Assembly: GCA_047611865.1 (NCBI GenBank)
Contig: JBLFWS010000015.1
Coordinates: 1-34,786, forward strand
Direction: 5' to 3'
Origin: Chlamydiales bacterium
Lineage (GTDB): Bacteria > Chlamydiota > Chlamydiia > Chlamydiales > JBDQID01
Length of the DNA: 34,786 nucleotides
Position 1 is the stretch's first letter; every line of letters begins with the position of its first letter. The position numbers and the translations under genes were made by a program. The notes under the pieces were generated by a model, which made no database searches, had not been told where the DNA came from, and saw only the letters and a list, made by a program, of their open reading frames with translations. Positions 1-34,786 of this stretch are shown here, in pieces.

Positions 1-62
1 CAATAAGTCCTGAGGGTTTTTTGTGTTTTACGCTCTTATCAATCGTTCCTGGTAAAGGATAT

Positions 63-767
63 ATGGTGAAAGCAGCGCATTTTGAAACACGAGATATGAC
101 TGATGATCCTCCTTTCGAGCTAGAGGGGAGATCTTTGTTTTTGAGAAAGCGTTTGGCTGTAGAAGAAGAAGTGGTGCAGAAAATCACCAGCTGGTGGTTG
201 GAGCAATTTTGCATAGGGATCTTAAAAAAAATGCCAGTAAGAGAGTCCGACTATCCAGTAATTTTGGAAAAGTCTTATTTGGACCAAAATATTGTTAGAA
301 TAAAAGAGCGAGCAAAAAGGTCTTTCCCTTCTTTTTGCCCTGTCTCGGGAAAGGAATGTGATCAGATCAGAGCTTTAGGCGAAGAAACAGAGGAGCCAAT
401 TATGTGGATGTTTTCTTCTTCAGGAGTTCGTTATCAGGGAGTACAAGAGGTCGTACGACTGTTTTCCTGTTTTATTGCTTTATCACTATATTTATTGCGC
501 GGTTATTCGATCTTTTATAGTGGAGAGAATGCAAATGGGTACAGGGTTATAAATATTTTATTTCAATCGATGATGGGCATGGGCGTTTTTATCATTCTAC
601 CGGTTGTTTGGTATCTTACTAGAGACAAAATTGTGGCTTATGACCGAGACCCCATTGCGAGGACAGTTTCCATTAAAGTAGAAGATGAAGACTACTTCAT
701 AGCTTTTGTTGATCTCAATGTAGCTCCAGAACACCCATTGCCATGGAGGATAGATCCTGATGAGTGA
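63..767 (+). CDS. Hypothetical membrane protein (2 C-terminal TM segments)
   Basis: ORF 21..767. ATG at 63 follows AAGGA and is the more likely start. Two hydrophobic stretches; no family recognised. Confidence 0.65.
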   Translation: MVKAAHFETRDMTDDPPFELEGRSLFLRKRLAVEEEVVQKITSWWLEQFCIGILKKMPVRESDYPVILEKSYLDQNIVRIKERAKRSFPSFCPVSGKECDQIRALGEETEEPIMWMFSSSGVRYQGVQEVVRLFSCFIALSLYLLRGYSIFYSGENANGYRVINILFQSMMGMGVFIILPVVWYLTRDKIVAYDRDPIARTVSIKVEDEDYFIAFVDLNVAPEHPLPWRIDPDE

Positions 768-777
768 GGGGATATTT

Positions 778-1659
778 CTATTTATCTGCGTCTAATATAG
801 TCAGCTTTACTTTCAGGAAGCTTACCGTTAGCTGAGGCTTATGAGGGTGTTTGGCACTGATGGGTGTGATACAAACATAAGATCCTCCTGGAGGGTGATA
901 CAAATGCCAAGAGTTTTCGTCATTTACACAGTTGTAGATGGTGCGGAGGTTATAGTCTTCCGTTTTTAAAAGAATATTTCCAGATAGATTATTGAGAAAG
1001 GGTCGAAAACTGTAATCAGCACCTTTATTTAAATTATAGTGGATGTGTTGTTGAGTGTAATCCCAGTTTTCTGGAATAGGTTTGGACTTACCCTCATCTT
1101 CATAGTGGTCTGAAACATCAGCAGTAACAGATCCTTTGCCATTTTTAAGGGCATAATGGTAATCCAGCCCTACAAGGGAGTCTGAATCACTGACTACTGA
1201 CATGGTAATGTTTAACCCATTTTCGTTTAGAATGGCATCAAATGTCATTTTGAAGTTTTGACCTTCAAGAACTTCTAGAGGGATGCCATTTAGCTCATCC
1301 TTTCCTGTGAGGAAAGCCTTAATTTCAGCATCCATTACTTCAGCATTCCAAGTGGCGTAGCGCCCGATTCCGTGGTTGAAGGGGTCATCAATGCCTTCTT
1401 TTTTTAAGGTTTCGATGTGAGGAAACAGACTCTCATCTTCCAATGCGGAGATTATGTGTGGGTTGCGTTTTTTATAATGTGGACCGATGATGGCGCCAAG
1501 TCCTGAGAAGTCATTGTTAAAAGCGTTTTGAGTGCTTTGATCGATTACTTCTACATCATTCTTTTTAAAGCTAACCATGTTCATCCCCTTGTCGGGGAGG
1601 AAGGTGGCTTTGAGGAGATCATTATTCTTGGTAAGAAATTGAATTGTTACTGGATCCAT
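778..1659 (-). CDS. Galactose mutarotase/aldose 1-epimerase-like protein
   Basis: 293 aa. N-terminal 'FLPDKGMNMVSF', 'HGIGRY', 'GLDYHY' and 'YVCITP' resemble mutarotase-fold motifs. Confidence 0.6.
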   Translation of the reverse strand: MDPVTIQFLTKNNDLLKATFLPDKGMNMVSFKKNDVEVIDQSTQNAFNNDFSGLGAIIGPHYKKRNPHIISALEDESLFPHIETLKKEGIDDPFNHGIGRYATWNAEVMDAEIKAFLTGKDELNGIPLEVLEGQNFKMTFDAILNENGLNITMSVVSDSDSLVGLDYHYALKNGKGSVTADVSDHYEDEGKSKPIPENWDYTQQHIHYNLNKGADYSFRPFLNNLSGNILLKTEDYNLRTIYNCVNDENSWHLYHPPGGSYVCITPISAKHPHKPQLTVSFLKVKLTILDADK

Positions 1660-1847
1660 CGATATTTCGGCGTGGATTCCTCAGCCTTTATAATTGAAAG
1701 AGCGGGGGAAAATGCCGCCTCCTTTTGAAGTTGAACAGGCTAATGTATAAATAAGAGTCCTTATAAAACATTTATAGTTTAGCGTCTATTGCCTATATCA
1801 AAAGCAAACTGGAGTCTTGAGTTCCGAGTGGCGTTGTCACATATATA

Positions 1848-2007
1848 ACCACAGAGGCACTGAGTTCAGTGAGGAGATATGAGAAAAATGAGAAATCTTT
1901 TATAGGATGAAACATCGAAGTCCATGCTTCAGCAATTTTATGTTAAAATTGATCAATACCCCTCCCTCATCTCATTACCTTCTCAGTGATCTCACCGGCT
2001 CAGTGGT
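1848..2007. repeat. Degenerate ACCACAGAG-type palindromic element
   Basis: Left arm accacagaggcactgagttcagtgaggaga..atgag pairs imperfectly with right arm ctcatctcattaccttctcagtgatctcaccggctcagtggt. Resembles the internal part of the 9904/32525/34617 MITE. Confidence 0.55.
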
Positions 2008-2044
2008 GACCTCGAGACAAGACAGTTCTGAGATGCTTTCGGTA

Positions 2045-2208
2045 TATACACAAACAACTTGAAGAATCGGTTTTTGGGCCGATCTTTTCCCGCCTGATGA
2101 AGCTTGAAAATTCCACCTACTTCTCCAATTATAACTGGAATTTCCAAGCTTCATCAGACAAGAAAATCTCTAACCCAAAATTCCGACTCTTCAAGTTGTT
2201 TGTGTATA
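2045..2208. repeat. ERIC-like long palindromic element (164 bp)
   Basis: Perfect terminal inverted repeat TATACACAAACAACTTGAAGA...TCTTCAAGTTGTTTGTGTATA, plus inner stem CTGATGAAGCTTGAAAATTCCA/TGGAATTTCCAAGCTTCATCAG. Confidence 0.85.
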
Positions 2209-2219
2209 GCACCTGGTAA

Positions 2220-2681
2220 TTAGTTCATAGATCCCGATTGATTGGATATATACCTTCCTAAAAAGAAAAAATAGATAAGTAGGCTTGCTAAAATGAATGT
2301 GTAGAAGCAGTCCTTAAAAGGGAAAAACTTTTGTAAACTCGTTTGTTCAAAGTTACTTGGATTGTACCAAACCTTCCATTTTTTTGAGGAGAGAGACTTA
2401 ATTGTGGACTCTACGCCCCAAAGATTAGGGAATTGCTGCTTATCGAATGTGTATTTCCCAAAGAACTGAGCCTCTGCGAGAATGAAAGTATATTTTGCTT
2501 CGATAGTAAAATTTTCATCTGAGATTTTGAGGGGTTTCCAATCAATGATGAAGGCATCGGTTTGGTGGCTGAGTCGAGAGTACTCTACTAAGCTTTTACC
2601 TGTTCCCCAGGAAAACCATAAGGTGATGACTCCTAAGAACAAAAGAAGACCTTTCCATATATAAATCATCATCTTAGGCAT
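2220..2681 (-). CDS. DUF3592-like membrane protein
   Basis: N- and C-terminal TM helices flank a beta-rich domain with 'KYTF' and 'VWYNPSNF'. Confidence 0.65.
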   Translation of the reverse strand: MPKMMIYIWKGLLLFLGVITLWFSWGTGKSLVEYSRLSHQTDAFIIDWKPLKISDENFTIEAKYTFILAEAQFFGKYTFDKQQFPNLWGVESTIKSLSSKKWKVWYNPSNFEQTSLQKFFPFKDCFYTFILASLLIYFFFLGRYISNQSGSMN

Positions 2682-2700
2682 GGGTGTCTTAAGCTCCGTT

Positions 2701-3549
2701 TTATCTGAGTTCTTTGAAAAGTTTACTATATTCTATAGGGACAGGGGATTCAAAAGCCATAGCCTTGCCATTTAATGGATGTTGAAAAGTTAATTTGTGA
2801 GCATGTAAGCATAGCCTTTTCAAAGGGTCAGCTACAGCTCCATATTTAACGTCACCTATAATGGGATGCCCGGCATCATAGCAATGTACCCGGATTTGGT
2901 TTTTTCTGCCGCTTTCTAGATTTAGCCGTAAATAGCTATAACCTTTTGTGCTGGCCAAAACTTCATAGTGAGTAACAGCTCGTTTACCCTTGCTGGCATC
3001 ACCGCTACTGTGAACTTTAAAGTTTTGGTCCTCATAGAGGTAACTTTCCCAGGTACCTGTCTTTTTTTCTAATGTCCCTTCTATAATGGCTCGATATTCC
3101 CGCTTTATGAGCCTTTTTTCTAACATGTCTTTTAGCTTGGATGTAGCTTGATCGGTGTGAGCATACAATATGAGGCCAGATGTTTCCCGGTCTAATCGAT
3201 GGATAACATGGACTCGTTTGGGGTGGTACTTTTCTTTGAGATAAGAATGAAGGTTTTTCTCGTTTCCATGATCGGTAGACACACTGAGGATCCCCACAGG
3301 TTTGTCTACAACGATTACTTCGTGGTCATTAAAAATTATTTTTATGCCTTTGTCAGGAATTTCCTGCTTTTTACCCACGGTTATGACATCGCCAGAGTTT
3401 ACCAAATTGTTAGTTCCTTTGATAATACTTCCGTTTACACATACTCTTTCCAGTTTTAACCATGAACGAAGAGTGTTCTTACTGCTATCTGGTGACATCT
3501 GGCTAAGGATTTCAAGAATTTTTTGCTCTTTTTTTGCTGTAAATTGCAT
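2701..3549 (-). CDS. RluA/RluD-family 23S rRNA pseudouridine synthase with N-terminal S4 domain
   Basis: Motifs VDKPVG, HRLDRETSG (catalytic Asp), GRKNQIRVH, GHPIIGDVKYG and LHAHKL. Confidence 0.95.
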   Translation of the reverse strand: MQFTAKKEQKILEILSQMSPDSSKNTLRSWLKLERVCVNGSIIKGTNNLVNSGDVITVGKKQEIPDKGIKIIFNDHEVIVVDKPVGILSVSTDHGNEKNLHSYLKEKYHPKRVHVIHRLDRETSGLILYAHTDQATSKLKDMLEKRLIKREYRAIIEGTLEKKTGTWESYLYEDQNFKVHSSGDASKGKRAVTHYEVLASTKGYSYLRLNLESGRKNQIRVHCYDAGHPIIGDVKYGAVADPLKRLCLHAHKLTFQHPLNGKAMAFESPVPIEYSKLFKELR

Positions 3550-3586
3550 TAATTACCTCATTGATCTGTCTATTATTTCACAATCT

Positions 3587-3615
3587 TTGACAAATTATAG
3601 CAAGTTAGGTAAAAT
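3587..3615 (+). promoter_or_regulatory. Sigma66/sigma70-type promoter for rpsT
   Basis: TTGACA (3587-3592), 17-nt spacer, TAAAAT (3610-3615), about 55 nt upstream of the rpsT ATG. Confidence 0.75.
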
Positions 3616-3668
3616 TCCTGTACTGTTTGTATTATTATGCAATTAATTTACGTTAAGGAAGTCATACA

Positions 3669-3956
3669 ATGGCAGACGAAGAAAAAAAGAAAGTAAAGCG
3701 GCCTACAGCCATCAAGCGTATGATTCAAAATGAAACTAGACGCTTGATCAATAAATCTTTTAAGTCTAAAGTGCATAGTGCAGTTAGACGCTTTGACGAA
3801 GCTTTGAAAGAAGGCGATAAAGACGTCATCGGCACAAGCCTGAACACTGTATACAGTTATATGGATAAAGCAGTTAAGCGCGGTATCTTTAAGCAAAATA
3901 AAGTTGACCGTACAAAACAACGTTTTTCCGTTCGCGCTACAGCTAAAATGTCATAA
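3669..3956 (+). CDS. rpsT: 30S ribosomal protein S20
   Basis: Basic 95 aa protein with 'AIKRMIQNETRRLINKSFKSKVHSAVRRF' and 'MDKAVKRGIFKQNKVDR'. Confidence 0.95.
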   Translation: MADEEKKKVKRPTAIKRMIQNETRRLINKSFKSKVHSAVRRFDEALKEGDKDVIGTSLNTVYSYMDKAVKRGIFKQNKVDRTKQRFSVRATAKMS

Positions 3957-3980
3957 TTCCTATCTGGGGAGGGGGAATTT

Positions 3981-5036
3981 ATGGAGAAGATAGTTCTTAC
4001 AGCTCGGTTTAGCCTGGTTCGTAAAGTATTATTTTTATTATCTCTTGTTTTGCCGGTGAATTATGCGAATGCTCAAAATTATAGGGCTTTATCTGCTAAT
4101 GAAGGCCATGCCGAAGTAACTGAACTTCGCTATAACGAAGTTCAGTTTAAAGTAGCCTTCGACTCTCGAAGCAAGGGTCCTTTGGATCAACAGCTAGCTT
4201 TTAGCCCTTATAAACCCTGGGAAGGGGGTTGTTTGGGTATAGAGCTTGGTATTGTGCAGAATCCAAAGTTTACTGGGCCTGATGACAATTGGGAATTTTC
4301 GCTCCAAAATGGAGACGAGTTCCAAGAAGAAAGTCCCAGTCTACGCCAGACGTTGCAAGAGATCAGTAAATGGTCGAGCAATCATCCTGGTCATCACGTT
4401 GTCACTATACATATAGCTATCAAAGGCAAGAAAATTATAGGAGATGACAAGCTTTTCTGTGAGAAGTTTGATGATGTTCTTGCTAATGAGCTTGGAATTG
4501 AGAAAATTTTCACCCCCGCCTATCTTCAAAGAGATGCCTCTTCGCTTCTTTCTGCTGTCCAGCAATACGGTTGGCCTACCCTTGAAGAGCTTCGTGGAAA
4601 CTTTATAGTTGTGCTAACGGGCGATGATTCTAACCGACTCGTTTCATTACGACGGATGGTATATACTTATAATGAGCCATATAGAAGGTTGGCCTTTGTA
4701 GATATTGATCATCGAGAAGTTAAGCGTTTCTCTAAGAATGTAAGTGATATTGACAATCCCGGTTACCGCGAAGGCTCCAGAGTTTTCTTGAATATCAAAT
4801 TTGGGCACGGGGATTGGATCAGGCTTGCTGATGGAGCAAGAAAGCTTGGTCTAGTCACACGCTTGTGGAAAGTGAATACTCGAAATGATTGGAACCTGGC
4901 AAAACAGGCTAATGTAAATCTGATTGCAACAGACATGGTCCATGATAGTCAATGGACGGCACTTACCACACCTGTTGATGATTTTAGAGATGACATTGAG
5001 ATGGAAGAGGCTGTTGTTATTGAAACCAATGGCTAA
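3981..5036 (+). CDS. Secreted PI-PLC-like (PLC-like phosphodiesterase fold) protein, catalytic motifs degenerate
   Basis: Signal peptide ending 'YANA'. Motifs 'LRYNEVQ', 'WSSNHPGHHVVTI', 'GWPTLEELRGNFIVVLTG' and 'VNLIATD'. Confidence 0.75.
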   Translation: MEKIVLTARFSLVRKVLFLLSLVLPVNYANAQNYRALSANEGHAEVTELRYNEVQFKVAFDSRSKGPLDQQLAFSPYKPWEGGCLGIELGIVQNPKFTGPDDNWEFSLQNGDEFQEESPSLRQTLQEISKWSSNHPGHHVVTIHIAIKGKKIIGDDKLFCEKFDDVLANELGIEKIFTPAYLQRDASSLLSAVQQYGWPTLEELRGNFIVVLTGDDSNRLVSLRRMVYTYNEPYRRLAFVDIDHREVKRFSKNVSDIDNPGYREGSRVFLNIKFGHGDWIRLADGARKLGLVTRLWKVNTRNDWNLAKQANVNLIATDMVHDSQWTALTTPVDDFRDDIEMEEAVVIETNG

Positions 5037-5081
5037 TAATCGGTCAATATTTTGTTATTTATAGAAGATGCAGCAATCTCT

Positions 5082-5294
5082 CTAACTATTGTTTTTTCTA
5101 TTCGGCAATTTATAAAAGATTGTCGATCTATTTTCTTTGGGATAGGACACTGTCCCGCCTTGCATTTCACAAAACTTGTATAAAATGTCATCATAATGGC
5201 TTATATTAAAAATTTCCGAATTTGGGTTTGATCTTTCCCTTTTGAATGTGCATTTGATCTCGAAAATGTACATGTGGTTTTCTTCGATCTTCAC
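5082..5294 (-). CDS. Possible small hypothetical protein
   Basis: 70 aa ORF with GTG start, on the same strand as the upstream gene; no motifs. Confidence 0.3.
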   Translation of the reverse strand: MKIEENHMYIFEIKCTFKRERSNPNSEIFNISHYDDILYKFCEMQGGTVSYPKENRSTIFYKLPNRKNNS

Positions 5295-5339
5295 ACACGG
5301 TCAGCTGCAAAAACTCTTAAGATTCTTTGATTGCAAATT

Positions 5340-5822
5340 TTATTCTTTGATTTGGCCAAGATTCTTTAAACCGTAAAAAAGGCTGACTAGTGAGACAATC
5401 AGGTAGAGAGGCCAGTGTTCGCTGTTCCATCTGAGGGTCAGAATGCCGTCGTTTGAAAAGAGTAAAAGAACGAGGGAGAATAGGAAAAACACACTGCCTG
5501 TAGTGAGGAGCACTAAGGTCAGCACTAAGGTTTTGGCTGATTTTTCCATGTTGCTGCTTTGTTCGGTGGGGGAACTAGATGAACCATTCCATTCCTCTTC
5601 TGTTACGGTAAGTTCCTGCTGGGAGTAATTCATGGGGTACGGTGGTTTTGGGATCGAAGAGTTTTCGCTTGAAGCTCCTGAAGATTGATAGGGAGGAGCG
5701 AAGGCATCGTTTTCCTGTTCTTGTGGTGTAAGGTCCGAACCACAGTGGTGACATTGGAAAGATTGGACGTGAACTTCACCTTCACAGTTCCAGCAGTGTT
5801 TTCTGATTCTTATTGCGTTCAT
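5340..5822 (-). CDS. Zinc-ribbon membrane protein (chlamydia-type hypothetical)
   Basis: N-terminal CWNC-x10-CHHC, Pro/Ser-rich linker and two C-terminal TM helices. Confidence 0.8.
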   Translation of the reverse strand: MNAIRIRKHCWNCEGEVHVQSFQCHHCGSDLTPQEQENDAFAPPYQSSGASSENSSIPKPPYPMNYSQQELTVTEEEWNGSSSSPTEQSSNMEKSAKTLVLTLVLLTTGSVFFLFSLVLLLFSNDGILTLRWNSEHWPLYLIVSLVSLFYGLKNLGQIKE

Positions 5823-5902
5823 ATCTAAAATATTGTTATGAAATGTTTTAATCTTGTGTTTGATGGATATCTTACTCCAATATTAAAGCTTTTAATCTGT
5901 TT

Positions 5903-6544
5903 GTGGTTTCTATGCAACGTGCCTCTCACTTTTTGGCCTTTTTCTTCTCATTTTTTCTTCTTTCCTCCTGTGCTAGCTATAAAGTACAAACTCAAGATTT
6001 GCAGGTAGGTCACAAAGATGAATTTACAACAGCCAAGGCGCAAGAGCTTCGTAAAGAGGGTAGAAATCATTGGCTTTATGTGGCTGTACCACGTCATCGT
6101 TCTCAAATTCAATGGTATGATATGGGGCATTGGAGTACATGGGGACTTCTGGGAAATGATGATGATGGGATTTTTGGAGAGGAACCAACAGCAGGAGATT
6201 GGTCAGATCATAGGATTGGATCTTTTCGAGCATTAGAATGGGGTATTCGCAACCCTTTACATAATTTTACTTTTTATGTAATTGGTACTGCACAGTTTGA
6301 AAATAGTGAAGTAACTTTCTTGAAGATTTCCAGAGAGGGATGGTCTGCTTTCGATTATGCCTCACAAGGAGGAACGGTCTTTGCTGGAAAGGGCACGAGC
6401 TTTTTTCTTGGTCTTCATGGCTGGAGACCTTTTATTTCTCTTAGAGTGGATTATGGGCGTCTTCTGGAATTTTACCTCGGTTGGAGAGCAAGGGGGAATT
6501 TTGGGTTTAAATTTCTACCAGCAAAAAAGCGCAGGGATGATTAA
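5903..6544 (+). CDS. Hypothetical lipoprotein
   Basis: Lipobox-like 'FFLLSSC'; Trp/Gly-rich body with 'RNPLHNFTFYVIG'. Start could be ATG at 5912. Confidence 0.75.
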   Translation: MVSMQRASHFLAFFFSFFLLSSCASYKVQTQDLQVGHKDEFTTAKAQELRKEGRNHWLYVAVPRHRSQIQWYDMGHWSTWGLLGNDDDGIFGEEPTAGDWSDHRIGSFRALEWGIRNPLHNFTFYVIGTAQFENSEVTFLKISREGWSAFDYASQGGTVFAGKGTSFFLGLHGWRPFISLRVDYGRLLEFYLGWRARGNFGFKFLPAKKRRDD

Positions 6545-6559
6545 GACTCGGTGGACGTC

Positions 6560-7330
6560 CTATACTGAATACCGTTTAAGGAATTACCATTCTTAAGTGT
6601 ATATGACGATCCCAAAACAAAATGTCTACTGCTGAAATTATGACTGTTGGAATGGTCTCATTTTTATTTAAAATGGCTCTTTAAGTACCAGCGTCGCTTC
6701 TGTACCTGGATAGGCGGTTCACAGGGTGTAATTCCAAAAAAAGAAGGTCTGTTTTGTTGTGAGGTTTTAGCTTTTCTAATCTCTCTGGGTAGATTAGATT
6801 TTTAAAATAACATGTGCTCACAGAACGCTGACAGGGCAATCGCATTATAATAATTTCTTGACCTTCTCACGACAGTAAGCTGCGGGATTCAGAAAAAACA
6901 TCCCAAATTTAATAGTGTTTCGGTGGTGACGCAGCTGCCGCAGCTCTATTTTTTAATTTACTTGCTATATCGGGTCGTAGCGAGCTTGCGAGCAAGGCCC
7001 GGTATAATGGTAAGAAAAAAATGTGAGCACCAGCAGGTGCGGCACTCACTCAGAATTTATAATGGCAGACAGCTATTCCAAGTTATACTATCGCTTAAAA
7101 GATTTAGCTTCTAAGAAATATCGAAAAACTCTTTTAAAATATTGTATATAATACGATTGCCCTGGAACGCTGATCTAACTCTGTACTCAAATCGAATCTT
7201 TGAGTATAAATAGACCCTTAAGTTGCACTGTAGGATAAGCTCATGAAAAGCAAGAATTCCCGTCCTTACGCGTATGGATTTTATCTTGTTAACCTTGTCA
7301 TTGTTGTCGCGATGTTTTATCGGATCGAGC
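6560..7330 (+). pseudogene. Decayed IS982-like transposase remnant (copy A), interrupted by an ISAs1-like MITE; boundaries approximate
   Basis: Broken frames read ..YDDP../KMSTAEIMTVG (IS982 N-terminal D-P-Q-x-K-M-S-x-A-E-V-M-T pattern) and later KNSRP..YGFYL. DNA similar to 32336-32524. Confidence 0.55.
6832..7164. mobile_element. 333-bp non-autonomous element (MITE) with ISAs1-like TIRs
   Basis: TIRs CAGGGCAATCGCATTATA / CAGGGCAATCGTATTATA (17/18 identical). Perfect 9-bp TSD GAACGCTGA at 6823-6831 and 7165-7173. Confidence 0.85.
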
Positions 7331-7435
7331 ACCCAGAAGCTTTTTTGTTGATGGCTTCAGGGGCGGTGATGTTCAGCTTTTTTTTAAAGAGATGGGTCAA
7401 TCAACTTGTTGGATAGAAATTAAGGAAGCGGAATT

Positions 7436-8875
7436 ATGAGAAAATTTGATGTGGCAGTAATAGGTGGAGGCCCTGGTGGTTACGTAGCAGCAATACGTGC
7501 TGCTCAGAAAGGACTGACAGTCGCTTTGGTAGAAGCTGGAGACCTCGGGGGAACCTGTCTGAATAGAGGGTGTATCCCAACAAAAGCTTGGTTGGCAAAT
7601 GTTGAGGTCTTGAAGAAAGTAAGGGACGCAGCAGATTTTGGAATTATTACTGGAGAAGTATCTTTTGACTTCTCTCGAATGGTAAAGCGTACGGATTCCA
7701 TCGTAGGACGTATTCGAAAAGGCCTTGAGGGACTAATATCATCAAATAAAATTGAAGTGATACAAGGTTACGGAAAACTGGTTTCTGCAAATGAAATTAA
7801 GGTCACAGGAAAAGATAATGAGATATTGTATGCAGAGAATATAATTCTTGCTACGGGATCTGAGCCAAGAGAAATTACGGCATTTCCTTTTGACCATGAG
7901 CGCATTCGTTGTTCCACATCGATTTTAGCTTTGAAAGAATTGCCCAAAAAACTTGTCATTGTGGGTGGGGGAGTAATTGGTTGTGAATTTGCCTCTTTAT
8001 ATCATGACTTAGGCGTAGAAGTTATTATCCTTGAAATGCTCCCTAAATTGATTATGAATGAGGGGGATAAAGTTTCTGATGCACTCGACAACGCTTTCAA
8101 AAAACGAGGTATAGGTATACGTACCGAAGTTGCTGTTCAAGCAATAGAAAGAACGGATGCCGGAGTTTTAGTGAAAGTTGCAGGGGGAGAATCGATTTCT
8201 GCAGATATGGCTTTGGTTGCTGTGGGGAGGAAGTTTAACACTGAGAACCTGGGCTTGGAAAAAGCTGGCGTTGTGATCAGAGACAACGGAACGATCCCTG
8301 TCGATGAATATATGAAGACAAACGTTGCGGGAATTTTTGCCATAGGGGATATTACCGGGAAATTTTTACTTGCCCACGTAGCTTCGCATCAAGGTTTGGT
8401 GGCTGCAGATAATATATTAGGAAAGAAGAGCAAGTTACATTACAAAGCGGTGCCTTCTGTGATTTTTACACGTCCTGAAATTGGCACTGTAGGGATGACT
8501 CTGGAAAAAGCTCTTAGTGAAGGATATCCGGCCACGGTGTCAGGCTTCCCTTTTCAAGTTTTGGGCAAATCCCAAGCCTCTCTTGAGACGGAAGGTTTTG
8601 TCCAGATAGTCTCAGATAAATCTACAGGGCAGCTGCTAGGGGCTCAAGTGGTAGGGCATGAGGCAGCGACACTAATTGCAGAAATGACACTGGCAATTAA
8701 TAACGAACTTACAGTGGAGTGTGTCATAGAAACCATTCATGCCCACCCCACAGTTGCCGAAGCGTGGTTGGAGGCAGCCCTTATCGCCGAAGATACACCT
8801 TTACATTTTCCTCCGACTAAAAAGACTAAAGTTCAAGCAAGGAAGAAGCAGCATGTTGAAGCAAGAACTGTTTGA
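7436..8875 (+). CDS. lpdA: Dihydrolipoyl dehydrogenase
   Basis: GGGPGGY FAD-binding motif, GGTCLNRGCIP redox disulfide, GGGVIGCE and HAHPTVAE. Confidence 0.97.
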   Translation: MRKFDVAVIGGGPGGYVAAIRAAQKGLTVALVEAGDLGGTCLNRGCIPTKAWLANVEVLKKVRDAADFGIITGEVSFDFSRMVKRTDSIVGRIRKGLEGLISSNKIEVIQGYGKLVSANEIKVTGKDNEILYAENIILATGSEPREITAFPFDHERIRCSTSILALKELPKKLVIVGGGVIGCEFASLYHDLGVEVIILEMLPKLIMNEGDKVSDALDNAFKKRGIGIRTEVAVQAIERTDAGVLVKVAGGESISADMALVAVGRKFNTENLGLEKAGVVIRDNGTIPVDEYMKTNVAGIFAIGDITGKFLLAHVASHQGLVAADNILGKKSKLHYKAVPSVIFTRPEIGTVGMTLEKALSEGYPATVSGFPFQVLGKSQASLETEGFVQIVSDKSTGQLLGAQVVGHEAATLIAEMTLAINNELTVECVIETIHAHPTVAEAWLEAALIAEDTPLHFPPTKKTKVQARKKQHVEARTV

Positions 8876-9848
8876 TAACCGACCCCAGGTAAAAAAAAGA
8901 AAGCGCTTAAACCCTTTGCCGCAGAATCCTGAAGAAGCTTCTGAAGAAAAAGCAGTTGGTTTGGGGCGATTTCCTTCTTGGTTGCATCGTAAGATGCCGA
9001 AAGGGGGGAATTTGAAAAAAACGAGCAATGTTCTTGAGACAAACCGACTACATACGGTTTGTGAAGAAGCTAAATGTCCAAACCTGCTTGAGTGCTGGAC
9101 TAAAAAAACAGCGACTTTTCTTTTGATGGGTAAGGAATGTACTCGGAGTTGTGGTTTTTGCGACATCGATTTTAACAATCAGCCACAGAGCCTGGATCCT
9201 CAAGAAGCGAACAGAGTCGCGGACTCTGTTAAACAGCTGGGTTTGAAACATGTAGTGATGACAATGGTTGCAAGAGATGATGTTCCTGACGGAGGTGCGC
9301 AGCATCTTGCTGACGTAATTAAGGAAGTCCGAAAGCAATGTAATGATACAACGATAGAGATTTTGACTTCTGATTTCGAAGGAAATACAAGTGCGTATGA
9401 TACCGTTTTGCGGGCTGGACCGGAGATCTTTAATTACAATATTGAGACAGTGAGAGAGTTGACTTCAAGAATTCGTCATAAAGCTACCTATGACAGGACT
9501 CTTGAGTTACTCCGTTATGTAAAAGAGCATAGCTTGGGTTCTGGAATGCACACGAAGTCAGGAATAATGGTGGGCTTAGGCGAGACGAGTGAGCAAGTAA
9601 AGCAGACGATTCGTGATCTTAAAGAGACAGGTTGTGATATAATTACAATAGGTCAATATCTCCAGGCAAACCGTCATAAGCTACGTGTAAAGGCATTCAT
9701 TACTCCTGAGCAGTTCAAGGAGTATGAGGAATTCGGTTACTCGATAGGTGTGCAGCACATGTATTGTGGACCCTTTGTTCGATCCAGTTACAACGCTCAT
9801 ATGGTTAAAAAATTAACCGATGAGGCTGTTATACTTAATGCGGGTTAG
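8853..9848 (+). CDS. lipA: Lipoyl synthase (radical SAM)
   Basis: CEEAKCPNLLEC, CTRSCGFC and C-terminal RSSY. Likely start is ATG 8853, overlapping the lpdA end by 23 nt. Confidence 0.96.
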   Translation: MLKQELFDNRPQVKKRKRLNPLPQNPEEASEEKAVGLGRFPSWLHRKMPKGGNLKKTSNVLETNRLHTVCEEAKCPNLLECWTKKTATFLLMGKECTRSCGFCDIDFNNQPQSLDPQEANRVADSVKQLGLKHVVMTMVARDDVPDGGAQHLADVIKEVRKQCNDTTIEILTSDFEGNTSAYDTVLRAGPEIFNYNIETVRELTSRIRHKATYDRTLELLRYVKEHSLGSGMHTKSGIMVGLGETSEQVKQTIRDLKETGCDIITIGQYLQANRHKLRVKAFITPEQFKEYEEFGYSIGVQHMYCGPFVRSSYNAHMVKKLTDEAVILNAG

Positions 9849-10187
9849 TTTGCCACTTGTCCGCATTAATCCTTTTTGTCTGTGAAAGTGTAGAGATCTC
9901 AACGGCGTTGTTGCATAACTTAATACATTTACAATCATTTATTTAACCACAGAGAGCACCGAAAACACAGAGAGATAGAAAAATGCATAAAGTCCCTCAG
10001 AATATGCTATCAACTCATCTGTGATTTTTTATTTTCTCTGTGGTCTTGGTGGTAAAATGTTAATCATAAGCCTCTTGTAGACGCATGTTTTATGCAACAA
10101 CGCCGGTCTCAACTGCTTTCTAAGTAAGCTGGAGATTTCCACAATTCCACAGACAAAAAGATCTTGGCACATTCAAGTATCAAATTA
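9846..10187. repeat. ERIC-like palindrome split by MITE insertion
   Basis: Outer arms TAGTTTGCCACTTG..CTTTTTGTCTGTG..GAGATCTC and GAGATTTC..CACAGACAAAAAG..CAAGTATCAAATTA flank the 9904-10104 MITE. Confidence 0.7.
9904..10104. mobile_element. MITE copy 1 (201 bp), IS903/IS5-group-like TIRs
   Basis: TIR GGCGTTGTTGCATAA...TTATGCAACAACGCC. 9-bp TSD GATCTCAAC/GGTCTCAAC (one mismatch). Near-identical to copies at 32525 and 34617. Confidence 0.9.
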
Positions 10188-10200
10188 TACACAAACAACT

Positions 10201-11565
10201 TCAAGAATCGCTTTTTTGGGTCTCTGATCGTTTCTTATGGATTTTTTTTCGAAGGGGATCGATTAATTTTTCTCGTAGTCCATCTTGAAGAAGTTGATCA
10301 AAGTAATCGTTTGCCAACTTCTCAATCTTTTCAATGTCTTTAGGGTTCGTATTGTCCATGGGAAATGCCTTGTCCAGATCAAGCTGAAGGCGCATGTATG
10401 CAATATTGTGGTTTTTAGATAGCAAGTTGAGTTGTTTTTCTACAGTATCATCCATCACTTCGAAATAGTTGTTAACAAGGGGGGGGATCCATTGGAGGAG
10501 ACCCCATTTGCTGGAGTTTTTGTCTGATATAGGTTCAGAGCGAATTTGTCCTGTTCCAATAGAAAGGATGAATATTTTACGTTTTTCTAGATGGCGTTTT
10601 TGGATACTTTCCAGGTAAGCCCATTCGGCTGGGTTGTTAGCAATTAAGCCTCCATCAATAAAATTATGATGAATTGAGGGGAATGTACAATCAGCTAGGC
10701 CTTTTGAAGGGAAGTAATAAGGAGCGGCAGTTGTGGCTCGCGCTACGTCGGCTATGCGGTATGTCTGCTCGTCTTCTTCAGTCTCCTTTCCTTGTGGAAC
10801 ATCGAGAGCATGTTTGTCTACACGAGAAAAGTGGGTGAAGAGATAATCTTCCTGTTGTTCCTCATCGAAGCTTGTAATGACCAGGTCGGTAATTGCCTCG
10901 TTTAGTTTTGAATCCCCAAATTTTTCGTTGAAAACTCGTTCTATTCCTGAGTCACTGTATTTGGGGCCTATAAGACCAAAAAGGCCGCTTGCGGCTTCCC
11001 AGGAACTGCGATAAAAAATCTCTTTACCGTGGGATTTGTATAGATCTACAAGGTCGGAGGCGGAGTCTTGTGCTGATTTTGGATTTGTTGCGGAAGCTTT
11101 GCTTAATCCTAATGCCAGTATACCTCCGGTAGAAGACCCTGCTAAGCAATCAAAAGCTTCTGACACTTGCCCTTCAATCTCTTGTTCAAGACGGCTGAGA
11201 ATGGTTGCAGGAATGATTCCTCTCATTCCTCCTCCATCGATGCTGAGAATGATATAAGGGTCTAGGTTTTCTTCTTCATCCAAAGGAGTTTGGTCAAACC
11301 TTGGAAGATGAGGAATCTCATGAGGATTTTGTAGAGGGCGTACTTTAACTTTGGGCAGAGGCTTTGTTGTTTCTTTAGGGTGTAAGGGGATATCGAGAAG
11401 ACGACCTGGAGGTTCTTCTTGACTTTGGCCTCTGATTATTGGAAGAGCAATACTTAATCTTTGTATATCTTTGGGGCTGTATTCAGGGCCTTTTTCTTTG
11501 TTTGTCTGGATATGGTGGGCTTCAGGGGAAAAACTTTGATGGATGGCGGATGTATTTAAAGTCAT
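10201..11565 (-). CDS. Patatin-like phospholipase with long Pro-rich N-terminal extension
   Basis: DGGGMRG oxyanion motif, GSSTG nucleophile elbow, and IDGGLIANNP with the catalytic Asp. Confidence 0.92.
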   Translation of the reverse strand: MTLNTSAIHQSFSPEAHHIQTNKEKGPEYSPKDIQRLSIALPIIRGQSQEEPPGRLLDIPLHPKETTKPLPKVKVRPLQNPHEIPHLPRFDQTPLDEEENLDPYIILSIDGGGMRGIIPATILSRLEQEIEGQVSEAFDCLAGSSTGGILALGLSKASATNPKSAQDSASDLVDLYKSHGKEIFYRSSWEAASGLFGLIGPKYSDSGIERVFNEKFGDSKLNEAITDLVITSFDEEQQEDYLFTHFSRVDKHALDVPQGKETEEDEQTYRIADVARATTAAPYYFPSKGLADCTFPSIHHNFIDGGLIANNPAEWAYLESIQKRHLEKRKIFILSIGTGQIRSEPISDKNSSKWGLLQWIPPLVNNYFEVMDDTVEKQLNLLSKNHNIAYMRLQLDLDKAFPMDNTNPKDIEKIEKLANDYFDQLLQDGLREKLIDPLRKKIHKKRSETQKSDS

Positions 11566-11800
11566 GGATGTTTTCCTAGCGGTCTATTTTAAGCAAATAG
11601 ATCGGATTAAAGAATTGTGACTCTTTTATCAAGTATTAAAATAATCTATAGGTATAAATTCTTTTAGTTTAAACTTTGTGCACGGACTATCTTCCGTGAC
11701 TAAGGGGTGTTTTACCTTGCATTCCTCGAAAATTTGTCCGACACTCAAATATTCCCTGTACATACAGTTCGTATTAATCAGGAAGGCGAGCAATAATACT

Positions 11801-11829
11801 TTGATTTTTAAGGGCTTAAGATGTAAAAT
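11801..11829 (+). promoter_or_regulatory. Putative sigma66-type promoter
   Basis: TTGATT, 17-nt spacer, TAAAAT upstream of the HEAT-repeat gene. Confidence 0.45.
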
Positions 11830-11849
11830 AATTTAGCTGATAAAATATT

Positions 11850-12860
11850 GTGAGGATACAAATGACCATAGAAAAACTGTCCTTTTTGGATTTAATGCAA
11901 GAATTTGACGAAGAGCTTAGTGGTGCTTCCCAGAGAGCTCCTCAGGGTAACACGGAAGATGAACTTTTAAGGGATTTACCTCTTTCCGATGCTGTGGATA
12001 ATGAGATATTGATGCATCGTGATAGTCATTTCGGAGGGAAGTTCAGTATAATGCTGGATTATTATGAGAGTGAAGGAAAGGGAACAGATCCTGAGATAAA
12101 ACTCAGCCGTATTCATCAGTTAATGGAGATGGAGCAGCAGCTAGGGAAGAATCTTGCACCTGCCATGTTGACAGGTCCTGAGGCGGAAGAAGTGGGTAGA
12201 GCAAGAGAAGCTTACAAACAGCTAAGGTCTATTTATGAAATTGAAAATCTACAAAGCCCTATTCCTCGTCTAATTTCTGACTTGATCTTAACGGAGGATG
12301 AAGAAGCAGAAAAAGAAGTTGATGCAGTAGTACAAGCAGGTCCTGATATTGTACCTTCACTAATTAGTCTTCTTATGAAAGATGAATACCTTAATCCTCT
12401 ATTTCCTGGTTATGGTTTCGCTCCAATATTAGCAGCTGAATGCCTTGGGAAGATTGGTGATGAAAGCTCTATCAGATCACTTTTTGAGGTTATAGGTAAG
12501 GATTCAGAAGAAATTGAAATGGCTGCTATTGATGCCCTTAGAAATATTGGCGATCCAGCGAAGACTTTTCTTATTCAGGTTCTCGAGGGGCGCCCTTTCA
12601 CTGCAGATAATCGTAATGCGGGTATGGCTCTAGGCCTTGGGTTTATTGGGGATGAAGAAGTTGCGAGTACTTGCTTTGAGCAACTTAAAGTATGGGAAGG
12701 AGAAGAGAATCAAACTTTCCTGGGATTTCTCGTCTTATCTTGTGTGGGATTGCAAAGTGAGTTGCGCGATAGCTTTAAAGTTTGGGCGGAAAGCAGGCCC
12801 TTTTCGAGTGACTTGTCATTTGAATTTGAAGCTGTATTCTCCGATTGGAAAGGAGAGTAG
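11850..12860 (+). CDS. HEAT-repeat (PBS lyase-like) protein, chlamydia-type
   Basis: 'LAAECLGKIGD' and 'AAIDALRNIGDPA' helical repeats; N-terminal 'LMHRDSHFGGKF'. Start may be ATG 11862. Confidence 0.8.
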   Translation: MRIQMTIEKLSFLDLMQEFDEELSGASQRAPQGNTEDELLRDLPLSDAVDNEILMHRDSHFGGKFSIMLDYYESEGKGTDPEIKLSRIHQLMEMEQQLGKNLAPAMLTGPEAEEVGRAREAYKQLRSIYEIENLQSPIPRLISDLILTEDEEAEKEVDAVVQAGPDIVPSLISLLMKDEYLNPLFPGYGFAPILAAECLGKIGDESSIRSLFEVIGKDSEEIEMAAIDALRNIGDPAKTFLIQVLEGRPFTADNRNAGMALGLGFIGDEEVASTCFEQLKVWEGEENQTFLGFLVLSCVGLQSELRDSFKVWAESRPFSSDLSFEFEAVFSDWKGE

Positions 12861-12933
12861 CAGATTTTATCTAGTGGGAAGCCCCTAGTGCTTTGTCAAG
12901 CCTAGAAACGATTGATCTTAATTTGACAGAGTA

Positions 12934-14295
12934 CTAGGTTAATAAATCTATTTTTTCCCAAGCTCCTTGCGAAAACCTCCAGGCATATATCGCCAAGCCA
13001 AGAATGCTGTATATAACAGCAATTAACCAGGCTGTTTCGACGGAACCATGCATTTTTACTACAAAAAGATAGACGGGAAGCACTAAGCAAGCCCATATCA
13101 AAACAGATCCGGCGATAAGGATGAACATGGTGTCACCTGCGGCCGTCAGTAATCCAGAGATAAGCCAGCGAATTCCTTCAAAAAACATGTAGAACATGAG
13201 AAAAAGTAGACCCGTTTTTAGCGAACTGCTGAGCTCTGGCGTAAACGTACTGTTTATAGAATCACTGAAAAACAAGCTAAGGATGGCGTCGGGGAAACCG
13301 AGTAAGGTGATAGCCATGACGCAAAAAAAGATCAGGTGAAAACGCCCTCCCGCAAGTAAAGTATTCTTAATGAGGTTAGGGCGCCTGGCACCTAAGAAGT
13401 TTCCTGCAATAACACTGGCACCTTTACTCAGTCCATCGGCAAAAAAGCTGAGGAGGATGAACATAGAATTGCATATTCCTGAAACTGTGATATGTGCCCC
13501 ACCAAGGCTCGCCATCATTTCGTAGAAGATGGCCCACCCAAAGGTTTCTATGCTGTAGAAAATAGCAGGAGGGGCTCCGATTATCAGGCATTTTTTAAAT
13601 AAAGGGATGTCCAAGTGCCAGTTTCCAGTACCAAAAAGTTTTCTATTTGAGGGTCTTAAAAATAAAAATAAAAGGATACTAGCTTGAATTAGTTGACCTA
13701 TGCAGGTGGCAATTACGGCTCCGAGTACCCCCATCTGCGGGAGAAAGCCTTCGACACCAAAAATCATTGTATAATCAAGAAGGGCGTTAACAAGGTTGGC
13801 GAATAGGGATAAGCAGGTGACAAGGACGGTTTTACCCCTTCCGATGTAAAAGGCGGCAAGGGCCGAATAGAGAGAGAAGACTGGACCAAAGCAAACCATC
13901 CAGGAGAAGTATTGGGTAGCCATTTCTTCAAAAGCTGTGCCGTTGTATATAACATGACTGCCCCAGATTCCCAAGGGAAGGAAGAAGGCTGTTGTCATTA
14001 GGGAGTACCAAAGCATTTGCCAGACAGGGCGGCCAACATCACTATTTTTTTTGGCGCCATTGTATTGAGAAACAAAAACTTCGGCCATGCTTGCTATAGC
14101 CATAGAGGAATAGACGAAAACCCATCCCATTGTGCTTGCGTTTACAACAGCATTGTGGGCTTCTAAGGAGTAGTGGGCTAGGAAGAGTCTGTCAACAAAG
14201 ATCATCAGTACTGTGGAAAATGCTGAGATCATTAGAGGGAGGGCTATTGCCCAGAGTTCTCTAAAGCTTCCTTCTTTGTGTTTGGTTAAAGCCAT
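12934..14295 (-). CDS. MATE-family efflux transporter
   Basis: About 12 TM helices; 'IALPLMIS', 'FVDRLFLA', 'VSQYNGAK' and 'MGVLGAVIAT'. Confidence 0.92.
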   Translation of the reverse strand: MALTKHKEGSFRELWAIALPLMISAFSTVLMIFVDRLFLAHYSLEAHNAVVNASTMGWVFVYSSMAIASMAEVFVSQYNGAKKNSDVGRPVWQMLWYSLMTTAFFLPLGIWGSHVIYNGTAFEEMATQYFSWMVCFGPVFSLYSALAAFYIGRGKTVLVTCLSLFANLVNALLDYTMIFGVEGFLPQMGVLGAVIATCIGQLIQASILLFLFLRPSNRKLFGTGNWHLDIPLFKKCLIIGAPPAIFYSIETFGWAIFYEMMASLGGAHITVSGICNSMFILLSFFADGLSKGASVIAGNFLGARRPNLIKNTLLAGGRFHLIFFCVMAITLLGFPDAILSLFFSDSINSTFTPELSSSLKTGLLFLMFYMFFEGIRWLISGLLTAAGDTMFILIAGSVLIWACLVLPVYLFVVKMHGSVETAWLIAVIYSILGLAIYAWRFSQGAWEKIDLLT

Positions 14296-14540
14296 TTTTT
14301 AAGGTCATTCGTGAATTTAGAGCGAGTGTATCAAAGGGATGATATAATTTTCTAATATAATAGTTCTGAATACTTTGTGATAAGCCCTTCTTTCCTGAAG
14401 GATCTTTTGCAAAAAAGGAAAGTCCAAGGTAATGTTCGTTTTTTTCTGAAGTAAATTATGGGAAAGACTTAAGAGAATATCCTCTTTTGTGTTATAAGTA
14501 ATAGTAGTCAAAATATAATATATTACGGTGTAATAGTTCT

Positions 14541-15569
14541 ATGTCAAATTTATCTATCGGCCTTATACTCAGTCTCAAGCGTTCAATAAACTTTTTGTTT
14601 ATTGTGGGCATACTTCTTCCGCTTCTTTCATCCTGTGGTTCTTCAAAGATTGTGGTACATGATGTTGAAGAAAAAGAAGCGAATGAGATCATAGTATTTT
14701 TGTCTACTAGGGGTATCGAGGCTGGAAAAGCTACTCCTGAGTCTACTGGTGGAGGTGGTGGAACCAAGATTGCGGTTTATAATATTGTTGTAGACCAAGC
14801 TGAATGGGTTAATGCAATGCGCCACCTTGATCGAGAGGGTTTGCCGCGTAGAAAAGGGACAACTTTATTAAAACTCTTTGGTACTGCGGGGCTTGTGCCT
14901 TCTGAACAAGAGGAAAAAATTCGTTTTCGTGCGGGCAAAGAAGAAGAGCTTGCAAATACGATTAGAAAAATTGACGGGATTATTGATGCGGATGTTCAGC
15001 TTTCATTACCTGATGACATAGCTTTAACGCCAGGAATGGTGAAAGAGACTTCTACAGCTTCTGTGTATGTTAAACACCAAGGAGTCCTTGACGACCCTAA
15101 CTCCCACCTGGTTACTAAAATCAAAAGATGGATAGCAAGTAGTATTCCAGGACTTGATTTTGAAAATGTTACGGTAATTGCAGATCGTGCTCGAGCTAGT
15201 TATGACAGAGTGGGTGAGGGTGAGAGTTTTGCGAAAGAAGAGCAAAAGGAATATGTAAAAACGTGGGGTGTAGTTCTTGCAAAGGAGTCTGTTTCCCATT
15301 TTCAAATGATCTTTTTCTCTTTTGGTGGGTTGATATTATTGTTTCTTAGTACCATGGGGTGGCTCTTTTGGAAAATATCTCCTTTAATTAAGCAGTTTGG
15401 AGGTATGCCGGCCTTTTTTACTACCGAGCCTTTTCGCCTTGATGGAAGTATAGGTTCAGGAATAGCTGAAGAAGGTGACTCTGTTGAAGGTGCTGAAAAT
15501 AAAGAAGTTGACGACGATGATGATGACGATGATGACGATGATGAAGATGATGACGAGGACAAGGACTAG
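14541..15569 (+). CDS. sctJ: T3SS inner-membrane ring lipoprotein SctJ (CdsJ)
   Basis: Lipobox LLSSC; 'EKEANEIIVFL', 'GLVPSEQEEKIR', 'IDGIIDADV' and 'TASVYVKH'; C-terminal TM and acidic tail. Confidence 0.95.
   Translation: MSNLSIGLILSLKRSINFLFIVGILLPLLSSCGSSKIVVHDVEEKEANEIIVFLSTRGIEAGKATPESTGGGGGTKIAVYNIVVDQAEWVNAMRHLDREGLPRRKGTTLLKLFGTAGLVPSEQEEKIRFRAGKEEELANTIRKIDGIIDADVQLSLPDDIALTPGMVKETSTASVYVKHQGVLDDPNSHLVTKIKRWIASSIPGLDFENVTVIADRARASYDRVGEGESFAKEEQKEYVKTWGVVLAKESVSHFQMIFFSFGGLILLFLSTMGWLFWKISPLIKQFGGMPAFFTTEPFRLDGSIGSGIAEEGDSVEGAENKEVDDDDDDDDDDDEDDDEDKD
15510..15566 (+). repeat. GAY trinucleotide tract encoding poly-Asp tail of SctJ
   Basis: Encodes D11-E-DDD-E-D-K-D immediately before the stop codon. 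Confidence 0.9.
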
Positions 15570-15596
15570 GTCGACCTGTTGAGAGGGATTAGATAA

Positions 15597-16445
15597 GTGA
15601 CTTTTAAAAGCTGGGCAGTGCTTGAAAGCCTGTTACGTAGCCACCACGAAAATAATATAGAACTCTTTAGTAAGTTTCTCCCTGAAGAAGCTCTACAGAA
15701 TTTTTCTAACCTTCCTGTAGATACTGCTGTCCATTCGAATCTGTTGTCTAGTGCAGAGGAAAGTCTTTCTTCTATGCACTATTCGTGGCTTTTGGGAGCT
15801 GTAAAAAAAATTCCTTCTGAGGCTTATAATTTTTATCTTTCAGCTCTTCCTGAAATCCAAGCCGAAGTGATAAGCACAGCATTGAATAAAAATATCGATA
15901 AAGTGAATTTATCCAGGTTTGGTCAAGCCTATTTATTACATTATTTCCAACAAAACTTTTTGGATGAAAAGGAAATTTTACCTGTTCAATGTCTCCCTAT
16001 TTCAGATTTTCACAGTCTATTGAAAATGGAGAAACGCAGGTTGATTCAGTTGATGGGATACTTGGGTTTATGGGATCTTGCCATAAGATTAAAAGAGCTG
16101 AATCATGGAGGACTCTCTCAAAGTGTGGAGAAAGTCCTGTCATTTAAGAAGAAAGAATATTTAAATATTTGTTTACAGGAAGACGATATCGTATCATTAT
16201 CGACCATTGAGATCGAAAAATGGGATGGTGACAAAAGAAACTTAGAGTACATGTTACATCAAAGGGGGGTTGAAAGGTTAGGGTATGCCCTTTCAGGTCA
16301 ACACAAAGGGTTTATTTGGCATCTTTGTCATAAGCTTGATACTGGAAGAGCCACAGTGCTGCTGAAGTATCATTCTGAAGAACAGTTGCCGGAATCACCA
16401 GTTTTAACCTCTCGACTTTTGAATTTGGTTGAATTCCTGGGATAA
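15597..16445 (+). CDS. sctK: T3SS protein between sctJ and sctL (SctK/CT560-like)
   Basis: Position in the operon; 'MHYSWL', 'LGLWDLA' and 'HKLDTGR' resemble chlamydial homologues. Confidence 0.7.
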   Translation: MTFKSWAVLESLLRSHHENNIELFSKFLPEEALQNFSNLPVDTAVHSNLLSSAEESLSSMHYSWLLGAVKKIPSEAYNFYLSALPEIQAEVISTALNKNIDKVNLSRFGQAYLLHYFQQNFLDEKEILPVQCLPISDFHSLLKMEKRRLIQLMGYLGLWDLAIRLKELNHGGLSQSVEKVLSFKKKEYLNICLQEDDIVSLSTIEIEKWDGDKRNLEYMLHQRGVERLGYALSGQHKGFIWHLCHKLDTGRATVLLKYHSEEQLPESPVLTSRLLNLVEFLG

Positions 16446-17096
16446 TTGAGTAAACAAGGCAGTCAAGTGAAATTTTTCTCACTAATAGATAAAAGCAAGA
16501 GTCTTCACGTAGCACCAGGTACTAAAGTGATTCCTGCTCATGACTTTGCTGCATTGCAAGATGCTGAAGGTATTTTGGGAGTGGCGCGTCAGGACGCAGT
16601 AGAGTACAGAAAGCAAGTGAAAAAGGAATGCGAGGAATTGAAAGCTGAGGCCAAAGAGGCAGGCTTTAATGAGGGTTTGGAGCAGTGGGCAGTTAAGCTT
16701 TTTGAATTTGAAGAGAGTGTTCAATCGATCCGAGAAGAAACTAAAAAAGTGATCATTCCTTTAGCTCTCAAAGCAGCCAAAAAGATAGTCGGTCGTCAGA
16801 TAGAGCTGAATCCAGAAACAGTCGTTGAAATTGTTGCGAGTGCTTTGAAATCTGTTTCTCACCATAAAAAAGTGGTGATTTATGTGAATAAGCAGGATTT
16901 GGAGATTCTTACAGAAAAGAAAGGGCGCTTGAAAGAAGTGCTGGATACCGTAGAGTCGCTATCGATACAAGATCGTGAAGATATAGACCCTCTAGGTTGT
17001 GTGATTGAAACGGAGGGCGGTATCATTAACGCACAGATAGAAAATCAGTGGCGTGCCTTGGAAAACGCTTTTCAGAGTTTGATGAAGCAAGAATAA
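16446..17096 (+). CDS. sctL: T3SS stator SctL (HrpE/YscL/FliH family)
   Basis: 'EAKEAGFNEG' (AxxxGxxxG), 'GCVIETEGGIINAQIENQW'; TTG start abuts the sctK stop. Confidence 0.93.
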   Translation: MSKQGSQVKFFSLIDKSKSLHVAPGTKVIPAHDFAALQDAEGILGVARQDAVEYRKQVKKECEELKAEAKEAGFNEGLEQWAVKLFEFEESVQSIREETKKVIIPLALKAAKKIVGRQIELNPETVVEIVASALKSVSHHKKVVIYVNKQDLEILTEKKGRLKEVLDTVESLSIQDREDIDPLGCVIETEGGIINAQIENQWRALENAFQSLMKQE

Positions 17097-17106
17097 TAGG
17101 GAATAG

Positions 17107-18018
17107 GTGATGATTAGGGGAAAATTAATAGCTAGGTCGAGCTTTTATTTATATTTGTTCTTTAGCATGTTTGTGATGTTTAGTGGTAATAGCTATTGTC
17201 AGGAAACAAATCCTGGGGAGACGGTAGACACAAGGATTCGTACTCGGAGTAAGGCGGCTGATGTTTCAGAGCCCTCGCAGATCAATAGGGTACGTGCAAT
17301 AGCAGCTCCTGAGGAAGACACACCTGGTGCTGGCCTCTTGAAGGGCAATGCTCCCAATCTGATTACTCAAACTATTGCATTGACACTTGTGGCTTTGATG
17401 CCATTTGTGATTATGCTTCTCACCTCTTTTATCAAGATTGTCATTGTTCTGTCGCTTTTGCGTAGTGCTTTGGGCGCTCAACAGGCGCCTCCCAACCAGG
17501 TGATAAACGGGGTGGCACTTTTGTTAAGTGTGTACATCATGTATCCTACGGGAGTGAAAATGTATAAAGCTGCCGAGCCCGTTATGAATATGAGAGCTGT
17601 TCCGGATGAATTTGCTTCGGCAGAGACAGCCCAATATGTTATAGACTTCGTGGATAAAGCCAAAGAGCCTTTCCGTGATTTCATGATTAGAAATAGTGAT
17701 GCCAAGCACCACAAAAGTTTTCATAGGATTGCATATAACCTTTTACCTCCAGATTATAGGGACGCTTTAGGAGTACATGATTTTATTGTAGTTATTCCTT
17801 CTTATATAACTGGGCAGTTGAAAGCAGCTTTTGAAATAGGTGTATTAATTTATATACCCTTTTTTGTAATCGATTTGGTAACGTCGAATATTTTATTGGC
17901 GATGGGGATGATGATGTTATCCCCTGTAACGATATCTATGCCACTGAAGCTTTTTCTTTTGGTGATGCTGGATGGATGGACACTGCTTGTGCAAGGTCTT
18001 GTAGGAACTTTTGTATAG
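17107..18018 (+). CDS. sctR: T3SS export apparatus SctR
   Basis: 'TSFIKIVIVLSLLRSALGAQQAPPNQV' and 'LLAMGMMMLSPVTISMPLKL..DGW'. Confidence 0.97.
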   Translation: MMIRGKLIARSSFYLYLFFSMFVMFSGNSYCQETNPGETVDTRIRTRSKAADVSEPSQINRVRAIAAPEEDTPGAGLLKGNAPNLITQTIALTLVALMPFVIMLLTSFIKIVIVLSLLRSALGAQQAPPNQVINGVALLLSVYIMYPTGVKMYKAAEPVMNMRAVPDEFASAETAQYVIDFVDKAKEPFRDFMIRNSDAKHHKSFHRIAYNLLPPDYRDALGVHDFIVVIPSYITGQLKAAFEIGVLIYIPFFVIDLVTSNILLAMGMMMLSPVTISMPLKLFLLVMLDGWTLLVQGLVGTFV

Positions 18019-18051
18019 ATCTAACCATTTCCTTGTAGGGGGAAGCTCCCG

Positions 18052-18318
18052 ATGATGCACACACACATAGTTCAGTTAGCTTATAAAGGATTATTACTGA
18101 TATTGATTCTTTCAGGTCCTCCAATTTTGGTAAGCATGTTTTTTGGATTAACAGTTGCGATTTTTCAGGCTGCTACGCAGATTCAAGAACAAACTCTTTC
18201 ATTTACCATTAAATTGTTAGCCGTCGTTTTGACTCTTATGGCTTTTGGTGGTTGGTTGGGTGCTCAGATCCTGATGTTTGCACGGGAAATCTTTGTAAAC
18301 TTCCCAAGATGGGCGTAA
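18052..18318 (+). CDS. sctS: T3SS export apparatus SctS
   Basis: 'FQAATQIQEQTLSFTIKL'. Confidence 0.97.
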   Translation: MMHTHIVQLAYKGLLLILILSGPPILVSMFFGLTVAIFQAATQIQEQTLSFTIKLLAVVLTLMAFGGWLGAQILMFAREIFVNFPRWA

Positions 18319-18321
18319 GAG

Positions 18322-19221
18322 ATGTTGGCAGCAGCCCTTGAGCCATCGGGAGAGGGAACATATCTCAAGTTTTTTTTAGATACTGCCACTGAAAGTGATG
18401 ACCCTTCTCATTTCGTTATATTGTTTTTGATGGGTATGATGCGTTTGTTACCGATATTGGCTATCACGCCATTTTTTGGTGCAAGGATACTGCCACATCC
18501 GGTGAAAGCAGCTATGGGGATTACCCTATACCTGATCCTAATGCCACATATCCTTTTGACCACCAGCACGACCATGACAGTAAACTTGACCTTGTTTACC
18601 TATGGTATCAAGGAATTGTTTATTGGAAGCCTGATGGGAATTCTTGCTTCGGTACCCTTTTTTATTGCTGAAACAGCTGGAATATATATTGATCACCAGA
18701 GGGGTGGTTCGAGTTTGATGGTTCAGGATCCGCACCTTCAGAACCAAGATTCGCCTTTGGGAATTATCTGGAACTATATTCTTATAGTGACTTTTTATGT
18801 TCTGGATGGTCAGTTCATATTTATTGAAGCGATTATACGATCCTACACTCTCGTTCCTATTGATGCCTGGTTTAGTAATATCTTTTTTGAAGATGACTCT
18901 ATGTTCTGGGAGCAAATAATGGGTATTATGGCTTACGTAATGAGGGTAGGGATAAAGATTGGGTCACCAGCTCTATTGACTATTTTAATGACTGAAGTTT
19001 TTCTTGGTATTGCTAATAGACTCGCTCCAAATGTGATGATCACTTTTTTGGGGATGCCTTTGAAATCACTCTTTGGATTGGGTATTATTTGCCTTGGGTG
19101 GGGCTATATCACAAATCAGATGAAGTACGAGATGATGACCTGGCTAATTAAGCTGCAGGAAATGGTTGAAATGTTTGGATATGGTTTTCGTCCAGGAGAA
19201 GGGGCGGTACCCTGGCAGTAA
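18322..19221 (+). CDS. sctT: T3SS export apparatus SctT
   Basis: 'AGIYIDHQRG' and 'LGIANRLAPNVMITFLGMPLKS'. Confidence 0.95.
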   Translation: MLAAALEPSGEGTYLKFFLDTATESDDPSHFVILFLMGMMRLLPILAITPFFGARILPHPVKAAMGITLYLILMPHILLTTSTTMTVNLTLFTYGIKELFIGSLMGILASVPFFIAETAGIYIDHQRGGSSLMVQDPHLQNQDSPLGIIWNYILIVTFYVLDGQFIFIEAIIRSYTLVPIDAWFSNIFFEDDSMFWEQIMGIMAYVMRVGIKIGSPALLTILMTEVFLGIANRLAPNVMITFLGMPLKSLFGLGIICLGWGYITNQMKYEMMTWLIKLQEMVEMFGYGFRPGEGAVPWQ

Positions 19222-19233
19222 TTAGGAGTTCTT

Positions 19234-19986
19234 ATGAAGCGTAAAAAACAAGGGAATGTGGAATGGCTTGAGTTTGAGCTTTTGTCTGAGCAGCCAATGG
19301 TTTCCCATGGAATTTTTTTACGACAGGGAGGAGTGAGTACAGGCAATTTTTCGAGCTTAAATCTGGCCTATGATCTGGGGGATGTTCCAGAGAGTGTAGC
19401 TTTGAACTTAGAGAGTGTACGAAAAGGTATGGGGATATCCAAACTTGTTTGGGCTAAACAGTGCCATGGTACATCCATTGCCGTTATTGATGAGAAGAGC
19501 TCAGAGAGTCTTGTAAACACCGACGGCTTTATGACTCAGACCAAGGGTATAGCTTCTTTAGTTAAACATGCTGATTGTCAGGCAGCGATTTTTTATGACC
19601 CAATCCACCACGCGATAGCAAATATTCACTCTGGTTGGCGAGGAAGTGTGCAGAATATTTATGCTGCTACAATTGAAGCTATGAATGCCACCTATCAATC
19701 TTCTCCTGAGAATATTTTAGTGTGTATCTCCCCAAGCCTTGGTCCAATAGCCGCAGAGTTTTTAGACTACAAAAAAGAACTCCCTGAGCATTTCTGGGAC
19801 TTTAAGAATGACTCATCTTGCTTTAACTTTTGGGAGATTAGCCGCTCTCAGCTACGAAAGGAGGGAGTTCTTCCGCATCATATCGAAATTGCAGAGTTGT
19901 GTACTTATTCTGATTCAGAAGATTTTTTTTCTTATAGAAGAAATAAGCTTACAGGACGACATGGTACTGTCGCGATGCTACTGTGA
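19234..19986 (+). CDS. pgeF: PgeF/YfiH purine nucleoside phosphorylase (laccase-domain) family
   Basis: 'GGVSTG..SLNL', 'QCHGT', 'HADCQA', 'HSGWRG' and 'FFSYRR'. Confidence 0.92.
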   Translation: MKRKKQGNVEWLEFELLSEQPMVSHGIFLRQGGVSTGNFSSLNLAYDLGDVPESVALNLESVRKGMGISKLVWAKQCHGTSIAVIDEKSSESLVNTDGFMTQTKGIASLVKHADCQAAIFYDPIHHAIANIHSGWRGSVQNIYAATIEAMNATYQSSPENILVCISPSLGPIAAEFLDYKKELPEHFWDFKNDSSCFNFWEISRSQLRKEGVLPHHIEIAELCTYSDSEDFFSYRRNKLTGRHGTVAMLL

Positions 19987-20019
19987 ATTTACTTTGAGGA
20001 TTTGATTTTTCTGGCATAC

Positions 20020-20187
20020 CTAGTACTTCATTTCAATCCGATTTTCGGGTTGAGCACCGATCTTTTACCGCCTAGCAAACTGTGGAGATCTCACTAACAC
20101 CAAATGGGTTGGTTTCGATCTCCACAGTTCACCAGACGAAAAAATATCAGCACCCAACCTGAAAATCTAATTGAAATGCAGTACTAG
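20020..20187. repeat. ERIC-like long palindrome with CTAG ends (168 bp)
   Basis: CTAGTACT(T/G)CATTTCAAT terminal IR; inner stem AACTGTGGAGATC/GATCTCCACAGTT. Confidence 0.85.
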
Positions 20188-20273
20188 TGCTCTTTTAAGC
20201 TTGATATTGTAGGTAGCTTTATCGACCCTTTTTCACCTGGAAAAGCATGGAGATCTTACTAACAGAGCACTAG
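20184..20273. repeat. Truncated palindromic element sharing the CTAG with the preceding copy
   Basis: CTAGTGCTCT...AGAGCACTAG ends; internal 'tggagatcttactaac' matches the neighbour's 'tggagatctcactaac'. Confidence 0.65.
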
Positions 20274-20330
20274 TAAAAAAAGAGCATATTTGAGAATCTC
20301 CAAATTTCTAGCAAAGGGCAAGAGGGTTTT

Positions 20331-21290
20331 ATGAGACAGATACCTCGAATGACAGAAGATGACATCCGTAGTTTATTAGGAGAGGGTACTTTTTCCCGTG
20401 GGGAAGAGTATTTAAAGGGTATTATTATTAGAGAAACTTGTTATGAGCGGTCAGCCATATATGGCCAATGCGCGAACAATTCCGACTTGACTTATGATGT
20501 AAAAATAAGCTTTCACCAAAATCAATTTCAGGGTTCTTCCTGTTCTTGTTTTCCATTAGAAAATCAACCCTGTGTTCATGTGACTGCTTTGTTGATTTAC
20601 TGGGTTAACAATCCCGAAAAGTTTGAAACCCTAGAAAAAATAGAATCTCTTTTGGAGATGGTAAGTAAGGAAGATTTGCTTAACATACTCTCGAGTATGT
20701 TAACTTACCACCCCAGCTTGAGGCGTTTAGCGCGTTCATTAATAGTTACGGGGAAAGTAACAAAAACTGCAGCTGATGAAAGCTATACTCATGAGGTTTC
20801 AGAGATATTTCAACGAGTAGGTTCTGCGTGGGATGTGGAGACACAACTGCACAAAGATTTAAGAACTATAAAAGTTTTGGGGGACGATTTAATACAAAAA
20901 GGAGATTATGGTGGAGCTCTCTCGATTTATGATGCTTTGTGCATGGGGATCTTGAATAATTATCTCAATCTTTTTGATGAGGGTGGAGAGCTTTTGAAGA
21001 TTGTTCGAGATTGCATCTCTAATCTCAGTGAATTACTAGAGGTCGAGCAAAGTAATGCGAGTTTGCGAGGTACGGTTCTTGGAAATCTATTTAGAATTTA
21101 TCGAACAGACATGCGTTATGGTTGTATTGGTTTTGGAGAGCAAATTCCTGATGCTATGGTTAAGCTGGCAAATAGCGATGAGAAAAATAAAATTGTACTC
21201 TGGATTGAAGAGCAACTTAATTCAAGAACAAATGCCGAAGATGACTATCAAGTGGAAGGCTATCGTCAATTTTTAAGTAGCCTGAACTAG
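20331..21290 (+). CDS. SWIM zinc-finger protein
   Basis: 'FSRGEEY' and CSC-x7-PCVH (CxC..CxH) followed by a helical domain. Confidence 0.85.
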   Translation: MRQIPRMTEDDIRSLLGEGTFSRGEEYLKGIIIRETCYERSAIYGQCANNSDLTYDVKISFHQNQFQGSSCSCFPLENQPCVHVTALLIYWVNNPEKFETLEKIESLLEMVSKEDLLNILSSMLTYHPSLRRLARSLIVTGKVTKTAADESYTHEVSEIFQRVGSAWDVETQLHKDLRTIKVLGDDLIQKGDYGGALSIYDALCMGILNNYLNLFDEGGELLKIVRDCISNLSELLEVEQSNASLRGTVLGNLFRIYRTDMRYGCIGFGEQIPDAMVKLANSDEKNKIVLWIEEQLNSRTNAEDDYQVEGYRQFLSSLN

Positions 21291-21428
21291 TATCCTGTTA
21301 TGCAAAATTTTATGATGTTTTCATCGGTCTTGTCACGTCCAAAAAACATGGAGACGTTGCGGATATAGCAATGTTTACTTAGATAAGCATGTGCCGTCAG
21401 AGGTCTCTCTGCAAGCCAAGCTCCAATC

Positions 21429-23492
21429 TTAATTTTTTGGAACATCTATCTTGTGAATCAGAAGAACTGAAGCCTCACTTTTTTCACCAATTGTGATAGG
21501 AATTTCAAAAAAGATGCTGTCCACAAAACAGGCATTATTTTCTTGGCAATAGTAGATCACGGCTTCGAGCTCAATTTTCCCTTCTTTAAATTCATCCCCT
21601 ACTTTGAAAGGGATACTTACATTTTGCTCTTCGAGAAGCAGTCCTGTTTTATCGTTTGATAATAGAGAGAGACCTTTAGAAGTAATATCCAAAACATGCC
21701 ATTTACTTAGTGGTCCTTCGATGTAGTGGTAGTCTTGGGGGAGTTCTATTTGGAGAGAAATGACTCCTTCCGATCCTGGGGAAACCCTTAGCTCTGATGA
21801 TGTGACGACACGTGTCCGTACTGGGTCTGTCAGGCGAGCATTTTCTTCGGTTTTTGGTTTAGGAATATTATTCATCACTTGGAGGGTGGAGACTTGATTA
21901 TTTTTTAAGTTAATCAATCGGATGAAATGATTATTTGTGTCGGCTACATAAAGTTTTTGGTTTTCATCGTCAAGAGCAAAGCCAGATGGTTCGGAAAATT
22001 CAGTTTCAAGTCCTATGCCATCGAGGTAGCCTGACTTTCCTGAGCCGACCCATTTTTCGATCGTGTTATCTTCAGGATTTAGGAGTTTTAAACGATGGTT
22101 GTAAGTGTCTGCTACGATAATTCGTTTTTTCTCTTTCCACCAAACGACCCCAAGCGCATGTTGTAGCTTTGCGCGATCTCCTTGGCCGTCGATATCTCCA
22201 TATGAAAATAGGTTGTAGGGGTTACTATTGTCTCCACCGACGAGAGTTTTGGAGTGAAGATTTTGTAGGTCAATAGAACGAACACTGCTGCTTTCACTGT
22301 CCGCAACAAACATCACCCCATCACCTATACTTAGACCAGAAGGCTGTGCCCAGGCAGCCTTTAGGGGATTATGGCTATTGAAGTTTTGTTCAGCACCATA
22401 GCCACTGAAAACTTGCATGATATCAGTGGAGAAATTATATGCCCAAATTTGATGGGTGCCAGCCATAGCCACATAAAGAAGCTCGTCGGAAAGGACCAAG
22501 TCCCATGGGGAGCTTATTTCTTGTTCTTTCCCATGTCGGCCACCCTGATAATCCCGGCCCTGGATGCCAGTACCAATAAGTGTGTGGACTCGATGTTGTG
22601 ATAAATCAACCAATCGGACGGCGTGATTTTCTGTATCTGCAACGTAGAGTTTGTTGTCATGATAAGCTAGTCCCTGGGTTCTGTTAAACTGTGCTTCAGC
22701 ATAAGAGCCATCATTTAATCCCGGAATTCCAGAGCCGATAAGATCAATGAGCTGTCCCTCGAGGTCCGTAATTAATATCCGGTTTTGATTTGAATCACTG
22801 ATAAATAATCGTTTGCCTTCTTGGTCCAGAGCCAATTTTCCAGGGAAGCGAATTGGCGAGGTGGGGACATTCTTTTCCTTCTCAAGAACAATATCCAATG
22901 GGGTGTTGTTAAGTTCAGAGGAAGAGTAAAATTCTAATGCCGCGGCAATAAAATGGTCGAGGTTATCCCGCTGGCCTTCTCCTGAAAAGATAGTTAGAAG
23001 ATTTCCCTTCGGACCAATTACGGCAAGGGAGGGCCAACTTCGGATACTCAAAGAGTTCCAAAGAAATAGTTCGATGTCGTTGACGACAGGGTGAGTGATT
23101 TCATAGCGAATGATTGCTTGTCGGATATTTTCGGAATCTTTTTCATTGTCAAATTTTGCGGAATGGACACCTACAAAAGCAACGGGGTCGTGCTCGAATT
23201 TTTTTTCTAAAAAAGCCAAATCGGGTAGTATGTGGATGCAGTTTATACAGCAGTATGTCCAAAAATCCAATACGGTAATTTTACCCTTTAGTTCTCTTTC
23301 AAAGCTCAGAGGGGCTGAATTAAACCAATCCTGTTGTTTTCTAAAGTCCGGAGTTTTTAAATCAAAAGATAATGGATCGACTCTTTGGATATGCGATTTC
23401 ATTTGATCTAATTTTTCTGGATCATAGTCTGCAAAAGTAGGAAGGAAAAGAAGCGTCAAAAGGAGGCTAGACAAACGTATTAGGGAAATCAA
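21429..23492 (-). CDS. Secreted thioredoxin-like + NHL beta-propeller protein (NHLRC2/SOQ1-like)
   Basis: Signal peptide; DFWTYCCINC; 'GVHSAKFDNEKD'; multiple 'YVADT.NH' NHL repeats; C-terminal 'YYCQENNAC'. TTG start after GGAG. Confidence 0.9.
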   Translation of the reverse strand: MISLIRLSSLLLTLLFLPTFADYDPEKLDQMKSHIQRVDPLSFDLKTPDFRKQQDWFNSAPLSFERELKGKITVLDFWTYCCINCIHILPDLAFLEKKFEHDPVAFVGVHSAKFDNEKDSENIRQAIIRYEITHPVVNDIELFLWNSLSIRSWPSLAVIGPKGNLLTIFSGEGQRDNLDHFIAAALEFYSSSELNNTPLDIVLEKEKNVPTSPIRFPGKLALDQEGKRLFISDSNQNRILITDLEGQLIDLIGSGIPGLNDGSYAEAQFNRTQGLAYHDNKLYVADTENHAVRLVDLSQHRVHTLIGTGIQGRDYQGGRHGKEQEISSPWDLVLSDELLYVAMAGTHQIWAYNFSTDIMQVFSGYGAEQNFNSHNPLKAAWAQPSGLSIGDGVMFVADSESSSVRSIDLQNLHSKTLVGGDNSNPYNLFSYGDIDGQGDRAKLQHALGVVWWKEKKRIIVADTYNHRLKLLNPEDNTIEKWVGSGKSGYLDGIGLETEFSEPSGFALDDENQKLYVADTNNHFIRLINLKNNQVSTLQVMNNIPKPKTEENARLTDPVRTRVVTSSELRVSPGSEGVISLQIELPQDYHYIEGPLSKWHVLDITSKGLSLLSNDKTGLLLEEQNVSIPFKVGDEFKEGKIELEAVIYYCQENNACFVDSIFFEIPITIGEKSEASVLLIHKIDVPKN

Positions 23493-23521
23493 GGGAACTC
23501 CAGTAATTATTTGAAGAGACT

Positions 23522-23667
23522 ATATGGAGGCGTGAAGGGGAAAAGATAGCTTGGGGTGATCATCTGCACACTGTCTGCTTCTCTGTAAATTCTTGCTGAG
23601 ATGTAAATCTCGGCTGCCGCACAATATGAACACCTCAAGCTACCCTTTCCCCCTCACGCCTCCATAT
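23522..23667. repeat. 146-bp MITE-like element with ~40-bp inverted arms
   Basis: ATATGGAGGCGTGAAGGGGAAAAGATAGCTTGGGGTGATCAT versus the reverse complement of the right arm, ATATGGAGGCGTGAGGGGGAAAGGGTAGCTTGAGGTGTTCAT. Confidence 0.8.
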
Positions 23668-23797
23668 TTGCTTTTTTACCTATTTTTTAAAAGTTTATAT
23701 CAAAAATAGAAAGAATCTTGTTGGCATGGAAATAACTCTTCTTCTAGGATGCTAAAAATGGTCTTGAAATATGTAAGTACTTTTATTCAGGAGGTTT

Positions 23798-24202
23798 ATG
23801 ATGTCAGGTCCTATTGAGAATATGCCCGTTAATACTAATATTGAAAATACGGGGAATACATCGAATGAAATTCCTCCCGTAAGTAATTCCGAAGAAAGGG
23901 TTTCAGAGCTAGCTCAAATGGCAGTTAAGCCAAGTGAAAACCCAATCTTAAATCCAGCAAGTACTAAAAGGGAAAAGGAAAGATGTTACGTTTCCACTTG
24001 TAAGAAGCGAATAACGATTGTTAGTAGGCATGAATGTAATGGTTGCAATGAGGTTTTGGGAAAAGTTGTAGCTTATTGTAGTAAGCATAGATTGGCGAGC
24101 GATCACGACTGTAGCTTTGACTACAGAAAGGCTCACCAGGAGAAATTGAGAAAAGAGAATCCTCTTGTTGTTGCTAGCAAAAACCCGGGATGGGATTTTT
24201 AA
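23798..24202 (+). CDS. Eukaryote-like AN1-type zinc-finger protein
   Basis: C-x4-C..C-x2-C..YCSKHR-x3-DHDC-SFDY..LRKENPLVVASK. Strong RBS AGGAGG; low-complexity N-terminus. Confidence 0.9.
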   Translation: MMSGPIENMPVNTNIENTGNTSNEIPPVSNSEERVSELAQMAVKPSENPILNPASTKREKERCYVSTCKKRITIVSRHECNGCNEVLGKVVAYCSKHRLASDHDCSFDYRKAHQEKLRKENPLVVASKNPGWDF

Positions 24203-24249
24203 CTCAGACCACAACTTAGTCATGCTATTTACTTTTGCTTACTCATAGC

Positions 24250-25353
24250 TCAATAATTCTCATCGTCAGATGAGCGAGGTAGCCATACTCTAAAATCTGC
24301 AGTATTTTTTGTTAAGTTGTAGGTGGCTTCGGTTTCAAGTTCTAGCTTAACCTTCTTTTCAGGGTTTTCCATGTTTATCAGCCCCATTCTCGTGCGGGCG
24401 CTTGCAATGGTATCACCGGTGGTATTGAGTTCCCATATGGGGGAATTTAGGTTTCGTGTGTCTAAAAATTCAGGGGACAGTTCTGCATCAATCCCGGTGA
24501 GAGCTTGGGGATGGCTTTTTAAAAAGTTGTGAATAATGAAGCTGCCTTTGTTAAATCTATTCTTACTATCGAATAGCGGAATTCCACAAAATGGCTCCAG
24601 TGAGGCTTGTTGCATTACATGTGATAAGGTTTCAAACAATTTTGGAGTAGATTTGACACTTTTATAGAGATCAGAAGGCATGGTCTTATTCATGAATGTC
24701 TCTTCGATCTCAAGGTCTCGAATGGATCGACGAATTTTGTCGATTCTTTTTTTAAGGTTGAATATTTTTCCTTTGCGAACGTTTTTTCTAGAGAGAGACT
24801 TTAGAAGTGTTGATAAGCGTTCTTCCTTTTCTGCGATTAAGTTTTTTAATTCCCTTTTTTCAACTAATTCAGCATCGGAAGGATACTGTATATCATTGAT
24901 TTTTACATATGGAACTCTTTCCAAGTCTCTTATAAATGCGGAAGGAAGACGAAAATCTTGATCTTCAAAAGAGAAGGAACTTGTGCGGGAATCAGGGTGT
25001 AAAAGGGCGGCATTTCTATCGAAAATGGCTCTATGTGTTCTGACTAGTTGGGACTCAGAGCTGTTACTAATAATTTCGGATATGCTGCTGTTTTGGAATC
25101 GTAGAATACTCAAACATAGAATTGTGATGCTTATCGATGCGATTGCCAATGAGCAAATTGTATAGGAAGCAAGTGCTGAGGATGAGTAGGCTAATAGGGT
25201 AGCAAAGCTTGCGGAAACAATAGCTAAAGTCTTAAGAGCAAGGGTATTTGTATTATAAATTAATTTAATCGTTGGGCTGTTTCGATGAGGTCGCTCGAAA
25301 AGAGGAGGTGCTGCTTCAGAAATTGGGAAATGGTTTCTGTCTACTATACTCAT
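24250..25353 (-). CDS. Hypothetical Inc-like membrane protein with coiled coil
   Basis: About 45-aa bilobed hydrophobic segment near the N-terminus; coiled-coil 'ELKNLIAEKEERL..KIRRSIRDLE'. Confidence 0.7.
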   Translation of the reverse strand: MSIVDRNHFPISEAAPPLFERPHRNSPTIKLIYNTNTLALKTLAIVSASFATLLAYSSSALASYTICSLAIASISITILCLSILRFQNSSISEIISNSSESQLVRTHRAIFDRNAALLHPDSRTSSFSFEDQDFRLPSAFIRDLERVPYVKINDIQYPSDAELVEKRELKNLIAEKEERLSTLLKSLSRKNVRKGKIFNLKKRIDKIRRSIRDLEIEETFMNKTMPSDLYKSVKSTPKLFETLSHVMQQASLEPFCGIPLFDSKNRFNKGSFIIHNFLKSHPQALTGIDAELSPEFLDTRNLNSPIWELNTTGDTIASARTRMGLINMENPEKKVKLELETEATYNLTKNTADFRVWLPRSSDDENY

Positions 25354-25540
25354 ATTAACCTCGAATTTTATTTTAATAGAATTATAAGTGATACTTCCTT
25401 TTTTTTAAAGTACTTATATCTAGAGGCTTAAACTATTTTTTTTATTTCTTTGACTAAGGCTCCATTAGTTTCTTCCGATCATTTTAAAGGACAGTAAAGA
25501 AAGTTCACCGTGCCTCTTTCAACAAAGAGGGACTTGTAGA

Positions 25541-26032
25541 ATGGCAAACATAATTTCGTTACAGGATAGTCATTGTTTTGACTATGAGGCTGCGATTGAT
25601 GAAATTGAAATTATTGTGCCGAAGTATCTTGAAGCGTTGCGGTTTTTAGAAGATTCGCAAAGTTTTGAGGATATTCCGAATCTCATACAAAATGTAGAGA
25701 CCTATTGGCAGAGGTTGCTTTCTCTTTTACAGGATATCCAGAAGCTTGAAGATGATCCTAGTTTAAGAGATGCGATCACCAATACACAACAATCAGAATT
25801 ATCTTCGTTGGAAAGAATTTATCTAAAAATTAGTGAGCGAATAAATTTGTCCGAAAATCATTGGACAGAAGTAATGTGGAGAGCAGCGGAGACTGTGTTG
25901 ACAAGAATGGATGTCCTACTCGAGGGTTTGGATTTTGAGGAAGGGCATGATGACCGGGTGCTAATTCGGGAAATGCAGCGAGTCAATTTAGTTAAAGAGC
26001 AAGGAGATGTTAGTTTTCGTCAGACATCGTGA
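25541..26032 (+). CDS. Hypothetical acidic alpha-helical protein
   Basis: 163 aa ORF with plausible RBS and a downstream terminator. Confidence 0.65.
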   Translation: MANIISLQDSHCFDYEAAIDEIEIIVPKYLEALRFLEDSQSFEDIPNLIQNVETYWQRLLSLLQDIQKLEDDPSLRDAITNTQQSELSSLERIYLKISERINLSENHWTEVMWRAAETVLTRMDVLLEGLDFEEGHDDRVLIREMQRVNLVKEQGDVSFRQTS

Positions 26033-26068
26033 ATGGGTTGAAAAAATGATAGCGACAAAAGAAACGAC

Positions 26069-26105
26069 GCGCGGGAGGCCTCAAAAGCTTTTCCGCGCTT
26101 TTTTT
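26069..26105 (+). terminator. Intrinsic terminator between convergent genes
   Basis: Imperfect hairpin GCGCGGGAGGC..GCTTTTCCGCGC followed by T7. Confidence 0.65.
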
Positions 26106-26125
26106 GTCAGACCTCGAAATGTGAG

Positions 26126-26956
26126 TTATTGTCTACAATGACGGAAATTAGTCGGGGTAGATTCGAAATTTGAGCGGAAAGGATTGATATCCAGGCCCCC
26201 TCTCCTTGTATATCGACCATAGACAGTCAATTTATCAGGGCGGCAGCAGTGAGAAAGATCCATAAAAATTCTTTCAACACACTGTTCGTGGAATTCATTG
26301 TGCTCTCGAAATGAAATTAAGTACTTTAATAAGCTTTCATGATGGATTTTTGGACCAATATAATGAATTTGAAGGCTTGCCCAATCAGGCTGGCCGGTAA
26401 CCAGGCAGTTCGATTTCAAAAGGTTACTATATAGGGTCTCATCAACTGTGTCCTCACCACTTTTAAGGTAATCAGCATGTACACGGTATGAACTTACCTC
26501 TATATCTAAATCATCAAGGCAAGTCCCTTCAAACTCTTGAATTTTAGCTAGATGGAAGTCCTGTGGCGTGATTAAATTGACTTGTATTTTTTCCCCCACT
26601 CCTTTTGAAATGTCTTTTTCTAAAATAATCATCACTTCTTGGGATGAAGCGAAAGGACTTTGGTTAAAAGAATTTAGGTAAAGTTTGAATGATTTGGATT
26701 CTATTATGTTTGGGGAGGTGCAAGGAATAACAAATTCAGCAATAGCTACCTGAGGTTTACCTTTTGGATTTAACCAAGATATTTCGTATGCGTTCCATAG
26801 ATCTACACCTTCAAAGGGCAACTGTTCAGGTACTTGAATTTCATCTCTTTTTGTTTTCCGAGGAATGGGGAAGAGAAGAGAGGGGGTATATGAAGTAATA
26901 TAGGATGAGGGTTTCCCTAGAGGAGACATCTCTATATTTTTTTGATTCATTGTCAT
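26126..26956 (-). CDS. queF: NADPH-dependent preQ0 reductase QueF (type II)
   Basis: 'WNAYEISWLN.KGKP', 'IESKSFKLYLNSFNQ', 'SNCLVTGQPDW', 'EFHEQCVE' and 'YTRRGGLDINPFRS'. Confidence 0.97.
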   Translation of the reverse strand: MTMNQKNIEMSPLGKPSSYITSYTPSLLFPIPRKTKRDEIQVPEQLPFEGVDLWNAYEISWLNPKGKPQVAIAEFVIPCTSPNIIESKSFKLYLNSFNQSPFASSQEVMIILEKDISKGVGEKIQVNLITPQDFHLAKIQEFEGTCLDDLDIEVSSYRVHADYLKSGEDTVDETLYSNLLKSNCLVTGQPDWASLQIHYIGPKIHHESLLKYLISFREHNEFHEQCVERIFMDLSHCCRPDKLTVYGRYTRRGGLDINPFRSNFESTPTNFRHCRQ

Positions 26957-27011
26957 TCTCTTAATTCAGTAGAAAAATATTAAATTTATAATAACTCTTC
27001 GTTATCCATAA

Positions 27012-28280
27012 TTATAGGGATGTTAATTTTGTTTTTGTAAATGCACATGAAAATCCACCATCCCACCCATTTTTGTTGGGCAAAATCGTTTCGCATCTGA
27101 CAATTTGTAAGCCGAAGTCTTGGGAAAATCGTTCGACAGCTTTTTCATTTTCACTTTTGAGAATACTACAAGTCATATACCAAAGCTGGCCACCATCTTT
27201 TAAGAATTTTATGGCATTTTCAATGATGCCTGCTTGCAGTTCCTCGAGAGATTTGATTGATTGATCAGATAGGCGCCATCTAGCTTCAGGTCGTTTGTTT
27301 AAAACTCCAGAGTTGCTACAAGGAGCATCAACGATAATGATGTCAAAAAGTTCGTCTGATTGAAAGCTTTCTCCATTGGAGATGCTGATGTGGGCATCGA
27401 TATCATATTTTTGAAAGTTTTCATTTAATTTTAAAAGCTTATTTTCAGAGATATCGTTGGCAAAGAGTTCTGCTTTTGGAAAGTAGTCGTGTATCGCAAT
27501 CGTTTTGCCACCAGGGGAAGCACATAAATCGAGTACTTTTTCTGGAGCGTCGATCTTCTCACAAAGTTTTCCAAGTAGAGTTGCTGGAGTAACATTTTGG
27601 ATATAATAATTACTGGATTTGGAGATTTCAGGAAGAAGGCTTTTGTTTGTCAACTTCACGAAGGGAAAGGGTGAATTAACGAACATTGAGAGTTCTGGGT
27701 GCTCAATTTCTTTTGAGCGAACACGCACAGTAGTTGGAATAGGGGAATTGCTGGTCTGCATGATCTCGATTGATTTTTCCAAGCCGTAATCTTCAAGAAG
27801 ATGGGAAATGAAAAATTCAGGAAACGAAAAGTTGATGCTGAGGTCAGCTACGGAATTTCCTTGGGGGAGAGAAGATGGAGTGTCGGGAAGTTTGCGGAGT
27901 ACAGCATTCAAAAACTTTACAAAGTTGGAGTGACAGTATTTTCTTGCGATAGTCACACTTTCATTGGCCAAAGCATAGAGGGGTACCCTGTCCATGTAGT
28001 AGAACTGGTATAAGGCCGTACGAAGCAAGATCTTTTCTTTTGACTTGAGTGAGAGCTTCCCTGTTTGGGAGAGCTTTTTGGCAAGGTAGTCCAAAGAAAT
28101 TTTCTGTCTCTCGGTTCCGTAAGCGATCTCTTGGGCGAGAGAGAAGTCTAAGGATGAAGGAGAGTAATCCTCCGACCACTGGTCTAAATATTTTGAAAGA
28201 AAAGTATTGTCTCTTTGACAGGATAAAAGGGCAAGGTAAGCCGCTTCTCGTGCGCTAGGGGATGTTATTTTTTGTGTCAT
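27012..28280 (-). CDS. rsmB: 16S rRNA m5C967 methyltransferase RsmB/Sun (NusB-like N-terminus)
   Basis: 'FLNAVLR', 'LDLCASPGGKT', 'VDAPCSNSG' and 'YMTCSILKSENE'. Confidence 0.92.
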   Translation of the reverse strand: MTQKITSPSAREAAYLALLSCQRDNTFLSKYLDQWSEDYSPSSLDFSLAQEIAYGTERQKISLDYLAKKLSQTGKLSLKSKEKILLRTALYQFYYMDRVPLYALANESVTIARKYCHSNFVKFLNAVLRKLPDTPSSLPQGNSVADLSINFSFPEFFISHLLEDYGLEKSIEIMQTSNSPIPTTVRVRSKEIEHPELSMFVNSPFPFVKLTNKSLLPEISKSSNYYIQNVTPATLLGKLCEKIDAPEKVLDLCASPGGKTIAIHDYFPKAELFANDISENKLLKLNENFQKYDIDAHISISNGESFQSDELFDIIIVDAPCSNSGVLNKRPEARWRLSDQSIKSLEELQAGIIENAIKFLKDGGQLWYMTCSILKSENEKAVERFSQDFGLQIVRCETILPNKNGWDGGFSCAFTKTKLTSL

Positions 28281-29137
28281 AGGCTTTTTTGGTCTTCCTC
28301 ACAGTTCATTAAGGTAAGTAGACGACTAAGGTCATCCCAGTCGTAGTATTCGATACTGATTCGGCCTCTTTTTTTTCCAAGGCTTTGAATATTGACTTTT
28401 GATCCAAGTTTTCTTTGTATCTGTTCAGCAAGATCTTCAAGGTAGAAATCTCTTGTTCTGTAGATGAGCTTTCCGGATTTTGCTTTTTTTGTTAGCTTTG
28501 TCGCTAGCTGCTCAGTTTGTCGGACTGTAAGGTCGTCTCTTTGGATAATTTCGTGTAATAGCTGTTGCTTTTCGGCAGAGGGTAGAGAAAGTATTGCTTT
28601 TGCGTGCCCCATCGTAATAAGCCCCTGTCGGAGGTTGATTTGTATGGATTCGGGGAGTGACAAGAGTCTGAGGTAGTTGGCTACTGTGGAGCGTTGTTTT
28701 CCTATCTTGCTTGCAAGTTCCTGTTGATTAAAACCATATTGCTTGGTGAGCTCCTGCAATGCTTTGGCAATCTCTAAGGGATTAAGATCCTGCCTCTGGA
28801 CATTTTCGATGAGGGCAGCCTGAGCAGAATACATGTCATCAGTATCTTTTACTAGAACGGGGATTTTGCTGAGACCAGCAATCTTTGCTGCGCGTAGCCG
28901 TCTTTCTCCAGCTATAAGTTCGAAATTTTCGCTATTCGGTAGAGGTCTGACAAAGGGGGGGTGAATAATGCCGACCTCTTTTATTGAAGCTGCAAGTTCG
29001 TCTAGATCATGTTCTTTAAAATATTTGCGAGGCTGGTGGGGGTTGATAGAGATTCGAGAGATGTCAACTTCATAAATACAAGCGATCTGATTTTTTTGAT
29101 TAGGTCCTGAAGGTAAAATGCTGGATTCGTTTTTCAT
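28277..29137 (-). CDS. parB: Chromosome partition protein ParB/Spo0J
   Basis: 'NPHQPRK', 'IAGERRLRAA', 'ENVQRQDLNPLE', HTH 'RSTVANYLRLL' and 'MGHAKAIL'. Confidence 0.96.
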   Translation of the reverse strand: MKNESSILPSGPNQKNQIACIYEVDISRISINPHQPRKYFKEHDLDELAASIKEVGIIHPPFVRPLPNSENFELIAGERRLRAAKIAGLSKIPVLVKDTDDMYSAQAALIENVQRQDLNPLEIAKALQELTKQYGFNQQELASKIGKQRSTVANYLRLLSLPESIQINLRQGLITMGHAKAILSLPSAEKQQLLHEIIQRDDLTVRQTEQLATKLTKKAKSGKLIYRTRDFYLEDLAEQIQRKLGSKVNIQSLGKKRGRISIEYYDWDDLSRLLTLMNCEEDQKSL

Positions 29138-30144
29138 ATCTGACTACTGATGCTATCAAGTTGTTGTAAAAGAGCTTTTAAGACTTGTTCTCGGGATATC
29201 TCACTAGCATTTTCAGGGTGATGAAAGCAGGTGGCTTTTTCACTTAAAGGCTGCCATTCTTCTAATAGAGTTTCTCCAAAAAGGGTAACCTGGGGTTTTC
29301 CCATAGCGGCGGCAATGTGCATGATACCTCCGTCACCAATAAAGATAAGGTCGGAAAGGTCGAGGAGGGTGACGAATGTTTCAATATCATCAGAAGAGAT
29401 GGCTACAGAGGGGGCAAATAGTTGTTTTGAGAGTTTTTTGGCAATCTCTAGATCTTGAGCTAGGCAAGAGATTGCGATTCTTACGGGGTGAACGCGGTGT
29501 AAACGATTCAAAATATTTTTGTAAAATTCGATCCCTGGGTTACTTGAAGCTCTGTTGTAGGAAACTGAAATGAGAATTAAAGGAACATTTGTAGATAAAG
29601 GGGAAAGTTTTTGGCATACTATCTTTTCTTTGTTCTTTAAGACAGAGCTGGGGATTTTAATAGAGGGGTAAAGATGTTTAGGAACTTCTTTAAGGCTCGG
29701 ATCGAGGAGTTGCAGGGTTTTTAGGGATTGGTGGAGAATACGAGCTTTGCTATCGGAATACGGGACTGGGTTGTTTATCAGTGAGCGGTGCCAAGAGTTG
29801 TCAACAGTGGCGATTCGTTGTTGTGCTCCGAGGAAGTAAAGAAAAAAGTTGATGAGTTTCATTGGAGAAGTTTTAGCGGAAATCGCGAGATCAAAATTTT
29901 TGGAGCGATGTAAGTAGGCGCTACTAAGGACCGAAAGATATTTGTTGCCAGAAGGGAAGACGACGACTTCATCGGCTTTTGGAAGTAATGGGAGTATTGC
30001 TGCGTTGCTTTTATCGCAAAATAAGGTAATAGATGCTTGGGGAGCCTTTTCTCTCAAATAAAGAAGTAGAGGCATGGCGCAGATCATATCACCGAGGCCG
30101 TTCCTTCGGACGAGGGCAATGTTATTGACGTTTGTTAATGACAT
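29134..30144 (-). CDS. Glycosyltransferase family 9 (heptosyltransferase-like)
   Basis: 'GLGDMIC.MP' and 'IGDGGIMHIAAAMGKPQVTLFG'. Confidence 0.9.
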   Translation of the reverse strand: MSLTNVNNIALVRRNGLGDMICAMPLLLYLREKAPQASITLFCDKSNAAILPLLPKADEVVVFPSGNKYLSVLSSAYLHRSKNFDLAISAKTSPMKLINFFLYFLGAQQRIATVDNSWHRSLINNPVPYSDSKARILHQSLKTLQLLDPSLKEVPKHLYPSIKIPSSVLKNKEKIVCQKLSPLSTNVPLILISVSYNRASSNPGIEFYKNILNRLHRVHPVRIAISCLAQDLEIAKKLSKQLFAPSVAISSDDIETFVTLLDLSDLIFIGDGGIMHIAAAMGKPQVTLFGETLLEEWQPLSEKATCFHHPENASEISREQVLKALLQQLDSISSQI

Positions 30145-30171
30145 TTAAAAAATGGGGTTGCTTAGTTCTTA

Positions 30172-30303
30172 TATACCAATCACGTACTAAATTTGTGAAT
30201 TCTGAAAGCTAAAGTTTTTTCTGAATGGCTAAGTATCCAAATAAGGTGCCCGAGCAGGAAAAGATCAGCTTACGATTCACAATCGTGAGATAAGGTTGGT
30301 ATA
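30172..30303. repeat. Degenerate ERIC-like palindrome (opposite orientation)
   Basis: TATACCAA...TTGGTATA ends; TTGTGAAT/ATTCACAA stem; contains the reverse complement of the family motif (GCTGATCTTTTCCTGC). Confidence 0.7.
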
Positions 30304-30381
30304 ACATACTAGTGGAAAGATGGTCTTTGTACAAGTCTTCTTAATCTATGATTGCTAAGCATTTACTGAAGGGCCTTTTGC

Positions 30382-30410
30382 TTTACAATTAAATTGCACC
30401 GATATACGAT
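30382..30410 (+). promoter_or_regulatory. Putative sigma66-type promoter
   Basis: TTTACA, 17-nt spacer, TACGAT, about 50 nt before ATG 30459. Confidence 0.5.
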
Positions 30411-30458
30411 TTCGCATTTCTTTTATAACAAGTGGTCATATAAGGGTAAATTTGAAAT

Positions 30459-31253
30459 ATGGGCAAAGGCAAAAAGGCAAAAGACATGACAGATAACTCA
30501 AATCCTGAATCGGCATTTGTTGATACCGATTTTTTTGTTAGGTATTCCAAAGCCATTTTGTATTCAATAGTTGCTGTTATGCTTGTCCTCTTGTTGGTAT
30601 ACCGTATTGTTTCAAGTAGCCATACGAATGCCGAACGAGACTACTTGAGTGCTGAAGCTGACTACTCTCGCCTATATTCCAGTCAGGATCAGGGGGAAGA
30701 ATTTCTTTCCAACCTTCAGGATATACTCAATCGCCGAGTGGAGCTTCATCCCAAATATGATGGGCTGATTGCACAAGCTCTTTTAAAGCGAGGCGATCTC
30801 ACATTGGCAAAAGAATTTGCGACTTTGGCTTTGAAGCGCGTAGGTCAAGATTTTCGTGCTTATTACGGCGACTATTCAGAGAATACCCTGCTTATTTATG
30901 AAGGTAAATTTGAAGAGGCATTAGAACGAGCAAAGACACTTAAAACAGCTCTCTTAAAAAGCCCTCAAATTTATAGTACCGATGAAGTAGAGAAATATTA
31001 TGGAGAAGCTCTTTTTGCTTACAACCTCTTGAGAATTGCGATGTTAGAGCAGGAGGTCGGAAGACCTGAGGCAGAAAGAGAGGCTTGGGAGGAGTTAATT
31101 CGTCATGCCGGCTGGGATGGAACTTCTCTAGAAAATAGCGAATCCAAAAATGTCAGCAGCGTGGCTTATCAGCAAATTTGGTCTAATTTCCGTGAGAATG
31201 GTATTACTCTGCTCGACTATATCAAAGAAAGACAACAATCTTTTGCTAATTAG
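30459..31253 (+). CDS. Membrane-anchored TPR-like helical hypothetical protein
   Basis: Single N-terminal TM helix followed by TPR-like helices ('EGKFEEALERAK'). Confidence 0.75.
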   Translation: MGKGKKAKDMTDNSNPESAFVDTDFFVRYSKAILYSIVAVMLVLLLVYRIVSSSHTNAERDYLSAEADYSRLYSSQDQGEEFLSNLQDILNRRVELHPKYDGLIAQALLKRGDLTLAKEFATLALKRVGQDFRAYYGDYSENTLLIYEGKFEEALERAKTLKTALLKSPQIYSTDEVEKYYGEALFAYNLLRIAMLEQEVGRPEAEREAWEELIRHAGWDGTSLENSESKNVSSVAYQQIWSNFRENGITLLDYIKERQQSFAN

Positions 31254-31798
31254 AAATAAATAGATCATGCATTTCTCTTGCGTATTTTGTTATTAATTGT
31301 TACAAGAACGCTAGAGTTCTGTATATATCCTTTTTTTGTATATGTAGAATTTTGCTGTGCACGTGTAGTGTGCATCTGTCCATTGGGACAAAACCCAATA
31401 ACGATGGGACATAGGAGCGAAAAAGGGGGTGACACGAGTTATAAGCTTGGAACCATGATCATTGGGGTTGGACTATATATAAGTGGAAAATTGAACTTGT
31501 AGCGGATAGTAATTATTTTGTTACGAGATTTTAGAAAAAATATAATGGAACAAAGATAGTTAAGATAGGCCCTGTACAGGTATTTGGCTGAAAAAGTGCA
31601 TAGGAGCGTACTTCAAGAGGGGAGAGTGTGTCCTTAGTTGGTTGATGATGGAGAATTCCATTTGGCGAAAGAATGTGCAATTGAGACTTAATACCACCCG
31701 TCATTATTGGAGAATTTCAGCGTTGGGGAAGGCTGGTATAATGAGGGTATTACCTGATTCGATTTTTTATGGTCTTGGATACTATTACTAAGGGTGCT

Positions 31799-32095
31799 GT
31801 GAGGGGTTGTTTTTCAGTATTGGCCTAGTTAACTTCTACTTCTTTGTTCTTTGTCAACTGCCTAAGCGAGGCAGATGGAGATCGTACTGTGAGTAATTCC
31901 ATAGACGCAGTCCTAGACGACGCGCTGGAAGAACGGTCCGGAGAGGATTTGGCTTTTACAGTTAGGTATTCTTCTAACAAGTTTCTTTCGGCTCGACCGA
32001 GGTACTTTCAAAAGAGTAATACTAGCAGTAACAGGCAGCCCCTGATACTAACAGACGTGTCTGTTATCCAGGGACGCATTACTGTTTCGTTTTAA
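31799..32095 (+). pseudogene. Possible remnant of a secreted/outer-membrane protein with in-frame amber stop
   Basis: The GTG 31799 frame reads MRGCFSVLA*LTSTSLFFVNC... and ends VIQGRITVSF; a strong terminator follows. Confidence 0.35.
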
Positions 32096-32111
32096 TTTCT
32101 TTTGGTGTTTT

Positions 32112-32140
32112 AGGCGGCCACAATATGGCCGCCTTTTTTT
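32112..32140 (+). terminator. Intrinsic terminator
   Basis: Perfect 9-bp stem AGGCGGCCA-caata-TGGCCGCCT followed by a T-run. Confidence 0.85.
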
Positions 32141-32335
32141 GTCTTTCTTCTTTTTTTGATATACGGGATTTATCCACAAGCATTGAATTTACGAGGGATT
32201 TTTTTGTCTGTTAGAAAGCATAAATCTCGTCGTAGCTTGTATTTTGTTTAGTTTGATTTTGGGTTGTTTACAGCACACTAAAAGGCTCAAAAAGTGGGAT
32301 TTCGAAATTTTAATGTACAGTTAAACATGTTGAGC

Positions 32336-33200
32336 CTATACGTGATACTGTTTAAGGAATTATCATTCTCAAGTAAAATGGAACTTGGTAATGGATTCTA
32401 TGTCATTTCAATATATTGCATTTTTGAGGACCTACTCAATTTCTTAGGTGTATATGAGGATCCCCAAAACAAGATCTTCACTGTTGCAATAGTCTCTTCG
32501 TTATTCAAAATGGCTCTTTAAGTAGGCGTTGTTGCATAACTTAATACGTTTACAATCATTTATTTAAGCACATAGAGCACCGAGAACACAGAGAGATAGA
32601 AAAATGCATAAAGTCTCTCAGAATATGCTATCAACTGATCTGTGATTTTTTATTTTCTCTGTGCCCTCTGCGATATCGGTGGTATAATGTTAATCATAAG
32701 CCTCTTGTAGACTCATGTTTTATGCAACAACGCTCTTTAAGTATCAGAACCGCTAGTACAGAAGCATACTGAAGCATATTTTTGCACTTGGATAGGGGGT
32801 CTACAGGGTTTTCACAGTCGCAAAAATATTATTTGCGCAAAATTTAAAGTTTGTGAATGAGTCTGGTAAACTAAACAGTAGTGGTTTGAATAGATCACTG
32901 GAATTAATAGATTTCGTTTTGTTCAGTAAGCTTTAAAAAAATGGTAAAGTCCGATCTTCTACTTTCCGATACTTTCACTGAAGGAAAAGTCAGACCTCTC
33001 CTTAACTCATTAAAAAGGGCTTAAGACCAAAGCTCGAGTTAAAAAGAGAAGACTGATTTAACGGGCCGTTTCAGATGAAATCTCGAGTAGATAAATTCGA
33101 TAACCTCATCCGGCTTAGAGAATACATAACTTACTTTGCTAATATTGGTATCTCTTTCATCAGAATAGGATCCCAAGAGAAGTGGCTCTTCTACAATTTG
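32336..33200 (+). pseudogene. Decayed IS982-like transposase remnant (copy B), interrupted by MITE copy 2; boundaries approximate
   Basis: 'ISIYCIFEDLLNFLGVYEDPQNK' matches the IS982 N-terminal pattern; later fragment FVNESGK. DNA similar to 6560-6730. Confidence 0.6.
32525..32734. mobile_element. MITE copy 2 (210 bp), IS903-like TIRs
   Basis: TIR GGCGTTGTTGCATAA...TTATGCAACAACGCT. Perfect 9-bp TSD CTTTAAGTA at 32516-32524 and 32735-32743. Confidence 0.92.
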
Positions 33201-33321
33201 GGAGAACTTAGCAAGGAAACGTCTGTGTAAACTCTTAGCAAATTAAATGGCCTTAATTAACTAAGTTGGTACGGCATGTGGCCGTGCCTTAGGCTTAATT
33301 GTCGCATTTCGGAGGCAAACG

Positions 33322-33675
33322 ATGCCATTTAATACGCGATTTTGGGATGAGTTAGTCATTCAATCATACAAGACAATACTCAGACGCAAGCCAGAAAGCG
33401 CTCTGATACATACTAACCTTGGCTTGGCATATGTCAGGGTTGGAAAAGATAAAAAGGCTGTACGCTCTTTTCAAAGAGCCTTAAAGAATAACAAAAAGTA
33501 TGTAGAAGCCTACTATCATTTAGGGATGACTTATAGACGGCTTGGAAAAATTGAAGAAGCTTTGAGATGTTTTAACAATTACAACAAGTTAACCATCAAA
33601 ATGAAAACACACGACCCATTTGTTGATGAGGTTGTGGCAAAGTTAAAAGAAGAAGACCGCCAAACGTACGAATAG
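33322..33675 (+). CDS. TPR-repeat protein
   Basis: Two TPRs: 'HTNLGLAYVRVGKDKKAVRSFQRAL' and 'AYYHLGMTYRRLGKIEEALRCF'. RBS GGAGG. Confidence 0.88.
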   Translation: MPFNTRFWDELVIQSYKTILRRKPESALIHTNLGLAYVRVGKDKKAVRSFQRALKNNKKYVEAYYHLGMTYRRLGKIEEALRCFNNYNKLTIKMKTHDPFVDEVVAKLKEEDRQTYE

Positions 33676-33881
33676 AGGAGGAAGTTACAACTTTGTTTTG
33701 GGCTTCAGTGTTATGTGTTTAGTGGATGATTAATTTACGTTAACAAGGCAGGGTGTTCTTTGCTTTATTGTCCGCCAGAAGTACAAAAGAGACCGTGCTT
33801 TTATCCATAAAAGTTGACACTTTTCAAACTTGGCTATGTCCGGGCTGAGTTAGGAGAATACCAAAAGAAAGTAAGTATATT

Positions 33882-33912
33882 GCCGGAGAGGAGACTCTCC
33901 GGTATTTTTTTT
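33882..33912 (+). terminator. Intrinsic terminator with GAGA tetraloop
   Basis: GCCGGAGAG-gaga-CTCTCCGGT followed by a T-run. Confidence 0.8.
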
Positions 33913-34265
33913 GTTTTACAATCCAGTTTCTCATTTTATTCCTAAAAATATTTCACATTTTGATCTTAGGTCGTGTTTTCAAATAGTGAGTGCTGCTTTT
34001 GAATCGCACCCTATTATCCATACTTAGACAGGTATATCGGTTATGACCGATCTCAAAGTAGAGGGAAAGGCTCCCAAAGCGACACTCACTGGGCTATACC
34101 CTTGATGGGTGACTTAGCTTTGCATTCCATTAAGTAATAGGGCTGGTAGAGAGATTACTTGTTCATTGTGCTTTAACTGGGTAAAGATAAAAAAAGTATT
34201 TGTTAAAAAATAACAGAATTGTCCATACGAGCCAAACAGCATGTTAATTATTTTGGGGGGTAAAG

Positions 34266-34607
34266 ATGGGTGTAGAGACAAATAATCGAGGAACAATTAC
34301 CGAGGGAACGAAGTTTTTATTAACAAATGGTGATGGCTTAACGAAAGCCATTGTTCGAGCTTGGTCAGACAAAGCATATAAGGCTCGACTTTTCTCAAAT
34401 GCAAGGGCTGCATTGGCAGAATTAGAAATAAACTTGCCTAAGGAGATAAATTTTCGGATTCTTGAGGAGAAAACTGCAGATACATTAACCTTTATCTTGC
34501 CGCAGGCTCCAGATGAATCCACTTCCTTAACCCAGGAAGAATTAGAAAAGGCAGCTAAAGAAACCGTTATGTTTCTTAGTACGATCAATGCCATTTCAAC
34601 TCGTTGA
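34266..34607 (+). CDS. NHLP (nitrile hydratase-like leader peptide) family protein; RiPP precursor-like
   Basis: 'IVRAWSDKAYKARLFSNARAAL', 'LPKEINFRILEE...TLTFILP' and 'LTQEELEKAA'. Confidence 0.82.
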   Translation: MGVETNNRGTITEGTKFLLTNGDGLTKAIVRAWSDKAYKARLFSNARAALAELEINLPKEINFRILEEKTADTLTFILPQAPDESTSLTQEELEKAAKETVMFLSTINAISTR

Positions 34608-34616
34608 GTTTCTTAC

Positions 34617-34786
34617 GGCGTTGTTGCATAATTTAATACGCTTACAATCATTTATTTAACCACCGAGAGCACCGAGAACACAGAGAGATAGAAAAATGCA
34701 TAAAGTTTCTCAGAATATGCTATCAACTGATCTGTGATTTTTTATTTTCTCTGTGCCCTCTGTGATCTCGGTGGTAAAATTTTAAT
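34617..34786. mobile_element. MITE copy 3 (cut by window end)
   Basis: Left TIR GGCGTTGTTGCATAA; body near-identical to copies 1 and 2. Confidence 0.9.

Follow-up and report, generated by a model that had tools for sequence, protein, structure and literature searches.

The human and mouse proteins ZFAND5 (ZNF216) and ZFAND6 (AWP1) combine an A20 zinc finger, which in ZFAND5 brings the ubiquitylated substrate, with a C-terminal AN1 finger that is followed by a core of the form K-[IL]-R-K-E-N-P-x-V-V-A-x-K. A C-terminal AN1 finger and the same kind of tail are also found in the plant SAPs (A20/AN1), which usually carry A20 as well, and AN1-only proteins of about 70-140 residues from protists and Nucleocytoviricota have a single AN1 finger between an N-terminus that varies and a tail with the ending K-x-x-K-I. 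According to the accessible part of a preprint on ZFAND5, the AN1 finger docks on Rpt5 at the RP-CP boundary of the proteasome and the C-terminal region (CTR) reaches Rpt1 and Rpn1; among individual residues, R169 and D182 of AN1 contact Rpt5, N202 and P203 contact Rpt1, K209 lies at the Rpn1 Z site and I213 enters it (bioRxiv 10.1101/2023.05.09.540094). The same part of that source states that stimulation of peptidase activity needs AN1 plus the 19-residue CTR, not A20, and that the 19-residue CTR peptide alone is enough to activate the proteasome. A second preprint, again in its accessible part, describes AN1/CTR alone as a degron that needs no ubiquitin and that both binds the proteasome and activates it (bioRxiv 10.64898/2026.06.05.730379). 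The functions of AN1 domains in general are called 'largely unclear' in the available portion of a review, which mentions p97, Pex6, E3-like activity and NF-kB signalling among other partners and roles (PMC11799193). Eukaryote-type protein-degradation domains are likewise known from environmental chlamydiae, in the form of F-box, BTB and U-box/RING-like expansions (Domman et al. 2014, PMC4209131); these families act at ubiquitylation, and in the main text of that paper the terms AN1, zinc finger and proteasome do not occur. In a literature search we came across no study of AN1 fingers from chlamydiae or from bacterial effectors, although supplementary tables may list the domain.

The protein described here, called the AN1 protein below, is encoded by an uncultured environmental chlamydia, a Chlamydiales bacterium (GCA_047611865.1), on contig JBLFWS010000015.1, whose entire stretch of 34,786 nucleotides was analysed and is referred to as the window. 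It consists of three parts: an N-terminus of about 56 residues free of Cys and His, one AN1 finger, and a C-terminal tail of the ZFAND5/6 type. The coding sequence (23798..24202, plus strand, from the ORF list; stop codon at 24200-24202) has an intact frame that gives 134 residues from the first ATG (23798) or 133 from the second (23801), and public gene calls hold both forms on record. A Shine-Dalgarno-like AGGAGG (23789..23794, plus strand) read from the sequence lies 3 nt from the first ATG and 6 nt from the second, and the N-termini of the orthologues read MSGPI or MSVPI; because the spacing of AGGAGG is better for the second ATG, 23801 is probably the start. The gene stands alone, with a thioredoxin-NHL gene running divergently 305 bp upstream and a gene for a 367-residue protein converging on it 47 bp downstream. 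Within the 305-bp gap a promoter-like site was recognized solely as a match to the consensus (TTGGCA, 18 nt, TAGGAT; 23721..23750, plus strand), and promoter-like sites near the gene number five, versus 2.0 +/- 1.5 in shuffles, while the same scan found no terminator-like hairpin or site at the gene. NCBIfam holds no family for the AN1 protein or for either neighbour, and Pfam rows obtained for the neighbours (ELMO, Cut8 and CEP15-like, E 0.04-0.1) were taken as noise.

The base composition of the gene is close to that of its genome, with a GC content of 0.396 and a GC3 of 0.343, compared with 0.424 +/- 0.027 and 0.389 +/- 0.049, respectively, for the 1983 long ORFs of the genome. Since both values fall within about one standard deviation of the genome, any transfer of the gene was not recent, and such a genome-like composition indicates that the gene is neither a recent foreign insert nor an assembly contaminant. 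The same 34.8-kb contig carries parB, rsmB, queF, lipA and genes of a type III secretion system (T3SS).

The AN1 zinc finger spans residues 63-105 (23984..24112, plus strand) and was recognized by Pfam, by a six-frame genome search, in the AF2 model and by Foldseek. The Pfam profile zf-AN1 (PF01428) matched residues 63-109 over positions 1-39 of its 40 (E 1.9e-7) with 31.5 bits, above the curated gathering threshold of 27.9 bits, and the six-frame search of the genome with PF01428 gave 32 bits at 23984-24124. Eight zinc ligands are in place in the order C-C-C-C-C-H-H-C (C63, C68, C80, C83, C94, H97, H103 and C105), all of them invariant across three orthologues, and the protein is predicted to bind two zinc ions. 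The ligand spacing is unusual, with CX4C (a pattern found in many of the top profile-search matches too), CX2C, and X10 versus X4 in ZFAND5. The irregularity is concentrated in residues 81-93 (24038..24076, plus strand), where the HMMER alignment to ZFAND5 has gaps of one and six residues: CX2C stands where ZFAND5 has C-R169-C, and six extra residues follow C83. AF2 modelled a helix at residues 81-87, in the region of this insert, and positions 82-95 are invariant in the three orthologues.

An A20 finger (PF01754) was not found by Pfam in the AN1 protein, and since residues 1-62 contain neither Cys nor His, a second finger is impossible there; a genome-wide A20 search returned 0 matches, but also 0 in the control genomes, and so carries no weight. 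The first-pass annotation had reported the AN1 Cys/His pattern with the tail string HDCSFDYRK...LRKENPLVVASK, a tail of the ZFAND5/6 or SAP type and an Asn/Ser/Pro-rich N-terminus lacking A20, all in a T3SS-bearing bacterium, and on each of these points our results agree with it.

With the 150-row alignment described below as input, AF2 gave pLDDT values of 94-96 over residues 55-125. In a Foldseek comparison with the PDB, ranks 1-10 were all AN1 domains and the top row was 7qxw_v, that is, ZFAND5 on the proteasome in the Z+D state (target TM 0.72, rmsd 2.2 A, 67 columns), the E-values being all at or above 0.015, as expected for so small a domain. A phmmer search of the PDB also placed ZFAND5 first, in the proteasome-complex chains 9bui (E 7.3e-8) and 7qxw (E 4.6e-7), with 36.4 bits and an alignment that extends through the tail to K128 (K209 of ZFAND5), so that ZFAND5 is the best PDB match both by sequence and by fold.

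The C-terminal region (residues 106-134; 24113..24199, plus strand) was compared with ZFAND5 through the HMMER alignment and by residue mapping on P0050; the final 213 residues of P0050 agree exactly with those that bioRxiv 10.1101/2023.05.09.540094 names. The CTR core KLRKENPLVVASK (residues 116-128) is identical at 10 of 13 positions to the ZFAND5 core KIRKENPVVVAEK (197-209), and in this alignment N202, P203 and K209 of ZFAND5 correspond to N121, P122 and K128, each of which is at least 90% conserved in the 150-row alignment. The residues that contact Rpt5 in ZFAND5 have changed: N81-G82 takes the place of R169, S101 is aligned with D182, and the six-residue insert sits on the face with which ZFAND5 touches Rpt5. 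The extreme C-terminus differs as well, given that the end NPGWDF replaces IQRI of ZFAND5, I213 has no counterpart and the ending K-I-x-[KR]-I is absent. NPGWD is invariant in the three orthologues, as is the insert, and both are therefore maintained features rather than signs of decay. Compared with ZFAND5/6, which carry A20, a CXC second pair and no insert, the bacterial protein thus has a disordered, Cys-free N-terminus together with CX4C and CX2C.

Close relatives of the AN1 protein are only three, all metagenomic (P0002, P0003 and P0004), and form with it a four-member clade. A word-index protein search retrieved the protein itself along with two proteins from metagenomes that are 65% and 63% identical to it, and overall the three orthologues are 63-66% identical, with 56 of 78 columns invariant in residues 57-134. 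An exhaustive profile search with the clade profile in a library of 1.84 billion representatives returned 1109 matches at E<=0.001, 12 at <=1e-10 and one at <=1e-30; P0002 scored 264.6 bits and the 66-residue fragment P0004 117.8 bits, after which scores drop to 61.5. Judged by these scores, the AN1 similarity is far beyond chance. Among the best 150 of the 1109 matches, the 148 proteins outside the clade scored 46.8-61.5 bits, and 146 of them entered the 150-row alignment (A2), in which zf-AN1 is present in 149 rows and zf-A20 additionally in 44, almost all rows having the finger at the C-terminal end and a tail of the K-x-x-K-I kind.

The nearest Atlas clusters, which serve as leads only, contain AN1-only proteins of about 126 residues labelled Eukaryota or Nucleocytoviricota (scores 0.91-0.93), and in one near cluster of 426 members 83% are viral; SAP-type clusters are also among the nearest, and the Foldseek rows include AN1 structures from Arabidopsis. 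One of the AN1-only relatives, P0010, comes from a foraminifer. Scans of viral contigs with A1, P0012 and P0055 as queries found no relative, a metagenome contig scan with query alignment A4 found nothing, and the sole genome-contig match to the clade alignment was an antisense chance ORF inside a 447-residue gene, which was set aside as spurious.

AN1 fingers also occur elsewhere in Chlamydiota. A six-frame search detected them in 15 of 400 chlamydial genomes at E<=0.001 and in 13 of 400 over the cut-off, in 10 genera out of 212 and with seven or more family codes represented, whereas 401 control genomes of one unrelated phylum (that of a 'delta proteobacterium' MAG) had none over the cut-off and only two weaker matches, each with an in-frame stop. 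One AN1 protein from the same order has the very sequence of NCBI records (e.g. MBX3718099.1) that bear the name 'AN1-type zinc finger domain-containing protein' and are assigned to Parachlamydiales and to Candidatus Acheromyda pituitae (Chlamydiota), an identity that also settles the phylum of the genome studied here. These other chlamydial proteins follow the same plan, in which 12-62 variable residues precede a single AN1 finger and its tail, but the finger is mostly canonical and free of the insert, and seven of the 14 tails compared end in ...HAY, LAY, AAY, ESY, FAH or TAH, L015 in ...HAF, instead of the ZFAND tail. Against the clade profile the best of them scored 43.1 bits and the copy in G001, a genome of the same family in which the gene has a different context, 30.5 bits, in a comparison that is uneven, the top 150 of a very large pool being weighed against 13 chlamydial proteins. 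By profile score, the AN1 protein has closer relatives than the other chlamydial copies.

A tree of 162 rows and 64 columns was built, leaving out the rows that failed the AN1 regular expression (P0004, P0038, P0068, P0132, P0153 and L016). It is mostly without resolution, 98 of 155 inner branches being open, and it gives the AN1 protein no resolved plant-specific affinity. The clade joins P0006 (SH-aLRT 70), and both lie in a group of 15 rows of AN1-only proteins (SH-aLRT 92), among which those from protists and Nucleocytoviricota lack the insert and the NPGWDF end. On the free tree the chlamydial rows need six changes, and in the AU test a single clade of all 17 chlamydial rows was not rejected (p 0.435), so no conclusion is drawn on the number of acquisitions. 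P0006, which is the row nearest to the clade, has CX2C and the insert of six residues in common with it. Its end, ...ADKIERI, is of the canonical form, its final cysteine is lost and its N-terminus is hydrophobic. Its 16-kb contig carries AcrB, HlyD, Dus, DUF4423 and AhpC-PDZ genes, and P0006 is bacterial on the evidence of these genes; insert-bearing AN1 proteins therefore occur in other bacteria too. Taking the distribution of the family as a basis, a eukaryotic or viral ultimate source is likely, and the gene may also have spread between bacteria. The acquisition from a host or giant virus proposed in the first-pass annotation is plausible: the best matches outside the clade are eukaryote-type, the near Atlas clusters are eukaryotic or of Nucleocytoviricota and the other chlamydial AN1 proteins score lower, but the tree is poorly resolved, one chlamydial clade is not rejected and the nearest row is bacterial.

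The N-terminal region (residues 1-56; 23798..23965, plus strand) is a candidate secretion signal plus linker, delimited by the AF2 model, the composition and the orthologue alignment. It is rich in Asn, Ser, Thr and Pro and was modelled by AF2 with a pLDDT of 56-67 over residues 1-50. Residues 2-26 contain no Leu, Lys or Arg, and S, T, N, P, Q and G make up 64% of them, which is the 99.4th percentile of the 1983 long ORFs. Invariant columns of the three-sequence alignment number 7 out of 13 over residues 2-14 and 7 out of 42 over residues 15-56. The composition and the conserved first 13 residues would fit a type III secretion signal, as suggestive features neither of which is diagnostic.

A T3SS is encoded in the window, by a cluster (14541..19221, plus strand; Pfam and NCBIfam) that comprises sctJ, one further gene, sctL, sctR, sctS (18052-18318) and sctT (18322-19221). 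NCBIfam injectisome models scored over their cut-offs for SctJ (TIGR02544), SctL (NF004968) and SctR (NF009438/TIGR01102), and the flagellar NCBIfam models stayed below theirs on the same genes, which confirms a non-flagellar system of the injectisome type. The cluster lies 4.6 kb upstream of the AN1 gene, and this nearness is no evidence for secretion.

Elsewhere in the genome there are F-box-like and OTU domains, and the convergent 367-residue neighbour has an Inc-like, bilobed hydrophobic stretch, of the kind seen in chlamydial inclusion-membrane proteins. A search for the proteasome/HslV family (PF00227) found no member in this genome, which is 95.5% complete, and the same search matched 10 of 14 control genomes.

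Regarding the export, target and direction of effect of the AN1 protein, we infer that the chlamydia would export it into a eukaryotic host, most likely by the T3SS using the N-terminus, and that the AN1/CTR module would there engage the 26S proteasome at or near the ZFAND5 site, the outcome being either ubiquitin-independent gate opening with more proteolysis or competition with host ZFAND proteins. This exported AN1/CTR mimic is ranked first because the protein is essentially an AN1/CTR fragment behind a disordered N-terminus, and we hold it tentatively, at a probability a little short of even. Action on the proteasome is suggested by the match to ZFAND5 in sequence and modelled fold, by the retention of N121, P122 and K128 and by the lack of a PF00227 match in the genome. 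A host-directed role is consistent with the T3SS, the F-box-like and OTU domains, the Inc-like stretch of the neighbour, the constraint among orthologues and the occurrence of AN1 in 13 of 400 chlamydial versus 0 of 401 control genomes, and a eukaryote-like, host-directed factor is accordingly a plausible description of the protein as far as its sequence goes. The altered Rpt5 face, with R169 and D182 lost and the insert placed on it, and the altered terminus without I213 argue against the proteasome as target and are the main reasons for caution, but these changes could equally mean that the protein has been retuned to the proteasome of a protist or that its target is another one. The human contact residues may moreover be the wrong yardstick for the host of this chlamydia. 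Against a host-directed role in general stands P0006, a bacterial protein that bears the insert behind its hydrophobic N-terminus.

The protein could instead be exported and act on another host target, such as p97/Cdc48 and its cofactors, Pex6-Pex5, TRAF6/NF-kB-type signalling or an E2/E3 step, a possibility that we consider real if rather unlikely. Partners of this sort are listed for ZFAND1, ZFAND2B, ZFAND6 and plant SAP5 in the accessible part of PMC11799193, the protein departs from ZFAND5 in the Rpt5 contacts and in the last four residues, and the insert alters the AN1 surface. On the other hand, the strongest match in sequence and fold is to ZFAND5 and includes the CTR core, for which the only role described in the available parts of the sources is proteasome activation, and the binding of p97 by ZFAND1 is assigned there to a UBL domain (PMC11799193) that is absent here. 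The protein could also be a small zinc-finger regulator of a bacterial machine, such as the ribosome or an AAA+ protease, inside the chlamydia, its likeness to ZFAND5/6 reflecting common descent only, given that prokaryotes have AN1-like fingers too (one control genome with a PF01428 match is that of Haloferax), that P0006 lies on an ordinary bacterial contig, and that weak matches were obtained to the archaeal 'conserved protein' chain 9qtr_i (phmmer, E 0.16) and, at ranks 46-47 of the Foldseek list with E about 5, to a ribosome dimerisation factor of P. furiosus. The prokaryotic matches are far weaker than that to ZFAND5 (15.9 vs 36.4 bits), the conserved CTR core serves eukaryotes as a motif for contact with the proteasome according to the accessible part of the ZFAND5 preprint, AN1 is over the cut-off in none of the 401 genomes of the other bacterial phylum, and its presence in 15 of 400 chlamydial genomes at E<=0.001 is a poor fit to housekeeping; we regard an intrabacterial role as unlikely.

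That the gene is a functionless, decaying passenger of eukaryotic derivation is very improbable. The gene is small and lineage-restricted, as such a fragment would be, and neither flanking gene was found in five relatives (G001, G037, G061, G239 and G135), an empty answer that carries no weight for this search. Its intact frame with a Shine-Dalgarno site, the retention of all eight ligands, the invariance of 56 of 78 columns in residues 57-134 among orthologues of 63-66% identity, and a composition that matches the genome are all contrary to decay.

The reading ranked first, a host-directed AN1/CTR mimic acting on the proteasome, can be extended to a bolder proposal, which we regard as unlikely as it stands: environmental chlamydiae would export a family of A20-less AN1 proteins, of which the present clade would mimic the 'proteasome activation degron' of ZFAND5 and be consumed in the act. 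The protein would dock on the host 19S without a ubiquitin signal and open the proteasome, leading to more proteolysis and a supply of amino acids, and it would itself be degraded while activating, so that its effect would be self-limiting. In that case the helix insert of the clade, together with the NPGWDF end, would retune the module to a protist proteasome.

What is new here is a bacterial, A20-less protein of the ZFAND5/6 kind with a clade-specific insert and terminus, the domain as such being already annotated automatically in NCBI. Intracellular bacteria copy host ubiquitin-tagging enzymes, and imitation of a factor with a direct action on the proteasome would, if the reading is true, represent a different point of attack; likewise, the chlamydial families described in PMC4209131 act at ubiquitylation, whereas the AN1 protein would act at the proteasome itself. 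Going by the accessible parts of the sources, the AN1/CTR of ZFAND5 was only recently shown to be sufficient to bind, to activate and to be degraded by the 26S proteasome, and a natural A20-less bacterial version with an insert at the ATPase-contact face would, if it acts in this way, be a ready-made probe of that mechanism. Should the degron-mimic proposal be true, no bacterial protein before this one would be known to activate the eukaryotic 26S proteasome directly and allosterically, and, if the host-directed reading is true, AN1 proteins of this kind would constitute a new candidate effector class for chlamydiae.

The ZFAND-type tail, the C-terminal region as found in eukaryotic ZFAND5/6, was absent from half of the chlamydial AN1 proteins (eight of 16; loci L004, L005, L007, L009, L010, L012, L014 and L015, with the AN1 ORF around position 1500 of each locus). 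These eight proteins finish in a Gly/Asn-rich stretch that closes with HAY, LAY, AAY, ESY, FAH, TAH or HAF, an aromatic residue or His being conserved at the very C-terminus. Because the L007 protein ends in ...TNPGGGNQFAH, the NPGWDF end of the window protein may, judging from sequence, be related to these Gly/Asn-rich ends.

The nearest row of the tree outside the four-member clade of the window protein is P0006, an AN1 protein of 128 aa encoded on the forward strand of a metagenome contig (L018, 8001-8387), which is of bacterial type and whose other genes include AcrB, HlyD, Dus and DUF4423. P0006 and the window clade have in common a CX2C together with a six-residue insert, whereas P0006 ends in the canonical ...ADKIERI rather than in NPGWDF. 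Its last Cys ligand has been lost, and the protein opens with a hydrophobic, signal-like segment. The sole other genome of the window's family, G001, encodes a different AN1 protein (111 aa; L003, 1351-1686, forward strand), with a canonical finger and the tail ...NNPQVVCSKLEKI. Its gene context is unlike that of the window's AN1 gene: as read from the sequences, the neighbour on one side is FAD-dependent dehydrogenase-like and that on the other encodes a secreted papain-like protein.

Elsewhere in the window's own genome, searches for ubiquitin-system domains detected an F-box-like domain (C86:11899-12000, reverse strand, 40.7 bits) as well as two OTU-like matches close to each other on the forward strand of contig C25 (27774-28205, 37.9 bits; 29574-29870, 22.4 bits), but no match to the proteasome/HslV family across the whole genome.

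The window also contains genes for a PI-PLC-like protein (3981-5036, forward), a patatin-like phospholipase (10201-11565, reverse) and a HEAT-repeat protein (11850-12860, forward), kinds often found in host-interacting bacteria. The gene at 21429-23492 (reverse) encodes a protein of 687 aa that joins a thioredoxin-like domain to NHL-repeat beta-propeller repeats and has a hydrophobic N-terminus; used as the query, it gave no match in five relatives, where an empty result is uninformative. Between sctJ and sctL lies a gene encoding 282 aa (15597-16445, forward) with no family match in Pfam or NCBIfam, whose product may be a lineage-specific T3SS component. The convergent neighbour of the AN1 gene (24250-25353, reverse, 367 aa) likewise had no family match in Pfam or NCBIfam, and none in the five relatives searched, an equally uninformative result. 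Its short polar N-terminus is followed by two adjacent hydrophobic stretches (approximately residues 37-88), and such a bilobed hydrophobic pattern typifies the inclusion-membrane (Inc) proteins of chlamydiae, a class of T3SS substrates.
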